Positions 1-64,000 of a DNA stretch of 64,000 bases are shown here, piece by piece. Within the stretch, counting starts at the first letter, position 1; every line of letters begins with the position of its first letter. Both the position numbers and the translations under genes were made by a program. The stretch is from Parcubacteria group bacterium Gr01-1014_8. GTDB taxonomy: Bacteria > Patescibacteriota > Minisyncoccia > Phycocordibacterales > UBA2100. The DNA is taken from the NCBI GenBank assembly GCA_007376385.1, contig VMGC01000001.1, positions 128,001 through 192,000 on the forward strand, given 5' to 3'. Under the pieces are notes generated by a model. It ran no database searches and had not been told where the DNA came from. It worked only from the letters and a program-made list of their open reading frames with translations.

Positions 1-1129
1 GGATCTCGCCCACCATGATGACGTCTGGGTCCTGGCGAAGAGTCGAACGAAGACCCGAGGCGAACGTGTAGTCCCGCGAGACCTGGGTTTGCACGATGCC
101 GGGGAGGTGATACTCGATAGGGTCTTCGATAGTGACTATCTTAATGCCGGGATTATGCACTTTTCGGAGGAACGCATACAGCGTCGTCGTTTTACCAGAG
201 CCGGTGGGACCAGTGTTCAGTATCATGCCGTTCGGTTTCGCAATTTCTTTGTCAAAGATGTCCATCAGGTACTTATCAAAGCCGAGTTTTTCCATCGGGA
301 GTGCGATGGTAGAAGGATCCAAAATACGCATGACGCATGTTTCAGCGTATGCGCCGGGGAGTATTGAAGTACGAATTTCTATTTCTTTTTTATTTATGAC
401 GATAGAAAAGCGCCCGTCTTGGGCGGCATTCTTTATGTTCAGTTTTAATCCGGACAAGAGTTTAATGCGCGATGAAATGAGCGCGTATGTAGCGTGGTCG
501 AACATGGTCACTTCAATGAGAACTCCGTCGAGGCGATAACGCATACGCACTGCTTCATCTTCCGGTTCCAAGTGCACGTCGGATGCGCCGAGTGAGAGTG
601 CGCCTGCCATGATGACCTCAAGGACGCGAGAAATACGGTGTACGTCCTTGCTTCCCATGTGGCCTTTTATCTCAACGCCCACATCGGCCAACACTTTTAA
701 TTTTTCGAGCATTTCTTGAATGGTCTCGTTCGAGAGCGTCAAAACGCCTGCCTCTGTTTCTGTTGCGTAGGAAAGGTCGTGGTAGCGATCCCAGGCATGA
801 TCAAGCGATGCGCGCGAGACGATGAAACGGCGCGTCTCGTAGCCGAGCCGCTCAAGGGATTGAATGGCTTGAACGGAATCTTGCCGCTCGGGCGCACGCA
901 TTGCGACGAATAGTTTTTTATTGATCTTGCGGAATGCGGCAACCTCGGCAGCCCGTGCGTCTTTTTCCAGGATGAGGCGAAGCGAATCAGTGTCAATGGA
1001 TTTATTCGTAAGGTCTATATATTCAACGCCGTATTTTGTCGCGAGCATTTCTGCGAGCTGCTCTTCTTCTTTGCGGTGCAATTCTTCGAGTCTGTCTGCT
1101 TGTTTTTTATCATCTGTGAACTGAGCCAT
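1..1129 (-). CDS. pilB: Type IV pilus assembly / type II secretion ATPase, PilB/GspE family. The N-terminus is at 1129 and the C-terminal part runs off the window edge.
   Basis: The reverse-strand translation starts MAQFTDDKKQADRLEELHRKEEEQLAEMLATKYGVEYIDL (N1 domain). It continues through the Walker A motif GPTGSGKTTTLYAF and ...IEDPIEYHLPGIVQTQV. There is no stop before position 1. The plus-strand ORFs 89..367 and 132..539 are antisense artefacts. Confidence 0.8.
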   Translation of the reverse strand, partial: MAQFTDDKKQADRLEELHRKEEEQLAEMLATKYGVEYIDLTNKSIDTDSLRLILEKDARAAEVAAFRKINKKLFVAMRAPERQDSVQAIQSLERLGYETRRFIVSRASLDHAWDRYHDLSYATETEAGVLTLSNETIQEMLEKLKVLADVGVEIKGHMGSKDVHRISRVLEVIMAGALSLGASDVHLEPEDEAVRMRYRLDGVLIEVTMFDHATYALISSRIKLLSGLKLNIKNAAQDGRFSIVINKKEIEIRTSILPGAYAETCVMRILDPSTIALPMEKLGFDKYLMDIFDKEIAKPNGMILNTGPTGSGKTTTLYAFLRKVHNPGIKIVTIEDPIEYHLPGIVQTQVSRDYTFASGLRSTLRQDPDVIMVGEI

Positions 1130-1187
1130 TCCTCACATTGTACCCCATCGTATTATGTTATCGTGCCGTTATGCGCACTATTTTTAT

Positions 1188-3587
1188 ATGGCCAAAGGGT
1201 TAAAAAAAGATAAGAAATTGAAGCGGCTCGTTCTCCTTGATTCTCATGCGGTTCTGCACCGCGCATATCATGCGATACCGGATTTTGCGACATCGAAGGG
1301 AGAGCCGACCGGCGCTCTCTACGGGCTCGTCTCGATGCTCCTGAAGATGATAGCCGATCTTCAGCCAGACTATGTTGTTGCAGCGCGAGATCTGCCTGGG
1401 GGTACGCACCGTCATCAATTGTTCGAGGAATATAAGGCGACGCGAGCAAAAGCTGACGATGAATTGATCGCACAGCTCGAGAGGGCGCCGCGCGTATTCG
1501 AGGCGTTCGGCATACCCGTGTGTGAAGCGCCTGGATACGAAGCAGACGACGTTCTTGCGACCATCGTGAAGCAGCTCTCAAAGAAAGAAGATGTTGAGAT
1601 AATCATCGTGACAGGCGACATGGATACCTTGCAGCTTATAGATGATGAGCGAGTTCGCGTATACACGCTTAAGCAAGGAATATCAGATACTATTCTGTAT
1701 GATGAGGATAGGGTGAAGGAGCGATATGGTTTTGGGCCGGAGATGATACCGGATTATAAAGGCTTGCGCGGCGATCCGTCTGACAATATCAAAGGTATCG
1801 CCGGTATCGGCGAGAAAACAGCAACTGAGCTTATAGAGAAGTTCGGTTCGATAGATGACATCTATAAGGCACTGAAGAAAACACCAAAAGAATTTGAAGA
1901 GAGGGGAGTGAAACCACGAATCGTCCAGCTTCTTATCTCGGGGGAGAAAGATGCTAGATTCTCGAAAGAACTCGCCACGGTAAAATATGATGCCCCTGTT
2001 AATTTTCACATACCTAGAGAGGTATGGAGCCTGAAAGAGCATGCGCAGAGTATCGTGGCATTGTGCGAAGAGTTCGAATTCCGTTCCCTTGGAGAACGCG
2101 TCAAGGCACTTACTGAACAAAAAGCGGCAATCGAACAGGAAAAGATCCCCGTCGCGACCGTTCTTCCTGCTGACCTTCGCGAGGTCGCGATCGCGCTTTG
2201 GCTCATACGATCTGATGTTACAGACCCAAGCCTCGAAGATATCTTGCAATTCGCGAAGACCGATGATTTTGAGACAGCCCGAGAAATCATCTTCAAGACT
2301 CTGCGGAAGACCGGTTCTCTCGGCGAAGTTTTCGATGGGATAGAAAAGCCACTTATACCCCTCGTCGATAGGATGAACAGAACAGGAGTCGAGCTCGACA
2401 CGAAATACTTGAAAGAACTCTCTCGCGAATATACAAAAGAACTTGGCATCATCGCGGGCCGCATCTACTCGCATGCGGGCAGGGAGTTCAACATCAGTTC
2501 TCCAAAGCAGTTAGGGGTCATACTTTTTGACGAATTAAAACTCGCACTCCCGCGGCAAAAAAAGACAGCGACCGGCGCTCGAACCACGAAGGAAGAAGAG
2601 CTGGCAAAGATGAGCGACCAGCACCCGATCATTGCCGATGTGCTTGCGTTCAGAGAACTGCAGAAGCTGCTCTCGACGTACATTGAAAGCATGACCGAGT
2701 TTGTCGGAGATGACGGGAGACTGCACGCAGAATTTTTACAGGCAGGAACAACAACAGGAAGAATGTCGAGCAAGAATCCGAATATGCAGAATGTTCCTAT
2801 TCGCACGGAATATGGGAAAAGAATTCGTCGAGCATTCATCGCAAAAAAAGGCTTTGTTCTTTGCTCGCTCGATTACTCACAGATAGAGCTCCGCATTGCC
2901 GCCGGCCTTTCCGGCGATGAGAAACTCATCGGAGTTTTCAAGGAAGGAAAGGATATTCATGCAGCAGTAGCGGCTCAGGTATTTGCGGTTCCACCGGAAC
3001 TTGTGGATTATGAAATGCGCCGTCGCGCGAAAGTCATCAATTTCGGCATTATTTACGGCATGGGAGTGAATGCGCTTCGGCAAGCGCTTGGCGACAATGT
3101 AACGCGCGAGGAGGCTGCAAAATTCTTATCTGATTACTTCGCCAACTTTCCCGGCCTTGCTCGGTATATCGAACGCACAAAACAATCTGCGGCGAGTCTC
3201 GGATATACGGAAACATTGTACGGACGGCGACGATATTTTTCCGGGTTCAAATCGACGCTGCCGAGCCTCCGCGCGCAAGCGGAGCGCATGGCCATAAATG
3301 CACCCATACAAGGTACGCAATCCGACATCATCAAGCTTGCGATGGTGGAAGCGGACCAACTTATAGAAAAGAGAGACTGGCGAAACAAGGCGGCACTGGT
3401 GCTCCAAGTGCATGACGAGTTGGTGTACGAACTTAAGGAAGAGGAAGCGGAGATGATAGCCCGAGAGATAAAGAACATTATGGAATCTTCGCATGCGGAG
3501 GAAAAGTTAGGCGGCGTGCCTATCATTGCGGAAGCCTCCATCGGAAAGAATTGGGGCTCGCTTGAGAAGTTACCTCAGGAGGGATGA
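1188..3587 (+). CDS. polA: DNA polymerase I with a 5'-3' exonuclease domain and a polymerase domain, Taq-like in length. The 3'-5' exonuclease domain is apparently reduced.
   Basis: The N-terminus carries 5'-nuclease motifs (LLLDSHAVLHRAYHA, GYEADDVLAT). The C-terminus carries polymerase family A motifs (RRAAKVINFGIIYGM, LQVHDELVYE). The track ORF starts at 1155; an in-frame ATG at 1188 (MAKGLKKDK...) is the more likely start. Confidence 0.9.
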   Translation: MAKGLKKDKKLKRLVLLDSHAVLHRAYHAIPDFATSKGEPTGALYGLVSMLLKMIADLQPDYVVAARDLPGGTHRHQLFEEYKATRAKADDELIAQLERAPRVFEAFGIPVCEAPGYEADDVLATIVKQLSKKEDVEIIIVTGDMDTLQLIDDERVRVYTLKQGISDTILYDEDRVKERYGFGPEMIPDYKGLRGDPSDNIKGIAGIGEKTATELIEKFGSIDDIYKALKKTPKEFEERGVKPRIVQLLISGEKDARFSKELATVKYDAPVNFHIPREVWSLKEHAQSIVALCEEFEFRSLGERVKALTEQKAAIEQEKIPVATVLPADLREVAIALWLIRSDVTDPSLEDILQFAKTDDFETAREIIFKTLRKTGSLGEVFDGIEKPLIPLVDRMNRTGVELDTKYLKELSREYTKELGIIAGRIYSHAGREFNISSPKQLGVILFDELKLALPRQKKTATGARTTKEEELAKMSDQHPIIADVLAFRELQKLLSTYIESMTEFVGDDGRLHAEFLQAGTTTGRMSSKNPNMQNVPIRTEYGKRIRRAFIAKKGFVLCSLDYSQIELRIAAGLSGDEKLIGVFKEGKDIHAAVAAQVFAVPPELVDYEMRRRAKVINFGIIYGMGVNALRQALGDNVTREEAAKFLSDYFANFPGLARYIERTKQSAASLGYTETLYGRRRYFSGFKSTLPSLRAQAERMAINAPIQGTQSDIIKLAMVEADQLIEKRDWRNKAALVLQVHDELVYELKEEEAEMIAREIKNIMESSHAEEKLGGVPIIAEASIGKNWGSLEKLPQEG

Positions 3588-3600
3588 TAGAGTTGTGCAT

Positions 3601-4248
3601 ATGTTGTACGTGTATACGGGGACCGATAGAGAGAAAGCAAAAAGCGCCATGCAGAAAGAAGTAGAGCGTGTCGCGAAAAAAGAGAAGGCATCGATCGTGC
3701 GCATCAGCGATGCGCATACGATCGCAGATCTTCGTGCAGCGTTGCAAGGCGGCGGAATGTTCGGCGGGAAAAGAGTTGTTGTCTTGGAGGGAGTGTTAGC
3801 GAATGAAGATATGAACCCAATTCTTAGTGATGCATTTCCGTTACTCTCTGAGAGTGCAGACCCTTTTTTCATTTTCGAAGAAAGATTGGACGTTGCAACT
3901 CGTAAGCGCGTGGAAAAATATGCGAAGGAGTCAGAACGTTTCGATGCAGGAAAAAAGTGGGAAGATAGATCGGTGTTCTTGCTAGGAAATGCGCTGAAGA
4001 GGGAAGACAAAAAAGCGCTGTGGGTCGGATATCTAAGGGAGGTAGAAAAGGGAAGCGCGCCGGAGATGCTTCATGGAATTCTTTTCTGGGCGGCAAAATC
4101 AATGCTTCTTGCCGCGCGCGAGAGAAGCGCAGAACAGACGCGCGCGGCGCTTCTTGTTGGGCGACTTGCGGAGCTTCCGCATGAATCAAGAAGAAAAGGG
4201 ATGGACATGGAACTCGCGCTAGAGCACTTTGTGCTCTCCACGGCGTAG
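3601..4248 (+). CDS. holA: DNA polymerase III delta subunit-like protein (short CPR-type HolA); assignment tentative.
   Basis: Starts MLYVYTGTD and contains GGMFGGKRVVVLEG plus a helical C-terminus (ILFWAAKSMLLAARE). This weakly resembles the clamp-loader delta subunit. An AGGAGGG RBS lies at 3577-3583. The start could be the GTG at 3595 or the ATG at 3601. Confidence 0.45.
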   Translation: MLYVYTGTDREKAKSAMQKEVERVAKKEKASIVRISDAHTIADLRAALQGGGMFGGKRVVVLEGVLANEDMNPILSDAFPLLSESADPFFIFEERLDVATRKRVEKYAKESERFDAGKKWEDRSVFLLGNALKREDKKALWVGYLREVEKGSAPEMLHGILFWAAKSMLLAARERSAEQTRAALLVGRLAELPHESRRKGMDMELALEHFVLSTA

Positions 4249-4273
4249 CGGACGTGGTACGATACTGCTATCT

Positions 4274-5599
4274 ATGCGGGAGGCAGGGAAACGTATCCCG
4301 AGTATTCTTTTTTCAACTGGTGCGTTGGCGATTTCTCTGATTCTTATCCTGCCGTTGTTTGCTCATGCACAGTTCGGTTCAGGGAACGTAAAATATTGTA
4401 CCGGTATCGCGTGCCCATGCGACATGGGGCCCGGACCAAATTGCGCCTGCTGCAAGAAAACTCCCAGGCCAGCTGGTGGGGTTATAGGTTGTTATTGTGA
4501 AGAATCAGCGAATGGTAAAAAGTCGACAGGCACCTGCGTTGCGCCTGTGAATTGTAGTGCGTCGGCGTCGGAGGGATTGGGGGGCGACATGAAAGGTTTG
4601 ATGGATGCGTTGAAATTGCTTCAGGAGCTATTCAAGAAAAAAGAAGGTGGCGGAGGCGGAGGAGCCCCACCCCCGCCGCCTGGCGCACAAGAACCGCCGC
4701 CTTGCGTCGTAAATCCCGCAACAAAAACAAAGTCGCCGATTCCCTGCAAGGAAGCGAACGGGATGATCAATTATGGAGATGGAACCGACTTGAGCGGGTT
4801 TGGTTCTTCCGGCACGGGGTTAGGCGGGGATGGCAGTCTTGCCGATACACTCCTTAAAGCGCTCGGCGGCACCGTGTCGAGTTCGGGAGATGATTCGGAT
4901 GGAAGTAGCGAGGAGACATCGGATGACACGGGTGGTGCTGGGACCGGTGGTGGTAGCGCAGCCGGGGGTGGTGGTGCAAAGGCGGGAGGAAGCGCCGCAT
5001 TTGATCCGAAGAAATTGGAAGGCGATATTCGTGTCGGCGTTTCCGGTGGCACAATTTTTGCGCGCTCGCGTGACCCGGGCAGCAATACGGAAGTTGCGGG
5101 CTTTTTCGGAGGCAATGCGTTCAATGCAAATGCGTCGCGAAGCTTGGTCGGACGTCTTTGTGCTGCGCGCCCGTGGGCAGGCGGTATCATCGGGAGCATC
5201 ATCCCGCCTTCTTTCTTTGATGGATTGTGTAGGCGTGGTGGGTATCAGGTAGGTATAGTTGCTCTTCAGCCAGGTTCAGCAAAAGGCGGTAAAAAAGGCA
5301 CTATAACCATCACCGGCCAGAAGCAGCAGCGTCAAACGGTGGACTCGTCCACTATTGAAGCTGAAGTAGACATTTGGGCGGAGCCAGCGAGCGTACGTCT
5401 TGGCACACGGACATACATTTTCTGGACATCGAAAGGCGTCGAGTCATGCAAAGAGTCAGGTCCAAGCTTTTCGCAGAACAGTCCTTCCGGCGGCGCATCG
5501 ACTGTCCCGCTGTCGGGTAAAAGTATATTTACTATCGTCTGCTTGACTATAGCGAGCACAACAGTCGAAGATAGCGTCACGGTGAACTTGGCTTTATAG
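4274..5599 (+). CDS. Secreted Cys-rich protein with a poly-Gly/poly-Pro linker and a C-terminal Cys-framed beta domain (paralog family member 1).
   Basis: The signal peptide MREAGKRIPSILFSTGALAISLILILPLFAHA is followed by the Cys cluster CTGIACPCDMGPGPNCACCKK...GCYCEE...CVAPVNC. The linker is GGGGGGAPPPPPGAQEPPP. The C-terminal motif is W-TSKG-x-SC...FTIVCL...SVTV. Confidence 0.6.
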   Translation: MREAGKRIPSILFSTGALAISLILILPLFAHAQFGSGNVKYCTGIACPCDMGPGPNCACCKKTPRPAGGVIGCYCEESANGKKSTGTCVAPVNCSASASEGLGGDMKGLMDALKLLQELFKKKEGGGGGGAPPPPPGAQEPPPCVVNPATKTKSPIPCKEANGMINYGDGTDLSGFGSSGTGLGGDGSLADTLLKALGGTVSSSGDDSDGSSEETSDDTGGAGTGGGSAAGGGGAKAGGSAAFDPKKLEGDIRVGVSGGTIFARSRDPGSNTEVAGFFGGNAFNANASRSLVGRLCAARPWAGGIIGSIIPPSFFDGLCRRGGYQVGIVALQPGSAKGGKKGTITITGQKQQRQTVDSSTIEAEVDIWAEPASVRLGTRTYIFWTSKGVESCKESGPSFSQNSPSGGASTVPLSGKSIFTIVCLTIASTTVEDSVTVNLAL

Positions 5600-5609
5600 A
5601 ATTCTTAAG

Positions 5610-6080
5610 CTAGCGGTGCGTTGAAAAAAGAATGATTCCCGCTGCGACCGCGACGTTCAGGGATTCTTTAGAACCATGCATAGGAATTTCAATGAGAGTG
5701 TCGCAGGCGTTGCGGAGTTGCGATGAGATCCCCTTGATCTCGTTGCCAAAGATAAAGAATGTTTTTTTGCTCTGCTTGAAGCGACGGTAATCAATTGACC
5801 TTGTATCTTGTTCGACGCCGACGATGCGCCAGCCGTTCCTCTTGAGTTTTTTTATAAGGTGCGCAGGGGACGAACAGTATTTCCATGGGAGAGCATGCTC
5901 AGCGCCAAGCGCAGTTTTTGCGATATCTTTCCGTACGCGCCCAAAGCGGTCGATCGGCCTCGGCGTGTAGCCAGAAAGAAAAATGCGTTCAACGCCTGCT
6001 GCGTCAGCGCTGCGGAATATTGAACCGACATTATGGGTACTTCGAATGTTGTGAAGAAGAACCGCTCTCCTAGTTTTCAT
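5610..6080 (-). CDS. SpoU/TrmH-family RNA 2'-O-methyltransferase.
   Basis: SPOUT motifs are present: IRSTHNVGSIFRSADAAGVERIFL and FIFGNEIKGIS...LIEIPMHGSKESLNVAVAAGIILF. Confidence 0.8.
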   Translation of the reverse strand: MKTRRAVLLHNIRSTHNVGSIFRSADAAGVERIFLSGYTPRPIDRFGRVRKDIAKTALGAEHALPWKYCSSPAHLIKKLKRNGWRIVGVEQDTRSIDYRRFKQSKKTFFIFGNEIKGISSQLRNACDTLIEIPMHGSKESLNVAVAAGIILFSTHR

Positions 6081-6208
6081 AATGATCCCACTGTAATCTC
6101 TATGCCCTTCACTGTATACCCCGTGAGATAAAACAAGAATGACTTCCTTTAGAAATCTTTGATCGATGAATATTTTGCGCGTGCTGGGACATTTTCGCTA
6201 CCTATCTC

Positions 6209-6571
6209 ATGGGGTATACTGTCCGTATGCTGTCGCTTTTTCCAGAATTACTGTTTCTTGCGCCGTTCTCCGCGCTCGTCATTCGAGTAGCGGTTGCTGT
6301 CATCTTTGCGTTCAGTGCGTGGACGAGGATGCAAAGTGAGCAGACGCTATTGAAAGTCTTTGGAGCGATTGACGCGATACTTGCTGTCATGTTTCTCTCT
6401 GGCGGCTACACGCAGCTTGCCGCACTCATTGGCGCGGTGTGCGCGATTGCGTGGCTTTCTCGCACTTCGATACGGCCGCTTCCGGTGAGCACCGTGTGGC
6501 TCGCCCTTATAATGTGTATCTCCCTTCTCGTTACCGGTGCCGGTCCATTTGCGTTCGACCTGCCATTGTAA
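6209..6571 (+). CDS. Small polytopic membrane protein, DoxX-like; hypothetical.
   Basis: The 120-aa product has 3-4 hydrophobic helices. There is no catalytic motif. Confidence 0.45.
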   Translation: MGYTVRMLSLFPELLFLAPFSALVIRVAVAVIFAFSAWTRMQSEQTLLKVFGAIDAILAVMFLSGGYTQLAALIGAVCAIAWLSRTSIRPLPVSTVWLALIMCISLLVTGAGPFAFDLPL

Positions 6572-6777
6572 AGAACCCTGCGCCAGAGAACGTAGGGTGT
6601 TAAGAAACGTCTTTCAATGCAGGACCGGGAGACCTTTCCCGGAATAGGAACGACCCGCCGGTCGCACGTATTTGAAAGCGCGTCCATTCATTCTTGCGGT
6701 AAAGCGCAACGTTCTGGATGCGACCAGTAGGAAATTGCGATAGACGTTTCGCGCGCTGCCTGTTATAAGACTAGTAC

Positions 6778-6848
6778 CCCCTGGTAGCTCAATGGTAGAG
6801 CAGCTGCCTTTTAAGCAGTTGACGGAGGTCCGATTCCTCCCCGGGGGA
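6778..6848 (+). tRNA. tRNA-Lys, anticodon TTT.
   Basis: A hand-folded cloverleaf gives acceptor CCCCTGG/CCGGGGG, D-arm GCTC-AATGGTA-GAGC and anticodon stem-loop GCTGC-CTTTTAA-GCAGT. The T-arm is GGAGG-TCCGATT-CCTCC with discriminator A. No CCA is encoded. Confidence 0.85.
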
Positions 6849-7023
6849 AAGTTTTTTAAACTTCACACGGGAGAAGCGTGCAATGCACGCTTCGTGAAGA
6901 ATCGGACGCCGGAGCGATGTTTTGTCAGCAGACAAAACCGCGAGGCGGTGCCCAGACAAACTTTTGCGACGGCAAAAGTTTAGTCGCGGGAGATTCCTCC
7001 CCGGGGGAAAGTTTTTTAAACTT
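6849..7023 (+). repeat. tRNA-3'-linked conserved element, copy 1 (E1). It ends in a 32-nt duplicate of the tRNA-Lys T-loop-to-trailer sequence.
   Basis: GATTCCTCCCCGGGGGAAAGTTTTTTAAACTT occurs at 6832-6863 and again at 6992-7023. The intervening element carries core motifs identical to those at 21857-21944: ACGCCGGAGCGATGT at 6906-6920, ACCGCGAGGCGGTGCCCAGAC at 6937-6957 and AGTCGCGGGAGA at 6982-6993. Between the cores are hairpins that differ in sequence but retain pairing. Confidence 0.6.
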
Positions 7024-7081
7024 TGTATTCCGCGAAACGGGAATTTCCTATGCGAGCGTTAGCGAACAGGAAATAGGGATT

Positions 7082-8068
7082 TTAGTACACGTACGCATCA
7101 ACAGTTCGCCCGTCGTCATCAAGCAGCCGAACAACATCACGCTGGTCGCGCCAGAGTGCAGAGTCCGACTCCAGATACAAACGCCACGCCTCACGATCAA
7201 ATGAAGAGCGCATGTAGTGGCGATTCATGCATCCATTGTAGGAGAGTGTATTTTGCAAGAATGAGCGACACGCGGGGGATACAATCGATGGGACTTGCTT
7301 AGGAAACTCACACGTCGGAATGCTGTATATAAAATCGAAACACGCATCGCCATATTGGGAAAGATTTTCGGGCGTAAGCGGCAATTCACCGGAGGGGGAT
7401 GGGCAATTCAACGAGAGTGCTGGTTCAAATGTCTGGAACTGCGATATGTAACCGGTGCAAATATTTTCTCTGAAAGAAACGCCAACCGGGGAGGCGCCGC
7501 TTGCGATTATCGCGTACGCACCCGGTTCGAGCGATACCGAATTAACGGCGTTCACTGAGCCTCCTCGAAGTGGAGATGCGGCGGGAGGAAGTGCGATCCG
7601 AACCCCGGTAAGGGCGCTTTGCAAGGACCATCCTTCAAGTGAAATAGGGGTTGTGTTTTCGGCGCTTGCTTCGATGACAATATATTCGGCAGGTATGTCG
7701 GATGTTTGAGGATTTGAATATGCGCCAGAAATGTGCACGCTCCGGAAATACGGAGACGGGTCGCCGAATGTCATAACATCGTTAGGATTGCCGATGATCT
7801 CTCCGTACTGTCCTCCGGTATTTTCGGATGTTTGATCCGGGTTTGCGTTTGCCCCCGCGGCGTCCGGTCCAAATAAATCTTCTTCCTCAATGAATGAAAA
7901 AATGTTCGATGGCTGCCAGGGAAGTGCAAAATCCGTGGATGTCGAACCGGCGAAAGAGAAACTTTTTACCTGCGCGAAAATGCGTTGCGGGCCTTTATTC
8001 AATATCCATATGACAACGAGCGAGAGAATAATGAAGGCGAAGAGAGCAAGGATTATTTGCCGTATCAT
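7082..8068 (-). CDS. Membrane-anchored lamin-tail-domain (LTD) protein.
   Basis: An N-terminal TM segment (IILALFAFIILSLVVIWIL) is present. The C-terminal LTD-like pattern is IVIEASAENTTPISLEGWSLQS...EPGAYAII. Confidence 0.55.
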   Translation of the reverse strand: MIRQIILALFAFIILSLVVIWILNKGPQRIFAQVKSFSFAGSTSTDFALPWQPSNIFSFIEEEDLFGPDAAGANANPDQTSENTGGQYGEIIGNPNDVMTFGDPSPYFRSVHISGAYSNPQTSDIPAEYIVIEASAENTTPISLEGWSLQSALTGVRIALPPAASPLRGGSVNAVNSVSLEPGAYAIIASGASPVGVSFRENICTGYISQFQTFEPALSLNCPSPSGELPLTPENLSQYGDACFDFIYSIPTCEFPKQVPSIVSPACRSFLQNTLSYNGCMNRHYMRSSFDREAWRLYLESDSALWRDQRDVVRLLDDDGRTVDAYVY

Positions 8069-8072
8069 GCAC

Positions 8073-9338
8073 TTATACTACCGCACTCACGCCGCTCTTT
8101 TGCAGTTTCTCCAGCTCTTCCCTGGCAACTCCTGAATCGCTCCATGGTATTTTTGTTCCGCGCGGACCGTATATGCAGGGATCGGTACCTTTTCCTGTTA
8201 TAAGCACCGTATCGCTAGAGCGCGCGAGCTGGAGCGCATGCCTGATTGCTTCGCGGCGGTCCATACGAATTTCAGGAGACCTTTTCATGCCACGAGCAAG
8301 GCCCTCTACTATCGAGCGAGGATCTTCATCGCACGGGTCTTCGTTCGTCAAAATGACTGTTTCGCACATCCCATCAGCAATACTCCCCATCACGGGCCTT
8401 TTCCATATATCCCTGCCGCCGCCCATAGAACCGAGCACACAAATCTTTCGGCCGCGATATGCGCTGTAAATGGCGGCCAGGGAATCCGGCGTGTGCGCGT
8501 AATCAACAATGACGGTGAAATTTTGTCCTGCTTCCACGCGCTCCGCGCGCCCGGGTATATGCTTTAGCGAATCGAGGCCGCGAGCGATGACAGACGTTTT
8601 TATCTTCATAAGACGCGCCAGTGTCGCTGCCGCGAGGGCATTCGTTATGGAAAATGCACCGGGCAAATGTATGCGCAGTTCCTCTGTATCAAATTGGAAT
8701 ACGCCGCCGCGTTCATCCGTTGTCCATGAATCAAGAGAAGAAAGAGCGAATGGGATACAATGCTCTACTTGTAATCCCAGGAAACGAGAAGCCTGCGCGT
8801 CATCGGAGTTTGCCAGCATGTAGCGAGGTCTTTTGTGCGAACGTTCAAGCTGCAGTCCCAGCTGGAGTTTTGCATTGGCGTACTTTTGCAGTGACCCGTG
8901 GGATTCAATGTGTTCCGGTGCAAGGTTCAGAAAGATAAGCGCGTTCAGTTCGATTGCGCGATGACGATGTTGCCGGGCGCCTTCTGATGTCATTTCAATA
9001 AATGCAATGTTGCATCCTGCCCTCGATGCCAGGTAGAGGAATTTTTGGGTGAAAAAACGGCCCCCCATTGTCATGCGCATTAGATTCGGCTCAGAGTGCG
9101 AATCGATTTTCATTCTGATAGTGCTCACGAGCGCAGTTTTGTAGCCGGCTTCTTCAAAAATGGCGTTCAAAAATTCGATAGTGCTGGACTTGCCTTTCGT
9201 GCCAGTTACACCGACAACCATAAGTTCACGAGACGGAAACGCATACAGAGCGGCAGCGAACCACGCGAGAATGAAGTGATATGCAGAAAAAATTGGCGAT
9301 GGTATGACAGCGTGCAGGAGATTCTTCAAGGATCCCAT
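8073..9338 (-). CDS. murE: Mur ligase family protein, MurE-like UDP-N-acetylmuramoyl-tripeptide synthetase.
   Basis: Motifs include the P-loop GVTGTKGKSST, VDYAHTPDSL and LITGKGTD. The track ORF extends to 9524. The in-frame ATG at 9338 (MGSLKNLLHAV...) gives a typical N-terminus and a 4-nt gap to ruvA. Confidence 0.7.
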   Translation of the reverse strand: MGSLKNLLHAVIPSPIFSAYHFILAWFAAALYAFPSRELMVVGVTGTKGKSSTIEFLNAIFEEAGYKTALVSTIRMKIDSHSEPNLMRMTMGGRFFTQKFLYLASRAGCNIAFIEMTSEGARQHRHRAIELNALIFLNLAPEHIESHGSLQKYANAKLQLGLQLERSHKRPRYMLANSDDAQASRFLGLQVEHCIPFALSSLDSWTTDERGGVFQFDTEELRIHLPGAFSITNALAAATLARLMKIKTSVIARGLDSLKHIPGRAERVEAGQNFTVIVDYAHTPDSLAAIYSAYRGRKICVLGSMGGGRDIWKRPVMGSIADGMCETVILTNEDPCDEDPRSIVEGLARGMKRSPEIRMDRREAIRHALQLARSSDTVLITGKGTDPCIYGPRGTKIPWSDSGVAREELEKLQKSGVSAVV

Positions 9339-9342
9339 ACGT

Positions 9343-9915
9343 TTATGCTGAGCCCAATATCTTAAGCGCTTCGCGCAGACGCTCGTTTGATTTTTCAATG
9401 CTGGACGGGACTTTTCGGAGCGCATCTCGCGCCTCCTGCGTCGAATATCCAAGAGCGCGCATAGCATCGAGTGCTTCCTCGTCGCCTTTAAGAGAGGCGC
9501 TTGTGCTCTCTGTTGCGCTGCCAACCTTGTCCCGTAATTCGAGCACTATCTTTTCCGCTGTTTTTTTGCCGATGCCTGATACCTTCGTCATATATTCTGC
9601 TTTTCCATGGACGATTGCGGAGCGGAGCGTCTCTATGGATGCGACATCAAGGATGGCAAGGGCGGATTTAGGACCGATCCCAGAGACAGTAAGAAGCAGC
9701 TCAAAAAAACGAAGCTCTTCTTCTTGCTCAAAGCCGTACAGGTCTAACGCGTCCTCGCGCACCGCAAGGTGCGTCCATAGGGATGCCTTCGCGCCTACGG
9801 AGAGGAGGGAAAGTATCTGTTTTGTTGCGGCGACCTTATAGCCCACTCCTCCGACGGAAATAATGGCACGTCCATCTCGGAGCGCTTTCACGATGCCTTC
9901 AAGGTGAGCGATCAT
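9343..9915 (-). CDS. ruvA: Holliday junction DNA helicase subunit RuvA.
   Basis: The product starts MIAHLEGIVKALRDGRAIISVGGVGYKV. Helix-hairpin-helix motifs follow (LLTVSGIGPKSALAIL, VSGIGKKTAEKIVLEL). The start was refined to the ATG at 9915. Confidence 0.85.
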   Translation of the reverse strand: MIAHLEGIVKALRDGRAIISVGGVGYKVAATKQILSLLSVGAKASLWTHLAVREDALDLYGFEQEEELRFFELLLTVSGIGPKSALAILDVASIETLRSAIVHGKAEYMTKVSGIGKKTAEKIVLELRDKVGSATESTSASLKGDEEALDAMRALGYSTQEARDALRKVPSSIEKSNERLREALKILGSA

Positions 9916-9996
9916 AGTTGTAAGTATCGAGTATCGCACCGTAAGTATCAAGCAGGCATTGCAAGGTACAGTGATATTAGGTAGTATCCCGCTGTT

Positions 9997-10260
9997 ATGG
10001 CGATCACAAGTTCCGCAAAGAAAGCCCAGCGCTCATCCCTAAAGCGGCGCGTTTTTAACGCTCGCAGAAAGAAAGCAATGAAGGATGTCGTGAAGGATGT
10101 CGCCCAATTGGTATCGAAGAAGGACTTGAAAGAGATTGCGCTGCTTCTTCCGAAGGTGTACCAGAACATTGATAAAGCGGCAAAGCGCGGCGTCATCAAG
10201 GCGAACGCAGCTGCCCGCATCAAATCGCGTCTCTCAAAGCGTATCGCGGCACTCTCCTAG
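9997..10260 (+). CDS. rpsT: 30S ribosomal protein S20.
   Basis: MAITSSAKKAQRSSLKRRVFNARRKKAMKDVVKDV... shows the typical S20 basic helical pattern. Confidence 0.85.
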   Translation: MAITSSAKKAQRSSLKRRVFNARRKKAMKDVVKDVAQLVSKKDLKEIALLLPKVYQNIDKAAKRGVIKANAAARIKSRLSKRIAALS

Positions 10261-10285
10261 ATTTTTTGCGTGAGATAATAGGTGC

Positions 10286-11374
10286 GTGAAAATCAACAAA
10301 GCGCTTGTGGTGCTTATTTTGGTTTCGCTGCTCATTTTCTTGAGCGTTGCTCTCGTTGTGTTGGCGTTTTCGAATAAGGTTTCCATTGAGAGTTTCTTTA
10401 CTGGCAGAAAAGCATCAAAAGAGCTGAAAACAACGATCGCATCGTCGCAGCCGGAAAAGTGCCCGCAGGACTCTACACATTTCGAATGCCTTGAGCGCTA
10501 CTACAGTGCGCTCGTCACACTAAACGGTGTCACTGCTGCGTTTGATGATTTGCGCATGCGTCAAGAAAAAGACGAGTTCATACGAGACCAGTGTCATCCT
10601 CTTGCGCACGTGATAGGACGAGCGGCGGCGATGCTCTATCCTTCGGTGTGCGAAGCGTTCAATGACGGCGATGCAACGTGTTGGTCAGGTTATTACCACG
10701 GGGTGATGGAAACAACCGCAGAAAATATCGGACGAGACGGTATTGAACAGCAATTGAATGATATGTGCGCAGGAATTCCGCGCGATGGAAATAATTGGCT
10801 GCACTATTTTTACTGTGTCCATGGGCTTGGACATGACATCATGGCTATTTTAAATGACGAACTCTTCGAGTCGCTTGAAATATGCGACACATTGCGCGGT
10901 TCCTGGGAGCGGGATTCATGTGTAGGCGGTGCATTTATGGAAAATGTCATTGCCGATCATAGTGGCCACAAAACAAAATACTTAGACGCCGAGCGGCCGC
11001 TATATCCATGCACCGATGTACAGGAGCGATTCAAGGAGCAGTGTTATTTGAATCAAAGCTCGTACATGCTCAAGATACTTGGAGGAGATTTCGTGCAAGC
11101 CTTTGATCTATGTGGATCGGCGGGAGAACCGTATGCCAACAGGTGCTATGAATCGCTTGGGCGGGATGCCGTAAGTTACGGAAAAAGCGAGCCTTCACTT
11201 ATTTTTGAACTATGTGACAAGGCGATAACGGACGAGCAGCGTGCGCACTGCGTCATAGGAGTCGTCGATTTTCTTGTTACCTACGAACCTAAAGAACACG
11301 CGGAACAATTTTGCGCAATTTTTTTAGGCTCTTTGCAGAGCGAGTGTACGGCTCGCATCGAATCGCATCTCTGA
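10286..11374 (+). CDS. Membrane-anchored/secreted Cys- and His-rich repeat protein; hypothetical.
   Basis: An N-terminal TM segment is followed by about six degenerate repeats of C-[VWY]-x-G-x-x-[HM]. Examples are CHPLAHVIG, CWSGYYHGVM, CVHGLGHDIM, CVGGAFMENV, CYESLGRDAV and CVIGVVDFLV. Confidence 0.5.
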   Translation: MKINKALVVLILVSLLIFLSVALVVLAFSNKVSIESFFTGRKASKELKTTIASSQPEKCPQDSTHFECLERYYSALVTLNGVTAAFDDLRMRQEKDEFIRDQCHPLAHVIGRAAAMLYPSVCEAFNDGDATCWSGYYHGVMETTAENIGRDGIEQQLNDMCAGIPRDGNNWLHYFYCVHGLGHDIMAILNDELFESLEICDTLRGSWERDSCVGGAFMENVIADHSGHKTKYLDAERPLYPCTDVQERFKEQCYLNQSSYMLKILGGDFVQAFDLCGSAGEPYANRCYESLGRDAVSYGKSEPSLIFELCDKAITDEQRAHCVIGVVDFLVTYEPKEHAEQFCAIFLGSLQSECTARIESHL

Positions 11375-11433
11375 AAGCCCATGAAGCCTCTCTCGTGATT
11401 ATTTCTGAAAAAAGTCCGTGTTAGTGTGTTTAG

Positions 11434-12924
11434 GTGGTAACTTCAACGTTCGCGAAGTTTCGGCTTCCTCGCGTTGCGACGCTCGATGACCTTTTTGGCA
11501 TTGACGTTCGTTCATTGGCGCTTGTTCGTGTTTCGATAGGTGCGCTTATCCTCTACGATCTTTTTGTGCGGGCCATCTCCCTCACGGAACATTATGGAGA
11601 CAACGGCGTTTTTTCAAGTGCGCTCATCCAATCGTACTGGCCGTTCGAATATGCTTGGTCGCTTCATCTGCTGGCGGGCGGGCCGCTCGTCGTGGTCGTT
11701 ACATGTTTCATCGTACATGCATGCGCAACCGCGGCTCTCTTGGTGGGATATAAAACACGCATCGCAACATTTCTGACTTTCATGCTCCAAATATCGCTGT
11801 ACCACGCGAATCCGATACTTTTATACGGAGTAGACGATATCATTCGCACGGTTTTATTCGTTGGGATCTTTTTGCCGTGGGGCGCTGCGTACTCCTTCGA
11901 TAGTTACTTTCGGCAAACTGCCTCACCCCATAAGCGAGCGTTATCCATGTGGACGGCGGCTTTTTTGCTTCAACTCGGTTTTTATTACTTGTTCGCCGCG
12001 TCAACAAAAATTGGTCCCGAATGGCTAGACGGCAGCGCCGTCTATTACGCCCTTTCATTTATTCCGGACCAGACATCGCTCGGCGTCTTTATGATGCAGT
12101 TCCCACATCTGCTAACGCTTGCCACGTTCGGTGTTCTGATCCTGCAAAGCATCGCGCTCATTCTCTTATTCAGTCCTATTTTTACAATGTCGCTACGTTT
12201 GCTCGCTCTCGGAGCGCTTATCGGTATGCACGCCTCATTCGGCGTTTTACTTCAGCTCGGGATCTTTTCCTGGGTTGCGATAGCTGCGCTCCTTGCTTTC
12301 ATGCCCTCTTTTTTTTGGGATGCAATCGAACATTACCTCGGAAGAAACCCGCCAATAGCAAAAACTCTTAAAAGTGAGGAACAAAAAACGATTTTCCAGG
12401 CGTTATGTGAGGCGACAGCAGCTATGCTCGGCTTTTTATACATCGTGTACATTTTCACGTGGCAAGCGAGCAATTCCACTTTTTTTCAGTCAGATGTTCA
12501 TTTTCCGAATGGATTGGTTGTTGTTGCAAAAGTACTTAGAATCGATCAGACATCCGGACTTTTTGCTCCCTCCCCACCTCGTTCGAGCGGGTGGTATGTC
12601 ATTTCTGGACAATTGGCGGATGGCGAAGAAATTGATCTTCTTCGGGATGGTGCGCCGGCAACATATGAGCGCTCTGATAGCATGGAAGCTGTTCATCGAA
12701 CGTATCGAGTACAGTCGTTTATGTTGAACACCATGAGCTGGCGATATCCAGAGTATCGCCCAACGTACGCAGCATATTTGTGTAAAAAGTGGAATGAAAA
12801 TAATTTTGAGTCTCGAAGACTCCTGCAGGTAAAATTAATTTATATGGCAATCGAGACTCCGGAGCCGGGAATACCGCCGTCTCCCGTCGAGCGTGTAACA
12901 TTGTATGAACAGACGTGCAGTTAG
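11434..12924 (+). CDS. HTTM domain protein (vitamin K-dependent gamma-carboxylase-like transmembrane domain).
   Basis: The N-terminal pattern FGIDVRSLALVRVSIGALILYDLF and multiple TM helices fit HTTM proteins. There is an additional C-terminal soluble domain. Confidence 0.6.
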   Translation: MVTSTFAKFRLPRVATLDDLFGIDVRSLALVRVSIGALILYDLFVRAISLTEHYGDNGVFSSALIQSYWPFEYAWSLHLLAGGPLVVVVTCFIVHACATAALLVGYKTRIATFLTFMLQISLYHANPILLYGVDDIIRTVLFVGIFLPWGAAYSFDSYFRQTASPHKRALSMWTAAFLLQLGFYYLFAASTKIGPEWLDGSAVYYALSFIPDQTSLGVFMMQFPHLLTLATFGVLILQSIALILLFSPIFTMSLRLLALGALIGMHASFGVLLQLGIFSWVAIAALLAFMPSFFWDAIEHYLGRNPPIAKTLKSEEQKTIFQALCEATAAMLGFLYIVYIFTWQASNSTFFQSDVHFPNGLVVVAKVLRIDQTSGLFAPSPPRSSGWYVISGQLADGEEIDLLRDGAPATYERSDSMEAVHRTYRVQSFMLNTMSWRYPEYRPTYAAYLCKKWNENNFESRRLLQVKLIYMAIETPEPGIPPSPVERVTLYEQTCS

Positions 12925-13224
12925 GAACGCACCTCTCTGTGCAGTATTCTTGAATTAGTCCGAACGCACTTTTCCGAAAAAATCCTCCCGCGAAAATTCG
13001 GAAAGGCGGCGCCTGCCCGCCGAAGCCTCGGCGCAGGCGGGGAGCCGCACCGCTGTAGATTTTCTTGCGTAAAGTATATATCTCATATTGTTTGTGGATC
13101 AAGGATCAAAAAATTTTCTTCCCCCAAAATGCGAAACCGTGAATTTGTTTTTACCCCCAAAATCCAATACAAATTAGTCGCCGAGCGAAGCGAGGCGAAC
13201 CAAAACTCTTTGACTTTTCCTTTC

Positions 13225-13299
13225 TGGTGCCCTCGGCAGGAATCGAACCTGCATTTCTTCCTTCGCAGGGAAGTGTCCTATCCATTGAACGACGAGAGC
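13225..13299 (-). tRNA. tRNA-Arg, anticodon GCG, with genomically encoded CCA.
   Basis: The reverse-complement fold gives acceptor GCTCTCG/CGAGGGC and D-arm GTTC-AATGGATA-GGAC. The anticodon stem-loop is CTTCC-CTGCGAA-GGAAG and the T-arm is GCAGG-TTCGATT-CCTGC. Discriminator A is followed by CCA. It is the only tRNA here with encoded CCA. Confidence 0.65.
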
Positions 13300-13985
13300 G
13301 GAGCGCCAGCAATCTTTTCCTGAATCGCGTACGCAAAGCCGAGTATCTCCTTTCTTATACTGCTGTCAAGGTAACAGATAAAACAGAGACCCATGAAATT
13401 CTGTCGGAATTTCCTCATCTTACTTCTCGGTTTGATCCAAATCTTGCCAGTTTGAGATAGCGGAATTTTTGTTAGTTTTGACCAGTAGTTCTTCGTCTTT
13501 TCTATATCGTGGTAGTGATGGACATGAATCCGCAATCGTAACCTTTTTTCGTCGATCGTGTAACACTTTCGGAGCAAAGCCATGTAAAGGAATATCATTT
13601 TAGGATCGGTGTTTGCGAAGCGGAGTCCCGAAACCTTGTTGTGTTTTGTCCCCTCCGCCCAATACAGCATCGCAAGAAGAGATTTCATATATGTCATATC
13701 TTTGTGCGTGATTAGTTTTGCCATTTCTTTTCCGCGCAAAACATAAACCTTGTCACGTTTTTCTTTTGCGGCTCGTAGAGAAGAGGCCGAGATTGTACGG
13801 GCACGTTTGAGATGTTCCAAGCGCAATGTTTCGGTAAATACTCCGGGGTATTTATGACCAAGCCATGTACACAATGTGCTCCTTGGTATCGACAGTTCTC
13901 TTTGAATTTGCAAATATGATTTTCCACTTCTGCGCAATTTTGCGGCAGTTTCTTTTACTGCTTCAGAATAAAAAGTACCACGCAT
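13278..13985 (-). CDS. HTH plus LAGLIDADG-like homing endonuclease family protein.
   Basis: An N-terminal HTH (GKSYLQIQRELSIPRSTLCTW) is present. A single LAGLIDADG-like motif (LLAMLYWAEGTKH) is present. The region is AT-rich. The 3' end overlaps tRNA-Arg (13225-13299) on the same strand. Confidence 0.5.
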   Translation of the reverse strand: MRGTFYSEAVKETAAKLRRSGKSYLQIQRELSIPRSTLCTWLGHKYPGVFTETLRLEHLKRARTISASSLRAAKEKRDKVYVLRGKEMAKLITHKDMTYMKSLLAMLYWAEGTKHNKVSGLRFANTDPKMIFLYMALLRKCYTIDEKRLRLRIHVHHYHDIEKTKNYWSKLTKIPLSQTGKIWIKPRSKMRKFRQNFMGLCFICYLDSSIRKEILGFAYAIQEKIAGAPLSSFNG

Positions 13986-14109
13986 AAAAACAATACGCTT
14001 CCAATCGTACAGTATAGATACACTACAGGTCAGTATCTATATTCGTTCTTTGTGGATAGCTGCGGTTTCCACAGATGTTCATTGCGCGAGGAACTTGTAG
14101 GGCGCATCA

Positions 14110-15984
14110 TTGGGGCACATGTCCCCCGGGAACTCTCTTGTTGCTGGAGTTGTTTTGGTTGGCCTCTTGGGTTCTCTTGCGGTTGCGCTGCAATCTTCTA
14201 ATCCCAATGTAGAATCCGTCGAACAAGTGGCTGCAGCAAAGTTTGCTGAAGGTCCGCCTCCGGCGATCAAGACAAAAACCGGTGGGACACAAGTCGGAAA
14301 AATGGAACAATGTGATTCTGGGACCGAGCATCGAATTATCGAGACGGGGACAGGACAAGGGTATAGATTTGAGCGAAAAGTGACAGATGCACAGTTAAAA
14401 AAAGATTGCGAAGAGAAAAAAAAGACAGGAGATATTTGCAAAGGCACGGTTAAGTTTTGCCTTGATCCAAGATTGCAAGGCGATGCGAAAGCAAAATCTG
14501 ACGCGGGCAAGGGCCCCGAAGTTGATTGCGGCAATATTAATGAAAAATGTGTCCCAGGAGCAGCAATAAATCCGAATGAGGTACGAAAGAGTCACGCGCC
14601 GGGTGTTTTGAAGGATAATTACTTGGCAGCGGTGAAGGCCGGAGACAAACAGATGGCGGATGCAATTAAGACAGCTGCGCAAGCGAATCCGGAATATAGT
14701 AAAGTGCTCGATTCGTTTATAGATGAGGATATAAAAGCCGTCGATGAAGATAAGGGACTTAAAGTTAAAGATTTAAATAGCGTTGAAGAGCAGCTTGCTA
14801 ATCTTAACGCGCAAGCAAATTGTGCCGGCGAGACAACCGATGAAGGGTATTCGGCCTGCATGATGAAGCAAGGACAAATGAAAGATGATCTTTTGAAACA
14901 ACAGTCAGATCTCAAAAAGCAGATTGTGGATCTTGAAGAACAAAAGAAACGACTTGCTGAGGCAAAAGTTGCCTTAAAGGCGCCTGCTGCCCCTCAAAGT
15001 CCACAATCACCTCAGAGTCCTCAATCTCCGCAAAGTCCACAGGCTCCCCAGTCGCCGCAAAGTCCTCAGAGTCCTTACAATCCGCAGTCACCGCAAAGCC
15101 CTCAATCGACGTTCCCTCAGCAAGGACAGCAACCGCAGGCGGGAAAAGGCGGCCAGCAAAAAGGTGGAGGCGGTGGGAGCCAACCACAGCCGCGGCCAAA
15201 CCCTGTCCAGCAGTGCCAGCAAGGGCAATATCAGTCGGTACAACAACAGCAGTATTCGTATTGTACGAACGGCGAGAATGGTCCCGGGATATACACGTAC
15301 AACAGCTACACGTGTAAGTATCAACTCGCGCAGCAGTGCCCGTACGGCTGCGCCGGCGTCGGCTCCGCTTCGAATCCGACTTACTACGTGACCAATCCCG
15401 GCGGGCAAAGCAATTCCTGTGCGCCTGCTCCAAACACGCAACCGCAACAGCCGACTGCGGAATTGAAATGCGGCGGCTCGGGCAAGCGTGATGTGGGCAT
15501 GAAGGTGCCAATCTCGTATACGTGCGGCAATTCGGTGAAAGCAACGGCAAGCGGATTCACGATCTCGAGCGAGACGACTTTGTCGGGCTCTGCTGAGCCG
15601 GAAATCAAGAAGCCTCCGCGAGGAACGAACATTGTCACCTACGGGCTTACGTGCACATCTTCAAATGGTCAGACTGCGACCGGAAAATGTGACGTCGAGA
15701 TAAACGTTACGTCGCTCATTTTTGTCTCAAACCCACAGAAACTTGATCTAAGCGAAGATGAAGATGACAAGGCGTTACTCGGATGGGTTACCAAAGGTAT
15801 GAAATCATGCCATGTCAGCAGCGATGCGTTCTCTGAATTCACGCAGGAGAACGAGAGTAACGATAGTGTGTCAGGCACAGTGAAAACTCCTGTCTTGACG
15901 GGTGACGCAACATTTGAATTGACGTGCGAGACGAATGGCGGTCAAGAAAAGTCGATTGAGCTCACCATCGACGTCGAGGCGTAA
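14110..15984 (+). CDS. Secreted Cys-rich protein with a coiled-coil, an SPQ tandem-repeat linker and two C-terminal Cys-framed beta domains (paralog family member 2).
   Basis: The signal peptide is MGHMSPGNSLVAGVVLVGLLGSLAVALQSS. The Cys cluster is CDSG...DCEEKKKTGDICKGTVKFC...DCGNINEKC. A (PQS)n repeat follows. The C-terminal motifs LLGWVTKGMKSCHVSS...ATFELTCETNGG...IELTIDV match the C-terminus of the 4274-5599 protein. Confidence 0.6.
   Translation: MGHMSPGNSLVAGVVLVGLLGSLAVALQSSNPNVESVEQVAAAKFAEGPPPAIKTKTGGTQVGKMEQCDSGTEHRIIETGTGQGYRFERKVTDAQLKKDCEEKKKTGDICKGTVKFCLDPRLQGDAKAKSDAGKGPEVDCGNINEKCVPGAAINPNEVRKSHAPGVLKDNYLAAVKAGDKQMADAIKTAAQANPEYSKVLDSFIDEDIKAVDEDKGLKVKDLNSVEEQLANLNAQANCAGETTDEGYSACMMKQGQMKDDLLKQQSDLKKQIVDLEEQKKRLAEAKVALKAPAAPQSPQSPQSPQSPQSPQAPQSPQSPQSPYNPQSPQSPQSTFPQQGQQPQAGKGGQQKGGGGGSQPQPRPNPVQQCQQGQYQSVQQQQYSYCTNGENGPGIYTYNSYTCKYQLAQQCPYGCAGVGSASNPTYYVTNPGGQSNSCAPAPNTQPQQPTAELKCGGSGKRDVGMKVPISYTCGNSVKATASGFTISSETTLSGSAEPEIKKPPRGTNIVTYGLTCTSSNGQTATGKCDVEINVTSLIFVSNPQKLDLSEDEDDKALLGWVTKGMKSCHVSSDAFSEFTQENESNDSVSGTVKTPVLTGDATFELTCETNGGQEKSIELTIDVEA
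14992..15108 (+). repeat. Tandem 9-bp (Pro-Gln-Ser) repeat inside the CDS, about 13 units.
   Basis: cctcaaagt ccacaatca cctcagagt cctcaatct ccgcaaagt ... encodes PQSPQSPQSPQSPQSPQAPQSPQSPQSPYNPQSPQSPQS. The units show synonymous variation. Confidence 0.75.
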
Positions 15985-15990
15985 CTCTTT

Positions 15991-16467
15991 CTAGAAGCCA
16001 AAGAATTCCAGTATTTTGTGTGCGAGAGGCTCTTTCATCGGGACTTCAGGCGCGCGTTCGCGCAAATATGCGCGTATTTCCTCGGGGTTTGCGCCGCCGA
16101 TGGGTATGACGAGATTCGGCGACATGAATTTAACCGTATCAACAAGAAGAAGCGGCTCTTCTTCTTGGTTTTCGGTCTCGACCCAGAACGCAAGTATTTC
16201 TTCGTATGTGTGCAATGTAGAGCTGACCGTGATGCCGCGCTCCGATATCTCGAAATCATGCAATTCGGGCGGGGTCTGCGCGATAAGCGCGATAACGCCT
16301 GCCGCAACAATAATGAGAAGTGCAAAGAGAACATTTCCAAAGAGGAGAGAGGTTACTGCCGCACACACTGCTATGATACCGAGCGCCCAAAACCAATCGC
16401 TCGAGCGTTCGATGTGTTCGTGTTCATATGCGCTCCAGCGTATCGGAGAAGCGGAAGATTCCGGCAT
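15991..16467 (-). CDS. Hypothetical membrane protein with 2 TM segments plus a soluble domain.
   Basis: The 158-aa ORF contains WFWALGIIAVCAAVTSLLFGNVLFALLIIVAAGVIALI. No known motif was found. Confidence 0.45.
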   Translation of the reverse strand: MPESSASPIRWSAYEHEHIERSSDWFWALGIIAVCAAVTSLLFGNVLFALLIIVAAGVIALIAQTPPELHDFEISERGITVSSTLHTYEEILAFWVETENQEEEPLLLVDTVKFMSPNLVIPIGGANPEEIRAYLRERAPEVPMKEPLAHKILEFFGF

Positions 16468-16542
16468 GACAACATTGTACTATGAGAAAAATTCCTCTTT
16501 TGATGTTGGTGCCGAGAATGTGAGCATGGTACAACAATCCGT

Positions 16543-16628
16543 GGAGGGGTCGCATAGCGGTCTAGTGCAGCGGTCTTGAAAACCGCCAGGTCTAATAGGC
16601 CTCGCGAGTTCGAATCTCGCCCCCTCCG
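16543..16628 (+). tRNA. tRNA-Ser, anticodon TGA.
   Basis: The acceptor is GGAGGGG/CCCCTCC and the anticodon stem-loop is GCGGT-CTTGAAA-ACCGC. There is a long variable arm. The T-arm is GCGAG-TTCGAAT-CTCGC with discriminator G. Confidence 0.85.
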
Positions 16629-16638
16629 CAGAAAACGT

Positions 16639-17049
16639 ATGACCCGGATCATGGTGTTTGGAACTTTCGATATGGTCCACGAGGGCCATGTAAATCTTTT
16701 TCAGCAAGCACGCTCTCTTGCGCCTGCCCCATTCTTGATTGTTTCAGTCGCCCGTGATGCTGTCGCGACGCGTATCAAGGGCTTCGCGCCGCAGCACCTT
16801 GAAGATGAGCGTCGCGCCCTTGTCAAGAAAAATGTGCTCGTAGATAAAGCAGTTCTCGGAGATAAAAAAGGTTTCGTTGAACATATTGCGCATGAAACTC
16901 CAGACATTATTGCGCTCGGATATGACCAGAGCGGTGAATACGTCGACGGGCTTGAAGCAAAACTAGGAGAGATGGGACTTTTCCCAAAGATAGTTCGGTT
17001 GCAGCCGTACAAGCCGGAGACTTTCAAAACGTCTATACTTCGGCAATAG
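16639..17049 (+). CDS. Cytidylyltransferase-like nucleotidyltransferase (FAD synthase/RibL-like, HxGH motif).
   Basis: [25 protein letters not shown] carries the (T/H)xGH signature. The track ORF at 16576 overlaps tRNA-Ser; the ATG at 16639 is the likely start. Confidence 0.65.
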
Positions 17050-17057
17050 TATCGGGT

Positions 17058-17447
17058 ATGCGTTATCTTGGAATTGATTATGGGACGAAGGGCGTCGGGC
17101 TCGCAATCTCTGACGAGAGTGCGCAGTTTGCATTTCCATTCGCTGTTTTTCCGAATGATCAAAAACTCCTCGAAAATATCTTGGACGTTATACACGATAT
17201 GAATATCGCTCAGATAATTGTCGGCGACACTCGTGCGGAAGGCGGAGCTTCGAATAGGATAACTGAAGAAGCGGAACAATTCATGTCTGACCTTGCTGGT
17301 GCGATCAACCTTCAAGTGCACCGTGTGCGCGAGGCGTGGAGCTCTGTCGAAGCGTCTCGTTTTGCACCGAAGGGAAAAGAAAGAGATGATGCGGCTGCTG
17401 CCGCGATCATTCTTCAGCGATTTTTAGATGTCCACAAAGCAGTGTAG
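17058..17447 (+). CDS. ruvX: Holliday junction resolvase-like protein YqgF/RuvX.
   Basis: MRYLGIDYGTKGVGLAISDESAQFAFPFAV matches the RNase H-like YqgF N-terminus. Confidence 0.8.
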   Translation: MRYLGIDYGTKGVGLAISDESAQFAFPFAVFPNDQKLLENILDVIHDMNIAQIIVGDTRAEGGASNRITEEAEQFMSDLAGAINLQVHRVREAWSSVEASRFAPKGKERDDAAAAAIILQRFLDVHKAV

Positions 17448-17471
17448 CTACTTCCACTGTAGTGATACGAT

Positions 17472-18404
17472 GTGAGAGTGAAAACCGCATCGTCAGGGCG
17501 AGTGCTCTCGGCTCATGTGTGGGGTTTTGTATTGGTTGCCACAATCAGTGTCGTCTTGGGTGCAGCACTGATACGCAACACCGTTCAAGCCGCACCGGCG
17601 ACTACAGACCCAGGGGCAAAATGCGGGGACCCGAAGTTTACGATACCGGACCCTCCATCAATGGAGTTGGTGAACGATGAACACTACAGCAAGGCAAAAT
17701 GGAAAGAATGCATCAAAAAAAGTTGCGAGAAGAAGATAGAAGGAAATTCGGGCTGTTTTGATAAAGACAGTGCAAAATGCAAAGAATACTGTAATAACAA
17801 GTTGACAACGAAAGGCAAAATTACAGGGCAGTGTTGCTCTGAGGTGGTTGAGAAGGGTGGAAAGGATATATGTACCGACGGGCCATGCCAGCCGCCACCG
17901 GGCAAGAAAGCGGGAGGTGAAAAACCTCCGACTGGGGGCGGCAAACCGCCTCCGGGAGGAGGCGAAAAGAAACCTGGGGGAGGTGAAGAGAAACCGCCCG
18001 GCGGTTTACCAGAGATTCCCAAAGGTGGCGGAGAAAAGAAAGAGACGCCGCCTCAAACTACACCTCAAGACCCGTGCGCAGTCGGTGGGGTAGATTGGAG
18101 TACTTCTAAGTGTCGAAATACGGCGCTCGATAAATTAACGGATCTTGCCGGAGATGCCTCGTCTGCGGTCACAGAATCGGCAAAAAAACTTGGCATGATG
18201 ATCATTGGTCCGGTACAGCATTTGTTGACAGGCGATGGACAAAATACTGCGGAACCCGCAACGTACAATGACGTGCCGTTTGCAGGGGTAACGGGCTTTG
18301 GAAATACCGGGACGTCGGGGACGGATGAGAGTTTTCTGCAAAGCGTGGCGGCTAGCCTTAGCCAGCTCTACGGCGCTCTCAATGATCTGTTCACCTGGTT
18401 CTGA
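17472..18404 (+). CDS. Secreted or membrane-anchored Cys-rich protein with a Gly/Pro/Lys/Glu repeat linker (paralog family member 3).
   Basis: The start is GTG. The signal anchor is VWGFVLVATISVVLGAALI. The Cys cluster is KCGDP...KWKECIKKSCEKK...GCFDKDSAKCKEYCNN...GQCCSEV...DICTDGPCQ. The linker is PPPGKKAGGEKPPTGGGKPPPGGGEKKPGGGEEKPPGG. Confidence 0.55.
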   Translation: MRVKTASSGRVLSAHVWGFVLVATISVVLGAALIRNTVQAAPATTDPGAKCGDPKFTIPDPPSMELVNDEHYSKAKWKECIKKSCEKKIEGNSGCFDKDSAKCKEYCNNKLTTKGKITGQCCSEVVEKGGKDICTDGPCQPPPGKKAGGEKPPTGGGKPPPGGGEKKPGGGEEKPPGGLPEIPKGGGEKKETPPQTTPQDPCAVGGVDWSTSKCRNTALDKLTDLAGDASSAVTESAKKLGMMIIGPVQHLLTGDGQNTAEPATYNDVPFAGVTGFGNTGTSGTDESFLQSVAASLSQLYGALNDLFTWF

Positions 18405-18419
18405 TCGCTGGTTGTTTGT

Positions 18420-18752
18420 ATGGATGCCATACAGTACGAGGATTTTGCAAAGTTGGATATTAGAGTAGGAACGATACTTGCCGCAGAACGCGTCCCGGAG
18501 ACCGACAAACTTATTAAGTGCACCGTCGATCTCGGAGAGTTGGGCCAAAGAACGATCGTTTCCGGCATCGCACAATTTCGAACACCCGAACAATTGGTCG
18601 GCAAACAGTGTCCGTACATCGTGAATTTAGCGCCTAAAACTTTGCGGGGCATTGAAAGTGAGGGGATGCTGCTGGCGGCTGCGCCTGAAGGGATCGGTCT
18701 TGCACTTTTGCATCCTGATGTTCAGCTTCCTCCCGGCACGAAACTTCGATAG
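18420..18752 (+). CDS. tRNA-binding protein (CsaA/Trbp111/EMAP-II-like OB fold).
   Basis: LDIRVGTILAAERVPETDKLIKCTVDLGE...RTIVSGI is the characteristic tRNA-binding OB-fold sequence. Confidence 0.75.
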   Translation: MDAIQYEDFAKLDIRVGTILAAERVPETDKLIKCTVDLGELGQRTIVSGIAQFRTPEQLVGKQCPYIVNLAPKTLRGIESEGMLLAAAPEGIGLALLHPDVQLPPGTKLR

Positions 18753-18810
18753 AAAAAATACTGGGGATGAGAATATTTTGCGTGAGATGCGGCAGGTTAT
18801 AATCCACGGT

Positions 18811-19905
18811 ATGAATCTTACGCGCGGCCTAGCGCGGTGGTTCCCGACGCCCTCTCTTTTGGCACCACGCGCAGCAGGCATCGACATCACCGACGGTTCG
18901 ATCAAATGGGTCACGCTGGCCAAAATTCGCGGTGCGACGCGCGTTGCGTCGTATGGCTACGAGACGCTCTCGCCTGGCATTGTCGTGAACGGCGCAGTGC
19001 GCGACGTCAAAGCGCTCGCGTCGGCGCTTTCTGGGCTTAAAAAGAAGCTTGGTGCATCGCACGCGCACGCCGCACTTCCAGAAGAAGGTGCGTATGTTTT
19101 TAGCATGAGTGCAGCGGAGGGGTCCTCAAGGCGAGACATACGGAGCACTATCGAGTTTGAGCTCGAGGGACGGGTGCCGATTCCTATTTCGCAAGCAGTG
19201 TACGATTACGACCATATAGAAGATCATCATGATGGAAGCGGATCAGAAATTGCAGTTGCAGTTTTTCCGCGAGAACTTGCAGACGGGTATGCTGCCGCCT
19301 TTGAAGGAGCGGGCATCCACTTATCCTCGCTTGAAATAGAGGCGCGCTCCATCGGGCGGGCTATATCGGAAGGTGCAGGAGAACCGATAACGATGCTTGT
19401 TGACGCAGGCAAGGCGCGTACCGGCATTTCAATCCTTAAGCGAGGCATTCCGATCTTTACCTCTACTGTTGAAGTTGGTGGGGGAAACATGTCGGAAGTG
19501 ATCATGCAGACCCTCGCACTTTCCGAACCGGACGCAGAGAAATTCAAAAATGAGCAGGGTCTTATTGTGACAGACAAAAATAATGCAAAAGGTGCGGAAG
19601 CACTGGAGAAGATAGCTGCCGCGCTCGCGGCAGAAGTGGTTCGTCACTACCATTTTTGGGATACTCGCCGCAACGAACATGGAGAGAGGGTCACACCCAT
19701 CGAGCAAGTATTACTGGTCGGCGGGAGTGCGAACCTCAAAGGCATTACCGATTACATCGCGGGAAAGGTGCAAGCACCGACAGACCGCCCCAATGTGTGG
19801 CGTAACGTGTGTTCGTTTGATGACTATATTCCGCCGATAGATAGACGCGTATCTCTGCAATATGCGACATCCATCGGGCTCGCGCTTCGCGGTGTATCTG
19901 TATGA
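18811..19905 (+). CDS. pilM: Type IV pilus assembly protein PilM (actin-like ATPase).
   Basis: AGIDITDGSIKWVTL fits the PilM N-terminal motif. An actin/FtsA-like fold continues through LLVGGSANLKGITDYI. The track ORF at 18652 overlaps the previous gene; start ATGs at 18787 or 18811 are more likely. Confidence 0.75.
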   Translation: MNLTRGLARWFPTPSLLAPRAAGIDITDGSIKWVTLAKIRGATRVASYGYETLSPGIVVNGAVRDVKALASALSGLKKKLGASHAHAALPEEGAYVFSMSAAEGSSRRDIRSTIEFELEGRVPIPISQAVYDYDHIEDHHDGSGSEIAVAVFPRELADGYAAAFEGAGIHLSSLEIEARSIGRAISEGAGEPITMLVDAGKARTGISILKRGIPIFTSTVEVGGGNMSEVIMQTLALSEPDAEKFKNEQGLIVTDKNNAKGAEALEKIAAALAAEVVRHYHFWDTRRNEHGERVTPIEQVLLVGGSANLKGITDYIAGKVQAPTDRPNVWRNVCSFDDYIPPIDRRVSLQYATSIGLALRGVSV

Positions 19906-20432
19906 GTAACATTCTCCCTCCAGAAGCACTTGCTCGCATTCGCTCCAGTCTGTGGGTGAAGTTTATCCTTGCAACAGGCCTCGTTCTCTCCGGCGCCGCG
20001 GTTGCGGGCATCATTTCGCTCATGCCGGCGTTCTTTCTGGTTTATTTTCCTCACGTTGCGCCGGCCGAAGGACCGGCGAGCAGTACCGAAAATGAAACGC
20101 AACGGCGGGCAGACCAAGATACTGCGATGCGTATTCGGACGTTACTTACGGAAGTTACCGTCATCACTGACAAAAAAGTATCGCCGGTTGAAATGATTGC
20201 TGAAGCATATGCGCTTAAACCCGCGGGGGTGACTGTCGGCGGCGCAACGTACACCAAAGGTACGCCAAATACGATCACTCTCGTCGGCGTAGCAAAAACC
20301 AGGGATGATGTAGGGGCGTTTCGAGACGTTCTCGCGAAGGATGCACGTTTCGAGAAGGTTTCTGTTCCTGTTGCGGCCCTTGTCGGTGCGCTTGAAGGAA
20401 ATTTCACGATAACGATATCAGGACAATTTTGA
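19902..20432 (+). CDS. pilN: Type IV pilus assembly protein PilN-like.
   Basis: MSNILPPEA fits the PilN INLLP motif. A single TM segment follows. The start overlaps the pilM stop by 4 nt. Confidence 0.6.
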   Translation: MSNILPPEALARIRSSLWVKFILATGLVLSGAAVAGIISLMPAFFLVYFPHVAPAEGPASSTENETQRRADQDTAMRIRTLLTEVTVITDKKVSPVEMIAEAYALKPAGVTVGGATYTKGTPNTITLVGVAKTRDDVGAFRDVLAKDARFEKVSVPVAALVGALEGNFTITISGQF

Positions 20433-20433
20433 T

Positions 20434-20997
20434 ATGAGCAAACTATTCACATTGGCTTCGTGGGGGTCGTTTCTGCTCGCTATTTTGTTGTGGGCGGGAT
20501 ACGGTTATTTGATCATCAAGCTCGCGGACGAACGGACGCTGTTCTCTGCAACTGAAGTGGAAGCTATCCAAAGCGCGGAACGTAACGCCGCCTCGTCACG
20601 ACTCCACTCACTTATTCGCGATGTAAAATCGGAGCAGGAGCTCCTCGAAGAACTTGCGCGCACTGATGTCTTAACTGCAGTAAAGACGATAGAAGCGGCG
20701 GGAAAATCCGCTGGGGCAAAAGTTACGGTGAGTAATGCGACAGCGTCGCAGCTTGTGAACAAGGCGAACTCGCAATCGGTGAAGGACTTGCGCTCAGTTA
20801 CCGTTACGGTGAATGGAGAAGGTTCGTTTCAATCTTTGATCCGCGCCGCCAAACTTCTTGAAGCGCTTCCCTTTATTGCCTCGGTGCAGAATTTGCAGTT
20901 CGAGGAACTTCCGCTCTCTGCTGACGGTAAAAGAAGGGGAGATGCATGGCGCATGTCGGTCGGCATGCGCATTATTACGACGTCACCCGGCATATGA
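20434..20997 (+). CDS. pilO: Type IV pilus assembly protein PilO-like.
   Basis: An N-terminal TM segment and a coiled-coil/periplasmic domain are present. The gene sits directly after pilN. Confidence 0.5.
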   Translation: MSKLFTLASWGSFLLAILLWAGYGYLIIKLADERTLFSATEVEAIQSAERNAASSRLHSLIRDVKSEQELLEELARTDVLTAVKTIEAAGKSAGAKVTVSNATASQLVNKANSQSVKDLRSVTVTVNGEGSFQSLIRAAKLLEALPFIASVQNLQFEELPLSADGKRRGDAWRMSVGMRIITTSPGI

Positions 20998-21290
20998 GAG
21001 ATATTCATGTGAAATCATTGCGGGAGACGTACAGGCTTGCGCATGAACCAGAAAGCATGCGACGTCTCGCCGATGTGTATTGGCTGTTCATCGTCTGTAT
21101 AGGTACGCTTGCTATGCTTGGCAGCGTAGGGTACGGCATGTGGTTGCTCTTCGTGCCGCCGAGCCGGGAAGTGTCAGAAGCGGTTGTTGGCAGCGGTCGC
21201 ACATCCGGGTTTGATAAAGCGGAACTGCAAAAAGCTGTTCAGGAATTGCAGAAGCGGCAAGATGAGTTCAATGCGATGATGACAAACTAG
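20994..21290 (+). CDS. Small single-TM protein translationally coupled to pilO; hypothetical.
   Basis: An ATGA start/stop overlap lies at 20994-20997. The product MRDIHVKSL...YWLFIVCIGTLAMLGSVGYGMWLLF has a coiled C-terminus. Confidence 0.4.
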   Translation: MRDIHVKSLRETYRLAHEPESMRRLADVYWLFIVCIGTLAMLGSVGYGMWLLFVPPSREVSEAVVGSGRTSGFDKAELQKAVQELQKRQDEFNAMMTN

Positions 21291-21318
21291 GGTTAGAATT
21301 GAGTGTTATAATCCTCGG

Positions 21319-21627
21319 ATGCCATACAAATATCGAAAAGATTTGTACGCTGCTCAAAAGAGGCATCGTATACGAGTACGAGAAAAACTGCTCGGATTTC
21401 TTAGTACGAAACAGTGCATCGATTGCGGCGAGAAAGATCCAATTGTTTTGGATTTTGATCATATTGATAGAGCGAGTAAATCCAGAAATGTTGCGGGATT
21501 TTTATCGGGGCATTGGTCTTGGGAGTCTGTTCTAACAGAGATTCGTAAATGCGAAATCAGATGCGCCAATTGTCACCGGCGAAAAACCTATCATCAATTC
21601 GGTTCTTTTGGTAGAACTATCAAGTAG
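21319..21627 (+). CDS. HNH homing endonuclease, small and free-standing.
   Basis: CIDCGEKD...LDFDHIDRASKSRN...CANCHRRK is the HNH zinc-finger nuclease motif. The region is AT-rich. The stop abuts tRNA-Arg at 21627. Confidence 0.75.
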   Translation: MPYKYRKDLYAAQKRHRIRVREKLLGFLSTKQCIDCGEKDPIVLDFDHIDRASKSRNVAGFLSGHWSWESVLTEIRKCEIRCANCHRRKTYHQFGSFGRTIK

Positions 21628-21698
21628 CCCCCGTAGTTTAATGGATAAAACAGCGGACTTCTAAGCCGTTGATCGAGGTTCGATTCCTCGCGGGGGCA
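21627..21698 (+). tRNA. tRNA-Arg, anticodon TCT.
   Basis: The acceptor is GCCCCCG/CGGGGGC and the D-arm is GTTT-AATGGATA-AAAC. The anticodon loop is CTTCTAA. The T-arm is CGAGG-TTCGATT-CCTCG with discriminator A. Confidence 0.8.
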
Positions 21699-21720
21699 AA
21701 AAAATGTATAGTAGGAGTTC

Positions 21721-21793
21721 GGGCGGTTAGCTCAGTTGGTAGAGCAACCCCTTTACACGGGGAAGGTCACAGGTTCGAGTCCTGTATCGCCCA
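21721..21793 (+). tRNA. tRNA-Val, anticodon TAC.
   Basis: The acceptor is GGGCGGT/ATCGCCC and the D-arm is GCTC-AGTTGGTA-GAGC. The anticodon stem-loop is ACCCC-TTTACAC-GGGGA. The T-arm is ACAGG-TTCGAGT-CCTGT with discriminator A. Confidence 0.85.
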
Positions 21794-21960
21794 CAAAATA
21801 GTAAACTATTTTGTGGCGGTAAGTGCGCAAACTGATTTGCGCACGTCAGGACGAGAACGCCGGAGCGATGTCGCGCGAGGACGCGCGACCGCGAGGCGGT
21901 GCCCAGACCGAGGCGAGCGGCGGCGAGCGGAGAGTCGCGGGAGAGTCCTGTATCGCCCAC
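21794..21960 (+). repeat. tRNA-3'-linked conserved element, copy 2 (E2). It ends in an 18-nt duplicate of tRNA-Val positions 57-74.
   Basis: GAGTCCTGTATCGCCCAC occurs at 21777-21794 and again at 21943-21960. The element carries core motifs identical to E1: ACGCCGGAGCGATGT at 21857-21871, ACCGCGAGGCGGTGCCCAGAC at 21888-21908 and AGTCGCGGGAGA at 21933-21944. Confidence 0.6.
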
Positions 21961-22004
21961 TCTGGTTTGATAATGGTCCAGCGGTGTGTTACAGTCCTGG
22001 CCGT

Positions 22005-22451
22005 ATGGTTGCTAATAAAGTCGTTGTTTCTCCAGTCGACATGACCGCGCGAAAGGCGCTTGACGTGCGTCCGGGTGATACCGTGCGCGTGTTCCAAAAG
22101 ATAGAGGAGGAAAAGGGGAAGTACCGTCTTCAAGCGTTTGAAGGGTTGGTGTTGGCGCGAAAACACGGCACTGAAGCTGGCGCGACGTTCACTGTGCGAA
22201 AAGTGACAAGCGGTGTCGGTGTTGAAAAGATATTTCCGCTCTATTCTCCAATGATAGATAAAGTCGAGATAGTAAAGCGTGCTCGAGTGCGCCGTGCGAA
22301 GCTCTATTATATTCGAGACAAAGTTGCTCGCGAAGCGCGCCGACAACTTCGCCGCGCGAAAGTCGTGGTCCCGTTGCAAGGCGAAGTGGTTCTCGACGAT
22401 GCGGCCGAACCTGTCGCTGAAGAAGTTGGAACTCCAGAGAAAAGTGAGTAA
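22005..22451 (+). CDS. rplS: 50S ribosomal protein L19.
   Basis: VRPGDTVRVFQKIEEEKGKYRLQAFEGLVLARKHG...FTVRKVTSGVGVEKIFPLYSP is the L19 signature. The track ORF 21669..22451 has a spurious N-terminal extension across tRNA-Val. The real start is the ATG at 22005 (MVANKVVV). Confidence 0.85.
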   Translation: MVANKVVVSPVDMTARKALDVRPGDTVRVFQKIEEEKGKYRLQAFEGLVLARKHGTEAGATFTVRKVTSGVGVEKIFPLYSPMIDKVEIVKRARVRRAKLYYIRDKVAREARRQLRRAKVVVPLQGEVVLDDAAEPVAEEVGTPEKSE

Positions 22452-22521
22452 TCAGGGGGCCTCTTTTTATTTGTCCACAACTGGTAGACGCTATATACTT
22501 GAGTTATGTTATATTTGTGCG

Positions 22522-23199
22522 ATGGGGAAGCGAGGACCCAAGCCTGGATTCAAAATTACACGTCGTGTCTCAGAGAAATGGACGCCGGAATTAGCATATG
22601 CGATCGGGCTTCTTGCGACAGACGGTTGTCTTGCGCGGCACCAGTCGCTAATTGATCTGACGTCAAAAGATCAGGAGCAATTGAAGAATTTCTCAAAGTG
22701 TATTGGAATTCCACTTTTCATCGGCACGAAATTTGGTAGTCACCATAAGGGCGTATATTACAGAGTTCAATTTAAGAATCTCATCTTCTATAACTTTCTC
22801 CTCTCCGTTGGTCTGACGCCGGCAAAATCGAAAACGATGGGAGCGCTTGGGGTTCCGAAAGAATATTTCTGGGACTTTCTTCGCGGATCTTACGATGGTG
22901 ATGGATGTTCATATTCATATTGGGATCCACGATGGAAATCGAGTTTTATGTTTTACACGAGTTTTGTTTCCGCGAGTCGAGAGCATATTGATTGGTTGCA
23001 AAAAGAGATTTTTGCGCGGCTCAAAATCACTGGGCACATCACGCAGGCTAAAAGAAATATCTTGTACCAACTTAAGTACGCAAAAAGTGATTCCCTGAAG
23101 TTACTGAAAAAAATGTATCACTCGAGTAAAGTTATTTGTCTTTCGCGAAAAAGATTGAAAATAGAGCGAATTTTGAGTACAGTTAGCGAGAAGCTGTAA
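22522..23199 (+). CDS. LAGLIDADG homing endonuclease, double-motif and free-standing.
   Basis: Two LAGLIDADG motifs are present: YAIGLLATDGCL and FLRGSYDGDGCS. The region is AT-rich. The gene ends 10 nt before tRNA-Leu. Confidence 0.75.
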   Translation: MGKRGPKPGFKITRRVSEKWTPELAYAIGLLATDGCLARHQSLIDLTSKDQEQLKNFSKCIGIPLFIGTKFGSHHKGVYYRVQFKNLIFYNFLLSVGLTPAKSKTMGALGVPKEYFWDFLRGSYDGDGCSYSYWDPRWKSSFMFYTSFVSASREHIDWLQKEIFARLKITGHITQAKRNILYQLKYAKSDSLKLLKKMYHSSKVICLSRKRLKIERILSTVSEKL

Positions 23200-23208
23200 A
23201 GCTTTGAT

Positions 23209-23293
23209 GCGCAGGTGGCGAAATTTGGTACACGCACTACCTTGAGGTGGTAGCGCCCTAACGGGCATGGGAGTTCGAGTCTCCCCCTGCGCA
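23209..23293 (+). tRNA. tRNA-Leu, anticodon GAG.
   Basis: The acceptor is GCGCAGG/CCTGCGC and the anticodon stem-loop is CTACC-TTGAGGT-GGTAG. There is a long variable arm. The T-arm is GGGAG-TTCGAGT-CTCCC with discriminator A. Confidence 0.85.
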
Positions 23294-23476
23294 CAGAATT
23301 GGACTCTTTGAGTATTTTTCTCGAATCTGTCGTTGTTTTGCGGCGTTTTTTGGCGGTTCTAACATCGTCTAATCCACAGGAGGTTGAAAATTGCAACTTT
23401 TTGAAAATAGCCCCAACTATAAAAGTGTTTGGGCGGTTCTAACTGTCTTGGCAGATTTCCTATAAGATATCTAAGT

Positions 23477-24301
23477 ATGGGGTTCTTTGTTGTTGGTCTA
23501 ATTCTTGTGGCAGGGTCATGGTTTTTGGCATGGACGCAGATATCTCCTATCGCGGTGTATCATTTCCCGCCTTTGTGGCTTGGCTACATTCTCACTGTAA
23601 ATGGACTATGCGAATTGTTGTTTAAGGACTCCACAATTCGGCGAATGGGGCGGGGATTTCTTCTGCTGTTCATTTTTTCTATCCCACTATGGTGGTTTTT
23701 TGAATATCTAAATACCATTGTCCAAAACTGGTATTATGTATTTCCTCAGGACTGGTCGCAACCAACTCAGATTTTCTTGAAAACTATTAGTTTCTCAACT
23801 GTTATTCCCGCCGCATATTCGAGCGCCTTTTTTGTCTACCAGCTTTTAAAAAATACATTGAGTGCTTGGAGTACCCGCATCTTGCTCAATCGATCTTTAA
23901 TTTTTGGAATGGGCATTTTTACTTTTCTGCTTATAGTTTTGTATCCAAAATTGTTCTTTCCGCTTGTTTGGATTGCGCCATTACTGATGCTTGAAGCCTT
24001 TAACAGCCGGTTTGGATTTTACTCTCTACTGGACGAGCTTAAAGAAGGTAAATGGTCTATGATTGTCGCATTTTCTCTAGGCACTCTACTAACGGGTTTC
24101 TTTTGGGAAATGTGGAACTTCTACGCATTTCCAAAATGGTATTACACAATTCCACTTTTCGATTTTTGGAGGGTCTTTGAAATGCCAATACTCGGGTATG
24201 GCGGATACCTGCCGTTTGGGCTTTTTGTTTTTACCTTTTCAGCCACGGCCGCTGGTTTACTGCGAAAAATTGGAGTTCAGTCGATAATCCCGCGGTTCTA
24301 A
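23477..24301 (+). CDS. Polytopic aromatic-rich membrane protein; hypothetical.
   Basis: About 8 predicted TM helices are very rich in F/W/Y (FWEMWNFYAFPKWYYTIPLFDFW). The region is AT-rich. The stop overlaps a GCGGTTCTAAC motif. Confidence 0.5.
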   Translation: MGFFVVGLILVAGSWFLAWTQISPIAVYHFPPLWLGYILTVNGLCELLFKDSTIRRMGRGFLLLFIFSIPLWWFFEYLNTIVQNWYYVFPQDWSQPTQIFLKTISFSTVIPAAYSSAFFVYQLLKNTLSAWSTRILLNRSLIFGMGIFTFLLIVLYPKLFFPLVWIAPLLMLEAFNSRFGFYSLLDELKEGKWSMIVAFSLGTLLTGFFWEMWNFYAFPKWYYTIPLFDFWRVFEMPILGYGGYLPFGLFVFTFSATAAGLLRKIGVQSIIPRF

Positions 24302-24334
24302 CTTCGCTCATGATGATATGTTACACTGTGAGCT

Positions 24335-24544
24335 ATGAAAGTTGAATTTGAAAAAGAGACGGATGGTCGCTGGATCGCAGAAATACCGGAGTTGCCAGGA
24401 GTTATGGCGTATGGCAAGACAAAACAGGAAGCTCAGCGAAAAGTGTATGCCGTGGCTTTACGCACCCTCGCCGATACGGTAGAGCGTGGCACTACTCCGG
24501 CACCTGTCTCTCGAATCTTCAAGTATGGAATGGCCAGCCGTTAA
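24335..24544 (+). CDS. hicB: HicB-family antitoxin (UPF0150/RNase H-like fold).
   Basis: MKVEFEKETDGRWIAEIPELPGVMAYGKTKQEAQRKVYAVAL matches the HicB N-terminal domain. It overlaps the hicA start by about 20 nt. Confidence 0.6.
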   Translation: MKVEFEKETDGRWIAEIPELPGVMAYGKTKQEAQRKVYAVALRTLADTVERGTTPAPVSRIFKYGMASR

Positions 24545-24734
24545 GGCTTCGAAGGTTCTTAAGGCGCTTATTAATCTCGGCTGGAACATCAAGCGACAGA
24601 AAGGCTCACATCGGATTTTAGGAAAGTCGGGCTGGAAAGATATTACGTTTGCTTTTCATGATAGAGAAGAAATAGGGCCGCGTATGCTCGCCCGTATTGC
24701 AAAACATACTGACTTAACACCGGAAGATTTATAA
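24525..24734 (+). CDS. hicA: HicA-family mRNA interferase toxin.
   Basis: KASKVLKALINLGWNIKRQKGSHRILGKSGW matches the HicA/YcfA dsRBD-like motif (xxLxxxGWxxxRQKGSH). Confidence 0.7.
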   Translation: MEWPAVKASKVLKALINLGWNIKRQKGSHRILGKSGWKDITFAFHDREEIGPRMLARIAKHTDLTPEDL

Positions 24735-25002
24735 AACGTTTACAACTTACTCAAAAGTCTGCACATTGGTGATTTCTCACTTCGTTCATTAATCCGCACC
24801 AAATGTAACTTGTTCGGAAATGACTGCTCCGCGCGGCGGCTTCCTTAGTTCCGTTCAAAGTAGGTTCGCGCAAAGTGTATAATTACAGCACAAAAAGATA
24901 AGCGTTGCCGTCGTTTGCTATGATTGCGTCATGGCACTCTTTACCCCGGTTAGATAGCTTCGCATCTAATGGGGCAGGCGGGGGAAAGGGTTTTACATTT
25001 TT

Positions 25003-25560
25003 ATGGCGTTATTTACCGGCAAAGGCGATCAGGGCACAACGAAACTCTTTGATACGCAATCTGGTGCGCGGGTGTCGAAAGCGTCGCCAATTTTTGAGAC
25101 GTTGGGGATGCTCGATGAGTTGAACACGCTGGTCGGGTGGTGCAAGGTAGCCGTCCCTGACGATTTTGTTGTGCAGGGACGTACGGTGAAAGAGAGGCTA
25201 CACGAAGTACAGGATTTTTTGTTCACGATACAGGCGGAAGTTGCCGGCGCTGGGAAATTTGTCCCGCAAGAAAGTGTTGATGCGCTAAGCATGTTTATCA
25301 ACGAGATTGAAAAAGAATTGCCTCCTATCAAAACCTTTTTAGTTCCCGGCGGGACGGAATTATCTGCGCGGTTTGATGTAACACGTGCAGTGTCGCGCAG
25401 AGCGGAGAGGCGGCTGGTGAATGTCCACGAATCAGGCGAGAGAACTGTTTCAGGATCAAGTCGCGCATATGCAAACAGGCTTTCCTCTTTATTCTATGCG
25501 CTTACGAGACTTACAAATCATCGAGCGGGCGTCAGCGAAAGTCCTCCACATTACAAATGA
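25003..25560 (+). CDS. ATP:cob(I)alamin adenosyltransferase, PduO/MMAB type.
   Basis: MALFTGKGDQGTTKLFDTQSGARVSKASPIFETLGMLDELNTLVGW is the PduO-type N-terminal signature. Confidence 0.75.
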   Translation: MALFTGKGDQGTTKLFDTQSGARVSKASPIFETLGMLDELNTLVGWCKVAVPDDFVVQGRTVKERLHEVQDFLFTIQAEVAGAGKFVPQESVDALSMFINEIEKELPPIKTFLVPGGTELSARFDVTRAVSRRAERRLVNVHESGERTVSGSSRAYANRLSSLFYALTRLTNHRAGVSESPPHYK

Positions 25561-26654
25561 TACGACGCTATCTACCAAGAAGTACGGAAGAACTCATATC
25601 GTGGTACGAACGATATATTTCGCCATTTTCTCTCTTGGTGGGATTCACCATAGATAATCTTGCGATACGTCAAATAGATCTGTGGCTCTCAAGTTTGGTG
25701 CTCGCAGGGTATCTTTCGCTTGCTGCTATCGGGACCATACTCATCAATCTTGTTGGATCGGGGAGATTGCGGCATCAAGTCGCTCTTACTGTCGCTCCAT
25801 TTATTCCAGTCGTTGTGCAATTCGCTTTCGGAGGGCTCTTTAGTGGTTTTGTGATCCTCTACTCACGCAGTGCAGCGATCGCAGTAAGCTGGGTCTTCGT
25901 AGTTCTTCTTGCAGCACTGCTCTTAGGGAACGAGCGTTTTCGCACATTTTATACCCGCTTTCCTTTCCAAATAGGGATCCTCTTTTTCGGCTTGCTCTCG
26001 TTCATGATATTTTATGTGCCGTTCATCACGAAAACGATAGGTCCGTGGATGTTTGTCATCAGTGGTGCGGTCAGCGTTACGCTGATAGCACTCTATTTAT
26101 ACATATCCTCGTTTTATATCCGCGAGCTTGTAAAAGAGACACGCACTACGGTTGCACGGACGATAGCCGGCATATTCTTTTTCATCATGATCCTTTATTT
26201 TCTCGGCGCTATTCCGCCGCTCCCTCTCTCCCTTCGAGATGTTGGCGTGCTCCACTCGATCCAGAGGACAGGCGATACATATGCAGTCACGTATGAATCC
26301 AGAACATGGTACGAAATGTATTTTCGTTACAAACAGGTGTACCATCTTGCGCCCGGCGAGGTTGTGTACGTGTACACCGCTATTTTTGCACCCAGTGGTA
26401 TATCTACCGGCATCGTCCATGAGTGGCAGAAATACGATGCGCTGAAGGGCAGTTGGGTCACTGAACATGTGCTCACCTTTCCAATACAGGGTGGTCGTGA
26501 AGGGGGTTACCGTGGGTACTCTCTAAAACGGGATGTAAGCCCGGGGGAATGGCGTGTGAATGTGATGACGGACTATGGGCAGCTGATCGGCCGTGTTGGG
26601 TTCCGAGTCGAAAAGGTTGATGCTCCCGTGGCTCTACAGAGCGATAAGTTCTAA
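25557..26654 (+). CDS. Membrane protein with a C-terminal extracytoplasmic domain; hypothetical.
   Basis: About 7 TM helices are followed by a soluble C-terminus. No catalytic motif is present. Confidence 0.5.
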   Translation: MIRRYLPRSTEELISWYERYISPFSLLVGFTIDNLAIRQIDLWLSSLVLAGYLSLAAIGTILINLVGSGRLRHQVALTVAPFIPVVVQFAFGGLFSGFVILYSRSAAIAVSWVFVVLLAALLLGNERFRTFYTRFPFQIGILFFGLLSFMIFYVPFITKTIGPWMFVISGAVSVTLIALYLYISSFYIRELVKETRTTVARTIAGIFFFIMILYFLGAIPPLPLSLRDVGVLHSIQRTGDTYAVTYESRTWYEMYFRYKQVYHLAPGEVVYVYTAIFAPSGISTGIVHEWQKYDALKGSWVTEHVLTFPIQGGREGGYRGYSLKRDVSPGEWRVNVMTDYGQLIGRVGFRVEKVDAPVALQSDKF

Positions 26655-26807
26655 CCCCCTCCTGTACACCTGCATATCTTGACGCTGTTGTAGGGGGGTT
26701 CACAATCAATCCAGGTCGACGTATTGGAGCGGCAGTAGATTGCACATGTTGCGATTCCGAATTCCAATATTGGTTACATTTTAATAACATAAAGACATAT
26801 AACCAGT

Positions 26808-27197
26808 ATGGTTCAGACACTTGCGTGGGTTTTCGGGGTCGTTTTGACACTTGTCGGTGTTCTCGGATTCGTTCCGGGCATCACGAGTGATGGGATGCTT
26901 CTCGGTATCTTCATGGTGGATGGATTGCACAGTGTGATACACCTTGTCTCCGGTCTCGCAGCGCTCGCTGCAGCGTGGGGCATATGGAGTACACGTATGT
27001 ATTTCCAGGTGTTCGGTGTCATCTACGGTCTTGTAACTGTCATTGGATTCCTTCAGGGGGATACGGTGCTCGGCCTCATTGGAATTAACATGGCGGATAA
27101 CGTGCTTCATCTTTTGATAGCTGCAGTCGCGCTTTATGCGGGCTTCGGTATGAAAGAAGACGGTATGGGTATGAGTACGCCTCGGCCGGCGATGTAG
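26808..27197 (+). CDS. DUF4383-family small membrane protein.
   Basis: MVQTLAWVFGVVLTLVGVLGFVPG...LLGIFMVDGLHSVIHLVSGL matches the DUF4383 pattern. Confidence 0.55.
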   Translation: MVQTLAWVFGVVLTLVGVLGFVPGITSDGMLLGIFMVDGLHSVIHLVSGLAALAAAWGIWSTRMYFQVFGVIYGLVTVIGFLQGDTVLGLIGINMADNVLHLLIAAVALYAGFGMKEDGMGMSTPRPAM

Positions 27198-27326
27198 CCT
27201 CTCTGCGAAAGGTTAGTATACACACCGCCCAGGAAGGGCGGTGTTGTCGTAGGGAGCACACGCACGATTGTGGTATATCCACAAGTATATGTAGTAATCG
27301 ATGGTACTTGGAGGAATAATTAATGA

Positions 27327-27824
27327 GTGGCTCTTCTGAACTGCATTGTATGTGACAAGGAATTCAAAAGAAAACCTTTTCTCATACGCCGCAGTGGAGG
27401 TAAATATTGCTCAAATACTTGCCATTATTCGGATGCCCGCACTGGTAAAAAGATTTCCTGCTCAACTTGCGGCAAAGAGGTCTACAGGACTCCACGCAGA
27501 CTTAAACTCTCAAAAAGTAAAACTTATTTTTGCAACAAATCCTGCCAAACGTTATGGCGGAATCAATACTTTGTTGGGCGGAGACATAAGAACTGGATCC
27601 ATGGACGTGCTGCGTATCGCACAGTGCTCGCTCGAATAGGCCGAGAGAAAATATGCGAATCGTGTAAGACAAAAGATACTCGTGTTCTTGCAATTCATCA
27701 TATTGATCGAGTAAGAACGAACATTGATCCAAGCAATCTGGTGTGGCTTTGCCATAATTGCCATTTCCTCCTTCATCATTATGATGTGGGACGAGAGCGT
27801 GGTTTACTGAGATCGCATTCTTGA
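27327..27824 (+). CDS. HNH homing endonuclease with N-terminal zinc ribbons, free-standing.
   Basis: CxxC pairs are present (CIVCDKEF, CSTCGKEV). The HNH core is CESCKTKDTRVLAIHHIDR...NLVWLCHNCH. The gene ends 4 nt before tRNA-His. Confidence 0.75.
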   Translation: MALLNCIVCDKEFKRKPFLIRRSGGKYCSNTCHYSDARTGKKISCSTCGKEVYRTPRRLKLSKSKTYFCNKSCQTLWRNQYFVGRRHKNWIHGRAAYRTVLARIGREKICESCKTKDTRVLAIHHIDRVRTNIDPSNLVWLCHNCHFLLHHYDVGRERGLLRSHS

Positions 27825-27828
27825 TGAT

Positions 27829-27902
27829 GGTGGTCGTAGCTCAACTGGTAGAGCTCCTGGTTGTGGTCCAGGCGGTTGTGGGTTCAAGTCCCATCGATCA
27901 CC
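27829..27902 (+). tRNA. tRNA-His, anticodon GTG, with encoded G-1.
   Basis: G-1 is paired with discriminator C. The acceptor is GTGGTCG/CGATCAC and the anticodon stem-loop is CCTGG-TTGTGGT-CCAGG. The T-arm is GTGGG-TTCAAGT-CCCAT. Confidence 0.85.
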
Positions 27903-28033
27903 CTGATATTGGTGAAAGAAATATGAAGCGGGAGCGTCTGTACACACGGACACTTTTACCGTTCTGCTATAATGGGGTCAAATAGTGGCCCTAATCGTAG
28001 CCTTATAAATTATTAAGCTTATATAATTACTCT

Positions 28034-28852
28034 ATGGAACCAGACAAAAAAGAGATACGCATAATGCCGCCGGACTTGATAGTCAAAGTAGGCGCTACAG
28101 CTCTCGGTATGCTTGCGCTGTTTCTCCTCGTCATGACCGTCTCTCAATTAAAAGAATTTCGATATATTGGAAGCGGCGTGACTGCGACAAATACAATCAG
28201 TGTTTCGGGCATGGGCGAGGTTTTTGCGATACCTGATACCGCGACATTCACTGTGTCAGTGCATGAAGAAGCCGAAACAGTGACGTTTGCTCAAGAAGAA
28301 GCGGCAAAAAAGATAAACGCCATTAAAGCGTATCTATTGGAGGCCGGAGTAGAGGAGAAAGATATCAAGACTGTCTCATACAACGTGAATCCCAAGTATG
28401 AGTGGGAAACTGTTGCGTGTCGTGAAGGTTATTGCCCGGGAGGAAAGCAGACACTCATCGGATTTGAGGTCTACCAATCTTACTCGGTGAAAGTGAAAGA
28501 TACGAAAAAGGCCGGGGAACTTCTCTCGGGTGTTGGAGGGAAAGGCGCATCCGATGTAAGCGGTCTCTCATTTACGATCGAGGACGAAGATACGTTGAAG
28601 GCGGAGGCGCGTAAGCAGGCGATACAGGAGGCGCAAGTGAAGGCGGACGCACTCGCTTCGCAGCTTGGCGTCAAAATCGCCCGCGTCGTAGGATTCTATG
28701 AAGATAGCGGCGGTTACCCACCGCCGTACGCATACGGCATGGGAGGGGACGCAGCAATGTCGAGAGTGGAATCAGCAAAGGTGGCGCCAGAGTTACCTGT
28801 CGGTGAGAACAAGATAGTATCGAACGTGAACGTGACATACGAGATACGCTAA
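28034..28852 (+). CDS. SIMPL-domain (DUF541) periplasmic/secreted protein.
   Basis: After an N-terminal TM segment comes VSGMGEVFAIPDTATFTVSVHEEAETVTFAQEEAAKKINAIKAYL. A C-terminal repeat follows. Together these are typical of SIMPL/BP26. Confidence 0.65.
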   Translation: MEPDKKEIRIMPPDLIVKVGATALGMLALFLLVMTVSQLKEFRYIGSGVTATNTISVSGMGEVFAIPDTATFTVSVHEEAETVTFAQEEAAKKINAIKAYLLEAGVEEKDIKTVSYNVNPKYEWETVACREGYCPGGKQTLIGFEVYQSYSVKVKDTKKAGELLSGVGGKGASDVSGLSFTIEDEDTLKAEARKQAIQEAQVKADALASQLGVKIARVVGFYEDSGGYPPPYAYGMGGDAAMSRVESAKVAPELPVGENKIVSNVNVTYEIR

Positions 28853-28884
28853 AAGCAAAAGCGAAAGTAAAAACAAACAGAAGC

Positions 28885-28919
28885 AACCGCCTCATTTTTC
28901 TGAAATGAGGCGGTTTTTC
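28885..28919 (+). terminator. Rho-independent terminator after the SIMPL gene.
   Basis: The stem is AACCGCCTCAT / ATGAGGCGGTT, followed by TTTTT. Confidence 0.6.
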
Positions 28920-28925
28920 GGGATA

Positions 28926-28982
28926 TTGACGTTTATCGCCTTGTGAGTACAATGACCGGCATAAGCCCCGCAAGGGGTTTTT
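28926..28982 (+). promoter_or_regulatory. Sigma70-like promoter (TTGACG-16-TACAAT) immediately followed by a CCCC-GCAA-GGGG hairpin plus T-run; possible attenuator upstream of secE-nusG-rplK.
   Basis: TTGACG lies at 28926-28931 and TACAAT at 28948-28953. The hairpin plus TTTTT lies at 28966-28982. Confidence 0.35.
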
Positions 28983-29048
28983 AGATTGGAGTGATTAACT
29001 CATGGGATATAGGGTAAAGAAAACGCGCTAAACCTAGCATAAACGTAT

Positions 29049-29315
29049 ATGTCATTTCTACAATATTTGAAGGATACAAGGGGTGAGTTGCATCACGTAG
29101 CGTGGCCTACGAGAGTTCAGACCATCGTCTATACGGCGCTTGTAATGGCGCTCTCTATAGGTGTCGCTCTTTACCTCGGTGTATTCGATTATTTGTTTAC
29201 GACTGGGCTTAGCAAGAGCTTGGAAATGCTTCCGCAGCAGGAGAGCGGCATTCAGCTTAACAGCGATCTTGACTTCCAGCCGAACCTCGTCGTTTCTACC
29301 ACGACGACTGAGTAG
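29049..29315 (+). CDS. secE: Preprotein translocase subunit SecE.
   Basis: The product has ELHHVAWPTRVQTIVYTALVMALSIGVALYLGVFD with a single TM segment. It sits directly upstream of nusG. Confidence 0.7.
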   Translation: MSFLQYLKDTRGELHHVAWPTRVQTIVYTALVMALSIGVALYLGVFDYLFTTGLSKSLEMLPQQESGIQLNSDLDFQPNLVVSTTTTE

Positions 29316-29320
29316 TTTTT

Positions 29321-29866
29321 ATGGCGAAACAAACCTATGGAACAGAACGGCAGTGGTATGCAGTGCACACATACTCCGGGTACGAGGATGCCGTTGCGCG
29401 CAACTTAAAGCAGCGCGTCGAGTCCTTTGGCATGCAAGACAAGATATTCAACGTCGTCGTGCCGACTGAAAAGAAGATAAAGATAAAAGGAGGCCGCAAG
29501 ACAGAAGTTCGCGAGAAAACATTTCCCGGTTACGTTCTCGTCGACATGATAGCAACGGATGATGCATGGAGCGTTGTTCGGAACACGCCGCAAGTAACTG
29601 GTTTTGTGGGGACAGCGAATCAGGCCGTGCCGCTTTCACCGGAAGAAGTGGAACAAATATTGAAGCGAGCGGGGGGAGAGACCGTACGACACGCGATTGA
29701 TCTCTCCGAAGGGGATGCGGTCATCATCATTGACGGGCCGTTCAAAGACTTGGAAGGTAAGGTTGGAGAGATTGACGAAGAGCGCGGAAAGGTTAAGGTA
29801 TTGGTTCCGATGTTCGGACGCGAGACTCCAGTAGAACTCGAGGCCGATCAAGTACAGCGAGTATAA
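29321..29866 (+). CDS. nusG: Transcription termination/antitermination factor NusG.
   Basis: WYAVHTYSGYEDAV forms the NGN domain. The C-terminal KOW is GDAVIIIDGPFKDLEGKVGEID. Confidence 0.9.
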   Translation: MAKQTYGTERQWYAVHTYSGYEDAVARNLKQRVESFGMQDKIFNVVVPTEKKIKIKGGRKTEVREKTFPGYVLVDMIATDDAWSVVRNTPQVTGFVGTANQAVPLSPEEVEQILKRAGGETVRHAIDLSEGDAVIIIDGPFKDLEGKVGEIDEERGKVKVLVPMFGRETPVELEADQVQRV

Positions 29867-29870
29867 ATTC

Positions 29871-30003
29871 GAAGCACGAAGCACGAAGCACGAAATCCGA
29901 AAAAATATGAAATCCAAAATTAAAAATCGAACGAATTCAGAGTCATTTAGTTGTTTAAAATTTAGTGCTTTTTCGAATTTCGAATTTCGAATTTCGAATT
30001 TTT
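29871..30003 (+). repeat. Tandem heptamer repeats in the nusG-rplK spacer: (CGAAGCA)x3 and (TTCGAAT)x4.
   Basis: cgaagcacgaagcacgaagcacgaaat lies at 29871-29897. tttcgaatttcgaatttcgaatttcgaattttt lies at 29968-30000. The two blocks are partly inverted relative to each other. Confidence 0.6.
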
Positions 30004-30012
30004 CATAAATTT

Positions 30013-30435
30013 ATGGCAAAAGCAGTCGCAAAACTCATAAAATTACAGCTTCCTGCGGGGCAGGCCACGCCAGCTCCGCCGGTAGGAACAGTTCTTGGAC
30101 CAGCAGGCGTGAATATTGGCGAGTTCGTCAATCAGTTCAACAGCCAAACACGGGACAAAATGGGCAGCATTCTTCCGGTTCTTATGACCGTCTACACGGA
30201 CCGAACGTTCACGTTCGTCATCAAGAAGCCGCCGGCATCGCGTTCGATCTTGAAAATATTGGGCCTTGAAAAAGGCTCCGGCACGCCGCATTCGAGCAAA
30301 GTAGGGAAGCTCTCAAAACAGCAGCTTGAACAGCTCGCAACGGACAAAATGGAAGACTTGAATGCGAACGATTTGGAACAAGCAAAGAAGATAATCGCAG
30401 GAACAGCGCGGTCAATGGGCGTGGATGTGGGATAA
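30013..30435 (+). CDS. rplK: 50S ribosomal protein L11.
   Basis: [43 protein letters not shown] is the L11 N-terminal signature. The start was refined to the ATG at 30013. Confidence 0.9.
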
Positions 30436-30500
30436 GGAACATCCACGAGCCGGAGGCTGACGAGCCGAGGCGGGCTCGCACAAATTTTCAGGAGAAAAGT

Positions 30501-31199
30501 ATGCGTGGGTCGACACAGAATCCTAAAACTATGAAGATCGATGTCATCTTCTTACGCTCTGACGTCGACTTCACGGCAAAAGAAAAATCTGAGATCCAAC
30601 GGGCCCTTGTACCGCATGTTAGAAGAGCTGCAAAAATCCTGCGCTACAGTCCGCGAACCTTCACGATTACGATTCACCCTAGTTGGCCACGACGAGACCG
30701 GCAAGGAATGCCCGCCTATACTCAATTGAGAGACTGGATTTGGATAGCCGTCAATCATAGGCAATTCCGTTCGAGCAAACATCACGCGCGACTCATGGAG
30801 CGGCTCAAGTACCTTGCATACCACGAAACACACCATGCGGCGCGTGATTATGCGGGCTTCTTGTCGGGGAAGCGTCATCACATACTGCTTAACTCCGTCG
30901 TATCCGAAGGGTTGGCCGACACATTTGCACTCGAACAATACCCGAGTGATTACGTTTGTTCATATGTGATTTATGACGAGTACGAAGCGCGGCGTTGGTT
31001 CAAGAAGATGAAGAAAATGCACCAGACAGAATATCCATCATCGTGGCTTTTCGGAGGGGATGGGAAACCGAAGTTCGTGGCGTACAAAGTAGGGCGCTAC
31101 ATTGTTGCCGAAGCGAAAAAACGATATCCGAAATTAAATGCCACAAAGTTGCTTCATGTAGACTATAGGCGCGTGATAAGACTCGCGGGTCTGAAATAA
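30501..31199 (+). CDS. Putative zinc-dependent peptidase (HExxH motif, DUF2268-like); tentative.
   Basis: YHETHHAARD contains HETHH, a metallopeptidase-like motif. There is no other strong match. Confidence 0.35.
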   Translation: MRGSTQNPKTMKIDVIFLRSDVDFTAKEKSEIQRALVPHVRRAAKILRYSPRTFTITIHPSWPRRDRQGMPAYTQLRDWIWIAVNHRQFRSSKHHARLMERLKYLAYHETHHAARDYAGFLSGKRHHILLNSVVSEGLADTFALEQYPSDYVCSYVIYDEYEARRWFKKMKKMHQTEYPSSWLFGGDGKPKFVAYKVGRYIVAEAKKRYPKLNATKLLHVDYRRVIRLAGLK

Positions 31200-31242
31200 A
31201 TTTTGGGGGCGGCGCTTTCTATGCTCCCGAATCAGGGGCATA

Positions 31243-31869
31243 ATGCGCTCTATGAAGGGCTTATTCATTGTTATCGACGGTCTTGGCGGATCCGGCAAAA
31301 CGACGCAGCTCGCACTCTTGAAAAAGCGTTTTGGAAAGAATGCGCTCTTCACGCATGAGCCGGGGGGTGCACCACGTGCTGAACGAATCAGAAACATCCT
31401 CAAAAGCGGCAAAGGGCCAAAACCAGACCCGCTTACAGATTTTTTCCTTTTTTGGGCGGCTCGTGCTGAACATATGAGCAGAGGAATTGTGCCCGCGCTC
31501 CGGAAGGGAAAACTTGTTATTTGTGATCGTTTTGATTCTTCGACATTTGCGATGCAGATTCGTGGGGACGAGCAAAAAAATTCGGAGAAACTGTTCTGGC
31601 AATGTCGTGAACATACCCTTGCCGATAATAAGCCCAATCTGTATATAATTCTTGATACGCCAGCTGCTCTTGCACGTTCTCGCCGCAAAAGTAGGAGAGG
31701 AGAGGATAGATTCGACGAGAGAAAGGGCACGTACCAAAGACGTGTGCGAACAGGATATTTGGAATTTGCGAAGCGCATGGGCACGCGTGCCATTGTTGTA
31801 GATGCGTCGATGCCTGTCCTCGAAGTTCACGAGAAGATATTGGAACTGATCCAGAAGGTGCGTTCATAG
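31243..31869 (+). CDS. tmk: Thymidylate (dTMP) kinase.
   Basis: LFIVIDGLGGSGKTTQ is the P-loop. DRF and the lid region RRKSRRGEDRFDER are typical of Tmk. Confidence 0.85.
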   Translation: MRSMKGLFIVIDGLGGSGKTTQLALLKKRFGKNALFTHEPGGAPRAERIRNILKSGKGPKPDPLTDFFLFWAARAEHMSRGIVPALRKGKLVICDRFDSSTFAMQIRGDEQKNSEKLFWQCREHTLADNKPNLYIILDTPAALARSRRKSRRGEDRFDERKGTYQRRVRTGYLEFAKRMGTRAIVVDASMPVLEVHEKILELIQKVRS

Positions 31870-31883
31870 CATACAATTAGTGC

Positions 31884-33557
31884 ATGGATCCAGTTTTAAA
31901 CGTTCGAGAGAAGTTAGTTGATGCTCTGAAAGACATCGGCGTTTCGATAACAGTTACTGATATCACGCTGGGGCTCACCGATAATCTGTCGTTTGGCGAC
32001 TACGCGACGAGCGTTGCTCTCGCATATGCGAAAGAGGCGGGGGTAAAACCGCGCGAGCTTGCAGAAAAACTTGTTGCATCGATGGGATCAGTTGAGGGAA
32101 TCTCAAAGATTGATATTGCGGGGCCGGGGTTCATAAATTTTACTCTCGACCCTCGATTCGTATACAAGTCGCTCGAAGCGGGTCTTATGCAGGAAGAGCA
32201 ATGGGGGAGCGGACTTTCGCGAAAAGGAAAGAAGATGATGATCGAATACACTGACCCGAACCCGTTCAAGGAATTTCACATTGGCCACCTTGTTCCGAAT
32301 ACGCTTGGAGAAAGCATCTCGCGATTGCTAATGTTTTCCGGGGCGGAGGTAAAGCGCGCGAACTATCAGGGCGATGTCGGTATCCATGTCGCAAAGTCCC
32401 TTTTCATTCAGTTGGAGAAGGGTATTACAGACCCGACAATCGAGGACCTTGCAAGCGCCTATCCTGAGGGCTCGCGCCGATACGATGAGGACCCTGAAGC
32501 GAAAAAAGCCATTGATGAGCTGAACAAAAAGATTTACGACAAGAGCGACGAGAAGATCAATGCGTTGTACGCAAAGGGAAGAGCGCTCTCTCTCGCGCAC
32601 TTTGAGGAGTTATACAAAGTTCTTGGAACAACATTCGATTACTATTTTTTCGAAAGCGAGACGGGACCGATCGGCGTGAAGGAAGTGCGGGCGCATCCGG
32701 ACGTGTTCGAAGAAAGCGAAGGCGCCGTTGTGTTCAAGGGGGAGAAGTACGGCTTGCATACGCGTGTATTCATCAACAAGCTTGGGCTCCCGACGTACGA
32801 AGCAAAAGAACTCGGGCTCGCGCGAATGAAGGCAGAGAAATATCAATTCGATCTTACGCTCACAATAACCGCAAATGAGCAGGCGGAATACTTCAAGGTG
32901 GTCATGAAAGCCATGGAACTTTCGCTTCCTGACCTTCGCGGCAAACTCGCGTTCAAGACAAATGGTTTGCTTCGTTTTGCTGACGGAAAAATGTCATCAC
33001 GCCTTGGCAATATCATTACCGGGGAGGAGTTGATAGGCGACCTGAAAGAGAAGGCCATGGAACGCGCATCAAAGAGCAGGGCTACGGACGCGCAAAAACT
33101 GGCTGGTGAAGTTGCGGTTGGTGCCATCAAATATCAAATACTCAAGCAAGGGTTTGGGAAAGATATTATTTTCGACAGAGAACGGGCGCTCTCGCTAGAG
33201 GGCGATTCCGGTCCATACCTTCAGTACGCACATGCCCGAACGAGTGCAATTGTTGAAAAAGCGAGGGGGACGGGCATCGTCGTGAAATTCGATACTGCGA
33301 GCGGTGCGAGCGAACTCGTACGCCGCTTATACCGATTCAACGAGATTGTTATGCGCGCGACAGACGAGCTTGAGCCGCATCTTGTTGCCACCTACCTCAT
33401 CAATCTTGCGGCGGCATTCAATAGCTGGTACGCGAATGAGCAGATACTCGATGGAACACTTGGTGCGTCTCACAAAGTTGCGATAACTGATATCACGAGG
33501 CAGACGCTCAAAAATGGACTTTGGCTCCTCGGTATTCCGGCGCCGGAAAAGATGTGA
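31884..33557 (+). CDS. argS: Arginyl-tRNA synthetase.
   Basis: The class I HIGH motif is present (FHIGHLVPN). The N-terminal additional domain and DALR-like C-terminus are also present. Confidence 0.9.
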   Translation: MDPVLNVREKLVDALKDIGVSITVTDITLGLTDNLSFGDYATSVALAYAKEAGVKPRELAEKLVASMGSVEGISKIDIAGPGFINFTLDPRFVYKSLEAGLMQEEQWGSGLSRKGKKMMIEYTDPNPFKEFHIGHLVPNTLGESISRLLMFSGAEVKRANYQGDVGIHVAKSLFIQLEKGITDPTIEDLASAYPEGSRRYDEDPEAKKAIDELNKKIYDKSDEKINALYAKGRALSLAHFEELYKVLGTTFDYYFFESETGPIGVKEVRAHPDVFEESEGAVVFKGEKYGLHTRVFINKLGLPTYEAKELGLARMKAEKYQFDLTLTITANEQAEYFKVVMKAMELSLPDLRGKLAFKTNGLLRFADGKMSSRLGNIITGEELIGDLKEKAMERASKSRATDAQKLAGEVAVGAIKYQILKQGFGKDIIFDRERALSLEGDSGPYLQYAHARTSAIVEKARGTGIVVKFDTASGASELVRRLYRFNEIVMRATDELEPHLVATYLINLAAAFNSWYANEQILDGTLGASHKVAITDITRQTLKNGLWLLGIPAPEKM

Positions 33558-33595
33558 AGCGTTTCAGCGGAGCATATTTCTGTTAGGATGTCGAA

Positions 33596-36500
33596 ATGGC
33601 CGAACAAAACTCACAAGAAAAGAGCGAGACTGCAAAACGAGAAGAGGAGGTGTTGAAGTTTTGGAAAGAGAACACTATCTTCGAGAAATCGCTCAAAAAG
33701 AGAGCTCCGAAAGGCGAGTTTGTTTTTTATGATGGACCTCCGTTTGCGACTGGCTTGCCGCATACGGGTTCGCTCCTTTCATCCATCATCAAAGATGTCG
33801 TGCCGCGCTATAAAACAATGCGGGGATACGTGGTGCAGAGGCGCTGGGGATGGGATTGCCATGGGCTTCCTATCGAGAGCCTTATCGAAAAACGTCTGAA
33901 CTTAAAGACGAAGAAAGACATCCTTGATATCGGCATCGACACATTCAACGAGGCTGCACGGGCGAGTGTGATGGAATTTGAGCACGAGTGGGAAAAGTAT
34001 GTCGACCGTGTCGGCCGATGGGTCGACTTCAAGAATTCCTACAAAACGATGGATAACTCGTACATCGAGAGCGTATGGTGGGCTTTGAAGCAGTTGTATG
34101 AAAAATCGCTGTTGTATGAAGGCAATAAAGTACTCATGTATTGTCCTCACTGCGAGACGCCGCTTGCGAAAGCGGAGATAGCGATGGACCATACGTACAA
34201 AGACATTACAGAAGAGGCGGTCACTGTCCGGTTCAAGATAAAACGTCCGTCGCGCTACGGACTTCCCGAGAATACTCACTTCCTTGCGTGGACGACAACA
34301 CCGTGGACATTGCCGGGCAACGTCGGTCTTGCAGTCGGTCCTGGCATTAGTTATGTTCTTGTGCCGGAATCCGGCGGGATGGCCATCGTTGCCAAGGATC
34401 GCCTCGACATCTTGAAAAAAAGTGCACGTCCGCGGGTAAGCGTCGACATGGGCAGGGAATATAAAGGTTCGGAGCTTGTCGGGATGGAATATGAGCCTTT
34501 GTATGACGTTGTTTCGGTCATCAGACATGGGGGCAATAAACACGTTGTACTCCCTGCGGATTTTGTGTCGACGGAAGAGGGAACGGGCGTCGTGCACACG
34601 GCAGTGATGTACGGAGAAGATGACTTCGCACTGGGGCAAAAAGAAAATCTGCCCAAAGTGCAACTACTCAATCCGAATGGCACATACAACAAAGAAGCGC
34701 CAGCATTTTTACAAGGAAAATATATCAAGGAAGCAGAGAGAGATATTAAACGCGATCTCGAATCGCGCGGACTCCTTTTTGAACGCGAGAATCATACGCA
34801 CTCATATCCGCATTGCTATCGATGCGGGACGCCATTAATTTACAATGCTGTCGCGTCGTGGTTCATCAATATTCAGAAAGTGAAGGACAAAATGCTTTCA
34901 GAGAACGAAAAAGTACAGTGGGTACCGGAACATCTGAAGCACGGGCGCTTCAAGAATATCGTGGAGAATGCGCCAGATTGGACAATTTCGCGCAATCGCT
35001 TTTGGGCGTCGCCGCTTCCTATCTGGAAAGAGAAGAAAGGGAATCGCGTGATGGTTGTCGGTTCACTCGACGAGATAAAGAAAAAGTCGAAGAAAAGCGG
35101 TAATAAATATTTTGTGATGCGGCATGCGTGGTCAACCGGGAATGAGAATGGCACGCTGAGTTCAGACAAGGATGCGGACATCGGTCTGACAGAGAAAGGG
35201 ATCGCGGACGCTCGCGCATCCCTGCGAGCATTCGGAACGAAAGTGGATATCATCTATACGTCGTCCTTTAAACGAACCCGCGAGACTGCAGATATAGCAG
35301 CGGAGGTGCTTGGCGTGCCAAAGGAACATATCAAATCTGATGATAGATTAGGAGAATGCAATTTTGGTCCATACAGCGGGAAGACGCTTGAGGAGTACCA
35401 CGCGGCATTCCCGGAAAAGGCAGAGCGATTCAGTAAAGGCCCTGAAGGTGGGGAGACGTACGTAGAAATTCGTCGACGTATGATGTCGGTTCTGTCCGAA
35501 TTGGAAAAAAGTGAGAAAGGCAAAAATATCCTTATCATCTCGCACGGCACGCCGCTCTGGCTTCTCTGTGCATCTGCGAGAGGGCTCTCTCGCGAAGAGG
35601 CGCTCTCGACTCGCGAGACGGATTATCCGAAACAAAGTGTTATCACCGAACTCTCGTTCGTACCGCTTCCCTATAACGCCGACTATGAATTGGACCTTCA
35701 TCGACCGTATACGGATTCATTGACGCTCCTCGATGAAGAGGGGCGAGAATACGAACGAATTCCGGAGGTCGTGGACTGCTGGGTCGAGTCCGGCTCCATG
35801 CCCTTTGCGGAACAGCACTATCCATTCGAGAATAAATCGGTATTTGAAAAGAGAGCGCCGGGCGATTTTATCGCTGAATATATAGCTCAAACGAGGACGT
35901 GGTTCTACTATATGCACGCGATGGGCGTTCTCCTATTCGGAAGGCTCGCATTCCGAAATGTTGTTTCGACGGGAACCATTCTTGCGGCAGATTCATCTAA
36001 AATGTCGAAGTCGAAGGGAAACTACACGGACCCTTTGGTTGTTATGGACCGCTATGGCGCGGATGCGTTGCGCTTCTATTTGATGGGAAGCGTCGTGATG
36101 CAGGCAGAGGATCTGAATTTTCGCGATGAGGATGTTCGCGATACGCATAATCGCGTTATGGGGCTTTTGTGGAATACATATAAATTCTATGAGCTCTACA
36201 AAAAAGAATACGAAGGAAAAGCTTTTGCGAAAAGAAGCACGAATTTGTTGGACCAATGGGTCATCGCACGGCTTAATGAAACTGTGCGCACAGTTACAAA
36301 TGCGCTTGATGCGTTCAATATGCCGCCTGCAGCACGGGCCATACGAGATTTCGTTGAAGATTATTCCACGTGGTATGTGCGCCGCTCCAGGGAGCGCGTG
36401 AAGGGTTCTGATAAGGCGGATAAACAATTCGCGCTTGCGACGCAAAGAGAAGTACTGCTCGATGTTGCGAAAATGCTCGCGCCCATTGCTCCTTTCATAG

Positions 36501-37093
36501 CCGAGAGCGTGTACAGAGGTGTAGGAGGAGCGCTTGAAAGCGTGCACTTGGAAGAATGGCCGAGTGGGATTTCAAGAGGATTTTTCTCTCGATTATTTGG
36601 CCGCGACAAGAGCAAAGAATCTTTAGCAAACATGGCAGCGGTGAGAGCTGCCGTATCACGTGCACTTGAAGCTAGAGAGAGGGCACGTATGAAAATACGC
36701 CAGCCGCTCTCGGCATTGATCCTTAACGGTGAACGCTTCCCCATCAAGGAAAGCGGGCTCCTTGATATCATCAAAGAAGAAGTGAACGTGAAGCGTGTTG
36801 ACGTTGGGGACATAACGGACGACGTATGGTTGGATACTGCGCTCACTCCTGAATTGAAGCGAGAAGGCCTCATTCGCGAGGTCTCGAGAACGGGACAGGC
36901 GGAGAGGAAGCTTTTGAAGCTGAGTCCGGAAGACAGGCTTTTCAGGGTCATCGTGCGCGGAACAAACGATACGATCCTCGCTGTTAAGGAACACGAATCA
37001 TACTTGCGGGAATCACTGAAAACCGATGTTTTGATGACCGAAGTAGATGAGTCTGGCAAAGAGCCTATGCGCGTTTCCATCGAGAAAAGATGA
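33596..37093 (+). CDS. ileS: Isoleucyl-tRNA synthetase (type 2), 1165 aa. It carries an internal histidine-phosphatase-like domain of about 200 aa.
   Basis: HIGH-region motifs are PFATGLPHTGS and WDCHGLP. KMSKS is present (KMSKSKGN). The insert at about 35095-35690 (VMRHAWSTGNENG, IYTSSFKRTRETAD, IISHGTPLWLL) lies between IPIWKEKKGNRVMVVGSLDEI and DLHRPYTD. Confidence 0.9.
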   Translation: MAEQNSQEKSETAKREEEVLKFWKENTIFEKSLKKRAPKGEFVFYDGPPFATGLPHTGSLLSSIIKDVVPRYKTMRGYVVQRRWGWDCHGLPIESLIEKRLNLKTKKDILDIGIDTFNEAARASVMEFEHEWEKYVDRVGRWVDFKNSYKTMDNSYIESVWWALKQLYEKSLLYEGNKVLMYCPHCETPLAKAEIAMDHTYKDITEEAVTVRFKIKRPSRYGLPENTHFLAWTTTPWTLPGNVGLAVGPGISYVLVPESGGMAIVAKDRLDILKKSARPRVSVDMGREYKGSELVGMEYEPLYDVVSVIRHGGNKHVVLPADFVSTEEGTGVVHTAVMYGEDDFALGQKENLPKVQLLNPNGTYNKEAPAFLQGKYIKEAERDIKRDLESRGLLFERENHTHSYPHCYRCGTPLIYNAVASWFINIQKVKDKMLSENEKVQWVPEHLKHGRFKNIVENAPDWTISRNRFWASPLPIWKEKKGNRVMVVGSLDEIKKKSKKSGNKYFVMRHAWSTGNENGTLSSDKDADIGLTEKGIADARASLRAFGTKVDIIYTSSFKRTRETADIAAEVLGVPKEHIKSDDRLGECNFGPYSGKTLEEYHAAFPEKAERFSKGPEGGETYVEIRRRMMSVLSELEKSEKGKNILIISHGTPLWLLCASARGLSREEALSTRETDYPKQSVITELSFVPLPYNADYELDLHRPYTDSLTLLDEEGREYERIPEVVDCWVESGSMPFAEQHYPFENKSVFEKRAPGDFIAEYIAQTRTWFYYMHAMGVLLFGRLAFRNVVSTGTILAADSSKMSKSKGNYTDPLVVMDRYGADALRFYLMGSVVMQAEDLNFRDEDVRDTHNRVMGLLWNTYKFYELYKKEYEGKAFAKRSTNLLDQWVIARLNETVRTVTNALDAFNMPPAARAIRDFVEDYSTWYVRRSRERVKGSDKADKQFALATQREVLLDVAKMLAPIAPFIAESVYRGVGGALESVHLEEWPSGISRGFFSRLFGRDKSKESLANMAAVRAAVSRALEARERARMKIRQPLSALILNGERFPIKESGLLDIIKEEVNVKRVDVGDITDDVWLDTALTPELKREGLIREVSRTGQAERKLLKLSPEDRLFRVIVRGTNDTILAVKEHESYLRESLKTDVLMTEVDESGKEPMRVSIEKR

Positions 37094-37094
37094 C

Positions 37095-37670
37095 ATGTAC
37101 GCAAAGTATCAAACAGAGGCGGTTGTCTTAGGGAGCCGGAATATGAACGAAGCGGACAAGATAGTGGCGCTCTTTACGCGCGACTTTGGTCTCGTGCAGG
37201 CGAAGGCCACGGCTGTGCGTTCGGAGGGTTCGAAGATGCGCTACGCTCTGCAGAATTTCTCTCGCGCGCAAGTCGCGCTTATTAAGGGAGCGAGTGGCTG
37301 GCGAGTGGCTGGCGCTGTATCCATTTCCAATACGCCTGATGCTGGTGGCGAAGCACTCGCGGCACTCGCACGCGTCTCGCAGCTTGTGCTGCGGCTCATC
37401 AAAGGGGAGGAGCGAAACGAATATCTGTTCGCAGCACTCGCGGATGCGCATGCGGCGCTTGTGCAAAAACCCTGCGACGCTTGGGCAACCATTGAATTGA
37501 TGTGCGTTGCCCGCATCCTGTATTCGCTCGGATACTTGTCTTTTGAGGCGTTCGAGACCGCTCTCTTCTCGCACACTGCATACGTAGGGGAGCATTTGAA
37601 GGAAGCTGAAAAACTTAGGGAAAAGCTTTTGGCGTCGGTTAATCGAGCAATGGGGGAGACGCATCTTTAA
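37095..37670 (+). CDS. recO: DNA repair protein RecO.
   Basis: MYAKYQTEAVVLGSRNMNEADKIVALFTRDFGLV forms the OB fold. A helical C-terminus follows. The start is the ATG at 37095, just after the ileS stop. Confidence 0.7.
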   Translation: MYAKYQTEAVVLGSRNMNEADKIVALFTRDFGLVQAKATAVRSEGSKMRYALQNFSRAQVALIKGASGWRVAGAVSISNTPDAGGEALAALARVSQLVLRLIKGEERNEYLFAALADAHAALVQKPCDAWATIELMCVARILYSLGYLSFEAFETALFSHTAYVGEHLKEAEKLREKLLASVNRAMGETHL

Positions 37671-37683
37671 TTAAGAATTACGT

Positions 37684-38355
37684 ATGAAATTTGCTACTGT
37701 TGTTTTTGATTTCGACAGTACTCTCGTTGATGTAGAGACGCTTGAGTCAGTGAGTGAGATTGCACTGCAAGGAAGAAAAGATTTCGCTGCCGTGACGGCG
37801 CAGATACGCACCATTACAGAACGCGGCTTGCAGGGAACGATGGCGTTTGATGAATCGCTCGCTCGCCGCATGGCGCTCATTGCCCCGCGCAGAGAGGATG
37901 TTCAGAGAGTCGCGGGCGGGCTTGTCGAGCACATTACGCCGTCAGTGTTGCAGCACAGGGATTTTTTTGCGCACAACGCAGAATGTGTATTCATCGTATC
38001 TGGCGGGTTTGATGAATTGATATTTCCGGTATCAGACACGCTGGGTATTCTTAGGAAGAATGTATTTGCAAATGCCTTTGTGTACGATGAACGCGGTGTT
38101 GCGGTCGGCGTCGACACAACCCGCCCGCTCTCACAGCATCTCGGTAAGGTGAAAGCGTTGAGAGCGGAGAATTTAAAGAGACCGCTTGCGATGGTCGGCG
38201 ATGGTTACACAGATTATGAAGTCAAAGCGCATGGCGAGGCGGATGTCTTTATTGCGTATGTTGAGCATACGCATCGCGACGCAGTCGTGGAACATGCGGA
38301 TAATGTCGCGCTGTCATTCAGCGATGTGCGTCGGTATTTGGAAATGATGTTGTGA
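37684..38355 (+). CDS. HAD-superfamily phosphatase, phosphoserine phosphatase (SerB)-like.
   Basis: VVFDFDSTLVD is HAD motif I. VGDGYTDYE is the GDGxxD motif. Confidence 0.65.
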   Translation: MKFATVVFDFDSTLVDVETLESVSEIALQGRKDFAAVTAQIRTITERGLQGTMAFDESLARRMALIAPRREDVQRVAGGLVEHITPSVLQHRDFFAHNAECVFIVSGGFDELIFPVSDTLGILRKNVFANAFVYDERGVAVGVDTTRPLSQHLGKVKALRAENLKRPLAMVGDGYTDYEVKAHGEADVFIAYVEHTHRDAVVEHADNVALSFSDVRRYLEMML

Positions 38356-38365
38356 GCATCTGGAG

Positions 38366-39169
38366 TTAGAGAGACAGTACGTATTGCAGGCGTCGAACGA
38401 GCGCATCATGGATATCGCGAGTGGTGCGAACTTGATTCGTGATCTTGAAATCCACGCCTGTTCGCAAGCGCTCGGAGTAAGAGTTGTGCGTGGCGAGTCG
38501 TTCTGGTGTTGCAACGTAATCGCTCGATGAATGCTGTTTGGCTTCTTGGCCGCAGCGAAGTGCATAGGTATATAGTCGATGTAGCATCTCTGTGCCCTGC
38601 GGGCCGTCGAATTCCCGCAACATTTTTCTCGCTTTGTTCTTGACGAGCTTTTTTTGATCGTCCGTGAGCCACGTGTATCTACTGCCAACTGTATCGGAAG
38701 GAGTGCCCGCGACGTCGATCAAAAATTCAAAATTTCCTGGGATGTCAAAGTTATATATTTGTCCGTCGCTGATGGAATAGTTTTGCAACACGTGAAGGCC
38801 TCTGTCGCCTATGCCAAAGACAACGGCGAGAATAAACATATCTGACTCCGCGACATCTATTTCTGTTGCTGAAGGTTGTCTTTGCCCTCTTTCTGGTGCG
38901 GCCATTGAATAGAAGTTGCCGCGGACTTTGTCATATACTACGGGGCATTGGTTTATGGCTTTCTCGAGAAGCAATGACGTAAAAAATTGTCGTACGGGTT
39001 TGTCGAGCACGAGGTAGAATTTTCTTCCGCTCTCATCTTCAAAAATAGGGTACCCGTAATCTGGTTCATTAGCGATCTTTCGCAGATCCTCACCTTCGAG
39101 AATGGCCCGCGAGTGCGGTATATCATCGGGTGTCGCGTTCGATACTATGTCCTCGTGAGCCATCATCAT
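38366..39169 (-). CDS. Hypothetical protein, divergent from the surface-protein gene.
   Basis: The track ORF runs to 39433. A likely ATG triplet lies at 39163-39169 (MMMAHEDIV...). No confident family was found. Confidence 0.4.
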   Translation of the reverse strand: MMMAHEDIVSNATPDDIPHSRAILEGEDLRKIANEPDYGYPIFEDESGRKFYLVLDKPVRQFFTSLLLEKAINQCPVVYDKVRGNFYSMAAPERGQRQPSATEIDVAESDMFILAVVFGIGDRGLHVLQNYSISDGQIYNFDIPGNFEFLIDVAGTPSDTVGSRYTWLTDDQKKLVKNKARKMLREFDGPQGTEMLHRLYTYALRCGQEAKQHSSSDYVATPERLATHNSYSERLRTGVDFKITNQVRTTRDIHDALVRRLQYVLSL

Positions 39170-39230
39170 ACATCGTGGCAGTAAGTATACTGCCGGCGGG
39201 TACGCGGCACTACGTGGTATTATTTTTGGG

Positions 39231-41195
39231 ATGCCGACGAATGGTTCTCCTTCACACGAAGACGAGCGAATTGACCGCTTGCGGCGCGCGATGTACTCGC
39301 GTTCGCTTTCTCCTAACATCAAGGATAAGCCGCGCCGTGAGATGCGCCCCGAGAAAAATCCCGTCGGAGAAGATTGGCAGAGGGCAGAGCCGAAGATACC
39401 AGGCTCGCTCATTGCCCCGCGCGGCATCGGCATGATGCGGCTTGTGATGAAATGGCTTGTCGCGGCTGCGGTAGCATTCTTTGTAGGTGCGCTTGGTTTT
39501 TTTGCATATTATTTCATCCTTGGCGGGGGGAGTTCTCCAGCGTCCCCCGGGAACATCGATATCTCGATCTCGGGCCCGCTGCAAATTGCAAGCGGCGAGC
39601 CGGCCGAATTGCAGGTTGCAATCGTCAATCGAAACCGAACATCATTACAGCTTGCAGACCTCGTCGTAAAATATCCGAATGGAACTCGCTCGCCGACGGA
39701 CCTTCTCACGTCGCTTCCTGATCAACGCATTCCACTCGGGACAATAGAACCCGGAGGGAGGAGACAAGGAACAGTGTCAGCTGTATTTTCCGGTGTTGAA
39801 GGCGAGCACGCGGACATCGCCGTTGAGTTGGAATATCGTCTTGAGAATTCGAGCGCCATCTTTGTTGCGACATCCCAATATCAATTTTTGTTTGCTTCTT
39901 CGCCACTCTCAATTTCTATCGAAGGTAATGATGAGACAGTGTCCGGACAGCCTATTGAGCTCAAGGTGACAATAGCGTCGAACTCTGACACGCCAGTCAA
40001 AGATGTCCTGTTCACGGGGAGCTATCCTTTCGGGTTCACGTTCGGCTCGGGCGAGCCGTCGCCAACGAAGATAGGCGGGGGAAATATGTGGTCGCTCGGA
40101 GATATATTTCCTGGACAAAAACGCACGATCATTTTGCAAGGCACTCTCGCAGGAGAATCCGGAGATGAGCGGGTCTTTCGTTTCAGTGCGGGGACGCGCA
40201 AGTCGAAGACGGACCAGACGATATCTACAACGCTTGCTGACTATGCGCATCATATAACCGTCTCAAAACCATTCCTGGGACTTGCTGTCCTGATCAATAA
40301 AGAAGCGGGTGGGAACACCACTGTCGCTCCTGGAGATTCTGTGACCGTGTCAGTCACGTATCAGAACAATCTTCAAACTGCTATTGCCGACGCGGTCATC
40401 GTCGCGCGTCTTTCGGGCGCTGAGATTGACGGCACGACGGTGCGCTCAACGGACGGATTCTATCGCTCCGCTGATAATGTTGTGCTCTGGGACAAATCAA
40501 CGACGAACGGCAGTTTGGCCACCATCGCGCCCGGGGCGAAGGGGACGGTTAGCTTTTCATTCGTCGTGCCGAAAGATGAAGCGATGCAGGCGCTCCGCAA
40601 CCCTCGGCTCGACATAACTGTGCACGCGGCGGGAAAACGAGTATCGCAAACGGGAGTACCGGAAACTCTGCAGGCGAGCGCGTCGCAAACTCTCCGCTTC
40701 GCAAGCGACTTGCAACTCGCGGCGCAAGGCCTCTATTACACGAATCCTTTCGGGTCGACCGGGCCAATGCCTCCGAAGGCTGGCACGGAGACGACATACG
40801 CGATAGTTTTCAACGTTACCAATACGACAAATAAAGTAGAGAATGCAACTGTACGAGCCACACTGCCGCCGTATGTTCGATGGGTAGGCGTCTACAGTCC
40901 GTCGACGGAAAAGTTGGTGTTCAATCCCAACGATTCGTCCGTGACCTGGCACATAGGCACGATAGAGCCGGGTGCCGGCATCGGCGGCGCTCTGCCGCGT
41001 CAGGCCGCCATCGCGATCGGTTTTACGCCATCCACAAGTCAGATAGGCCAGCAGCCGGCGCTCATACGGAGCATCTCGCTTTCTGGCACGGATGCATCCA
41101 CTCATGTGTCAGTGACGAAAACGACAACTGATATCACGACGAATATAGTCGGCGACCCTGGATTTTCTGCAGCGAACGCGACGGTCGTCAAATAA
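39231..41195 (+). CDS. TM-anchored large surface protein with repeated beta-sandwich (CARDB/DUF11-like) domains.
   Basis: An alternative start lies at 39432 (MMRLVMKWLVAAAVAFFVGALGFFAYYFIL, a TM anchor). Repeated Thr/Ser/Val-rich beta domains follow. Confidence 0.5.
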   Translation: MPTNGSPSHEDERIDRLRRAMYSRSLSPNIKDKPRREMRPEKNPVGEDWQRAEPKIPGSLIAPRGIGMMRLVMKWLVAAAVAFFVGALGFFAYYFILGGGSSPASPGNIDISISGPLQIASGEPAELQVAIVNRNRTSLQLADLVVKYPNGTRSPTDLLTSLPDQRIPLGTIEPGGRRQGTVSAVFSGVEGEHADIAVELEYRLENSSAIFVATSQYQFLFASSPLSISIEGNDETVSGQPIELKVTIASNSDTPVKDVLFTGSYPFGFTFGSGEPSPTKIGGGNMWSLGDIFPGQKRTIILQGTLAGESGDERVFRFSAGTRKSKTDQTISTTLADYAHHITVSKPFLGLAVLINKEAGGNTTVAPGDSVTVSVTYQNNLQTAIADAVIVARLSGAEIDGTTVRSTDGFYRSADNVVLWDKSTTNGSLATIAPGAKGTVSFSFVVPKDEAMQALRNPRLDITVHAAGKRVSQTGVPETLQASASQTLRFASDLQLAAQGLYYTNPFGSTGPMPPKAGTETTYAIVFNVTNTTNKVENATVRATLPPYVRWVGVYSPSTEKLVFNPNDSSVTWHIGTIEPGAGIGGALPRQAAIAIGFTPSTSQIGQQPALIRSISLSGTDASTHVSVTKTTTDITTNIVGDPGFSAANATVVK

Positions 41196-41245
41196 CGCGG
41201 TTCCATTTTCCCGAGGGAAGCTTTTAAGGTACACTCCAATTTCAT

Positions 41246-42628
41246 ATGACCGAATCACTCATGGAAAAGATAGTCTCGCTCGCTAAACGGCGTGGGTTCG
41301 TCTATCAAGGTTCGGAAATATACGGCGGCCTTGCGGGTACATGGGACTATGGGCCCCTCGGTGTTGCCCTCAAGAAGAATATCGAGAATTTGTGGTGGAA
41401 GAGATTCGTCTTGGATCGCGAGGATATGTATGGCATCGATGCGGCGCTTCTCATGAATCCTAATGTCTGGAAAGCGAGCGGGCATGTGGATGGGTTTGCT
41501 GACCCGCTTGTCGAGGACGTGAAGACACATAGAAGATACAGAGCGGATCACTTGCTTGAGGAAGCGGGGGTTGACCCTAAGGGAATGACTGCGGCACAGA
41601 TGGACCAGACCCTTAAGGAGAAGGGAATAAGGAGTCCGGATGGCAATACGCTCGGCGATGTGAAGCAGTTCAACATGATGTTCAAGACGAGCATCGGGGC
41701 CTCCGGCGATGAGTCATCAATATCGTATCTTCGGCCGGAAACAGCGCAGGGCATGTTCGTCAACTTTAAGAACGTCATGGATACATTCCATCCTAAATTG
41801 CCGTTTGGCATGGCGCAGATAGGGAAAGCCTTCCGCAATGAGATAGCGCCGAGGGATTTCATCTTTCGAGTGCGAGAACTCGAACAGATGGAAATAGAAT
41901 ATTTCGTGAGACCGGAGGACTGGCGGAAACACTTCGACTACTTTTTAAACGAACAAAAGGATTATCTTACGAAGGATCTGGGGCTGCCGGAACAATATAT
42001 TCACTCTGTTGAGGTTCCTGCGGTCGATAGAGCGCATTATTCCAAGCACAGCGTGGACACAGAGTTCGACTTTCCGTTCGGCCAGAAAGAACTCTTGGGA
42101 CTTGCGTACCGCACAGACTTCGACCTTGGGGCGCATGCAAAAGCGTCCGGCGTTGACCTTTCTTACTATGATGAAGAGACGAAGGAGCGGTTCACTCCGC
42201 ATTGCATCGAGCCGACGTTCGGTGTTGGGCGGCTATTCTTGGCTATTCTATCGGGTGCGTATGCTGAAGATGAGAAGAACGGAGAAGTGCGGACATTCCT
42301 TAAATTCTCTTCTAATGTTGCGCCGGTGAAAGCGGCTGTGTTCCCACTCCTTAAGAACAAGCCGGAACTTGTGGCAAAGGCCAGGGAAGTATATGTGGAC
42401 CTTAAAGTGCAGATACCGCAGCTTATGTGGGATGACAACGGTAACATCGGCAAGCGCTATCGCCGGCAAGATGAGATCGGGACTCCGTACTGCATCACCA
42501 TAGACTTCGATACCCTGGGGGAGAGCGGCGATGAGAAAAAAGATACCGTGACCGTACGGGAGAGAGATACTGGCGAACAGACACGATTGCCCATCAGCGA
42601 GCTCGCAAAAAAAGTGAACGGTTCATGA
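41246..42628 (+). CDS. glyS: Glycyl-tRNA synthetase (class II, alpha2 type).
   Basis: The product starts MTESLMEKIVSLAKRRGFVYQGSEIYGGLAGTWDYGPLGV. Class II motifs and an anticodon-binding C-terminus are present. Confidence 0.9.
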   Translation: MTESLMEKIVSLAKRRGFVYQGSEIYGGLAGTWDYGPLGVALKKNIENLWWKRFVLDREDMYGIDAALLMNPNVWKASGHVDGFADPLVEDVKTHRRYRADHLLEEAGVDPKGMTAAQMDQTLKEKGIRSPDGNTLGDVKQFNMMFKTSIGASGDESSISYLRPETAQGMFVNFKNVMDTFHPKLPFGMAQIGKAFRNEIAPRDFIFRVRELEQMEIEYFVRPEDWRKHFDYFLNEQKDYLTKDLGLPEQYIHSVEVPAVDRAHYSKHSVDTEFDFPFGQKELLGLAYRTDFDLGAHAKASGVDLSYYDEETKERFTPHCIEPTFGVGRLFLAILSGAYAEDEKNGEVRTFLKFSSNVAPVKAAVFPLLKNKPELVAKAREVYVDLKVQIPQLMWDDNGNIGKRYRRQDEIGTPYCITIDFDTLGESGDEKKDTVTVRERDTGEQTRLPISELAKKVNGS

Positions 42629-42672
42629 AAGGTTTCAAACCCCGGGGCAAGCCGCGGGGTTTTGAACCTTTG
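42629..42672 (+). terminator. Long hairpin with a U-rich 3' side after glyS; putative intrinsic terminator.
   Basis: The stem is AAGGTTTCAAACCCCGGGG-caag-CCGCGGGGTTTTGAACCTTT. Confidence 0.45.
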
Positions 42673-42770
42673 CTGCCTGCGCCGCTCGGGAATGCAAAAC
42701 TGCGCTTGTGCGTTTTTCTCGCTATCCTCGACAGATAAAAAAAGAGGCCATTGTGCTACCATAAGAACAT

Positions 42771-43832
42771 ATGCCGAATGCGACATTTTCCATCTCTACG
42801 GGCACCATCGTCAAAACGCTTGTTGTTCTTGCGGGTGCGTGGCTTTTATTCCAGCTTCGCGACCTCGTTCTCGTCATACTAACGGCAGTTGTCATAGCAT
42901 CAGCTATCGAGCCGGGCATCCGCACGCTTTCAAGGTATCGCATTCCGCGTCTTCTTGCAGTTATCTTTATCTATCTTTTTCTCATTACGCTCTTCTTAGG
43001 CATATTCTATTTCTTTCTCCCGCTCGTTCTAGAAGATTTTGCAACATTCCTCACAGCGCTTCCGAGTTACTTGGATACATTCAGTAACGTAGGCGCTTTC
43101 GATGAGTACTCGCGCATACTAGGGATTCCGGCCCCTGCAGAGATATCGTCGTCTGCTCTGATGGAACAAGTGCAAAATGGCCTTAATTTGAGCGGTTTTT
43201 TCGGCAATGCACTCGGTGCAGCGTCGAGCATATTCGGCGGCGTGCTCTCCTTTGTTCTCATCATCGTTTTTTCCTTCTACTTTGCGGTGAATGAGACTGG
43301 TATTGCAGATTTCTTGCGCTTCATTGTGCCGAGAAAGTACGAATCATACGTCTTGGATCTTTGGAAACGCTCTCAGCACAAAATAGGACTTTGGATGCAG
43401 GGCCAGCTCATCCTTGGATTTTTCATGGGAGTATTCGTGTGTCTCGGTCTTCTTATCATCGGCGTGAAGCACGCGCTTCTTCTCGCTGTCATTGCGGCGC
43501 TCTTTGAATTGATCCCGGTCTTTGGCCCGACGCTTGCCGCTGTTCCTGCCATTGTGATTGGTTTTGCTGATGGCGGTTTCACGGTCGGTGTGCTGGTCAT
43601 CGCGCTTTACGTCATTCTGCAACAGTTCGAAAATCACTTGCTGTACCCTGGAGTCGTAACAAAGGTTGTCGGTGTGCCGCCGCTTCTCGTTATCCTCGCG
43701 CTCATCATCGGGGCGAAGCTCGCCGGATTCTTAGGAATACTCTTGTCGGTTCCTATGGCAGCTGCACTGCAGGAATTTGTTCGGGATATCGAACAGAGGA
43801 GAAAATTTGCAGTGGACGACGAGGGCGTGTAG
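42771..43832 (+). CDS. AI-2E family transporter (PerM/UPF0118).
   Basis: The 8-TM topology is present. The motif LIPVFGPTLAAVPAIVIGF is typical of AI-2E. Confidence 0.8.
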   Translation: MPNATFSISTGTIVKTLVVLAGAWLLFQLRDLVLVILTAVVIASAIEPGIRTLSRYRIPRLLAVIFIYLFLITLFLGIFYFFLPLVLEDFATFLTALPSYLDTFSNVGAFDEYSRILGIPAPAEISSSALMEQVQNGLNLSGFFGNALGAASSIFGGVLSFVLIIVFSFYFAVNETGIADFLRFIVPRKYESYVLDLWKRSQHKIGLWMQGQLILGFFMGVFVCLGLLIIGVKHALLLAVIAALFELIPVFGPTLAAVPAIVIGFADGGFTVGVLVIALYVILQQFENHLLYPGVVTKVVGVPPLLVILALIIGAKLAGFLGILLSVPMAAALQEFVRDIEQRRKFAVDDEGV

Positions 43833-43841
43833 CCTCACCTC

Positions 43842-45275
43842 ATGGGCAAGTCCTTTTATTTGACAACAACGCTCCCGTACGTGAATGCCGACCCTCACAT
43901 CGGTTTTGCGCTCGAGCTTGTGCATGCGGATATTCTGGCGCGCTATCGTCACTCCTTGGGCGATGATGTGTTCTTTAATACTGGAACAGACGAGCATGGC
44001 TTGAAGATATATCGCAAGGCACAGGAGGAGGGAAAGAAGCCGCAAGCGTATACGGACGAGTACGCAGCAAAGTTCAAGGACTTGAAAGGAAAGCTCGATC
44101 TATTTCCTGGTATCCATTTCATTCGGACGACCGACGCGAACCATAAGAAAGCTGCGCAGGAATTGTGGCGGAGGTGTCTCGCAAAAGGAGATATTTACAA
44201 GAAAAAATATAAAGGCTTGTATTGCGTCGGTGATGAAGCTTTCATCAAGGAAAGCGAATTAGTGAACGGAAGGTGTTCGAATCATCCGACAATGGAAGTC
44301 ATAGAAATAGAGGAAGAGAATTATTTCTTCAGATTGAGTGCGTATCAAGAAAAATTGCTTGTCTACCTTAACCAGGAAGGAGTTATTGTGCCCGAATGGC
44401 GAAGGAAGGAGGCAATTCAGTTCGTCGAACGAGGCCTGGAGGATTTCAGCATCTCCCGCGTAAAAGAGAAGATGCCGTGGGGTGTCGCAGTTCCGGATGA
44501 TGAGAACCAAGTAATGTACGTATGGTTTGATGCTCTGACCAACTACATCTCGACCTTGGGTTGGCCGGAGGATAGAGAGGGCCTCTACAAAAAGTTCTGG
44601 GAGGGTGGCGAGACTGTTCAGCTTGCAGGCAAAGACCAAGTTCGCTTTCAATCCATTATGTGGCAGGCGATGTTGATGTCCGGCGGACTTGCGACGACAA
44701 AAAAGATCGTATATCACGGCTTTATCACGAGCGGAGGACAAAAAATGTCTAAATCCGTCGGGAATGTCATCGACCCCTTGGCAATTGTTGATGAATACGG
44801 CGTGGATGCACTCCGCTATTTTCTCGCGCGGCACGTGCATCCGTTTGAAGATTCAGATTTTACGATGGAGCGGTTCAAGGAGGCTTATAATGCCGATCTT
44901 GCAAATGGGATCGGAAATGCTGCAGCGAGAATTATGACTCTTGCGGAAAAGCATCTCGACAAACCGGTGGAGGTGTCTCCGGCAGAGTTCGCAGATTATT
45001 TCATTGAGAGTATGAATAAATATGAATTCAACGAGACCGTTGCTCACGTAACGGCCTTTGTTGTTGCTCTCGATGAACTCATTACAAGTAAGGAACCATT
45101 CAAACTTGTAAAATCGGACCCAGAAAGTGCCAAAACTGTAATCACTGACGGGGTTCGCATGTTGTGGAGTCTGAATTATCATCTCCAAATATTTATGCCG
45201 GACACTGCGCAGAAGATTCAACAGGCGATAAAAGAGAATAAAAAGCCCGAGAATCTTTTCCCGCGTAAAGAATAA
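43842..45275 (+). CDS. metG: Methionyl-tRNA synthetase, short form.
   Basis: TTTLPYVNADPHIGFALE is the HIGH region. KMSKSVGN is the KMSKS motif. Confidence 0.9.
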   Translation: MGKSFYLTTTLPYVNADPHIGFALELVHADILARYRHSLGDDVFFNTGTDEHGLKIYRKAQEEGKKPQAYTDEYAAKFKDLKGKLDLFPGIHFIRTTDANHKKAAQELWRRCLAKGDIYKKKYKGLYCVGDEAFIKESELVNGRCSNHPTMEVIEIEEENYFFRLSAYQEKLLVYLNQEGVIVPEWRRKEAIQFVERGLEDFSISRVKEKMPWGVAVPDDENQVMYVWFDALTNYISTLGWPEDREGLYKKFWEGGETVQLAGKDQVRFQSIMWQAMLMSGGLATTKKIVYHGFITSGGQKMSKSVGNVIDPLAIVDEYGVDALRYFLARHVHPFEDSDFTMERFKEAYNADLANGIGNAAARIMTLAEKHLDKPVEVSPAEFADYFIESMNKYEFNETVAHVTAFVVALDELITSKEPFKLVKSDPESAKTVITDGVRMLWSLNYHLQIFMPDTAQKIQQAIKENKKPENLFPRKE

Positions 45276-45277
45276 AC

Positions 45278-46102
45278 ATGAAATATTTTGACGCTCACAC
45301 GCACGTGAATTTTGTTGCGTTCAATGAGGACCGCGAGGCGACGATTCTGCGCGCGGAAGACGCAGGAGTTGCGATGAATGTTGTGGGGACGCAGCAGGAT
45401 ACGTCGCGCGCGGCAGTCGAGCTTGCGGAAAAGTACGACAACGTCTATGCGACCATCGGGCTTCATCCGGTGCATACGAGCAAGTCGTATCATGATGAAA
45501 AAGAATTGGGGGAGGGAGGAAAGGCGTTCACATCGCGAGGAGAACAATTTGACGCTGCCGTATACGAGCAAATTGCAGCGTCAAAGAAGGTCATCGCGAT
45601 AGGCGAATGCGGGCTCGACTACTATCGCCTTGAAGAAGACTCGAAGAAAAAACAGGAAGAGGCGTTCATTCAGCATATCGAACTTGCGAATACATTACAG
45701 AAGCCTTTGATGCTTCACATTCGGAATGCATATGCGGACGCACTGCGCGTTCTCAAGACTCATGCAAAAGTAAGAGGCGACGTGCACTTCTTTGCAGGCT
45801 CCTGGGATGAGGCGAAACGATTTCTTGACCTTGGTTTTACACTCTCATTCACCGGCGTCGTAACATTCACGCATGATTACGATGAGGTCATCAAAAACAC
45901 GCCGCTCGACATGCTCCTTTCAGAAACCGACGCGCCATACGTCTCCCCAGTGCCGTACAGAGGGAAGCGCAATGAGCCCAGCTTTGTTGTCGAGGTTGTG
46001 CGAAGGATTGCCGACATACGAGGCGAGAGCCACGAAAGCGTCGCAGCTCAGTTACTTCTGAATGCTGAACACGTTTTTGGCCTCAACCTGCGTGCGAAGT
46101 GA
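45278..46102 (+). CDS. tatD: TatD-family metal-dependent hydrolase/DNase.
   Basis: MKYFDAHTHVNF is the N-terminus. IGECGLDY and the conserved His/Asp pattern are present. Confidence 0.85.
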   Translation: MKYFDAHTHVNFVAFNEDREATILRAEDAGVAMNVVGTQQDTSRAAVELAEKYDNVYATIGLHPVHTSKSYHDEKELGEGGKAFTSRGEQFDAAVYEQIAASKKVIAIGECGLDYYRLEEDSKKKQEEAFIQHIELANTLQKPLMLHIRNAYADALRVLKTHAKVRGDVHFFAGSWDEAKRFLDLGFTLSFTGVVTFTHDYDEVIKNTPLDMLLSETDAPYVSPVPYRGKRNEPSFVVEVVRRIADIRGESHESVAAQLLLNAEHVFGLNLRAK

Positions 46103-46114
46103 TATTATTTCCCT

Positions 46115-46456
46115 ATGACAGTTACGCCGCCGCCAGGGAATAAAAAAGATCCGTATCGAGAAGATCACGGCTTGGATGCGGCAAAGAAGAAGCTTGATGA
46201 GATAACCGGCAGGCCATTTGATGTGATCCAGGTCCTTGCAACGCATAGGGCGAAAGAGGAGCGTGGCAGGGAAAAGGAGAAGGAAATACAACATACACTA
46301 GAGACGACCATCGAAAAGGCACGACGAAAGCGCCAGGAAAAAGAGGCGCGCCAAGCAGAGGAGAATAAGCGTGCGACCATGGAAAGAGAACTTCGGGATA
46401 TTAAGCGCCGGGAGATGAAACTACCAAGGCCAGAAGAAAATAAACCTAAAGAGTGA
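46115..46456 (+). CDS. Hypothetical highly charged (K/E/R-rich) protein.
   Basis: The 113-aa product has low complexity (EKEKEIQ, RRKRQEKEARQAEENKR). Confidence 0.35.
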   Translation: MTVTPPPGNKKDPYREDHGLDAAKKKLDEITGRPFDVIQVLATHRAKEERGREKEKEIQHTLETTIEKARRKRQEKEARQAEENKRATMERELRDIKRREMKLPRPEENKPKE

Positions 46457-46498
46457 TTTGTTGCGACTGATAGTGAGTCATGCTAGAGTGCGTGCCAC

Positions 46499-47014
46499 AT
46501 GATTGCGGAAGAGAAGAATACTACTGATGATAGGGAGGTCACAACTCGTATTTACGAGATCGGTTATCACGTTGCTGCAAGCGTGAAAGAAGAGGATGTT
46601 GAGAAAGTTGTTTCCTTGATCCGAGAAACCATCGAAAAATCCGGTGGCTCTTTCATTGCGGAAGGCGCTCCGTCGTTGATGAAGCTTGCGTATCCTATGA
46701 CTGTTCGTGAAGGGGAAAAGAAAATTGAACATGACCGCGCCTATTTTGGATGGCTCAAGTTCGAGGCGGCAACCGAAAGTACTGAAGCCCTTGAGAACTC
46801 GCTCAAGTTGAATCCGTCCATCGTTCGTTCCATCGTCTTTAAGACAGTGCGTGAAGATACCCGTGCAAAGATGAAAGCGCCGCAGCTCCGCGAAGTGAAG
46901 CGAACCGACACTATCAAGTCTACACCGAAACGAGCCGTAGCCGAAGAAGCAGGGAAAGCACCAATCTCTGAAGAGAAGTTGGATAAGGCACTTGAAGAGC
47001 TCACGACTGAATAG
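46499..47014 (+). CDS. rpsF: 30S ribosomal protein S6 with a C-terminal extension.
   Basis: YEIGYHVAASVKEEDVEKVVSLIRETIEKSGGSF...MKLAYPM matches S6. S6-SSB-S18 synteny is present. Confidence 0.75.
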   Translation: MIAEEKNTTDDREVTTRIYEIGYHVAASVKEEDVEKVVSLIRETIEKSGGSFIAEGAPSLMKLAYPMTVREGEKKIEHDRAYFGWLKFEAATESTEALENSLKLNPSIVRSIVFKTVREDTRAKMKAPQLREVKRTDTIKSTPKRAVAEEAGKAPISEEKLDKALEELTTE

Positions 47015-47036
47015 CGTAGCGTGGTAGACTGTTCGT

Positions 47037-47483
47037 ATGTACCTAAACAAGGTAATGCTATACGGCAACTTGACGCGCGACCCAGAACTCCGCGCGCTGC
47101 CCTCCGGCATGAATGTCGTGAATTTCAGCGTTGCGACGAATCGTGTGTTTCGCGACCGAGACGGCAAGAAGCAAGAACAAACAGAATTTCACAATGTCGT
47201 TGTGTTTGGGAGGCAAGCGGATACGGTTAATCAATATCTCAAAAAGGGAAGCGCTGTGTTTGTCGAGGGCCGCATGCAGACGAGAAGTTGGGAAGGAAAA
47301 GACGGCGAGAAGAAATATCGTACTGAAGTGGTCGCTGAACGCGTGCAGTTTGGTCCGCGCGCGGGAGGCGGAGGCGGAGGCGCGCGAAAACAGGCGGATG
47401 AGCCGGCCACGGATGAATCTTCAGGGGGCGCAGGCATTGACTACCCGAAAGACGACATCAATCCCGAGGATATTCCTTTTTAA
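47037..47483 (+). CDS. ssb: Single-stranded DNA-binding protein.
   Basis: MYLNKVMLYGNLTRDPELRALPSGMNVVNFSVATNR forms the OB fold. A Gly-rich tail and acidic DDINPEDIPF C-terminus follow. Confidence 0.85.
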   Translation: MYLNKVMLYGNLTRDPELRALPSGMNVVNFSVATNRVFRDRDGKKQEQTEFHNVVVFGRQADTVNQYLKKGSAVFVEGRMQTRSWEGKDGEKKYRTEVVAERVQFGPRAGGGGGGARKQADEPATDESSGGAGIDYPKDDINPEDIPF

Positions 47484-47690
47484 TAGAAAAATAAGGAGCC
47501 AGGCGACTATATTTTTCATTACCCAGTTAAATCCCGCCTACGGCGGGATGACTTGAAATCAAGAGCGAGAAAGGGTATATTGCTCCAACTTACGAAAGAA
47601 TGAGTCAACAAGTTTCAAGGAGATTCAAGTCGTATTTAACAGGGTGTAAGTTGTTTCTAAGCTCGCCTACGCTCACTAAGAAAAACTAAC

Positions 47691-47891
47691 ATGACCAACA
47701 ATATTTTGACGCAAAATGATATTCAGCACGTCGACTATAAGGACGTGGACCTTTTGAAGCAGTTCATCAACCCGCACGGTCGGGTATTGGGGCGCAAGAG
47801 AACAGGACTTACTGCAAAGCAACAGCGAGCAGTTGAGGCGGCAGTGAAGAGGGCCCGCTTCATGGGGCTTCTCCCGTATATTCAAAAATAG
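47691..47891 (+). CDS. rpsR: 30S ribosomal protein S18.
   Basis: [50 protein letters not shown] is the S18 signature. Confidence 0.85.
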
Positions 47892-47904
47892 AGAAATCTG
47901 TAAA

Positions 47905-47931
47905 AAACCCTGGCGATACGCCGGGTTTTTT
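47905..47931. terminator. Bidirectional intrinsic terminator between rpsR (+) and efp (-).
   Basis: The hairpin CCCTGGCG-ata-CGCCGGG is flanked by an A-run upstream and a T-run downstream. Confidence 0.55.
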
Positions 47932-47941
47932 GCTGTGTACC

Positions 47942-48502
47942 TTATACTCGCTCGACGTATTCTCCCGTTTCCGTATTAATGCGGATTATATCGCCTTGTT
48001 TTACGAACATTGGGACGTTGATAGAGGCACCCGTCTCAAGCTCCACGATCTTCGAGCCGCCCTGGGCCGTATTTCCTCGGACGTCGGGCGGGGCCTCGGT
48101 CACCTTGAGTTCTACCTTGATGGGGAGCTTCACACTGAATATCTTGCCGTCGAAAGACAGTGTCTCTATCTCGGTGTTGTCTTTGAGAAATTTACCGGCT
48201 TCACCCATCATTTCCTCGGGGACGGTAAAGCGCTTAGACTTGTCTTTGATATCATGAAAAAACCACTCGCCATTCCTCTCGTAAATAAATATTGCAGATT
48301 TCTTCTCTATTTCTGCCTCGTTCAATTTATCCGACTGCTGGAACGAATATTCTATGACGTTACCGCGAATAAGGTGGCGGAGTTTCGTTTGGTTCACCGG
48401 ACGGCGCTGCTGCTTCTGCATGATGTTATTCCACGTACAGACGTAGGGCTCGCTTTCGACGAGTACCGCAACTCCCGGCTTCACTTCGTTATATGACAAC
48501 AT
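47942..48502 (-). CDS. efp: Elongation factor P.
   Basis: MLSYNEVKPGVAVLVESEPYVCTWNN...VKQGDIIRINTETGEYVERV matches EF-P. The track ORF starts at a TTG 7 codons upstream; the ATG M8 start is used here. Confidence 0.85.
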   Translation of the reverse strand: MLSYNEVKPGVAVLVESEPYVCTWNNIMQKQQRRPVNQTKLRHLIRGNVIEYSFQQSDKLNEAEIEKKSAIFIYERNGEWFFHDIKDKSKRFTVPEEMMGEAGKFLKDNTEIETLSFDGKIFSVKLPIKVELKVTEAPPDVRGNTAQGGSKIVELETGASINVPMFVKQGDIIRINTETGEYVERV

Positions 48503-48525
48503 AGTCGGGTATTCTATGCGCAATT

Positions 48526-49068
48526 TTGGTTTTGTCCACCCGAATATATACTAGCGAGGTGGAACTCATCAGACCTTCGATAGAATACCGCGCTTCTTTT
48601 TTGGAAGCGGTCAGGGAATATCGCGCCGACGGCAAGCCGATACGATTTGATTTCGACATGGCGGAAAGTGATTTTCCGCGCTTTGTAAAAGAGTTGAATG
48701 AGCATGCGGAAGGTTTGCATATGCCGGAAGACTATGTTCCCGAGACGATATTCTGGCTCGTTGACGGAGGGGAATATATCGGGCAAATAAATATTCGGCA
48801 CTATCTGAACGGCCATTTGCTCACGATCGGCGGACACATCGGGTACGATATTCGCCCGTCTAGGCGAAATCGCGGCTATGGGACGAAACAACTGCAGATG
48901 GTTCTGCCAAAAGCAAAAGAACTTGGCATTGACAGGGTTCTCGTGACATGTGATGTGAGCAATGTCGGCTCGCGGAAGATCATAGAACACGGCGGCGGAT
49001 TCTTAGAGAATCAAGTGCCGAATCCGGATACAGGAGAGGATAAGTTGCGATTTTGGATAAACTTATGA
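48526..49068 (+). CDS. GNAT-family N-acetyltransferase.
   Basis: The acetyl-CoA binding motif is RNRGYGTKQL...VLVTCDVSNVGSRKIIEHGG. Confidence 0.7.
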   Translation: MVLSTRIYTSEVELIRPSIEYRASFLEAVREYRADGKPIRFDFDMAESDFPRFVKELNEHAEGLHMPEDYVPETIFWLVDGGEYIGQINIRHYLNGHLLTIGGHIGYDIRPSRRNRGYGTKQLQMVLPKAKELGIDRVLVTCDVSNVGSRKIIEHGGGFLENQVPNPDTGEDKLRFWINL

Positions 49069-49410
49069 TTGTTTTTCTTTCTTTATTTTTCTCTCAATTA
49101 TACCCGCCTCGATACACTGGTTTACCGCTCTGCGCAGGGCAGTGACATGTTGGCTCAAGCTTGGGATACTCTCGAACCTTAATCGTAATCGATTCACAGC
49201 ACGTTCGAGTGTGAATGGCGATTTATGCTCGTCGTGACGTACCGCTTTCGCTTGTTTGCGTACGATGTCCAATACTTTCTTTAGTTCATCTTGAACGTTA
49301 GATTCAGCTGCATGGTGAAAGTTAAGTATGGCAGTCTCTAAAATGTGTTCCGGGTCTTGATTTTCAACTTGTGAGATGGCACGTTCGATTCTTTCAGATT
49401 CGGAACCCAT
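49063..49410 (-). CDS. Small helical protein downstream of recA; possible RecX-like regulator.
   Basis: The 115-aa product is predicted helical. Its position immediately 3' of recA matches recA-recX synteny. Sequence similarity is weak. Confidence 0.3.
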   Translation of the reverse strand: MGSESERIERAISQVENQDPEHILETAILNFHHAAESNVQDELKKVLDIVRKQAKAVRHDEHKSPFTLERAVNRLRLRFESIPSLSQHVTALRRAVNQCIEAGIIERKIKKEKQS

Positions 49411-49419
49411 ACACGTACA

Positions 49420-50487
49420 TCATTCGTCTGCTTCGCTCTTGCTCCGCGCGAGAATTGTTGCTCCGTCGAGGTTTTTCCGGATATCTTTCATTATTTGATT
49501 GAGGACAGTCTTGTTCTCACGCAAGAATGTGCGTGCAGCGTCGTAGCCGCGACCCATTTTTGTTTCGCCGTATGAATATGCACCGGTGCCGGCCTTTTCT
49601 ACGACGCCCAATTTCTCGCCGAGCGCGAGCGCCTCTCCTTCTCGTGAGATTCCTTCTCCGTACAACATGTCGAACTCAGTTTGCCTGAATGGCGCCGCAA
49701 CTTTGTTCTTCACTATCTTCACGCGGTGGCGCCCGCCCATCACCTCGTCGCCTTTCTTTATCTGTGCGATGCGGCGGATGTCGATGCGCACCGACGTGTA
49801 AAATTTCAGAGCTTTTCCTCCAGGTGTTGTTTCTGGATTTCCGAACATCACGCCTATCTGCATGCGAATCTGGTTGATGAAGATGATGACCGTTTTAGTT
49901 TTTGAGACGATGGCGGTTAGTTTACGAAGCGCCTGACTCATGAGTCTGGCCTGTTTGCCAACGTGCTGTGCTCCCATGTCGCCCTCTATCTCATCTTTCG
50001 GCGTGAGCGCTGCGACGGAGTCAATGACGATAACGTCTATTTTCCCGCTTCTGACGAGCGATTCCACTATCTCGAGTGCTTGTTCTCCTGTATCTGGCTG
50101 TGAGACTAAAAGGGAAGCGATATCAACGCCGAGTTTTTTTGCGTATTCCGGGTCGAGCGCGTGTTCGGCGTCGATGAACGCACACACGCCTCCCTTCTTC
50201 TGTGCTTCCGCAATTACATGGAGCGAGAGCGTCGTTTTGCCCGAACTTTCGGGGCCGAATACTTCGATGATGCGGCCTCGGGGGAGACCGCCGATGCCAA
50301 GCGCCCAGTCGACTCCGATGGAGCCGGTTGAAATGGCGTTTACGTCCACTTTCGGCTGCGCGCCGAGCATCATGATGGACTCATCGCCGAATTTTGTCTT
50401 AATGTCGGAAATTGCGCGCTCGATGTCCTTGTCGGAACCTGTTCCCGTTTGTTTTGGCGGCGCTTTTTCTTTTTTTCCGAATTTCAT
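49420..50487 (-). CDS. recA: Recombinase RecA.
   Basis: [38 protein letters not shown] carries the Walker A motif. The L2 loop is [28 protein letters not shown]. Confidence 0.95.
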
Positions 50488-50511
50488 AATACAGGGAAGT
50501 ATACCGCTTTC

Positions 50512-50955
50512 TTATTCAGGTGCCACATCCTTGGTGGACGTCCCCGACGATGTTTTATTCTCTGTGTTTGATGATGCGTTGCCGTTTGCGATGTAGATGA
50601 TCTCCAGACTTTTTTGCGTTGTTCTTCCGTATTTGTCTGTTGCATCGAGAACGATGCGATTCTCTCCTTGCATCAAAAGATAGGGCTCTTCAAAAACGCC
50701 ATCTTCGGTCACCGATACTGGAGTGCCGTTGAGTTTGAGTTCAGAAATGTTGGTAGCACGCCCTCGAACAAGCATGAATACTTCGTGTACGACTATTGAG
50801 TCTGACGGCACTGAGATGCGCGGACCAAAGAGCATTGCCTGCGCTTCGTAGTATCCGTAGCCGACGAGAAAAAGAAAAAAAACTACCAGTGTGATCTTTA
50901 CGAATCTGCTGTCGCGATACGGGAGCATAAGGATGTGAGTTATGAAAACAGGCAA
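50512..50955 (-). CDS. Membrane-anchored hypothetical protein with an Ig-like soluble domain.
   Basis: An N-terminal TM segment (VVFFLFLVGYGYY) is followed by a beta-rich domain. Confidence 0.4.
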   Translation of the reverse strand: MPVFITHILMLPYRDSRFVKITLVVFFLFLVGYGYYEAQAMLFGPRISVPSDSIVVHEVFMLVRGRATNISELKLNGTPVSVTEDGVFEEPYLLMQGENRIVLDATDKYGRTTQKSLEIIYIANGNASSNTENKTSSGTSTKDVAPE

Positions 50956-50962
50956 AGAGCGC

Positions 50963-53182
50963 TCATACCTTTTCCTCTTCCGAGTCGCCGTTCTCTGGTT
51001 CCGCCGCGAGTTCGTCTGCGTTTCCTGCGCCTATTACTTCGCGTGGTTTTGCTCCGTCTCCCGGTCCGATGACGCCACGCTCTTCAAGAGTGTCTATCAT
51101 TCTTGCGGCGCGTGCGTAGCCTACGCCTAATTTTCTTTGCAGATATGACGTTGATGCTTTTCCGGCTTCGAGAACAGCTCGTTTTGCCTCCGGGTACAGA
51201 TCGTCCTCGTTTTCATCGGACATCGAGGCGAAAATCGGGTCGGTCCCGCCTCCGTTCGCTTGTTTATCGGTGAAGTTTATCTCACTCGGCATCGTGCCCT
51301 CGTTCGTACGCGCTATATATGCAACAACGCGTTTAACCTCGCTTTCCGACGTAAATGGCGCTTGCAATCGACGGGGCTTCGACATCTCACCGGAAATAAA
51401 GAGCATGTCTCCGGCCCCAAGGAGTTTTTCGGCTCCTCCAGTATCCAGGATAGTCCGGGAATCTATTTGCGAAGAAACCTGCAGTGCAACACGAGCGGGG
51501 ATATTCGCTTTAATGAGCCCGGTGATGACTTTCACGCTTGGCCGCTGTGTCGAGAGGATGAGATGGATGCCGACCGCACGGCTCATCTGTGCGAGCCTGA
51601 CGATGCCAGCTTCAAGCTCGCGTGGATACGAGGACATGATATCTGCCAATTCATCAATGATGACCACAATGTATGGCATTGCTTCAGGCAAAGCACCCTC
51701 CGCCTCTTTTGCTCTGGCCTCTTTAAGCGCAGGTCCGAAAACGTTTTCATGATACGACGCGATGTCGCGCACTTTTTCGGTCTCCAAAATGTTGTATCGC
51801 CGTTCCATTTCTTTTGCGAGCCACTTGATCGCTTCAATCGCCTTTCGTGCGTCGGTTATGACGGGAGTAAGAAGGTGGGGGATTGTGTTATACATTGTCA
51901 GTTCGACTCTTTTTGGGTCAACCATAATGAATCGAAGGCGTTCGGGTCCGCAGCGGTAGAGAAGTGAAATAATGAAATCATGAATTGCTACGGATTTTCC
52001 AGCACCCGTTGCACCCGCGACCAGCATGTGAGGCATGCGGCTCAGGTCTGCAAAGTGAGCTCCACCGGAAATGCTTCGTCCGAGTCCTACGAGAAGCGGT
52101 TTATCGGATTGAGAAAATTGAGGATCTCCGAGAAGTGGAGCAAGTCCGAGCGTCGTACGGGAAATATTCGGCACTTCGATACCAACGAGAGATTTTCCGG
52201 GTATCGGCGCTTCGATGCGGACAGGGGAGGCTGCGAGTGCGAGTTCCAAATTGCTCTGGAGCGCGACTATTTTCGAGAGACGCACGCCCTCGGCAGGTTT
52301 CATCGCGTAGCGTGTCACCGTTGGGCCGATAGAGACCTCGTCCATCTCAACTTGGATGCCGAAATTCTGGAGTGTGCGTTTGATGATGTTCATGTTCGCC
52401 TTCACGTCCCCTACCTCCGGTTTTCCTTTATTTTTTCCGAGGAGCGATAGTGGTGGAGGAATGTATTCGGAATATGTTGCTGCAATAATAGGAAACCCTC
52501 CGGGTGATGTAATCTCTTCTCTTTCCGGTTTCATTAGCTGCGGCTCGCTATCAGGCGCAACCTCTTCTTCTACTTCTTCGGTAGCCTCTTCGTCCATGCC
52601 CTGCATTTCTGCAATTGCTACATCATCCTCTTCGCCGATTCCAGCGTCAGACGGCTCTGACTTGAGTCTCTCGCGCAATCCTTTCACTATAAGACCAAGG
52701 TGGATGTCGAAGGCGACGATAAGTGCTGCGATAATGAATGCAAGCAAAAAGACGATCGTGGCTGCCGTGTCCACGGTCGCAATCAAGGGTTTCGATATGA
52801 GTGAACCAAGGAGTCCGCTCCTTCCTGGGAAGCCTATGTTTATGAGCCCAAGGCTTGCAAGCAAAAAGACGACGACGCTGCCAATTTGCACGACCCCAAA
52901 GCTCTTCTCGAAGGAGCGCAAAATGGCAACCGCTAAGATAAGGAGTGATAGGGGGAAGAGCATATAGCCAATGCCGAGGAGCCATGTCAGAGCCTTGAAA
53001 AGCTGTTCGCCCACAGTGCCCCCGATATCAAATGCTGCGAGGACCAAAAATACGGCCGTTGCAATCAAGAGAACTGCTCCCACGCCCCGCAGTGCCTCAG
53101 AGCTGATAGAGGGCCTATACTCTGTCTCGTCCTTTTCCTTTCGCTCTCTTTTTCCATTCTTTTTTGTTCCATTTCGAGCCAT
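50963..53182 (-). CDS. ftsK: DNA translocase FtsK/SpoIIIE.
   Basis: N-terminal TM helices are present. The Walker A motif is GATGAGKS. The motor domain is LIVVIIDELADIM. A winged-helix gamma domain lies at the C-terminus. Confidence 0.9.
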   Translation of the reverse strand: MARNGTKKNGKRERKEKDETEYRPSISSEALRGVGAVLLIATAVFLVLAAFDIGGTVGEQLFKALTWLLGIGYMLFPLSLLILAVAILRSFEKSFGVVQIGSVVVFLLASLGLINIGFPGRSGLLGSLISKPLIATVDTAATIVFLLAFIIAALIVAFDIHLGLIVKGLRERLKSEPSDAGIGEEDDVAIAEMQGMDEEATEEVEEEVAPDSEPQLMKPEREEITSPGGFPIIAATYSEYIPPPLSLLGKNKGKPEVGDVKANMNIIKRTLQNFGIQVEMDEVSIGPTVTRYAMKPAEGVRLSKIVALQSNLELALAASPVRIEAPIPGKSLVGIEVPNISRTTLGLAPLLGDPQFSQSDKPLLVGLGRSISGGAHFADLSRMPHMLVAGATGAGKSVAIHDFIISLLYRCGPERLRFIMVDPKRVELTMYNTIPHLLTPVITDARKAIEAIKWLAKEMERRYNILETEKVRDIASYHENVFGPALKEARAKEAEGALPEAMPYIVVIIDELADIMSSYPRELEAGIVRLAQMSRAVGIHLILSTQRPSVKVITGLIKANIPARVALQVSSQIDSRTILDTGGAEKLLGAGDMLFISGEMSKPRRLQAPFTSESEVKRVVAYIARTNEGTMPSEINFTDKQANGGGTDPIFASMSDENEDDLYPEAKRAVLEAGKASTSYLQRKLGVGYARAARMIDTLEERGVIGPGDGAKPREVIGAGNADELAAEPENGDSEEEKV

Positions 53183-53415
53183 ACGACAGCAAATGATACC
53201 ACGCTCCTCGTCAATTTTTCGTTATTTCATACCCCAGAAAGTATGTTTTGCCTGCATGGTAGCGTTTCGTGATGAGACAAAAAGCAGACGCGATAGGCGC
53301 GGGGAATAATGCGATGGTATAAGGGCTTCTTAGAGCGACATTTCCGGGTCGTCATGGACATCGTAGCTTTGCACGTGTTGCAGCACTCATATGTACGTAC
53401 TTCTCTATTGCTTAA

Positions 53416-54285
53416 TTGGATGTCCCTTATGTATACTTCATCTATATGCCGTCGGATCGACAAGATCCTCAAAAGGAATCTTCAAGGACATCATCTCAAT
53501 CAGAATCAATTCCCGTAACGGACATAAGACAAAGGACAGATATATCCATATTTTTAGACCCTGCATTACGGACAAACCCATTTGGCCATAATATATCTGC
53601 GGAGCATATCTATCGGAGGGCGGAGCGAATTGCAGCTGCGGTTCACTTACTCACGGGACACATGCCAAATGCTGAGCCCGTTCGAGATCTTGCCCGAAAA
53701 GAGAGCATTGCACTTCTCAATCATGCGCTCGGGTTACGCAGTGAATTGCGTGCTGCGGGCTCGGAATCATTCAAGCAGACACAAGCATCAATACGGAAAC
53801 TTATTTCTCTCATAAGACTACTCGGGATTTCTGGATACACATCAGCGCAAAATACAGAAACACTTGTGGATGCTCTCGATGAACTTGGGGCGCTTCTGAC
53901 CTCGTCCCAGCGCTCTCAGCTTGCAGAAGATACGTTCCTTACGCGTGATGAACTTACACCAAGGAGAAGTGAACCGGCTCGAGATTCTCAGACAATATCG
54001 TCACGTTCGTCACAACGTAGAGAGGTGCGCATGAAAGTAAGCGGGGTTTCTATAAAGGACAGACTCATAAGGGACACAGGTGTTGATGGCAGAAGCGCTG
54101 GAGCACGAGCCGAACGAATCGTAGACATCTTGCGCTCTGGGGGGATATTGGGAATCAAGGACATAGCGTCAAATTTGCCTGAATATAGCGAAAAAATGAT
54201 ACAGAGGGAACTTGCCGCATTGGTCGAAAGGAATACGGTCAAGAAACTAGGAGCAAAACGATGGAGTAAATATACACTTCTCTAG
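53416..54285 (+). CDS. Hypothetical protein with a C-terminal winged-helix (DeoR-like) DNA-binding domain.
   Basis: The C-terminus is IVDILRSGGILGIKDIASNLPEYSEKMIQRELAALVERNTVKKLG. The start is uncertain. Confidence 0.4.
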   Translation: MDVPYVYFIYMPSDRQDPQKESSRTSSQSESIPVTDIRQRTDISIFLDPALRTNPFGHNISAEHIYRRAERIAAAVHLLTGHMPNAEPVRDLARKESIALLNHALGLRSELRAAGSESFKQTQASIRKLISLIRLLGISGYTSAQNTETLVDALDELGALLTSSQRSQLAEDTFLTRDELTPRRSEPARDSQTISSRSSQRREVRMKVSGVSIKDRLIRDTGVDGRSAGARAERIVDILRSGGILGIKDIASNLPEYSEKMIQRELAALVERNTVKKLGAKRWSKYTLL

Positions 54286-55047
54286 GCCAATAAACAGCGG
54301 GCTATACGAGGGGAGCGCCCAAAATAACATGCTTTAGAGCGGGATAATGAGCGCACGTTAAATTAGTGCGACCGGAGGGCCGCTTCTATTTCGGGGAGGG
54401 TTCCCCGGTCCTGTGCAGTTGCACAGGGTTCTTTACAGACAAAGCAGATGCTTTTGAAGTAAGAAAGCCGGTTGACTTCGAGGGGGGTCAATTGTATTCT
54501 CAGGCCCGTAGCTAGCGGCCAGGCGCCAATAGGGAATGGTCCGTTTTATCCTCTAGTTATCCACAAAACAGGAAATCACGATTCAACTCGTGCTCTCGTC
54601 CTCATATATAATTGCCAGATGCTTCCTGTGCGTAACAGGTAGGCGTTTCGCAACTGGACGACACCCTGTCTCTGGTTGACTGCTCTTTGACAGAACATAT
54701 AAGGAAAGGAACGGGACACAGGGAATTACCCTATGTTCAGACTAAACTCACATTCATCCGAAAGATGAAAGAAACAACATGCATTGTGCGTCTATGAATA
54801 TAGACCATAAGCGTGCGCATACTGAAATGGCAGAACTTACCCGGATACGGACGAACGAAAGAATTCTGAATTACTTTCTTGGCGCTACCCCCTGATTCTC
54901 TTCTATTAGTAATGAGTCGGGGTTAGCCAATTATTAGTTGTCTGCTTCTGGCAGGCACACACAAATTGCATTCGCGGTTACGTCGAACTTCCGCGCATGC
55001 ATCCAACTCTTCCAATTAGGGAGAGATGGAAAAGGTCAAAATAAACT

Positions 55048-58000
55048 ATGAGTTTAACAACAAAGAATATCGCGACAGTGTTCGTAGGCTTGGGCCTCGT
55101 CCTTGCGCTTTCGTTTGCAGTCGTCACACCGGCGAAAGCAGACATGCTCTCGGATCTTCAGGCACAAGTACAGGCACTGCTCGCACAAATTGCAATGCTT
55201 TCAGGTGGTACAACCACCGGCGGCTCATGCAACACGTTCACGCGTACTCACCAGATGGGTGATTCAGGCGGGGAGGTGATGTGGGTCCAGCAATTCCTTA
55301 ACAGTCATGGTTCCCAGGTATCGGCAACGGGTGCCGGTTCTCCTGGCAATGAATCATCGTACTACGGCGCAAAGACGAAGGCGGCGGTCGCTAAGTGGCA
55401 GGCTGCAAACGGAGTCGCTCCGGCAGCAGGTTACTGGGGTCCGATAACTCGGGCTAAGGCGAACTCGATGTGCGTAAGCACGCCGGGCATACCAGGTGTT
55501 CCGGGCGTCCCAGTGACTGGAAACGGTCTCAAGGTCATGCTCGCATCTGATTCACCGACAAACACAGCGTTGGTCCAGGGACAAGCGATCGCAGAACTTG
55601 CAAAGTTCACGTTCTCGAACCCAACGGGTTCCGAGATCACGGTCACCAACCTCGGCTTCAAGCGTGTTGGCGTGTCGTCTGATTCGACGCTCGCAAACGT
55701 CTACCTCTTCCAGGGGAAGAAGCGCATTACCGATTCCGCTGGAGTCAGTAACACAGCGTTCAACTTCAACGATCCGTCGGGGATCTTCAAGGTACCCGCG
55801 GGTGGCATGGTCACGATCTCTGTCAGCTCGGATATTGCTGCGTCTACGAACGGTCAGCAGGTGGGCGCACAGTTGGTATCGATAGCGTCGTCAGGAGTCC
55901 TCGACTCTTCCGTCGTGCTTCCGATCACCGGCTCGTCGCTCCTCATTTCTTCAGCGACACTCGCGACTGTAGACTTCAACACGACAACGACTCCTGCAGC
56001 GAATACTAACCTGACTCCCCAGAACGATTATCCGCTCTGGCAGAACAACGTCTCGATTGGTACGCGCGCGGTCTGGTTGCAGTCGTTCCAACTTCGTAAC
56101 CTCGGCTCTGTCGGGCTCAACGACATCAGAAACTTCCGTCTCTATGTAGACGGCGTTCAAATCGGTGCGACAATTCCGAACATGTCAGCGGGTGAGGCTT
56201 CCGTTGCATGGGATCTCTCGGCTACCCCGCTCCGTTTGGAAACGGGTACTCGTGTCGTCAAGGTAGTCGCCGACATTGTTGGCGGCTCAAGCCTAACAGC
56301 TCAGCTTTCTCTTCGACGCGCAGCAGACGCTCGTGTCGTCGACACTGAACTTGCTCAGCCTATTCTTGCGACGGCGAATGGAAGTGCATTCTCCGCTCGT
56401 ACGTCAGGTCTGCAGACTATCGGTGCTGCGGCAGTCTCGGTCACGAAGGCGAACACCTCGCAATCGTCGAACGTTGCTGTTGGCGCGTCTAACGTTAAGT
56501 GGGCAACCTTCGAAGTCCGCGCTTCTGGCGAGGACGTGAAGATCGAGTCCCTCGACGTTCAGGCGAATACCTCGCTCGATCGAGGCCTCGACAACGGTAA
56601 AGTGTTCGTCAACGGCGTGCAGGTCGGATCCACCAAGGATCTTACCGACGCGACAGACGTGAACTTTACCTTCGGCTCATCCTTCATCGCGAAGGCGGGC
56701 GCAGTCGAGATCGTCGACATCTATGCTGACGCAAAGTCAACAACGGGTGCGGCATTCTCTGACGCTCATACCGCGGCGATCACGCTCGGCACAGGTTCCT
56801 CGAACGCGTTTGGGCAAGTTTCGCTCAACTCAGTGAACGTTCCTGGCTCCGACGTGACGGCGAACACGGTCACCATCTCGTCTTCAAGCCTCACGGCGAC
56901 GAAGTACTCGGGATATGGTAACCAGACGATGATTGCGGGTACGAACAATGCCCGCCTCGGTTCCTTCACACTCTCATCCGGTTCAACGGAAGGCGTGAAC
57001 GTGAACACCATCGTGGTTGACGTCTCATCCGATGAAGCAGCAACGATCACTGACCTCCGGCTCGTGAATCACGCGACGGGCGCTGCGATCGGCACTGCAA
57101 AAGCGTCACCGTCAACGTCCAACTCGTTCTCGGTGAACGTGAACATCCCGGTTTCGTCGACTCTCACGGTTGACGTCATCGGAAACATCAAGTCTGGCTC
57201 GAACGCAGGTTCGTGGATCGCAGACATTGACACTTCTACTGGTGGAACGGGTCTCTCGACGGGCAACTCCGTCACGATCGGAAGCGACCTCTCGCTCCAG
57301 ACCATCACGGTCGGCTCGGGCTCGATCACGGTCACCAGGGACCCAGGCACGCCAGTTAACTCGAACGTCGTTGCAGGTCTATCCAGCGTACACGTTGGTA
57401 AATTCGACTTCGCAGCGGTAAGCTCTTCGTACACAGTGCAAGAACTCAAGGTCAAGGTTCCGGCTGATGCCGCAACCTCGGTCTCGCAGATCACACTGAA
57501 GTACAAGAACTCTGCAGGTGTTGAACAGACGGTCTCGCAGGCGCTTGCGCTCTCTTCGGGCGCTCTGACGCACGCGACCGCGACGTTCACCGGCCTTACG
57601 TTCTTCGTTCCGGAAAACGATTCAGCTGATATCGATGTCTACGTCGACACGCCGACAATTGCTTCAGGTGGTAAATCTGGCGCAGCTATCTCGGTCTTGC
57701 TCGACGGCGACGAGGGCTTCAAAGCGATCGACTCGTCAGGCGCTTCTGACACGACGCTCGCCGGCTCCTCGACAGACGTCAACTCAGCCGCTTCGACCGG
57801 CTACGGCTCGAAGTACTTGAAGAAGACAGTTCCGACCCTTGCTCGTTTGAGCACTGGCTACACGACAAACACGGTGGCCAACGGTACCGGACTGTTCCGC
57901 TTCACAATGACAGCTGACGCTGCAGGTTCGGTGGACTGGAGAGAGATCTCATTCGAGATCACTACTGCAGGCACCGCGACCGACAGCTACAAGACGTGGA

Positions 58001-58404
58001 CACTCCATGACGTCACAGGCACTGCCGTTCAAGTGAACGACACCGCAGTCGACGTTTCGGGCACCACGATTGCAGTCTGTCCTGGCGTCTCATGCGTAAT
58101 CGGTGAAGCACAGCAGATTGGTGCTGGTTCATCGAAGACGTATGAGCTTCGCTCGGGCGCAGTCACTGGTTGGGGTAGTGCTGGAGACTCAATCAGCATT
58201 AACTTCACTGAGGACTCCAACGATCCTATTACGAACGCAGCCGCATCCAGCCTCCACTCGGGAGATGCCTTTGTCTGGTCTGATCGCTCCGCGAACAGCC
58301 ACACCACGACAACGACTGACTGGACGAACGGTTACCTCGTGAAGGACGTGGACAACGACACTCGCCAGTGTCAGTTCGGAACAGCGACAACCTGTACTCC
58401 GTAA
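55048..58404 (+). CDS. Giant secreted surface (S-layer-like) protein, 1118 aa. It has an N-terminal coiled-coil, a peptidoglycan-binding domain and many beta-repeat domains.
   Basis: The signal peptide is MSLTTKNIATVFVGLGLVLALSFAVVTPAKA. The coiled-coil is LSDLQAQVQALLAQIAML. The PG_binding_1-like region is GDSGGEVMWVQQFLNSHG...GAKTKAAVAKWQAANGVAPAAGYWGPITRA. A long Thr/Ser/Val-rich repeat region follows. Confidence 0.65.
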   Translation: MSLTTKNIATVFVGLGLVLALSFAVVTPAKADMLSDLQAQVQALLAQIAMLSGGTTTGGSCNTFTRTHQMGDSGGEVMWVQQFLNSHGSQVSATGAGSPGNESSYYGAKTKAAVAKWQAANGVAPAAGYWGPITRAKANSMCVSTPGIPGVPGVPVTGNGLKVMLASDSPTNTALVQGQAIAELAKFTFSNPTGSEITVTNLGFKRVGVSSDSTLANVYLFQGKKRITDSAGVSNTAFNFNDPSGIFKVPAGGMVTISVSSDIAASTNGQQVGAQLVSIASSGVLDSSVVLPITGSSLLISSATLATVDFNTTTTPAANTNLTPQNDYPLWQNNVSIGTRAVWLQSFQLRNLGSVGLNDIRNFRLYVDGVQIGATIPNMSAGEASVAWDLSATPLRLETGTRVVKVVADIVGGSSLTAQLSLRRAADARVVDTELAQPILATANGSAFSARTSGLQTIGAAAVSVTKANTSQSSNVAVGASNVKWATFEVRASGEDVKIESLDVQANTSLDRGLDNGKVFVNGVQVGSTKDLTDATDVNFTFGSSFIAKAGAVEIVDIYADAKSTTGAAFSDAHTAAITLGTGSSNAFGQVSLNSVNVPGSDVTANTVTISSSSLTATKYSGYGNQTMIAGTNNARLGSFTLSSGSTEGVNVNTIVVDVSSDEAATITDLRLVNHATGAAIGTAKASPSTSNSFSVNVNIPVSSTLTVDVIGNIKSGSNAGSWIADIDTSTGGTGLSTGNSVTIGSDLSLQTITVGSGSITVTRDPGTPVNSNVVAGLSSVHVGKFDFAAVSSSYTVQELKVKVPADAATSVSQITLKYKNSAGVEQTVSQALALSSGALTHATATFTGLTFFVPENDSADIDVYVDTPTIASGGKSGAAISVLLDGDEGFKAIDSSGASDTTLAGSSTDVNSAASTGYGSKYLKKTVPTLARLSTGYTTNTVANGTGLFRFTMTADAAGSVDWREISFEITTAGTATDSYKTWTLHDVTGTAVQVNDTAVDVSGTTIAVCPGVSCVIGEAQQIGAGSSKTYELRSGAVTGWGSAGDSISINFTEDSNDPITNAAASSLHSGDAFVWSDRSANSHTTTTTDWTNGYLVKDVDNDTRQCQFGTATTCTP

Positions 58405-58593
58405 TGTCCTAACCCTCGGGCACACCTTTCGGCGCTTCACATGAAGTTGCCGGAAGCACAAGCCTCCAGCTGGGGAATTCGGCCCAGCAAAGCAAGCCCT
58501 CGGAGAGAAATCTCCGGGGGTTTTGCTTTTGAAAACCTGTCAGATGCAGCGCGGTTTTTGGTTGCGCGGAAGATGGTGTATACTTTTCTACCT

Positions 58594-59289
58594 ATGGAAA
58601 ATTCGAATAAAAACGTGCGGATCGGCATTATTGTAACGATTATTGCGATCATCGGACTAGGGCTTTGGTATTACTCGCAAAACCAGAATCCGCTTCCCGT
58701 TCAATCGGGAGACTCAATCGAATCGTGGAATTTCCAAGGTTCTTATAACGACGATGGTCCTAATGAGCAAAAAGCGAGAGATGAAATTGCGCGTCTTGAA
58801 GAAGGGCTCAAAGATGCAGAAACAGAGCCGACGGACTACGCGCTTTATGTATCGCTCGCGAACCAGTACACGCTCCTGGGAGACGGAAAAGCGGCGTACG
58901 AGAATCTCGGGCGAGCGGTAGAGATCGATTCAGAGAAAACAGGTATGGCTTGGCATAATATGGGCGCCTTGATGGAACGCCTCGGCGCATTTGAGACGGC
59001 GCGGGTGGCGTATGGAAAGGCTGTTGCCGCACAGCCCCATCTCGATATCTACCACTTGGCGAATCTCGAATTTCTGATGAAGCACTTCCCGGACGATGTA
59101 GAAGCGATCGAAGATGCGTTTGATGCGAGTGAAAAGCAGTTCAACGCTCCTGCGCCGACGCTGCAGTTAAAAATTCAATGGCTCGAAAGTGTGGGAAGAG
59201 CGGATGAAGCGGAAAACTTGAGGGGCCAGATGAAAGCTGCCCCAGAAACAAGTGGCGAGCCAGAGAGCAATGTGATAACTGTCGAGTAA
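58594..59289 (+). CDS. TM-anchored TPR-repeat protein.
   Basis: An alternative start lies at 58573. The TM segment is IGIIVTIIAIIGLGLWYY. TPR-like helices follow (YVSLANQYTLLGDGKAAYENLGRAVEID). Confidence 0.5.
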   Translation: MENSNKNVRIGIIVTIIAIIGLGLWYYSQNQNPLPVQSGDSIESWNFQGSYNDDGPNEQKARDEIARLEEGLKDAETEPTDYALYVSLANQYTLLGDGKAAYENLGRAVEIDSEKTGMAWHNMGALMERLGAFETARVAYGKAVAAQPHLDIYHLANLEFLMKHFPDDVEAIEDAFDASEKQFNAPAPTLQLKIQWLESVGRADEAENLRGQMKAAPETSGEPESNVITVE

Positions 59290-59290
59290 T

Positions 59291-61510
59291 ATGGGGCGAG
59301 GCGTAGAGCGGATGGTGTCGTGGATGTTGCTACTTCCAGCGGCGCTTCCTCTTATCTACATTAGCGGGCTTTTGTACCCGTACGTTGCGCCGAAGACGCT
59401 CCTACTCCGTTCACTCGCCATCGTCTTAGCCGCGCTTTTCGCTTTTCTTATCCTCTCAAATCGGCCGCTCTATTGGCAGAGGCTGCGGCAGAAAGGCACG
59501 TGGCTTCCCAGCGCACTTCTCGTCGTCGCGTATGTCACGTCGTACTTTGGGATCGATTTCTACCACAGCTTCTGGTCAATCTTTGATCGCGGCGATGGGC
59601 TACTAACCCTTACCGCGCTCGCCCTGTTTTTCTACGGCACGCTTTTGTACGCGGATGCGCCCCTCTTTCGGCGTCTCCACGTTTTTGTCGTGTGGACTGC
59701 ATCGCTCGTCGCCCTGTATGCGCTCCTGCAATGGCTGCAGGCGGCGCTCGGAGTCGATCTGCCCCTCATTTCAGAGCCGCGTGGCAGGTTTGGCTCCACG
59801 TTCGGGAATGCTGCGTACCTCGCGAGCTATCTGGGGCTCACGCTCTTTCTCACGATCGGACTCCTTTGCGAAAACTTTGGGCCGCGTGACGTTACAAGGA
59901 GAAATGCGCTATACATTGGTCTCGCACTCCACATTCTCGCGATACTACTCGCCGCGACGCGCGGCACGTTGCTTGCGCTCGCATTCGTATCTGCCCTCAC
60001 GCTTCTGTATTTCTCGTGGCTGGGCAGCGGGCGGATACGGATCTACTCGCGAGCTGCAATCGCCATCGGACTTGTTGCCGCCGGTTTATTTTTCATGTTC
60101 CGCGCGCAGTTTGCACAGGTGCCAATAGAATTCGTGAGCCGCGTGGCGACGATTTCTTTACGCGATGCGACGGTTGAGAGCCGCCTGTTTATCTGGCGCA
60201 ACATGATCACCGAAAGCCTGCATAGTCCGTTTATGGGATACGGCGCAGAGCATATCGATGTTTTGTTCAATCGCTTCTATGATCCGGTGGCGATTGTCGA
60301 GCAATGGTTCGATCGCTCGCACAACGCGTTCTTTGATTATCTTATCCAGTATGGTTTTGCCGGCCTTCTGCTCTATGTAGGTCTCATCGTGTCGTTTGGC
60401 TACACAGCATATAGGCGATTTGTGCGCGGGGACAAGAACGCGGGTCTCTTAATTCTACTTGCGATTACGTATGCGATTCAAAATGTCTTTGTGTTTGACA
60501 CCGCCTCGACGCTCTGGCTTTTCCTTATATTGTTCGCAGGAATGTTTATTTCTGATCAACGGGCGACGGGGTCTCAGCGCATCCCGAGATTGCCTCGCTA
60601 CACTCCAGCTGCGATCTCGCTGTCTATACTTGTACTTCTCTTTCCTGTTTCAATCCAGCCTCTTCGCGCTAATCTGTATCTCGCGGAAGGATACCTCTAT
60701 CATGTCGTAGATATCGATCGAGCTACCGCCGCGTTAGAGAAGGGGCTCGCGCTCGGCACATATGCTGATCTTGAATATGGGTACCAGGAATATCAAATGT
60801 ATATTGAGCAGCAGCAAACTATGCTTGAGGGGGATAATCGCGTTAAAGCATATCGATTTGCGGTAAACACACTTGGCAATAATGCCGATAGGTATCCGTA
60901 CGACGCGCGTACGCTTACGTATCTTGGGCACGTCTTGAACGACGTGCCGCCCGAGATAGAGGCAAACGAAGATGAGGTGCGCCACGTGCTCGCGCGTGCG
61001 ATAGAGCTGACGCCAAAGAGATTGCAGCCGTGGTACCTCTTAGCGAACGTCGACATAAAGAAAGCGGACGCCATGTCTCCCGGGAAAGCTCGCGATGAAC
61101 TGTACTTGAGGGGGATAGAAACGCTTAAGGAATATGCTGTTGTCGTGCCGAATTCCGCGGAGCCGCGCTTCATCATTGCGACTTTGTATCAGGTAGTGGG
61201 CGATCGCGACGAGGCTAGAAAGTGGGCAGACGAAGGGCTGCCGCTGTATAAGCGGGATCATAATGTTGCAAAACGTGCAGCACGGTACTACGTAACGGCA
61301 GAAGATTGGGGGAATGCACGCTTCTTTTTGCAAGAGCTTACCGAAATTGATTCGAGCGACTATGAAGTCATGTACGATCTTGCCAAAGCCGAATTTCTAA
61401 ACGGCAACGTCGAAGAAGCAGTGCGCATCGTCGAAAGGCTGCGTGTCGATTCCCCCGGCCTTGTCGAAACCGACCCCGCATTTTTGTCCGCTTTAGAGGG
61501 AGGGGAGTGA
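59291..61510 (+). CDS. O-antigen ligase (Wzy_C) family membrane protein with a C-terminal TPR domain.
   Basis: At least 10 TM helices are present. The Wzy_C motif is RSHNAFFDYLIQYGFAGLLLYVGLIV. C-terminal TPR repeats follow. Confidence 0.7.
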   Translation: MGRGVERMVSWMLLLPAALPLIYISGLLYPYVAPKTLLLRSLAIVLAALFAFLILSNRPLYWQRLRQKGTWLPSALLVVAYVTSYFGIDFYHSFWSIFDRGDGLLTLTALALFFYGTLLYADAPLFRRLHVFVVWTASLVALYALLQWLQAALGVDLPLISEPRGRFGSTFGNAAYLASYLGLTLFLTIGLLCENFGPRDVTRRNALYIGLALHILAILLAATRGTLLALAFVSALTLLYFSWLGSGRIRIYSRAAIAIGLVAAGLFFMFRAQFAQVPIEFVSRVATISLRDATVESRLFIWRNMITESLHSPFMGYGAEHIDVLFNRFYDPVAIVEQWFDRSHNAFFDYLIQYGFAGLLLYVGLIVSFGYTAYRRFVRGDKNAGLLILLAITYAIQNVFVFDTASTLWLFLILFAGMFISDQRATGSQRIPRLPRYTPAAISLSILVLLFPVSIQPLRANLYLAEGYLYHVVDIDRATAALEKGLALGTYADLEYGYQEYQMYIEQQQTMLEGDNRVKAYRFAVNTLGNNADRYPYDARTLTYLGHVLNDVPPEIEANEDEVRHVLARAIELTPKRLQPWYLLANVDIKKADAMSPGKARDELYLRGIETLKEYAVVVPNSAEPRFIIATLYQVVGDRDEARKWADEGLPLYKRDHNVAKRAARYYVTAEDWGNARFFLQELTEIDSSDYEVMYDLAKAEFLNGNVEEAVRIVERLRVDSPGLVETDPAFLSALEGGE

Positions 61511-61687
61511 GTTCATTTCTGGGTGCCTACTGCTACAGGATAGGTCAGACTTATCCCCAACGCGGGGTTGGAATTGAGGGGAGTTTCGAGTGCCGGTGTA
61601 TACTGCAGTTGTCAGGCGTGTGCACTGCACCGTTCTGTTGGGAGTCGATTTAATTTAGCATAATTCCTATCAATGGTATCTGAAGAT

Positions 61688-62548
61688 ATGAAGAATCTCA
61701 CATTTATTAAGGATGGTGGGTGGCTTTCGATGACCATTGCGGTTGTTGTTGGCGTGTTTGCGGTTGTAGGGCTTGTTCAAGCAGCGACGACGATCTCAAC
61801 CAATGTAAGCACGGACGGCAACTTATCTGTTACCGGAACTGCGTCAGTGACCGGCCTTACGACGCTCGGTCAGGCCTCTTCAACGAGGTTGTCGGTGACA
61901 GACACGGCATACTTTGGCGGCACAGCAACGACGACCATTACATCCGCAGGTAACGTCAGTGTCGCAGGCACGCTCACGGTTACCGGGGCGGGCACCCACA
62001 CCGGTCTTGCCTCGTTCGTCCAGGCATCCTCGACGCGATTCTCGGTATTCGATACGGCATATTTTGGCGGGTCGGCAACATCGACGTTCTCGTCCACGGG
62101 TGCTCTAACGCTTATTACCGATCTAACACTCCAAAATGGTGAGGTTATCTCAAATAGCACCAATGGGACCGTTTCGATTGGAGGTGCAAGCGACATACTA
62201 AAGATTCTTGGCACCGCAAGTACATCGGCTCTTAAAGTTGGGGACGAGCCGGCAGCTCCTACCATTAACGGTATGGTTATCGGCTACTGTTCGTTCTCGG
62301 ATGTGGCGAGCTTTACGGCTTCCACGACAAAATATTTCGATTGCACAACAACGCCGGCTGGCGCGCTCATTTCTGGAGATCGGGTCTTTGTGCAGGCTAC
62401 GAGTTCCTTTGATTCGCCTTTCATTATTCAGGCTGCGTCAACGACTGGCGTAAGCACGATCAATCTGCGGGTCTTGAATACCGGAATGGACGGTGCAGCG
62501 GACACAACCCTCGGCGGTACCTCGATTAACTTCTGGGCTGTTCGCTAA
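61688..62548 (+). CDS. Secreted/anchored Thr/Ser-rich repeat surface protein; hypothetical.
   Basis: The product starts MKNLTFIKDGGWLSMTIAVVVGVFAVVGL. Two ~45-aa repeats are present (LSVTDTAYFGGTATTTI / FSVFDTAYFGGSATSTF). Confidence 0.45.
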   Translation: MKNLTFIKDGGWLSMTIAVVVGVFAVVGLVQAATTISTNVSTDGNLSVTGTASVTGLTTLGQASSTRLSVTDTAYFGGTATTTITSAGNVSVAGTLTVTGAGTHTGLASFVQASSTRFSVFDTAYFGGSATSTFSSTGALTLITDLTLQNGEVISNSTNGTVSIGGASDILKILGTASTSALKVGDEPAAPTINGMVIGYCSFSDVASFTASTTKYFDCTTTPAGALISGDRVFVQATSSFDSPFIIQAASTTGVSTINLRVLNTGMDGAADTTLGGTSINFWAVR

Positions 62549-62588
62549 AGTAATGTAGCTGGATTATTATCAGCACAGCGAACTGTTC

Positions 62589-63578
62589 ATGAAGAAGATT
62601 CTCAAAGGAATAGCGTTCGCCCTTCTGATACCTGGGCTTGCCGTTGCCGCGTTTAATGATGTCACGCTAACCACTGACGTCGTTCTCTCGAGCAATAGCA
62701 TTTCGCTTTCCGTGTATGGCTCCAGCGCAGTGTTGGAGTCGATTGAAGTTGGTAGTGGGAGTTTTACGGTGACAATGCCCAGCGGTTCATCCATAGAAGT
62801 GCGTTCCACAGATCGTAAGGTCATTGAAGTGAGTAACGCTAGTTACATCACGACCAATGTCTGCAGCACAAGCGAATCACGCGTGAGGCTTGAGAACTCG
62901 GGCACGACCGCCACAATTACGGTGACGCCCTCAAGCAGTACCTGCATAGGTTCTGCGAACACGGCAAGTGGCGGCGGAGGCGGAGGTCCGGCTCCTCAAT
63001 GTGAAGACAGTATCGATAACGACAAGGATGGGCTGATAGACATAAAAGATCCAGGCTGTGAAAATGCAGCTGATACCGATGAGACAAATTCGGCTGCTGC
63101 AACCACAGGTACTGCTACCACCACTGTACCAATTGCGACAAGCGCCGCGACAACTACTCTGACAATAAGCACACAAGCAGCGATTTCGACGCAGACGAAT
63201 CAGACTTCTGCAGCGGTGAGTGCGCTTGTTGCGCAATTGAAGACGCTTATTGCTCAGTTAAAAGCGCTCGGCGGCACTGTTTCTCCGAGCCTTGAGGCGA
63301 CAGTGAGCGCGCTTGAGGGTGGGGCCACGCTCCCCGGCGCGACATTTACGCGTGATCTGAAACTCGGCTCGACCGGGGCAGATGTGAAAGCGCTCCAGGT
63401 GTGGCTGAATGCGAATGGATATATGGTATCAGCATCGGGTCCCGGTTCAGTTGGGAATGAGACAATGATGTTCGGTTCGGCTACACGCGCGGCGCTCATT
63501 AAATTCCAAAAGGCAAAAGGCATTACGCCTGCAGCCGGATATTTTGGACCGAAGACTCGCGCAGCATTAGGGATGTAA
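62589..63578 (+). CDS. Secreted protein with a C-terminal peptidoglycan-binding (PG_binding_1) domain.
   Basis: The signal peptide is MKKILKGIAFALLIPGLAVAA. The coiled-coil is VSALVAQLKTLIAQLKAL. The C-terminal domain is GADVKALQVWLNANGY...GSATRAALIKFQKAKGITPAAGYFGPKTRAAL. Confidence 0.6.
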   Translation: MKKILKGIAFALLIPGLAVAAFNDVTLTTDVVLSSNSISLSVYGSSAVLESIEVGSGSFTVTMPSGSSIEVRSTDRKVIEVSNASYITTNVCSTSESRVRLENSGTTATITVTPSSSTCIGSANTASGGGGGGPAPQCEDSIDNDKDGLIDIKDPGCENAADTDETNSAAATTGTATTTVPIATSAATTTLTISTQAAISTQTNQTSAAVSALVAQLKTLIAQLKALGGTVSPSLEATVSALEGGATLPGATFTRDLKLGSTGADVKALQVWLNANGYMVSASGPGSVGNETMMFGSATRAALIKFQKAKGITPAAGYFGPKTRAALGM

Positions 63579-63760
63579 ATCGGCCCTTTCGAGACCGCAG
63601 GGCGTTTGCCGATTTCTGGCTCCTCGGCTCGGAGATGCAAAAACTGAGTTTTTCTATCTCGCTCGTTCTACGTCGCCAGTAAGAAAAGTAGAGCGTGTAT
63701 AATGCACAGTTTTGAAACAGCGGCGCCCTTTGGGCGCCGCTGTTCTCATATAATGTCAAG

Positions 63761-64000
63761 GTGAAGCGGATCGAGACATGTATTTCTGCATGTGCCGCGT
63801 TCTTTATTTTCTACGCGACTTGTTTTTCGGTTGCATCAGCATTAGAAAGTCCGAAACAGATCGGTTATTTCTGCGATCCAGATACGCAAAGTATTGTTGA
63901 GGGACAGTATTATCTGCCGCAGCAGAACGTATGCGTCTATCAATCGTCAAGCATTGGCGGGTCCGGAATTTTCCGCGTAGGCGACATGTATCGCGGTACG
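63761..64000 (+). CDS. Partial CDS truncated by the window end: secreted hypothetical protein.
   Basis: The start is GTG at 63761. The product is VKRIETCISACAAFFIFYATCFSVASALE... (signal peptide). There is no stop before position 64000. It is preceded by a TGTATAAT box at about 63693 and a hairpin at 63711-63745. Confidence 0.35.
   Translation, partial: MKRIETCISACAAFFIFYATCFSVASALESPKQIGYFCDPDTQSIVEGQYYLPQQNVCVYQSSSIGGSGIFRVGDMYRGT

Follow-up and report, generated by a model that had tools for sequence, protein, structure and literature searches.

A short element, E2, lies on the forward strand between a complete tRNA-Val(tac) gene and rplS, the gene for ribosomal protein L19, in the 64-kb window, by which we mean the whole stretch of DNA that was analyzed. 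The two copies of the tRNA-Val 3' end that flank it enclose an insert of 148 nt, and the ATG of rplS, at 22005, follows 44 nt past the second of these (Table 1). As judged from relatives in which the site is empty, the DNA that follows repeat copy 2 (GGTTTGATA...) is the native rplS upstream region. The sister copy in the window, E1 proper, spans 6849-7023 behind a complete tRNA-Lys(ttt) at 6778-6848 (Rfam, 70 bits), and only two of the seven tRNAs of the window are followed by an element. The 20-mer core shared by E1 and E2 has two matches in the window, versus 0.00 expected from shuffles.

Table 1. Coordinates and parts of E2, its sister copy E1 and the neighboring genes in the 64-kb window.
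Feature	Position	Strand	Basis or remark
E2 element	21795-21960	+	after tRNA-Val; ends with 18-nt tRNA copy
tRNA-Val(tac), complete, high-scoring; host gene of E2	21721..21794	+	ARAGORN; Rfam tRNA 68.2 bits
Direct repeat copy 1 (T-loop G57, T-stem 3' strand, acceptor 3' strand, discriminator, +1 nt)	21777..21794	+	sequence; repeat spacing 166 nt
AT palindrome spacer AAAATAGT-aa-ACTATTTT	21795..21812	+	sequence
P1a 5' strand GTGGCGGTA; guide segment complementary to acceptor 3' strand of either repeat copy	21813..21821	+	MFE fold
hp1 hairpin GTGCGCAAA-ctga-TTTGCGCAC, between both guide segments	21823..21844	+	sequence; MFE fold
P1b 5' strand (CAGGAC, then GA), then junction GAA	21847..21857	+	MFE fold; family covariation
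P2 arm, hp2, junction and P3 5' strand	21858..21908	+	E1/E2 alignment; family structure
Core CGCCGGAGCGATG	E2 21858-21870; E1 6907-6919	+	identical in E1 and E2
Invariant 20-mer core CCGCGAGGCGGTGCCCAGAC	E2 21889-21908; E1 6938-6957	+	identical in E1 and E2
hp3, tandem G.A pairs (CGAG/CGAG type)	21909..21932	+	family covariation
Core 3 AGTCGCGGGA: P3 3' strand (GUC..GGG) and one junction nucleotide	21933..21942	+	alignment; family structure
Direct repeat copy 2 GAGTCCTGTATCGCCCAC; 3' strand of closing helices P1b and P1a	21943..21960	+	exact copy of 21777-21794
Sigma-70-like promoter candidate for rplS: TTGATA, 17 nt, TACAGT, with TG	21967..21995	+	promoter scan, window only; outside element
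rplS (ribosomal protein L19), neighbor, outside element	22005..22451	+	Pfam Ribosomal_L19, E = 6e-34; 100% identity to Gr01-1014_8 L19
Sister copy E1	6778..7023	+	R1 score 123 bits

The initial annotation had described E1 and E2 as two copies of one tRNA-linked element, and this description holds: the AT palindrome, the GC hairpin and the three cores identical in both copies are all present in the sequence and alignment, and E2 ends in an exact copy of the tRNA-Val 3' end. The proposal that the duplicated tRNA segment begins at T-loop position 57 is also borne out, both for the 18-nt repeats of E2 and for the 32-nt repeats of E1 (6832-6863, identical to 6992-7023). With this architecture also present in dozens of further genomes, the element lies far beyond chance. 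Outside the cores the two copies share an identity of only 0.43, and the nearest relatives of E1 and E2 are found in other genomes, behind tRNA-Pro and tRNA-Phe (0.86 and 0.82).

The exact 20-mer core occurs at 47 loci, nearly all in MAGs of Patescibacteria; because the family loci were picked by this exact 20-mer, its apparent conservation is inflated. A tRNA on the same strand lies upstream in 40 of 49 copies, with the 20-mer mostly starting 57-121 nt past the tRNA end and the repeats, 8-32 nt long, mostly beginning 15-21 nt before it. With a covariance model (R1) we obtained 61 copies, 51 of which directly follow a tRNA on the same strand. These loci contain tRNAs of 18 isotypes, 15 of which have a copy, and at one locus (L011) all five tRNAs (5/5) are followed by one. 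The genes that come after family members are unrelated genes, tRNAs or genes on the opposite strand, and tandem and decayed copies are found in L002, L032, L050 and L037. There are several core subtypes, which share one junction logic (...TCGAA, then the core, then GA.TCC); the repeat of subtype B copies is anchored not at G57 but at the tRNA's final 5-9 nt. Since a terminator-like hairpin separates the tRNA from the element in many copies, expression may be low.

All-against-all clustering of the ORFs at the 47 loci revealed no conserved neighbor ORF, only spurious ORFs that cross the element and genes kept in synteny, of the YraN-like, CCA-adding enzyme and LAGLIDADG-like kinds. We attribute the recurrence of the YraN and CCA-adding enzyme genes to this synteny. 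Viral contigs contain no match to the exact 18-mer, and the 15 hits to a gapped pattern of two cores fall in GC-rich coding DNA and are all due to chance. A metagenome scan with the tRNA-Val 3' half returned 120 loci, which yielded L148, L105 and L185; most of the 120 are irrelevant because this half of the tRNA is common far beyond Patescibacteria.

The strand in the sense of the tRNA forms a three-way junction with arms P2/hp2 and P3/hp3, for which covariation support is strong. Its closing helices, P1b and P1a, form between an internal guide specific to the tRNA and the duplicated 3' fragment of that tRNA. P1b is complementary to T-loop positions 57-60 and the T-stem 3' strand of the repeat, and the adjoining GAA complements T54-T55-C56. 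Through the T-stem and acceptor positions the 3' strand of these helices is continuous, and hp1 branches off at the point where the D, anticodon and variable arms leave a tRNA; a hairpin of similar form occupies this place in most family members. As modeled, the closed structure resembles an acceptor/T-stem minihelix. The P2 arm consists of CGCC, GGA, GCG and AU, followed by hp2 (21870-21889) and then CGC, GA and GGCG, and 3' of it come the junction GUG and the P3 5' strand CCCAGAC. The AT palindrome could also form one long hairpin with the flanking tRNA 3' strand and the P1a 5' strand (fold of 21783-21822: -18.9 kcal/mol, z = -6.7).

Across the family, 86% of the cells are paired, compared to 35-45% with slid partners, and 265 cells carry double changes, compared to 88 in shuffles (reached in 0 of 500 shuffles). 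P1b (helix 1) has double changes at seven of its nine pairs and is specific to its partner, with 7.13 of nine pairs formed versus 5.9 when partners are permuted. The signal for P1a is modest (6.1 of eight pairs versus 5.71 with permuted partners; at least seven of eight in 12 of 39 copies), and bipartite pairing through P1a and P1b is found in many copies. P2 covaries in divergent copies (CGCC/GGCG, UGGC/GCCA, CGGC/GCCG), P3 covaries between subtypes (CCC..GAC/GUC..GGG versus GGUC../..GACC), and hp3 (helix 4) has double changes at 10 of 16 pairs. In hp3 there are 82 G.A/A.G cells, and E1 has there an A-U paired version of the tandem G.A hairpin of E2. Since G.U exceeds A.C and tandem G.A pairs occur in hp2 and hp3 (128 cells over both), we take the tRNA-sense strand to be the one that folds.

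The tRNA-Val and E2 transcript has an alternative fold in which the guide pairs with repeat copy 1 while copy 2 is taken up by the tRNA 5' strand, and the two copies are therefore interchangeable partners. MFE folding with the upstream tRNA included was uninformative for P1 counts because the guide then pairs with copy 1. Further readings were set aside. The idea that the guide copies the 5' strands of the tRNA gave a mixed picture where non-Watson-Crick positions are informative: L002, L008 and L042 follow the complement, E2 and L023 the wobble. The hp3 loop GACG and the linker CGUC, considered as a pseudoknot, showed no association (counts 8/13/5/15), and inspection by eye supported no hammerhead, hairpin or k-turn reading of either the junction or the GGA/GA loop.

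The tRNA-Val/rplS junction itself is found both with and without the element. It is empty in two relatives (L051 and L052), whose L19 is 82-83% identical and one of which has an identical tRNA-Val 3' half, and it holds other core subtypes in L050 and L148. Promoter-related sequences (GTTTGATA/GATTTGATA ... GTTAAAGT/GGTAAAGT) were recognized by eye upstream of rplS in L051 and L052, and related ones by the same judgment in L048. In L100 and L151, a 16-nt piece of the tRNA-Val end is duplicated in tandem with nothing between the copies, which could be an excision scar.

Element presence and absence at the same locus in relatives, multiple copies, many tRNA isotypes, subtypes and decayed copies are all observed. 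Our preferred reading, to which we give a probability of roughly 45%, is that E2 is one copy of a ~150-nt insertion element without ORFs, which colonizes the 3' ends of tRNA genes in Paceibacteria-type Patescibacteria and is selfish and intron-like. The inserted unit consists of the element body and a second tRNA copy from T-loop G57 to the 3' end, and the host tRNA gene stays intact because the unit brings this second end with it. Such an intron-like RNA element would spread horizontally and within genomes, with tRNA sequence on both flanks making the insertion harmless; the flanking repeats would serve as portable homology or as a site of precise loss through repeat recombination. The RNA would arise by read-through from the tRNA and, since its closing stem mimics the acceptor/T-stem of a tRNA, may be trimmed by tRNA-processing enzymes. 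The invariant junction core would be required for the propagation or processing of the element itself, as a ribozyme or a binding platform, and would serve neither rplS nor any other neighbor gene.

Several points tell against this selfish reading. Each new tRNA target demands the rewriting of up to ~16 guide nucleotides, and P1a is clear in only about one-third of the copies. The copies could be old and kept alike by gene conversion, with presence and absence arising through repeat-mediated loss only, and the invariant 20-mer in many species together with full occupancy at L011 would fit a host function. No recombinase, reverse transcriptase or nuclease linked to the element was seen in the copies or their neighbors.

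The position of E2 just ahead of rplS and the ORFs that cross both copies raise the notion of an rplS leader or attenuator, as was originally suggested, or of a small protein gene, either of which we regard as very improbable. The two ORFs do have the peptides AGAM and PRGGAQT in common, separated by SREDAR in E2 and FCQQTK in E1, but the frame of PRGGAQT contains stops in 26 of 43 family members, indels between the cores shift the frame in 11 of 43 and 13 of 43, and the variable stretches between the cores are compensatory hairpins; the initial annotation was thus right to doubt that they encode protein. Its leader suggestion fares worse, given that relatives have the same junction without the element, that the promoter-like site of rplS comes after E2, and that family members also precede unrelated genes. 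Absence from close relatives, raised there as evidence against the element, is indeed seen, but it counts against regulation specific to this locus and not against the reality of the element. Empty as well as filled sites would also be expected of a miniature integrative element or att-site remnant, moved in trans by a tyrosine integrase acting at the tRNA T-loop, with the repeats as attL and attR and the fold incidental. A repeat that runs from the T-loop to the tRNA 3' end or beyond and restores the gene points the same way, as would the tandem tRNA-Val duplicates if they are scars of excision. However, integrases are absent in and near the copies, 15 isotypes each with a perfect tRNA end and a matching internal complement are not what an integrase lineage generates, and the compensatory changes, G.U excess and tandem G.A pairs indicate selection on a single-stranded fold, which leaves this origin quite unlikely.

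Two further explanations give the fold a function. One, which we consider possible though doubtful, is that each copy is a stable small RNA from the tRNA transcript that benefits the host as a tRNA-like companion and serves tRNA biology, for example as a decoy, chaperone, quality-control or repair partner of its cognate tRNA. RNase P might free its 5' end at the start of P1a, and either RNase Z or the CCA-adding enzyme its 3' end, past the discriminator of repeat copy 2. Such a role would account for a closing helix whose 3' strand is acceptor and T-stem with a single branch, hp1, where the body of a tRNA would branch, for a guide that matches the cognate tRNA, for a junction core invariant in many species, and for copies placed within tRNA operons, up to every tRNA at L011. 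On the other hand, the element is patchy even among close relatives, five of the seven tRNAs in the window do without it, decayed copies are common, terminator-like hairpins often precede it, and it has neither the T-loop nor the elbow that RNase P and most tRNA enzymes use. The other, which we rate as less probable still, is that the elements are a new small guide-bearing catalytic RNA that by base pairing recognizes the last twenty nucleotides (54-72) of a particular tRNA, with GAA pairing to T54-C56, and whose core cleaves, ligates or exchanges at the bond between 56 and 57. It would thereby attach to or exchange a tRNA 3' segment, with the genomic arrangement of core followed by G57 being the reaction product, which would either be fixed in DNA or serve splicing or the exchange of 3' halves. 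Consistent with this, the guide is contiguous over 56/57 (the complement of 57-65, then GAA as the complement of 54-56), the repeat has a constant left end, at G57, and a variable right end (8-32 nt), the hairpins differ between copies around unchanging junction nucleotides, either repeat copy can take the guide in the transcript fold, and the junction logic is common to several core subtypes. This proposal is nevertheless purely inferential: the element has no likeness to any Rfam ribozyme, its core of ~95 nt holds no recognized catalytic motif, subtype B repeats anchor elsewhere than at G57, and fixation in DNA requires a reverse transcriptase, of which none was seen.

The element appears to represent an undescribed class of gene-less structured RNA in ultra-small Patescibacteria. 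If so, this would be a widespread and previously unrecorded class, coupled both physically and structurally to tRNA genes, with the unusual traits of a verbatim tRNA 3' fragment as a strand of its closing helix, a guide rewritten for each tRNA and no protein gene. Were the catalytic explanation true, these minimal-genome bacteria would harbor an RNA-programmed, protein-independent mobile element or a system for exchanging tRNA 3' halves. Such a class would raise the questions of how an element without a protein retargets a guide of ~16 nt and spreads among tRNA genes, and of whether the invariant three-way junction is a new ribozyme or a platform that binds a protein or tRNA enzyme. In practical terms, the copies give rise to spurious ORFs, interrupt assemblies at tRNA loci and can mislead the annotation of tRNAs and att sites in MAGs of the candidate phyla radiation (CPR).

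Compared with known systems, the element has no match in Rfam 15, where searches with E2 and the L050 variant at the gathering threshold and at E <= 10 gave only tRNA and noise, and the self-cleaving classes (hammerhead, twister, twister-sister, pistol, hatchet, HDV-like and hairpin) gave no match there either. By inspection, the junction strands GAA/GUG/A do not fit a hammerhead core. HDV-like "theta" ribozymes of gut phages lie directly 3' of tRNAs, and our element, likewise a small structured RNA, directly follows a tRNA gene in the same orientation. It differs in matching neither HDV-like nor other ribozymes, in having yielded no copy among viral contigs, in being separated from the tRNA by a spacer or terminator, and in possessing a tRNA-end duplication and a guide. 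With tRNA-like RNAs and RNase P mimics (the external-guide-sequence principle, the tRNA-like domain of tmRNA, mascRNA) it shares an acceptor/T-stem-like coaxial helix and, in the predicted folds of E1 and E2, a continuous 3' strand followed by the discriminator; it differs in that it is without a T-loop or elbow, since 57-60 take part in pairing and lengthen a helix that leads into a three-way junction, and in that its 3' strand is a verbatim copy of the neighboring tRNA. Like the primer-binding site of retroviruses and LTR elements, it contains an internal stretch of ~18 nt that complements one particular tRNA from its T-loop toward the 3' end, but hp1 divides this stretch, coverage of CCA is not clear, the pairing is in cis with a genomic copy, and there is no reverse transcriptase. 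A MITE or insertion sequence does not fit, given that the terminal complementarity differs per copy and follows the tRNA and that the repeat varies between 8 and 32 nt instead of being fixed.

The T-loop is reportedly a classic sublocation for the targets of integrases. As with elements that integrate in tRNA genes at tyrosine-integrase att sites, ours is located in the 3' part of the gene, is bounded in ~40 copies by a direct repeat from the T-loop to the 3' end that keeps the tRNA functional, and has filled and empty sites among relatives. Unlike them, its body measures only ~130-165 bp without an integrase or other ORF, no recombinase domain such as the integrase of tRNA-targeting elements was found among its neighbors, one core family stands behind 15 of 18 isotypes rather than at one or very few targets, and its repeat doubles as one side of a conserved RNA helix whose other side is an internal complementary guide. 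In a limited literature search by topic and by core sequence strings, nothing relevant turned up, and the sole related paper describes ORF-less group I introns in the anticodon loop of tRNA genes of Patescibacteria (PMC13011429). The group I P3-P9 core (Rfam Intron_gpI) had no match in our element at E <= 10 (351-nt and 401-nt searches) or at the gathering threshold, and the core is ~95 nt. Unlike these introns, the element is located at the T-loop and 3' end rather than in the anticodon loop, and it leaves the tRNA uninterrupted because a complete copy lies upstream. Nonetheless, both are protein-less structured RNAs with a patchy distribution in tRNA genes of the same phylum, and both rely on an internal guide against the flanking exon, which in the element is the complementarity of P1b and P1a to tRNA positions 57-72 and of GAA to 54-56.

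E2, the element behind tRNA-Val (21795-21960), and its sister copy E1, behind tRNA-Lys (6849-7023), share exactly the architecture read from the sequence in the initial annotation, an AT palindrome, a GC hairpin (hp1) and three cores that are identical in both. The 3' end of tRNA-Val, GAGTCCTGTATCGCCCAC (21777-21794), which runs from T-loop G57 to one base past the discriminator, is repeated exactly at 21943-21960. As had also been noted, the E1 repeat starts at the same G57, and it extends through the AT palindrome 3' of tRNA-Lys. The inserted unit is the body plus one repeat, amounting to 166 nt in E2. Two copies of the invariant core 20-mer, CCGCGAGGCGGTGCCCAGAC, are present in the window compared to 0.00 expected, and a covariance model of the family, R1, found no copy in the window beyond E1 and E2. 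The window's L19 protein is 100% identical to a record of Parcubacteria group bacterium Gr01-1014_8.

Features of the window and of loci from other genomes (L numbers)
Feature	Position	Strand	Remark
tRNA-Lys	6778-6848		precedes E1
E1 direct repeat, 32 nt	6832-6863 and 6992-7023
tRNA-Val(tac)	21721-21794	+	precedes E2
AT palindrome	21795-21812		directly after tRNA-Val
GC hairpin (hp1)	21823-21844
rplS promoter-like site, TTGATA-17-TACAGT with upstream TG	21967-21995	+	promoter scan, window only
Homing-endonuclease-like ORF	13278-13985	-
Homing-endonuclease-like ORF	21319-21627	+
Homing-endonuclease-like ORF	22279-23199	+	true start probably after 22451
Homing-endonuclease-like ORF	27327-27824	+
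Tandem elements behind one tRNA	L002 3553-3885		first copy decayed, its 3' end not matching local tRNA-Glu
Insert of ~3 kb with IS30-type transposase (HTH_38 plus rve) and other ORFs	L004 700-3900	-
All five tRNA genes with element (8-kb stretch)	L011 4087-7971		Arg-tcg, Gly-gcc, Pro-tgg, Arg-ccg, Gly-tcc
Tandem elements behind one tRNA, different core subtypes	L050 2324-2623 (also L049)

In a collection of species-representative genomes, the 20-mer was found in 47 loci, nearly all from Patescibacteria MAGs (labeled Paceibacteria, Nomura-, Yonath-, Taylor-, Niyogi- or Vogelbacteria, or "Saccharibacteria" bins), and the first observation on E2 is confirmed and generalized to a family. A match in L006 is a chance occurrence in GC-rich coding DNA. 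A same-strand tRNA lies upstream of 40 of 49 copies (ARAGORN), with 57-121 nt between the tRNA end and the start of the 20-mer in most tRNA-linked copies, and the direct repeat, 8-32 nt long, in most cases has its start in the T-loop, 15-21 nt short of the tRNA end. In these loci, R1 identified 61 solid copies, of which 51 could be assigned to a tRNA upstream, and 15 of the 18 tRNA isotypes in the scanned loci have a copy. Occupancy ranges from 2/7 tRNAs in the window to 5/5 in L011, and copies are also placed between tRNAs within one operon (L024, L041).

E1 and E2 adopt a common fold (z-scores -4.8 and -3.8), which runs 5' to 3' through P1a-5', hp1, P1b-5', the junction GAA, arm P2, the junction GUG, arm P3, one junction nucleotide and the tRNA-derived 3' strand. 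The duplicated tRNA end is therefore itself a helix strand, whose positions 57-65 pair with P1b-5' and 66-72 with P1a-5', the two 5' strands that we call the guide. Arm P2 comprises CGCC/GGA/GCG, hairpin hp2 and CGC/GA/GGCG, while arm P3 comprises CCC-A-GAC, hairpin hp3 and GUC-GM-GGG. When this hand-written structure was laid on a 43-sequence alignment, standard pairs filled 86% of cells compared to 35-45% with slid partners, both sides had changed in 265 cells compared to 88 +/- 9 in shuffles (0/500 reached 265), and 24 of 40 pairs covaried. P1b forms 7.13 of 9 pairs with its own partner compared to 5.9 with permuted ones, a value that no permutation reached, so the guide tracks the identity of its tRNA; P1a is weaker (6.1/8 compared to 5.71 permuted), and clear pairing is confined to 12 of 39 copies. 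Within the seed set, P2 and P3 do not vary; among divergent copies they covary, P2 as CGCC/GGCG, UGGC/GCCA or CGGC/GCCG and P3 as CCC..GAC/GUC..GGG or GGUC../..GACC.

The stems of hp2 and hp3 vary between A-U pairs and tandem G.A pairs (CGAG/CGAG type), the latter filling 128 cells, and G.U is commoner than A.C in the family alignment. Both features identify the tRNA-sense strand as the target of structural selection. RNA is a simpler reading of the folded molecule than folded single-stranded DNA. These hairpins (21870-21889 and 21909-21932; 6919-6938 and 6958-6981) occur in two interchangeable forms, A-U stems or tandem sheared-type G.A stems (CGAG opposite CGAG). E1 has the A-U and E2 the G.A form of hp3, the apical loop of which is GACG in most copies.

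Protein coding, already considered unlikely, is rejected, since the AGAM...PRGGAQT frame has a stop between the cores in 26 of 43 copies and the distances between cores break the frame in 11/43 and 13/43. The idea that E2 is a leader of rplS did not hold up either, given that relatives possess tRNA-Val/rplS junctions without the element (83 nt in L051 and 53 nt in L052) and that the promoter-like site places the rplS promoter likely downstream of E2. The L19 proteins of these relatives are 82-83% identical to the window's, and the tRNA-Val 3' half is that of the window in L051, whereas in L052 it has changes in the 3' strands of T-stem and acceptor. By eye rather than by alignment, the stretch right after the closing repeat of E2 (GGTTTGATA...GTGTTACAGTCC) resembles the region upstream of rplS in both. 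It is in this stretch of the window that the scan places the promoter-like site, which ends 9 nt before the rplS ATG (22005), so that the mRNA may have little or no leader. Upstream of rplS in L051, L052 and L048, related sequences (GTTTGATA/GATTTGATA ... GTTAAAGT/GGTAAAGT) were seen by eye.

Several lines of evidence suggest that the element acts like an inserted or mobile one. There is insertion polymorphism, in that the same junction, empty in L051 and L052, is filled elsewhere: L050 and L049 carry a different core subtype and a degenerate copy of E2's type, and L148 carries a third subtype behind a tRNA-Val with an identical 30-nt 3' half. E1 and E2 share 0.43 identity in their variable hairpins and are not mutual closest relatives, the best matches of E1 and E2 lying behind tRNA-Pro in L034 (0.86) and tRNA-Phe in L042 (0.82). 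Within some genomes, hairpins and spacers are shared by copies behind different tRNAs (1.0 in L046; 0.7 in L043/L013). Tandem, nested and decayed copies include those in L002, L003, L042, L047, L032 (mutated core, 13-nt insert within the repeat) and L037 (remnant tRNA end upstream). In subtype B (L105, L185, L011:5880), the repeat and closing helix draw on no more of the tRNA than its last 5-9 nt, together with trailer. Only subtype A is anchored in the T-loop, and the invariant principle across subtypes is a guide, a core and a copy of the upstream tRNA end.

L011 mixes subtypes A and B; several of its tRNA genes encode CCA, and one guide begins with TGG opposite CCA. The L004 insert interrupts a copy behind tRNA-Leu precisely at the end of the GAA junction, with the guide/hp1/P1b module (~48 nt) on both sides. 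In L100 (990-1040) and L151, the 16 nt directly after tRNA-Val nearly repeat its own 3' end (GTTCTGTATCGCCCAC), perhaps a scar left by loss of an element or by another att event. Upstream of some copies, in L037 (6330-6400, minus strand), L039 (4360-4390) and L045, there is just a degenerate tRNA 3' fragment, with no detectable tRNA. In the KR5_bin-306 genome, the short motif AAAAATGTTCGAACTT recurs beside copies, and contig ends fall within the element. The four small homing-endonuclease-like ORFs of the window (21319-21627, 22279-23199, 27327-27824 and 13278-13985) each end immediately before a same-strand tRNA gene: a weak HNH match before tRNA-Arg, LAGLIDADG_3 before tRNA-Leu, TRASH plus HNH_3 before tRNA-His, and a LAGLIDADG-like homolog of the L040/L020 ORFs before tRNA-Arg(gcg). 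Their homologs adjoin tRNAs in other loci, including one found with an inverted tRNA-Val in L048 and L053.

In our leading, still tentative explanation (probability about 0.45), the element is a selfish, intron-like structured RNA that resides at tRNA genes. Read-through from the tRNA would produce its transcript; in many copies, one terminator-like hairpin separates the tRNA from P1a and a second follows the closing repeat. The closing helix would make the element a substrate for trimming by RNase P and RNase Z/CCA enzymes, because the 3' strand of this helix is a continuous T-stem, acceptor and discriminator and hp1 occupies the tRNA-body branch point. The duplicated tRNA end would keep the host gene intact and the insertion harmless, tRNA-derived homology on both sides could permit insertion by recombination and precise loss, and the invariant junction core would serve the element's own propagation or processing.

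Guide complementarity to tRNA positions 54-72 is unbroken across the 56/57 bond, since GAA is the complement of T54-C56. An alternative minimum-energy fold of the tRNA-Val+E2 transcript places the guide on the repeat within the tRNA (-18.9 kcal/mol for this hairpin alone) and the tRNA 5' acceptor strand on the closing repeat. A ribozyme for splicing or 3'-half exchange would require two interchangeable states like these predicted ones. On how the guide is adapted to another tRNA, the evidence is mixed: at informative positions, it followed complementarity in three copies and kept the tRNA wobble in two. We keep splicing or 3'-half exchange apart from our main claim and regard it, like a new guide-bearing ribozyme in general, as improbable.

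No Rfam family matches the element, viral contigs gave no match, and no protein family is consistently adjacent among the ORFs beside copies. The literature, incompletely covered, did not contain it; the sole related paper describes group I introns in tRNA anticodon loops of Patescibacteria (PMC13011429). A host tRNA-like companion RNA is a weaker candidate than the selfish element; the closing stem resembles that of tRNA-like RNAs, but there is no T-loop or elbow. A miniature integrative element is the most doubtful of these rivals: the repeat recalls tRNA-targeting integrative elements, but there is no integrase and many tRNAs are targeted. ORF-less group I introns resemble the element in internal guide and host range, whereas the element lacks a group I core and does not interrupt the gene. 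Since a defining feature of each compared system fails, we provisionally rate the element, within the literature covered, as outside the known kinds.

What the first reader, a model, noticed from the sequence alone, without database searches (positions are those of the whole stretch)
35095..35690. Isoleucyl-tRNA synthetase carrying an inserted histidine-phosphatase (phosphoglycerate-mutase-like) domain
In type-2 IleRS, an ~30-residue linker containing a short vigS..EL.e segment normally separates the ...IPIW motif from the DLHRxYID motif. Here about 200 residues intervene. They carry hallmarks of the histidine phosphatase superfamily: MRHAWSTGNENG corresponds to the RHG catalytic-His motif with G replaced by A, YTSSFKRTRETA corresponds to the SPL-RA-QTA motif, and IISHGTPLWLL supplies the second His. 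The reading frame is continuous, and the flanking IleRS sequence is intact, including KMSKS.

A phosphatase or mutase-like module embedded in an aminoacyl-tRNA synthetase is unusual. It might act on a nucleotide or aminoacyl-adenylate-related substrate, or it may be a degenerate structural insert.
Basis: partly seen in the sequence, partly recalled or inferred. Interest (0 to 1): 0.55.

Follow-up and report, generated by a model that had tools for sequence, protein, structure and literature searches.

The report
Active phosphatase domain nested inside IleRS
The isoleucyl-tRNA synthetase of this Parcubacteria genome has an apparently active histidine-phosphatase enzyme spliced into one of its surface loops; relatives carry the same phosphatase either fused this way or as a separate gene directly upstream of ileS, so it looks like a dedicated but uncharacterised partner of the synthetase.

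Summary
The 1165-aa type-2 IleRS ORF (33596-37093, +) carries an in-frame 198-aa insert (aa 497-694, nt 35084-35677). The insert is a branch-1 histidine phosphatase domain (Pfam PF00300, E 8e-35).

It is not degenerate. In 81 orthologous inserts of only 37-53% identity, R509, H510, R560 and H650 are invariant, and N516 and E587 are kept in 80/81. AlphaFold folds the insert at pLDDT 95. Its nearest structures are small phosphatases (PspA, GpgP, PhoE, CobC). The mutase, CobC and PspA equivalog models all score below cut-off.

The fusion is widespread in Patescibacteria: 80 species genomes verified here, and every one of the 120 best database hits.

New here: in eight of eight lineages tested, the closest stand-alone relatives lie 1-56 bp upstream of an insert-less ileS. 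No insert-bearing locus has a second copy nearby. Gracilibacteria-type IleRS carry further hydrolase inserts (NUDIX, serine hydrolase, a second His_Phos) at other sites.

A 2013 genome paper already mentioned, in one sentence, an SR1 IleRS interrupted by PGM-like domains. The architecture is therefore not new, but it has never been characterised.

Best reading: an active phosphomonoesterase that partners IleRS. Its substrate is unknown.

The parts
33596..37093 (+). Complete ileS ORF (1165 aa), a type-2 IleRS with a nested phosphatase domain
   Evidence: It is 100% identical to P0073, 'isoleucyl-tRNA synthetase [Parcubacteria group bacterium Gr01-1014_8]'.
33596..35083 (+). N-terminal IleRS part (aa 1-496): first Rossmann half, CP1 editing domain and CP core, up to the first half of the former Zn knuckle
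   Evidence: Aligns to 8C8U residues 3-476. The editing motifs TTTPWT (aa 233-238) and GTGVVH..GEDD (aa 329-343) are intact.
33761..33772 (+). HIGH signature, here H56-T-G-S59 (non-canonical fourth position)
35084..35677 (+). Inserted histidine-phosphatase (His_Phos_1) domain, aa 497-694. The Pfam match covers aa 506-670, nt 35111-35605.
   Evidence: Pfam E 8e-35. AF2 pLDDT is 91-97 in the full-length context and 95.3 for the domain alone. Foldseek best matches are PspA, GpgP and PhoE.
35120..35128 (+). R509-H510-A511, the 'RHG' motif; H510 is the predicted phospho-accepting nucleophile
   Evidence: R and H are kept in 81/81 inserts. The motif aligns to R8-H9-A10 of PspA.
35141..35143 (+). N516, phosphate-pocket Asn
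   Evidence: Kept in 80/81 inserts.
35273..35275 (+). R560, second phosphate-binding Arg (KRTRETA motif)
   Evidence: Kept in 81/81 inserts.
35354..35356 (+). E587, predicted general acid (RLGECNFG motif)
   Evidence: Glu in 80/81 inserts and Asp in the remaining one.
35543..35545 (+). H650, second catalytic His (ISHGT motif)
   Evidence: Kept in 81/81 inserts.
35678..37093 (+). C-terminal IleRS part (aa 695-1165): DLHRPY motif, second Rossmann half, KMSKS (aa 802-806, nt 35999-36013), anticodon-binding and C-terminal domains
   Evidence: Aligns to 8C8U residues 482-885. Pfam Anticodon_1 and DUF5915. Motif coordinates.
31884..33557 (+). argS (ArgRS), the conserved upstream neighbour. Only 38 bp separate it from ileS, so there is no room for a stand-alone phosphatase gene.
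   Evidence: The argS-[His_Phos]-ileS-recO synteny is seen.
37047..37670 (+). recO-like gene, the conserved downstream neighbour

Best explanation
The insert is a folded, catalytically competent branch-1 histidine phosphatase. It resembles the small-cap phosphatases PhoE, PspA, CobC and GpgP, and is not a phosphoglycerate mutase.

It is nested at the tip of the (here Cys-less) Zn-knuckle hairpin that links the connective-polypeptide core to the second Rossmann half of a type-2 IleRS. The IleRS around it looks fully functional, with an intact editing site and KMSKS.

Predicted chemistry follows the family mechanism, inferred from the conserved residues. H510 attacks a phosphomonoester to form a phospho-histidine intermediate. 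R509, N516, R560 and H650 hold the phosphoryl group. E587 protonates the leaving group. Water then releases phosphate.

The domain is a dedicated partner of IleRS rather than a chance passenger. In sister lineages the same phosphatase is a separate gene immediately upstream of an insert-less ileS. In Paceibacteria it has been built into the synthetase with conserved junctions, and in Gracilibacteria-type IleRS it also occurs at a second site.

The least certain step is the substrate. My best guess is a phosphorylated species linked to the IleRS cycle, such as a nucleotide-like phosphoester or a phosphate blocking the tRNA acceptor end, rather than a glycolytic intermediate.

What is shown: the insertion, the fold, conservation of the catalytic residues, and the complementary fused versus adjacent-gene pattern. 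What is inferred: catalytic activity, physical and functional coupling, and the substrate class.
For: Identity of the domain:
- Pfam His_Phos_1, E 8e-35.
- AF2 pLDDT 95.3 and pTM 0.92 for the domain alone, and 91-97 in the full-length model.
- Foldseek top hits are PspA 4IJ6, GpgP 6S2Q/4QIH, PhoE 1H2E, HFP 9MMH and CobC, with TM about 0.75-0.8.

Purifying selection on catalysis:
- R509, H510, R560, H650, E620 and R628 are kept in 81/81 inserts, and N516 and E587 in 80/81, at only 37-53% overall identity.

Distribution:
- In 79 of 80 species-representative loci the insert is in frame with both IleRS halves; the exception, L062, changes frame in the C-terminal half.
- All 120 best database clusters carry PF00300.

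Coupling to IleRS:
- Eight of eight stand-alone closest relatives (P0016, P0021, P0023, P0025, P0027, P0030, P0031, P0348) lie 1-56 bp upstream of an insert-less ileS. One of these loci has no argS nearby.
- None of the 80 insert-bearing loci has a second His_Phos gene within the up to 6 kb of flank held on each side.
- Stand-alone and inserted forms make one clade, separate from other His_Phos proteins.
- A second, catalytically intact His_Phos domain sits at a different IleRS site in Gracilibacteria-type enzymes.
- The junction motifs KKSGN and PxPHN are conserved, which suggests fixed docking.
- ArgRS, MetRS and a class-II aaRS in the same window carry no insert.
Against: - No biochemical data exist and no substrate can be read from the sequence. 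A screen for family-specific residues found nothing diagnostic, and the net charge of the domain varies widely.
- The insertion sites in different lineages are scattered over IleRS. That fits tethering better than precise active-site juxtaposition, and is also compatible with neutral fusion.
- Conserved adjacency can be incidental; ribF-ileS in E. coli is an example from my own knowledge.
- I could not obtain model coordinates, so the distance from H510 to the IleRS active site or the tRNA path is unknown.
- One relative is fused to Sua5/TsaC instead of IleRS, with no ileS within the 3.7-kb contig.
- The NJ tree does not resolve whether the stand-alone or the inserted state is ancestral.
Confidence: 0.55

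Rival explanations
1. Neutral or 'parking' fusion of an unrelated housekeeping metabolic enzyme. On this reading the domain is the cell's small-molecule phosphatase or mutase: the phosphoglycerate mutase reported as undetected in some Parcubacteria, a sugar-bisphosphatase, or a phosphoserine phosphatase. It happened to be encoded next to ileS and became trapped in a permissive loop during genome streamlining, with no functional link to aminoacylation.
For: - Jaffe et al. [quoted passage not shown] A domain hidden inside a gene annotated as ileS would escape gene-level annotation.
- The short monomeric S. pombe dPGM 1FZT is among the fold hits, with TM 0.80.
- Insertion sites differ between lineages, so position seems not to matter.
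- Small-population symbionts fix neutral fusions easily (general knowledge).
Against: - The dPGM models fail: TIGR01258 scores 30 bits against a cut-off of 81.7, and archaeal dPGM NF038349 scores 72 against 225.
- The positions I recall as dPGM substrate ligands (Tyr92 and Lys100, E. coli numbering) are F590 and L598 here and are variable in the family.
- The link to ileS survives in 8/8 stand-alone cases, including one locus whose other neighbours differ.
- The domain entered IleRS at two different sites at least.
- The junctions are conserved.
- The RAAC4 OD1 genome, which carries the insert (L020), was described as having an EMP pathway running through to pyruvate.
Confidence: 0.25
2. In-cis countermeasure against agents that target IleRS or its tRNA. 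On this reading the phosphatase, together with the NUDIX and serine-hydrolase modules seen in other Patescibacteria IleRS, destroys a phosphorylated inhibitor, or removes a toxin-installed phosphate or pyrophosphate from tRNA(Ile) or from the KMSKS loop.
For: - Several hydrolase classes, all with intact catalytic motifs, are embedded in IleRS of different lineages.
- Parcubacteria encode MccH-like enzymes that neutralise an aaRS-targeting peptide-nucleotide antibiotic.
- IleRS is a classic natural-antibiotic target, and HipA-type kinases and toxSAS enzymes are known to phosphorylate class I aaRS or tRNA 3' ends (general knowledge).
Against: - Resistance or antitoxin functions are usually patchy, whereas this module is near-universal in a large clade.
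- No PADLOC defence family matches the phosphatase.
- None of the natural IleRS inhibitors I know of carries a phosphomonoester (my knowledge).
- No toxin gene was seen next to these loci.
Confidence: 0.1
3. Degenerate, purely structural insert: a former enzyme now serving only as a spacer or tRNA-binding surface.
For: The window copy has RHA instead of RHG and W512 where most relatives have Glu. The host Zn knuckle has lost its four Cys, so the insert might substitute structurally for it.
Against: - All catalytic residues are invariant across 81 sequences of about 42% mean identity.
- RHA is the native motif of the active enzyme PspA.
- Some insert-bearing IleRS keep the Zn ligands.
Confidence: 0.03
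4. Assembly or gene-calling artefact, such as a chimeric contig or a read-through of two genes.
For: The genome is a metagenome-assembled genome. Many database relatives are fragments.
Against: - The same architecture is in frame in 79 of 80 independent assemblies; L062 changes frame in the C-terminal half.
- The domain lies in the middle of the gene, with IleRS sequence on both sides.
- There is no compositional break.
- The fragments are explained by short contigs, by frameshifts, or by in-frame UGA codons read as stops. On the one contig examined (L089) all five in-frame stops are UGA at Gly-like positions, which fits code 25.
Confidence: 0.01

Closest known systems
Small-cap branch-1 histidine phosphatases: Hydrogenobacter thermophilus PspA (4IJ5/4IJ6), Geobacillus PhoE/YhfR (1H2E), mycobacterial GpgP Rv2419c (4PZ9/4QIH), CobC alpha-ribazole phosphatase (6E4B), riboflavin-pathway HFP (9MMH)
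   Same: Same fold (TM 0.73-0.80), same size of about 190-210 aa, and the same R-H...N...R...E...H catalytic constellation. PspA even shares the RHA variant.
   Different: Those enzymes are free-standing and have defined substrates. This domain shares only 22-28% identity with them and scores below every NCBIfam equivalog cut-off. It is nested inside an aaRS, or encoded directly upstream of one.
[quoted passage not shown] 2013, mBio, PMC3812714)
   Same: The same phenomenon in the same superphylum. Contig L089, read with UGA as Gly, has a His_Phos domain at the same site as the window protein.
   Different: The window protein has a single His_Phos domain, no NUDIX and no second site. The paper gives one descriptive sentence, with no analysis of catalytic residues, distribution, stand-alone counterparts or function.
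Type-2 (eukaryote/archaea-like, mupirocin-tolerant) IleRS, e.g. Priestia megaterium IleRS2 (8C8U) and Thermus thermophilus IleRS (1ILE)
   Same: The host enzyme aligns end to end with these, E 2e-207 by sequence and E about 1e-73 by Foldseek. It has an intact editing site and KMSKS.
   Different: A 198-aa insert lies between 8C8U residues 476 and 482. The Zn-knuckle cysteines are lost. HIGH reads HTGS.
ProRS INS editing domain versus free-standing YbaK/ProX (analogy from general knowledge)
   Same: A hydrolytic accessory module that is inserted into the synthetase in some lineages and encoded as a separate protein in others.
   Different: INS and YbaK deacylate mischarged tRNA and belong to a different fold. 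No editing role is shown for the phosphatase, and the CP1 editing site of this IleRS is intact.
Rv2228c-type bifunctional RNase HI / CobC-like acid phosphatase (NCBIfam NF005567)
   Same: A branch-1 histidine phosphatase fused to a nucleic-acid enzyme. It is the second-best NCBIfam hit of the insert, E 2e-21.
   Different: That is a terminal fusion, not a nested domain, and the partner enzyme differs. The score is far below cut-off (77 against 326).
NCBIfam NF040702 'isoleucine--tRNA ligase, N-acetyltransferase domain-containing'
   Same: Another IleRS lineage that carries an extra catalytic domain.
   Different: The extra domain is a GNAT at a different position. The window protein scores 298 bits against a cut-off of 1999.

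Membership tests
Histidine phosphatase superfamily, branch 1 (Pfam PF00300) | Profile match above the curated gathering score | tested here: met
   120.7 bits against 21.7, E 8e-35, aa 506-670.
Histidine phosphatase superfamily, branch 1 (Pfam PF00300) | RHG-type motif with the nucleophilic His | tested here: met
   R509-H510-A511. It aligns with R8-H9-A10 of PspA, and H9 is the residue mutated in PDB 4IJ6. R and H are kept in 81/81 orthologues.
Histidine phosphatase superfamily, branch 1 (Pfam PF00300) | Second Arg, second His and acidic proton donor completing the phosphate pocket | tested here: met
   R560 in 81/81, H650 in 81/81, and E587 in 80/81 with Asp in the remaining one.
Histidine phosphatase superfamily, branch 1 (Pfam PF00300) | Alpha/beta fold of the family | tested here: met
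   AF2 pLDDT 95.3. Foldseek to PspA, GpgP and PhoE gives prob 1.00 and TM 0.73-0.80.
Histidine phosphatase superfamily, branch 1 (Pfam PF00300) | Phosphatase activity via a phospho-histidine intermediate | not testable with these tools
   Needs enzymology.
Cofactor-dependent phosphoglycerate mutase (dPGM; TIGR01258, NF038349 and the PRK equivalogs) | Score above the equivalog or subfamily cut-off | tested here: not met
   TIGR01258 scores 30.0 against 81.7. NF038349 scores 71.6 against 225. All gpmA PRK models fall below their cut-offs.
Cofactor-dependent phosphoglycerate mutase (dPGM) | Conserved ligands for the distal phosphate and carboxylate (Tyr92, Lys100, Arg116/117 in E. coli numbering, recalled from the literature) | tested here: not met
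   The equivalent positions are F590 and L598 and are variable in the family consensus. The residue mapping rests on my own recollection of dPGM motifs.
CobC alpha-ribazole phosphatase (TIGR03162) and PspA phosphoserine phosphatase (NF045917) | Score above the equivalog cut-off | tested here: not met
   TIGR03162 scores 77.1 against 162.9. NF045917 scores 60.2 against 350.
Isoleucyl-tRNA synthetase (TIGR00392), type 2 | Equivalog score above cut-off, with type-2 enzymes as closest relatives | tested here: met
   825 bits against 621. The best PDB hits are P. megaterium IleRS2 and T. thermophilus IleRS.
Isoleucyl-tRNA synthetase (TIGR00392), type 2 | Class I signatures HIGH and KMSKS, and the CP1 editing motifs | tested here: inconclusive
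   KMSKS (aa 802-806), TTTPWT and GTG.VH..G.DD are intact. HIGH is HTGS, with Ser at the fourth position. Whether this affects catalysis is unknown.
CPR IleRS interrupted by hydrolase domains (Kantor et al. 2013 description of SR1/ACD80) | PGM-like (His_Phos) domain in frame inside IleRS | tested here: met
   Same site as in the code-25 contig L089.
CPR IleRS interrupted by hydrolase domains (Kantor et al. 2013 description of SR1/ACD80) | NUDIX domain and a second PGM-like domain | tested here: not met
   Pfam finds only one PF00300 and no PF00293 in the window protein. Both occur in Gracilibacteria-type relatives.
IleRS with GNAT domain (NF040702) | Score above cut-off | tested here: not met
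   298 bits against 1999.

The most novel reading that the evidence does not exclude
In Patescibacteria, IleRS serves as a platform for in-cis hydrolases: a histidine phosphatase here, plus NUDIX and a serine hydrolase in Gracilibacteria-type enzymes. Together these would form a new kind of synthetase-associated quality control. They would remove phosphate, pyrophosphate or acyl groups that block the tRNA(Ile) acceptor end, or clear adenylate-derived by-products, before or after aminoacylation. This would be a 'phospho-editing' or substrate-repair function with no counterpart among known aaRS editing domains.
Probability: 0.15. Interest if true: 0.85.

Novelty: new member of a known kind. Interest (0 to 1): 0.55.

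Why it matters
Accessory catalytic domains of aminoacyl-tRNA synthetases are, as far as known, almost all editing deacylases. A conserved, apparently active phosphomonoesterase married to IleRS across a major bacterial radiation points to one of two things. Either there is an unrecognised step coupled to isoleucine charging, such as tRNA-end or nucleotide clean-up, regulation by a phospho-metabolite, or reversal of phosphorylation. Or a 'missing' metabolic enzyme is hidden inside an essential gene, which would alter metabolic reconstructions of these minimal symbionts.

The complementary pattern found here makes the question directly testable. The same protein family occurs either as a separate gene abutting ileS or as a nested domain, which supplies natural 'split' and 'fused' versions for biochemistry.

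Tried and rejected
- Degenerate insert: rejected, because the catalytic residues are invariant.
- Mutase, CobC or PspA identity: no equivalog cut-off is met.
- Artefact: rejected.
- LeuRS fusion suggested by PF13603 on P0028: the sequence aligns as IleRS, so this is a cross-hit.
- Pyrophosphatase idea (IleRS and Sua5 both release PPi): weakened. The RAAC4 OD1 genome carries the insert (L020) and was reported to have a membrane H+/Na+-pyrophosphatase. The idea was not tested further.
- Defence-system membership: no PADLOC hit for the phosphatase.
- Net charge and pI as a hint of RNA binding: values range from pI 4.8 to 9.8, so this is uninformative.
- Family-specific residue screen against outgroup phosphatases: it returned only core and packing positions and nothing diagnostic of substrate.
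- NJ tree to polarise stand-alone versus inserted: the two form one clade, but the direction is unresolved.
- Literature: six searches for IleRS or aaRS combined with histidine phosphatase, PGM or NUDIX found no functional study. The only mention found is the sentence in Kantor 2013.
- Orientation of the domain relative to the IleRS active site: not obtainable, because the tools do not return model coordinates.
Full report
**1. Observation**

The window holds one uninterrupted ORF on the + strand, 33596-37093, of 1165 aa.

- Pfam finds the IleRS modules (tRNA-synt_1 at E 1.9e-126, Anticodon_1, DUF5915). It also finds His_Phos_1 (PF00300) at aa 506-670, with E 8e-35 and 120.7 bits against a gathering score of 21.7.
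- NCBIfam TIGR00392 (ileS) scores 825 bits against a cut-off of 621.
- Against solved structures, aa 3-496 align to residues 3-476 of Priestia megaterium IleRS2 (8C8U), and aa 695-1105 align to residues 482-885.
- So 198 residues (aa 497-694, nt 35084-35677) stand where the reference enzyme has about five.
- GC content does not change across the insert.
- The protein is 100% identical to a public entry, 'isoleucyl-tRNA synthetase [Parcubacteria group bacterium Gr01-1014_8]', on a 407,897-bp contig (taxid seen).

**2. What the insert is**

- H510 aligns with His9 of the Hydrogenobacter phosphoserine phosphatase PspA. PspA has the same 'RHA' variant, and its H9A mutant is PDB entry 4IJ6.
- AlphaFold2 folds the domain with high confidence. 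In the full-length model (mean pLDDT 86.7, pTM 0.76) the insert scores 91-97. Modelled alone it reaches pLDDT 95.3 and pTM 0.92.
- Foldseek places it among the small-cap phosphatases (PspA, GpgP Rv2419c, PhoE, riboflavin-pathway HFP, CobC), with TM 0.73-0.80 at 22-28% identity.
- It does not reach the curated cut-off of any specific NCBIfam family:

| Model | Score (bits) | Cut-off (bits) |
|---|---|---|
| CobC (TIGR03162) | 77 | 163 |
| Archaeal dPGM (NF038349) | 72 | 225 |
| PspA (NF045917) | 60 | 350 |
| dPGM (TIGR01258) | 30 | 82 |

The domain is therefore a member of the superfamily with unassigned specificity, and a mutase is unlikely.

**3. It is under selection as an enzyme**

I extracted the insert from 80 species-representative genomes (L001-L080) and compared them with the window copy.

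- Identity to the window copy is only 37-53% (mean 42%).
- R509, H510, R560, H650, E620 and R628 are kept in 81/81 sequences. N516 and E587 are kept in 80/81.
- The same picture appears in two independent alignments.
- None of the inserts contains a stop codon. In 79 of 80 loci the insert is in the same frame as both IleRS halves; L062 changes frame in the C-terminal half, probably an assembly error.

The 'degenerate structural insert' reading is therefore rejected.

**4. Distribution**

Of these, 583 passed tblastn, and the best 80 all cover the whole insert. Some weaker hits may match only the flanking IleRS motif, so I count 80 as verified.
- Record titles name Kaiser-, Adler-, Wolfe-, Taylor- and Zambryskibacteria, Paceibacterota/Minisyncoccia, and the complete RAAC4_OD1_1 genome.
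- All 120 best protein clusters for the full-length query carry PF00300.
- An exhaustive search of 50%-identity representatives finds 753 clusters at E <= 1e-10. The best 150 are a mixture of proteins of about 190 aa, proteins of 900-1400 aa, and fragments of intermediate length. In the long ones the match starts near residue 500, the position of the window insert. Some proteins contain two to four copies.

**5. Main new result: a complementary stand-alone form**

The closest free-standing relatives of the insert are proteins of 171-197 aa with 32-40% identity to it. I looked up eight of them.

- P0016, P0021, P0023, P0025, P0027, P0030, P0031 and P0348 are each encoded directly upstream of ileS (1-56 bp away). 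For P0016 and P0031 only the N-terminal part of ileS lies on the contig.
- In the six loci with a complete ileS, the IleRS is 938-989 aa with no PF00300 match. The five of these I aligned keep the CxxC...CxxC Zn knuckle at the place of the insert.
- The usual order is argS - His_Phos - ileS - recO. This is exactly the synteny of the window (argS - ileS[insert] - recO).
- In L093 the phosphatase stays 1 bp from ileS although argS is not there. The link is therefore to ileS, not to argS.
- L085 has two tandem copies upstream of ileS.
- Conversely, none of the 80 insert-bearing loci has a second His_Phos gene within the up to 6 kb of flank held on each side.
- In a neighbour-joining tree, inserted and stand-alone forms make one clade apart from other His_Phos proteins. 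The direction of change is not resolved.
- The junctions of the nested form are conserved ('KKSGN' before, 'PxPHN' after), which suggests a fixed docking geometry.

This pattern combines a Rosetta-stone fusion with a conserved operon. It is the classical signature of proteins that work together or bind each other. That is an inference, not a demonstration.

**6. A wider phenomenon, and prior art**

Contig L089 has five in-frame UGA codons at Gly-like positions, which fits genetic code 25. It encodes an IleRS with a His_Phos domain at the window's site and a second, catalytically intact one between the equivalents of aa 868 and 883.

Searching with that sequence shows that Gracilibacteria-, Peregrinibacteria-, Moranbacteria- and Dojkabacteria-labelled IleRS carry several inserts:

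- His_Phos at this second site.
- A NUDIX domain with an intact Nudix box between the equivalents of aa 226 and 229.
- A PF06821 serine hydrolase between 'HRPYID' and 'R[IV]PEV'.

This matches a sentence in Kantor et al. 2013 (mBio, PMC3812714). [quoted passage not shown]

The architecture has therefore been seen before. I found no paper that analyses it.

**7. How it most likely works**

The following are shown:

- A functional-looking type-2 IleRS, with the editing motifs TTTPWT and GTG.VH..G.DD and with KMSKS intact.
- A complete histidine-phosphatase active site.
- Lineage-wide retention.
- Complementary fused and adjacent gene forms.

The following are inferred:

- The domain hydrolyses a phosphomonoester through a phospho-H510 intermediate. 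R509, N516, R560 and H650 bind the phosphoryl group, and E587 acts as the general acid. This is the family mechanism.
- It acts as a dedicated partner of IleRS.

The substrate is unknown. I favour something tied to the IleRS cycle, such as a nucleotide-type phosphoester or a phosphate blocking the tRNA acceptor end. Three observations point that way: the association is specific to IleRS (ArgRS, MetRS and a class-II aaRS in the same window are plain), it has been re-created at two sites, and it co-occurs with NUDIX and esterase modules.

The main rival is a neutral fusion with a housekeeping metabolic enzyme. Jaffe et al. 2020 note PGM as undetected in some Parcubacteria clades. However, the dPGM signatures are missing, and RAAC4 OD1, which has the insert, was described with an EMP pathway running to pyruvate.

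- A pyrophosphatase role is weakened by the membrane pyrophosphatase reported for RAAC4.
- A resistance or antitoxin role is possible, since Parcubacteria do carry MccH-like anti-microcin enzymes. It fits poorly with near-universal conservation and with the absence of PADLOC hits.
- The scattered insertion sites argue for tethering rather than precise channelling.

**8. Verdict**

The object is a new member of a known kind. The combination was noted once, in 2013, in another Patescibacteria lineage. Both component families, type-2 IleRS and the branch-1 histidine phosphatases, are well known.

What is new here is the evidence that the domain is catalytically conserved, very widespread, and interchangeable with a gene that always abuts ileS. 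I rate interest as moderate to fairly high (0.55). No aaRS-linked phosphatase has, to my knowledge, been characterised, and the natural split and fused pairs make the function directly testable.

Noticed in passing
window 33761-33772 (aa 56-59): The class I HIGH signature of this IleRS reads HTGS. Most insert-bearing relatives have HxGS or HxGN and a minority have HxGH. Insert-less neighbours have HYGH or G[IV]HH, the latter resembling the altered GxHH motif of mupirocin-hyper-resistant IleRS2 (recalled from the literature, not checked here).
   Followed up: partly
window 35027-35083 and 35711-35760 (flanks of the insert): All four Cys of the CxxC...CxxC Zn knuckle that flanks the insertion point are lost in the window protein. 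They are retained in insert-less IleRS and in some insert-bearing relatives (P0002, P0007, P0011).
   Followed up: partly
P0234, P0265, P0197, P0207, P0266, P0280 (protein hits); L089 1-1829: Gracilibacteria-type IleRS carry other nested hydrolases: NUDIX at the CP1 boundary, a PF06821 serine hydrolase after HRPYID, and a second His_Phos after KMSKS. In the examples I inspected (P0234 for NUDIX, P0207 for the serine hydrolase, L089 for the second His_Phos) the catalytic motifs look intact. On L089, the one contig I checked, the in-frame UGA codons (which fit code 25) split the gene call into fragments.
   Followed up: partly
L088 977-2140 (P0024): A member of the same phosphatase clade is fused to the C-terminus of a Sua5/YrdC (threonylcarbamoyl-AMP synthase) domain on a 3.7-kb contig with no ileS nearby. 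Like IleRS, Sua5 is an ATP-to-AMP+PPi adenylate-forming enzyme acting on the tRNA pathway.
   Followed up: no
L085 5001-6182: Two tandem stand-alone His_Phos genes lie directly upstream of an insert-less ileS. Both have Asp in place of the Glu general acid. This mirrors the two-domain IleRS of code-25 lineages.
   Followed up: partly
window 37684-38355: A HAD-family hydrolase (phosphatase-like) ORF follows recO directly. It is absent from the otherwise syntenic loci L081 and L083.
   Followed up: no
window 22279-23199 and 21627-23294: An ORF with a weak LAGLIDADG-like match sits inside a cluster of tRNA genes (Arg-TCT, Val-TAC, Leu-GAG).
   Followed up: no
window 13225-13299 (-): ARAGORN calls a tRNA-Arg with anticodon GCG. 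Most bacteria use ACG (read as ICG), as far as I know.
   Followed up: no
L086 937-3022: In one relative, a Cas1 gene and an IS605 OrfB-like gene lie between argS and a frameshifted insert-bearing ileS.
   Followed up: no

Follow-up and report, generated by a model that had tools for sequence, protein, structure and literature searches.

A large, conserved and structured probable leader RNA upstream of a giant putative surface-protein gene in uncultured Kaiserbacteria matches no catalogued RNA family

The locus described here lies in a 64,000-nucleotide stretch of the genome of Parcubacteria group bacterium Gr01-1014_8 (the window), and all coordinates below refer to this window and to its plus strand unless stated otherwise. 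The plus-strand genes are, in order, up289, a long gap, the gene for a PG_binding_1 protein of 1118 aa (the giant gene), a gene for a TPR protein and one for a Wzy_C/TPR protein, and the neighbours on the minus strand are recA, a gene for a Glucodextran_B-domain protein and ftsK. The gap comprises 762 nt (54286-55047) between the up289 stop codon (54285) and the ATG at 55048. The original prediction had described it as the longest non-coding stretch of the window, with no ORF of 60 aa or more, and both statements hold: on a crude ORF map it ranks first, with 762 nt against 542 nt for the second-longest gap, its longest ORF has 56 aa, and the public gene calls for the same genome leave it empty. 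Furthermore, when six-frame segments of 65 such gaps were compared we found no conserved small ORF or pseudogene among them, but only matches in more than one frame, and similarities distributed over several reading frames point to conservation at the nucleotide level and not to coding. The plus strand of the gap also folds better than shuffled versions of itself, with z = -6.4 on the basis of only 20 shuffles, versus z = -4.35 for the minus strand.

The upstream gene, up289 (53446-54285), which we characterized by synteny, AF2 modelling and Foldseek, encodes 279 aa from its ATG (a 279/289-aa gene) and is found immediately upstream of the conserved region in 72 genome loci and in about 100 metagenome loci. 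Family searches assigned it to no family above threshold, and its homologues gave sub-threshold Pfam matches to bAvd and HTH_DeoR. The AF2 model has two domains, each with pLDDT above 90. Foldseek gave the PDB matches 2gsc, 8ub7 and 4dwl (TM ~0.8). Residues 50-161 form a four-helix bundle like that of Avd of diversity-generating retroelements and of the S23 ribosomal protein family (TM ~0.8), and residues 217-278 form a winged helix that resembles Z-alpha or ArsR/SmtB. This modelled fold is consistent with nucleic-acid binding and, as up289 is fixed beside the leader, its product is an obvious candidate for a partner that would bind DNA or RNA. On the other side of the gap, the giant gene (55048-58404) encodes a protein with a Pfam PG_binding_1 match (E = 5.6e-8), an N-terminal hydrophobic signal sequence and a body rich in Ser, Thr, Ala and Gly. 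It has no match to an S-layer family in Pfam or NCBIfam, and from its sequence features we consider it a putative cell-surface or S-layer-like protein; its identity as an S-layer protein and the high expression of its gene are assumed in what follows.

Scanning one genome per species for relatives of this locus yielded 72 loci, nearly all of them labelled Kaiserbacteria or Paceibacteria. Some bear other labels, e.g., uncultured Saccharibacteria or Nomurabacteria, and have probably been mislabelled. The order recA-ftsK-up289-gap-giant gene is conserved across the Kaiserbacteria loci, and the gap measures 571-904 nt (median 667.5) in 64/64 of those with both flanking genes. In a 65-sequence alignment conservation sets in abruptly at TTGACT (54472) and continues up to the ATG. 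The 54286-54471 segment is a lineage-specific spacer without counterpart in the aligned relatives, and in the closest of these the up289 stop codon precedes the conserved TTGACT by only ~48-52 nt. The original prediction had not singled out the part that is conserved and structured (54472-55047).

The same arrangement was recovered from metagenomes, in which a pattern taken from the 5' domain (GTTATCCACAAA-N36-44-TATATAATTG) occurs in 118 stretches. Almost all of those with enough flanking sequence have up289 upstream and the giant gene 430-720 nt downstream, and a covariance model of the 3' domain (R1, described below) gives a same-strand match in 80 out of the first 100 stretches, with one copy in each that always ends at the ATG of the giant gene. 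Three kinds of exception were discarded as unrelated, generic combinations of a DnaA box and a -10 element without the 3' domain: a low-GC organism whose dnaA and rpmH-rnpA are separated by two DnaA boxes and the rpmH promoter, a single mraZ promoter, and one match within an ORF. In 1.4 Mb of loci we found no case of the element apart from the giant gene.

The conserved region begins with a promoter, P1 (54472-54500), identified by a promoter scan, which has a -35 box TTGACT (54472-54477), a 17-nt spacer and a -10 box TATTCT (54495-54500). Among 30 aligned species the TTGAC of the -35 box is invariant and T-12, A-11 and T-7 are the sole invariant positions of the -10 box. An invariant first T, A and last T are the recognition signature of the sigma70-type -10 element. 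Transcription from P1 is predicted to start at ~54507. The P1 segment is thermodynamically unstructured (mean z = -0.85), and a hairpin in its spacer, considered as an RNA element, was dismissed for the same value.

Downstream of the predicted start the sequence acquires the features of a folded RNA. Per-species MFE z-scores, computed on 31 species, range from -2 to -3.8 for the structured segments and are stronger on the plus strand. The first stem, H1 (54508-54560), begins 1-2 nt past the predicted transcription start and pairs GUAGCUAG (54508-54515) with CUAGUUAU (54553-54560), enclosing H2, a GC hairpin followed by a U-run (near 54547). H1 is paired in 82% of the cells over 60 species, with many G-U pairs; the H1 and H3 pair set taken together is paired in 77% of the cells versus 37-44% in slid controls, and over the 31 species the mean z of the H1 segment is -3.8 for the plus strand versus -1.95 for the minus strand. 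At the 3' edge of H1 lies TTATCCACA (54557-54565), within GUUAUCCACAAAA, whose columns are invariant and which is a perfect DnaA-box consensus. Further on, a near-invariant block (54603-54614) reads GTATATAATTG in most species and CATATATAATTG in the window, and contains TATAAT at 54607-54612; it is invariant in 58/60 sequences. No conserved -35 box accompanies TATAAT in the alignments, and the block could be either the -10 of a second promoter devoid of a -35 box or a single-stranded RNA motif. A leaderless mini-ORF starting after TATAAT was rejected because roughly half of the species lack its ATG.

The hairpins H5 (54613-54652) and H6 (54653-54676), defined by per-species MFE and by the alignment to a second model, R2, were predicted in every species examined, with a segment z of -2.8. 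On the R2 alignment 70% of their cells are paired, with 81 double-change cells versus 39.5 in shuffles, and their covariation on the plain MAFFT alignment is weak. They are followed by another conserved block, CUCUUUGACA...AUAAGGAAAGG (54683-54709), which has the invariant positions G.TC..TGA.A, contains TTGACA at 54687-54692 and is predicted to be single-stranded. We also considered this TTGACA as the -35 box of a third promoter and rejected it, as no -10 element follows consistently at a distance of 17 nt. The middle of the region (54710-54855) is variable and has a mean z of -2.1: it consists of species-specific hairpins (54710-54825) and then a moderately conserved linker, and in some species expansions of 100-250 nt are found between GCUAGCAA and AUUAUUAGUU.

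The best-defined part is the 3' domain (54856-55052), matched in the window by model R1 with 125.8 bits (E = 2e-32). R1 has 207 positions and 50 pairs, its structure having been derived from per-species MFE votes. It includes the helices S1 (54884-54892 / 54919-54927) and S2 (54894-54898 / 54914-54918), the junction AAUUAUUAGUU (54929-54939), and the helices S3 (54940-54956), S4 (54968-55000) and S5 (55003-55029). S4 carries the loop CGUCGAA (54981-54987), of which the GUCGAA core is invariant. A Shine-Dalgarno-like AAAGG (55031-55035) precedes the ATG at 55048. Each of 66 genome loci has exactly one strong plus-strand match to R1 (57-165 bits), which in every case runs up to the giant gene's ATG; minus-strand matches do not exceed 24 bits, and no second copy was found in the 835 kb searched. 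One divergent genome (L061) gave no R1 match at E<=1.

Several lines of evidence indicate that this conservation reflects RNA pairing. In the R1 alignment 87.7% of the cells are paired, 39/50 pairs have changed in a compensatory way, double-change cells number 567 versus 181 in shuffles, and the covariation score is 0.477 versus 0.19 for shuffled and 0.06-0.11 for slid controls. The R1 and R2 alignments are model-fitted and biased towards structure. The evaluation of S4 is independent of the model, being based on 64 sequences aligned by MAFFT alone and almost without gaps. In this alignment 14/14 pairs are compensatory, 153 double-change cells were counted versus 57 in shuffles (0/500 shuffles reach 153), and 79.7% of the cells are paired versus 30-57% with slid partners. 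Moreover, paired positions contain 328 G-U or U-G cells versus 68 A-C or C-A cells, and the corresponding counts in the MAFFT-only hairpin alignment are 79 versus 37. RNAalifold on the plain MAFFT alignments returned no structure or only part of one, owing to misalignment of the variable hairpins, and it was replaced by anchored sub-alignments, MFE-vote structures and covariance models. Comparative alignment had been named as a way of judging the original prediction, and what it reveals is a conserved, covarying structure on the plus strand.

After S5 all the aligned species have an A-rich sequence, ACAAAGGUCAAAAyAAACU-AUG, and never a U-run, so that nothing separates the RNA from the coding sequence; a riboswitch-type terminator before the ATG is likewise absent from the aligned species. 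Around the Shine-Dalgarno-like AAAGG only a 3-bp GAC/GUC helix can be drawn, with almost no covariation. Reading the sequence, UUUGAC of the 54683-54709 block is complementary to GUCAAA beside the ribosome-binding site, and both sides are invariant. With respect to known RNAs, none of the Rfam 15 families has a covariance model that matches the conserved element in the window or in five relatives, and we found no published Kaiserbacteria or CPR RNA motif or S-layer leader in the literature. The putative leader is conserved across uncultured Kaiserbacteria and matches no catalogued RNA family.

We consider that the 54472-55047 region is most probably a promoter followed by a folded, cis-acting 5' leader of ~540 nt that controls the expression of the giant gene, a reading to which we assign a probability of roughly 65%. 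P1 would start transcription near 54507, and the leader would run for ~540 nt to the ATG, folding into at least 10 helices that make up a 5' domain (H1-H6), a 3' domain (S1-S5) and the variable middle between the two. The A-rich ribosome-binding region at the end of the leader (AAAGGUCAAAAUAAACU-AUG) would be left open. The transcript is predicted to read through H2 and its U-run and to continue into the coding sequence. The stem at the 5' end together with the dense helices could shield the mRNA, presumed to be heavily used, from 5'-dependent decay. The original prediction had offered a long structured 5' UTR as its fallback idea, and it is this idea that gains from the present data: the promoter is conserved, the ATG is not preceded by a terminator, and helices covary on the plus strand in more than 60 species.

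There is no obvious need for 540 nt in mere stabilisation. An added regulatory layer is suggested by how long the leader is and how many helices it has, by its invariant loops and junctions and by its conserved protein neighbour. Several sequences are conserved although they are predicted to be unpaired or looped (GUUAUCCACAAAA, UAUAUAAUUG, UUUGACA...AAUAAGGA, AAAUUAUUAGUU and CGUCGAAAG), and these blocks may be where a regulator docks to tune the stability or the translation of the mRNA. The best candidate for such a regulator would be up289, with its Avd-like and winged-helix domains. In a bolder and clearly tentative version, which we hold to be possible but doubtful, the ~540-nt RNA and up289 would constitute a dedicated RNA-protein switch for the main surface protein, and hence a new, Kaiserbacteria-specific class of large protein- or ligand-responsive RNA, perhaps linked to the replication initiator through the DnaA box.

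Part of the conservation may nevertheless act at the level of DNA, as suggested by the weak structure of the stretch between TTATCC and TATAAT (z = -0.8) and by several invariant blocks resembling signals in DNA (TATAAT, TTGACA and the DnaA-box consensus). It is conceivable, if rather less than probable, that control is mainly exerted there, by tandem promoters (P1 and a -10-only P2 at TATAAT) and by protein sites such as the DnaA box, ~50 bp upstream of TATAAT (roughly -59 from the predicted P2 start), and an operator for up289, the RNA structure being secondary. Such a view is favoured by the promoter signature of P1, by the winged helix of the neighbouring up289 and by the constant spacing of TTATCCACA and TATAAT, which are both invariant and lie 50-53 bp apart in all the species. 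The combination of a DnaA box and TATATAATTG is also present at real promoters of unrelated bacteria, e.g., those of rpmH and mraZ. In addition, TAnnnT ends exactly at -7 from the start codon in 7/31 genes of the window and a Shine-Dalgarno-like motif is found in 3/31, from which -10-only promoters and leaderless mRNAs seem to be common in this genome and a second promoter at TATAAT becomes possible. A transcript starting from P2 would also begin with a hairpin (H5). However, sites on DNA do not explain the compensatory changes, the excess of G-U over A-C or the 330 nt of conserved helices that extend past TATAAT. The DnaA box itself is embedded in the structure, its TTAT half being the 3' arm of H1, a covarying stem, and six species carry TTATCCCCA in place of TTATCCACA with correlated changes downstream. 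Control at the DNA level may still hold for some of the blocks alongside the cis-acting leader.

We regard as unlikely that the region contains one or more free-standing ncRNA genes, either a short RNA from P1 to H2 and its U-run or a large processed RNA acting in trans or as an RNP with up289. H2 does resemble an intrinsic terminator, with a GC stem, an A-tract and a U-run kept in most species, but H1 pairs the 5' end with sequence beyond the U-run, and a functional RNA would therefore extend past it. The conservation of loops and junctions goes far beyond the needs of a passive stabiliser, and the protein that is always adjacent is Avd-like, a fold known from an RNA-protein complex; both observations would suit an independent RNA. 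Against it, neither a terminator nor a U-run is found between the 3' domain and the ATG, the model match invariably stops at the start codon, and the element is tied to the giant gene throughout the loci searched.

A replication origin or a DnaA-titration site is very improbable. TTATCCACA is a perfect and invariant DnaA-box consensus with an AT-rich block nearby, but it is the sole perfect box in the 64 kb, boxes with up to one mismatch are at chance level (11 versus 10.1 expected), the GC skew is positive throughout the window without a change of sign, a Pfam scan of 29 window ORFs detected neither dnaA nor dnaN, and the conservation is strand-specific and RNA-like. We consequently rejected oriC.

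As for the spacer (54286-54471), it was here that the original prediction had seen GC-rich paired segments and motifs reminiscent of RNase P RNA. The quoted strings are all present, GATAATGAGCGCAC at 54343-54356, AGAAAGCCGGTT at 54462-54473 and CCTGTGCAGTTGCACAGG at 54410-54427, but none of them is conserved, and all are located in the spacer or at the -35 box of P1, which AGAAAGCCGGTT overlaps. GAGCGCAC...GTGCGAC, the string likened to RNase P RNA, lies together with the GC hairpins in a segment (~54346-54438) that is one of the two copies of a ~95-nt dispersed repeat, the other being inverted at ~6590-6680 and 75% identical; we found this repeat in no other locus, and it is confined to this genome. 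The palindrome at 54410-54427 and the T-rich tail that follows it (54429-54434) form a terminator-like hairpin that looks like the terminator of up289. At the gathering score Rfam 15 identified six tRNAs in the whole window and nothing else, at E<=10 it gave three chance-level matches in 54100-55200, none of them to RNase P, tmRNA, SRP or 6S RNA, and at E<=0.1 there was no match in five homologous loci. The resemblance to bacterial RNase P RNA is thus limited to a few short strings in non-conserved DNA, together with the GC-rich hairpins, and in the gap, in contrast to that RNA, the Rfam models (RF00010/RF00011) detect neither P4 nor the signature of a conserved region. The RNase P reading, and with it that of any other housekeeping RNA (tmRNA, SRP or 6S), is refuted as far as covariance models can tell and its probability is close to nil, the cues for it being strings that occur by chance within a small dispersed repeat.

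Gene regulation in CPR bacteria is almost entirely uncharted, and very few regulatory RNAs have been described in them. If confirmed, the leader would be a new Rfam family, provide a handle on the control of the envelope in these organisms and offer a natural high-expression cassette for future genetics.

Compared with known systems, the leader is like the large RNAs OLE, GOLLD, HEARO, ROOL and raiA of Rfam in its size of several hundred nucleotides, its architecture of multiple covarying helices and its narrow phylogenetic range. However, those RNAs are mostly free-standing, whereas the Kaiserbacteria leader is fused to a coding sequence and matches none of their models. An Avd-like gene beside a structured RNA and a surface-protein gene also recalls the diversity-generating retroelements, which combine Avd, a structured TR/Sp RNA and a reverse transcriptase. 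We rejected this possibility, as no RVT family was found among the 29 window ORFs scanned with Pfam, no template/variable repeat pair was detected and 53200-58500 contains no direct repeat of 30 nt or more; up289 differs, furthermore, in its additional winged helix.

Among surface-protein genes, the cell-wall protein operon of Brevibacillus brevis has a tandem-promoter region upstream. The locus described here shares with it a long region in front of a surface-protein gene and more than one promoter-like element (P1 and possibly TATAAT), but only P1 has both hexamers, and most of the conserved sequence lies farther downstream than either element and covaries as RNA. Closer parallels are the 5' leaders of Lactobacillus slpA, Thermus slpA and E. 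coli ompA, which stabilise the mRNAs of S-layer and outer-membrane protein genes. These leaders are roughly 100-200 nt long, contain between one and three hairpins and are poorly conserved in sequence outside close relatives. As in them, the Kaiserbacteria leader is placed between a promoter and the start of a gene for a putatively abundant envelope protein, has a stem-loop near the predicted 5' end, lacks a terminator and leaves the ribosome-binding region open. It differs in its ~540 nt, its at least 10 helices, its invariant loop and junction motifs and its optional expansions of 100-250 nt, and also in being kept across a whole candidate lineage. Since most genes of the window look leaderless, a 540-nt leader is exceptional here, and a lineage with tiny and apparently largely leaderless genomes would thus be spending ~540 nt on the leader of its largest surface-protein gene.

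About half of the species (e.g. those of loci L044, L013, L019, L030, and L065) carry an expansion segment of 100-250 nt in the 3' domain of the leader, the predicted RNA of ~540 nt that precedes the gene of the 1118-aa putative surface protein (the giant; 55048-58404, + strand). This segment is located between GCTAGCAA and ATTATTAGTT, within the AAAUUAUUAGUU junction, and the motif that flanks it is partly duplicated (AAATTATTG...CGATTATCAGTT). The leader also contains an invariant UUUGAC (54686-54691 in the window) that is complementary to an equally invariant GUCAAA (55035-55040) beside the ribosome-binding site. Furthermore, in about 40% of the species, the window not being among them, the loop of helix S2 (54894-54898/54914-54918 in the window) reads GCGUCGACA, which could pair in these relatives with the loop of hairpin S4 (54968-55000), CGUCGAAAG. 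Both pairings are possible long-range or kissing contacts.

The complete locus, with the upstream gene up289, the leader, and the giant, was found on each of two contigs (L025 and L069) of a single metagenome-assembled genome (JACRFK01); the bin may contain a mixture of strains, or the locus may really be duplicated. Four other loci matched by the 5'-domain search pattern (L109, L113, L130, and L131) come from an unrelated low-GC organism and have two TTATCCACA boxes directly upstream of an rpmH promoter (TTGACT-17-TATAAT), all of it between dnaA and rpmH-rnpA-yidC. This arrangement is the textbook layout of an origin region, and we consider these loci chance matches to the pattern.

Regarding gene starts, among 31 window genes a TAnnnT hexamer has its last base at exactly -7 relative to the start codon in 7 and at -7 to -9 in 10, and Shine-Dalgarno-like motifs are present in only three. 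These counts suggest that leaderless mRNAs are widespread in this Parcubacteria genome (Gr01-1014_8). A surface-protein-like DUF11 gene with the leaderless-type signature at its start is preceded by the second-longest ORF-poor stretch of the window (38689-39230, 542 nt); a 355-aa minus-strand ORF overlapping this stretch had no Pfam match.

A GC-rich, hairpin-forming element of ~95 nt is present twice in the window (54346-54438 and, inverted, about 6590-6680), with 75% identity between copies and a gene end directly before each. No copy was found in any other fetched locus. The element could be a dispersed repeat of small size, or else a terminator module that works in both directions. Elsewhere, a 1165-aa isoleucyl-tRNA synthetase-like protein (33596-37093, +) has a histidine-phosphatase domain (His_Phos_1, residues 506-670, E = 8e-35) inserted inside the synthetase core.

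Finally, the conserved hypothetical protein up289 (53446-54285, +) has an Avd-like domain, a four-helix bundle, and at its C terminus a winged helix, a pairing that to the best of our knowledge has not been described; a Pfam scan of 29 window ORFs detected no reverse transcriptase. Directly after the Ser/Thr-rich giant, the window encodes a TPR protein followed by a Wzy_C (O-antigen-ligase-like) and TPR protein (58441-61510, +), a gene content that would fit O-glycosylation of the giant.
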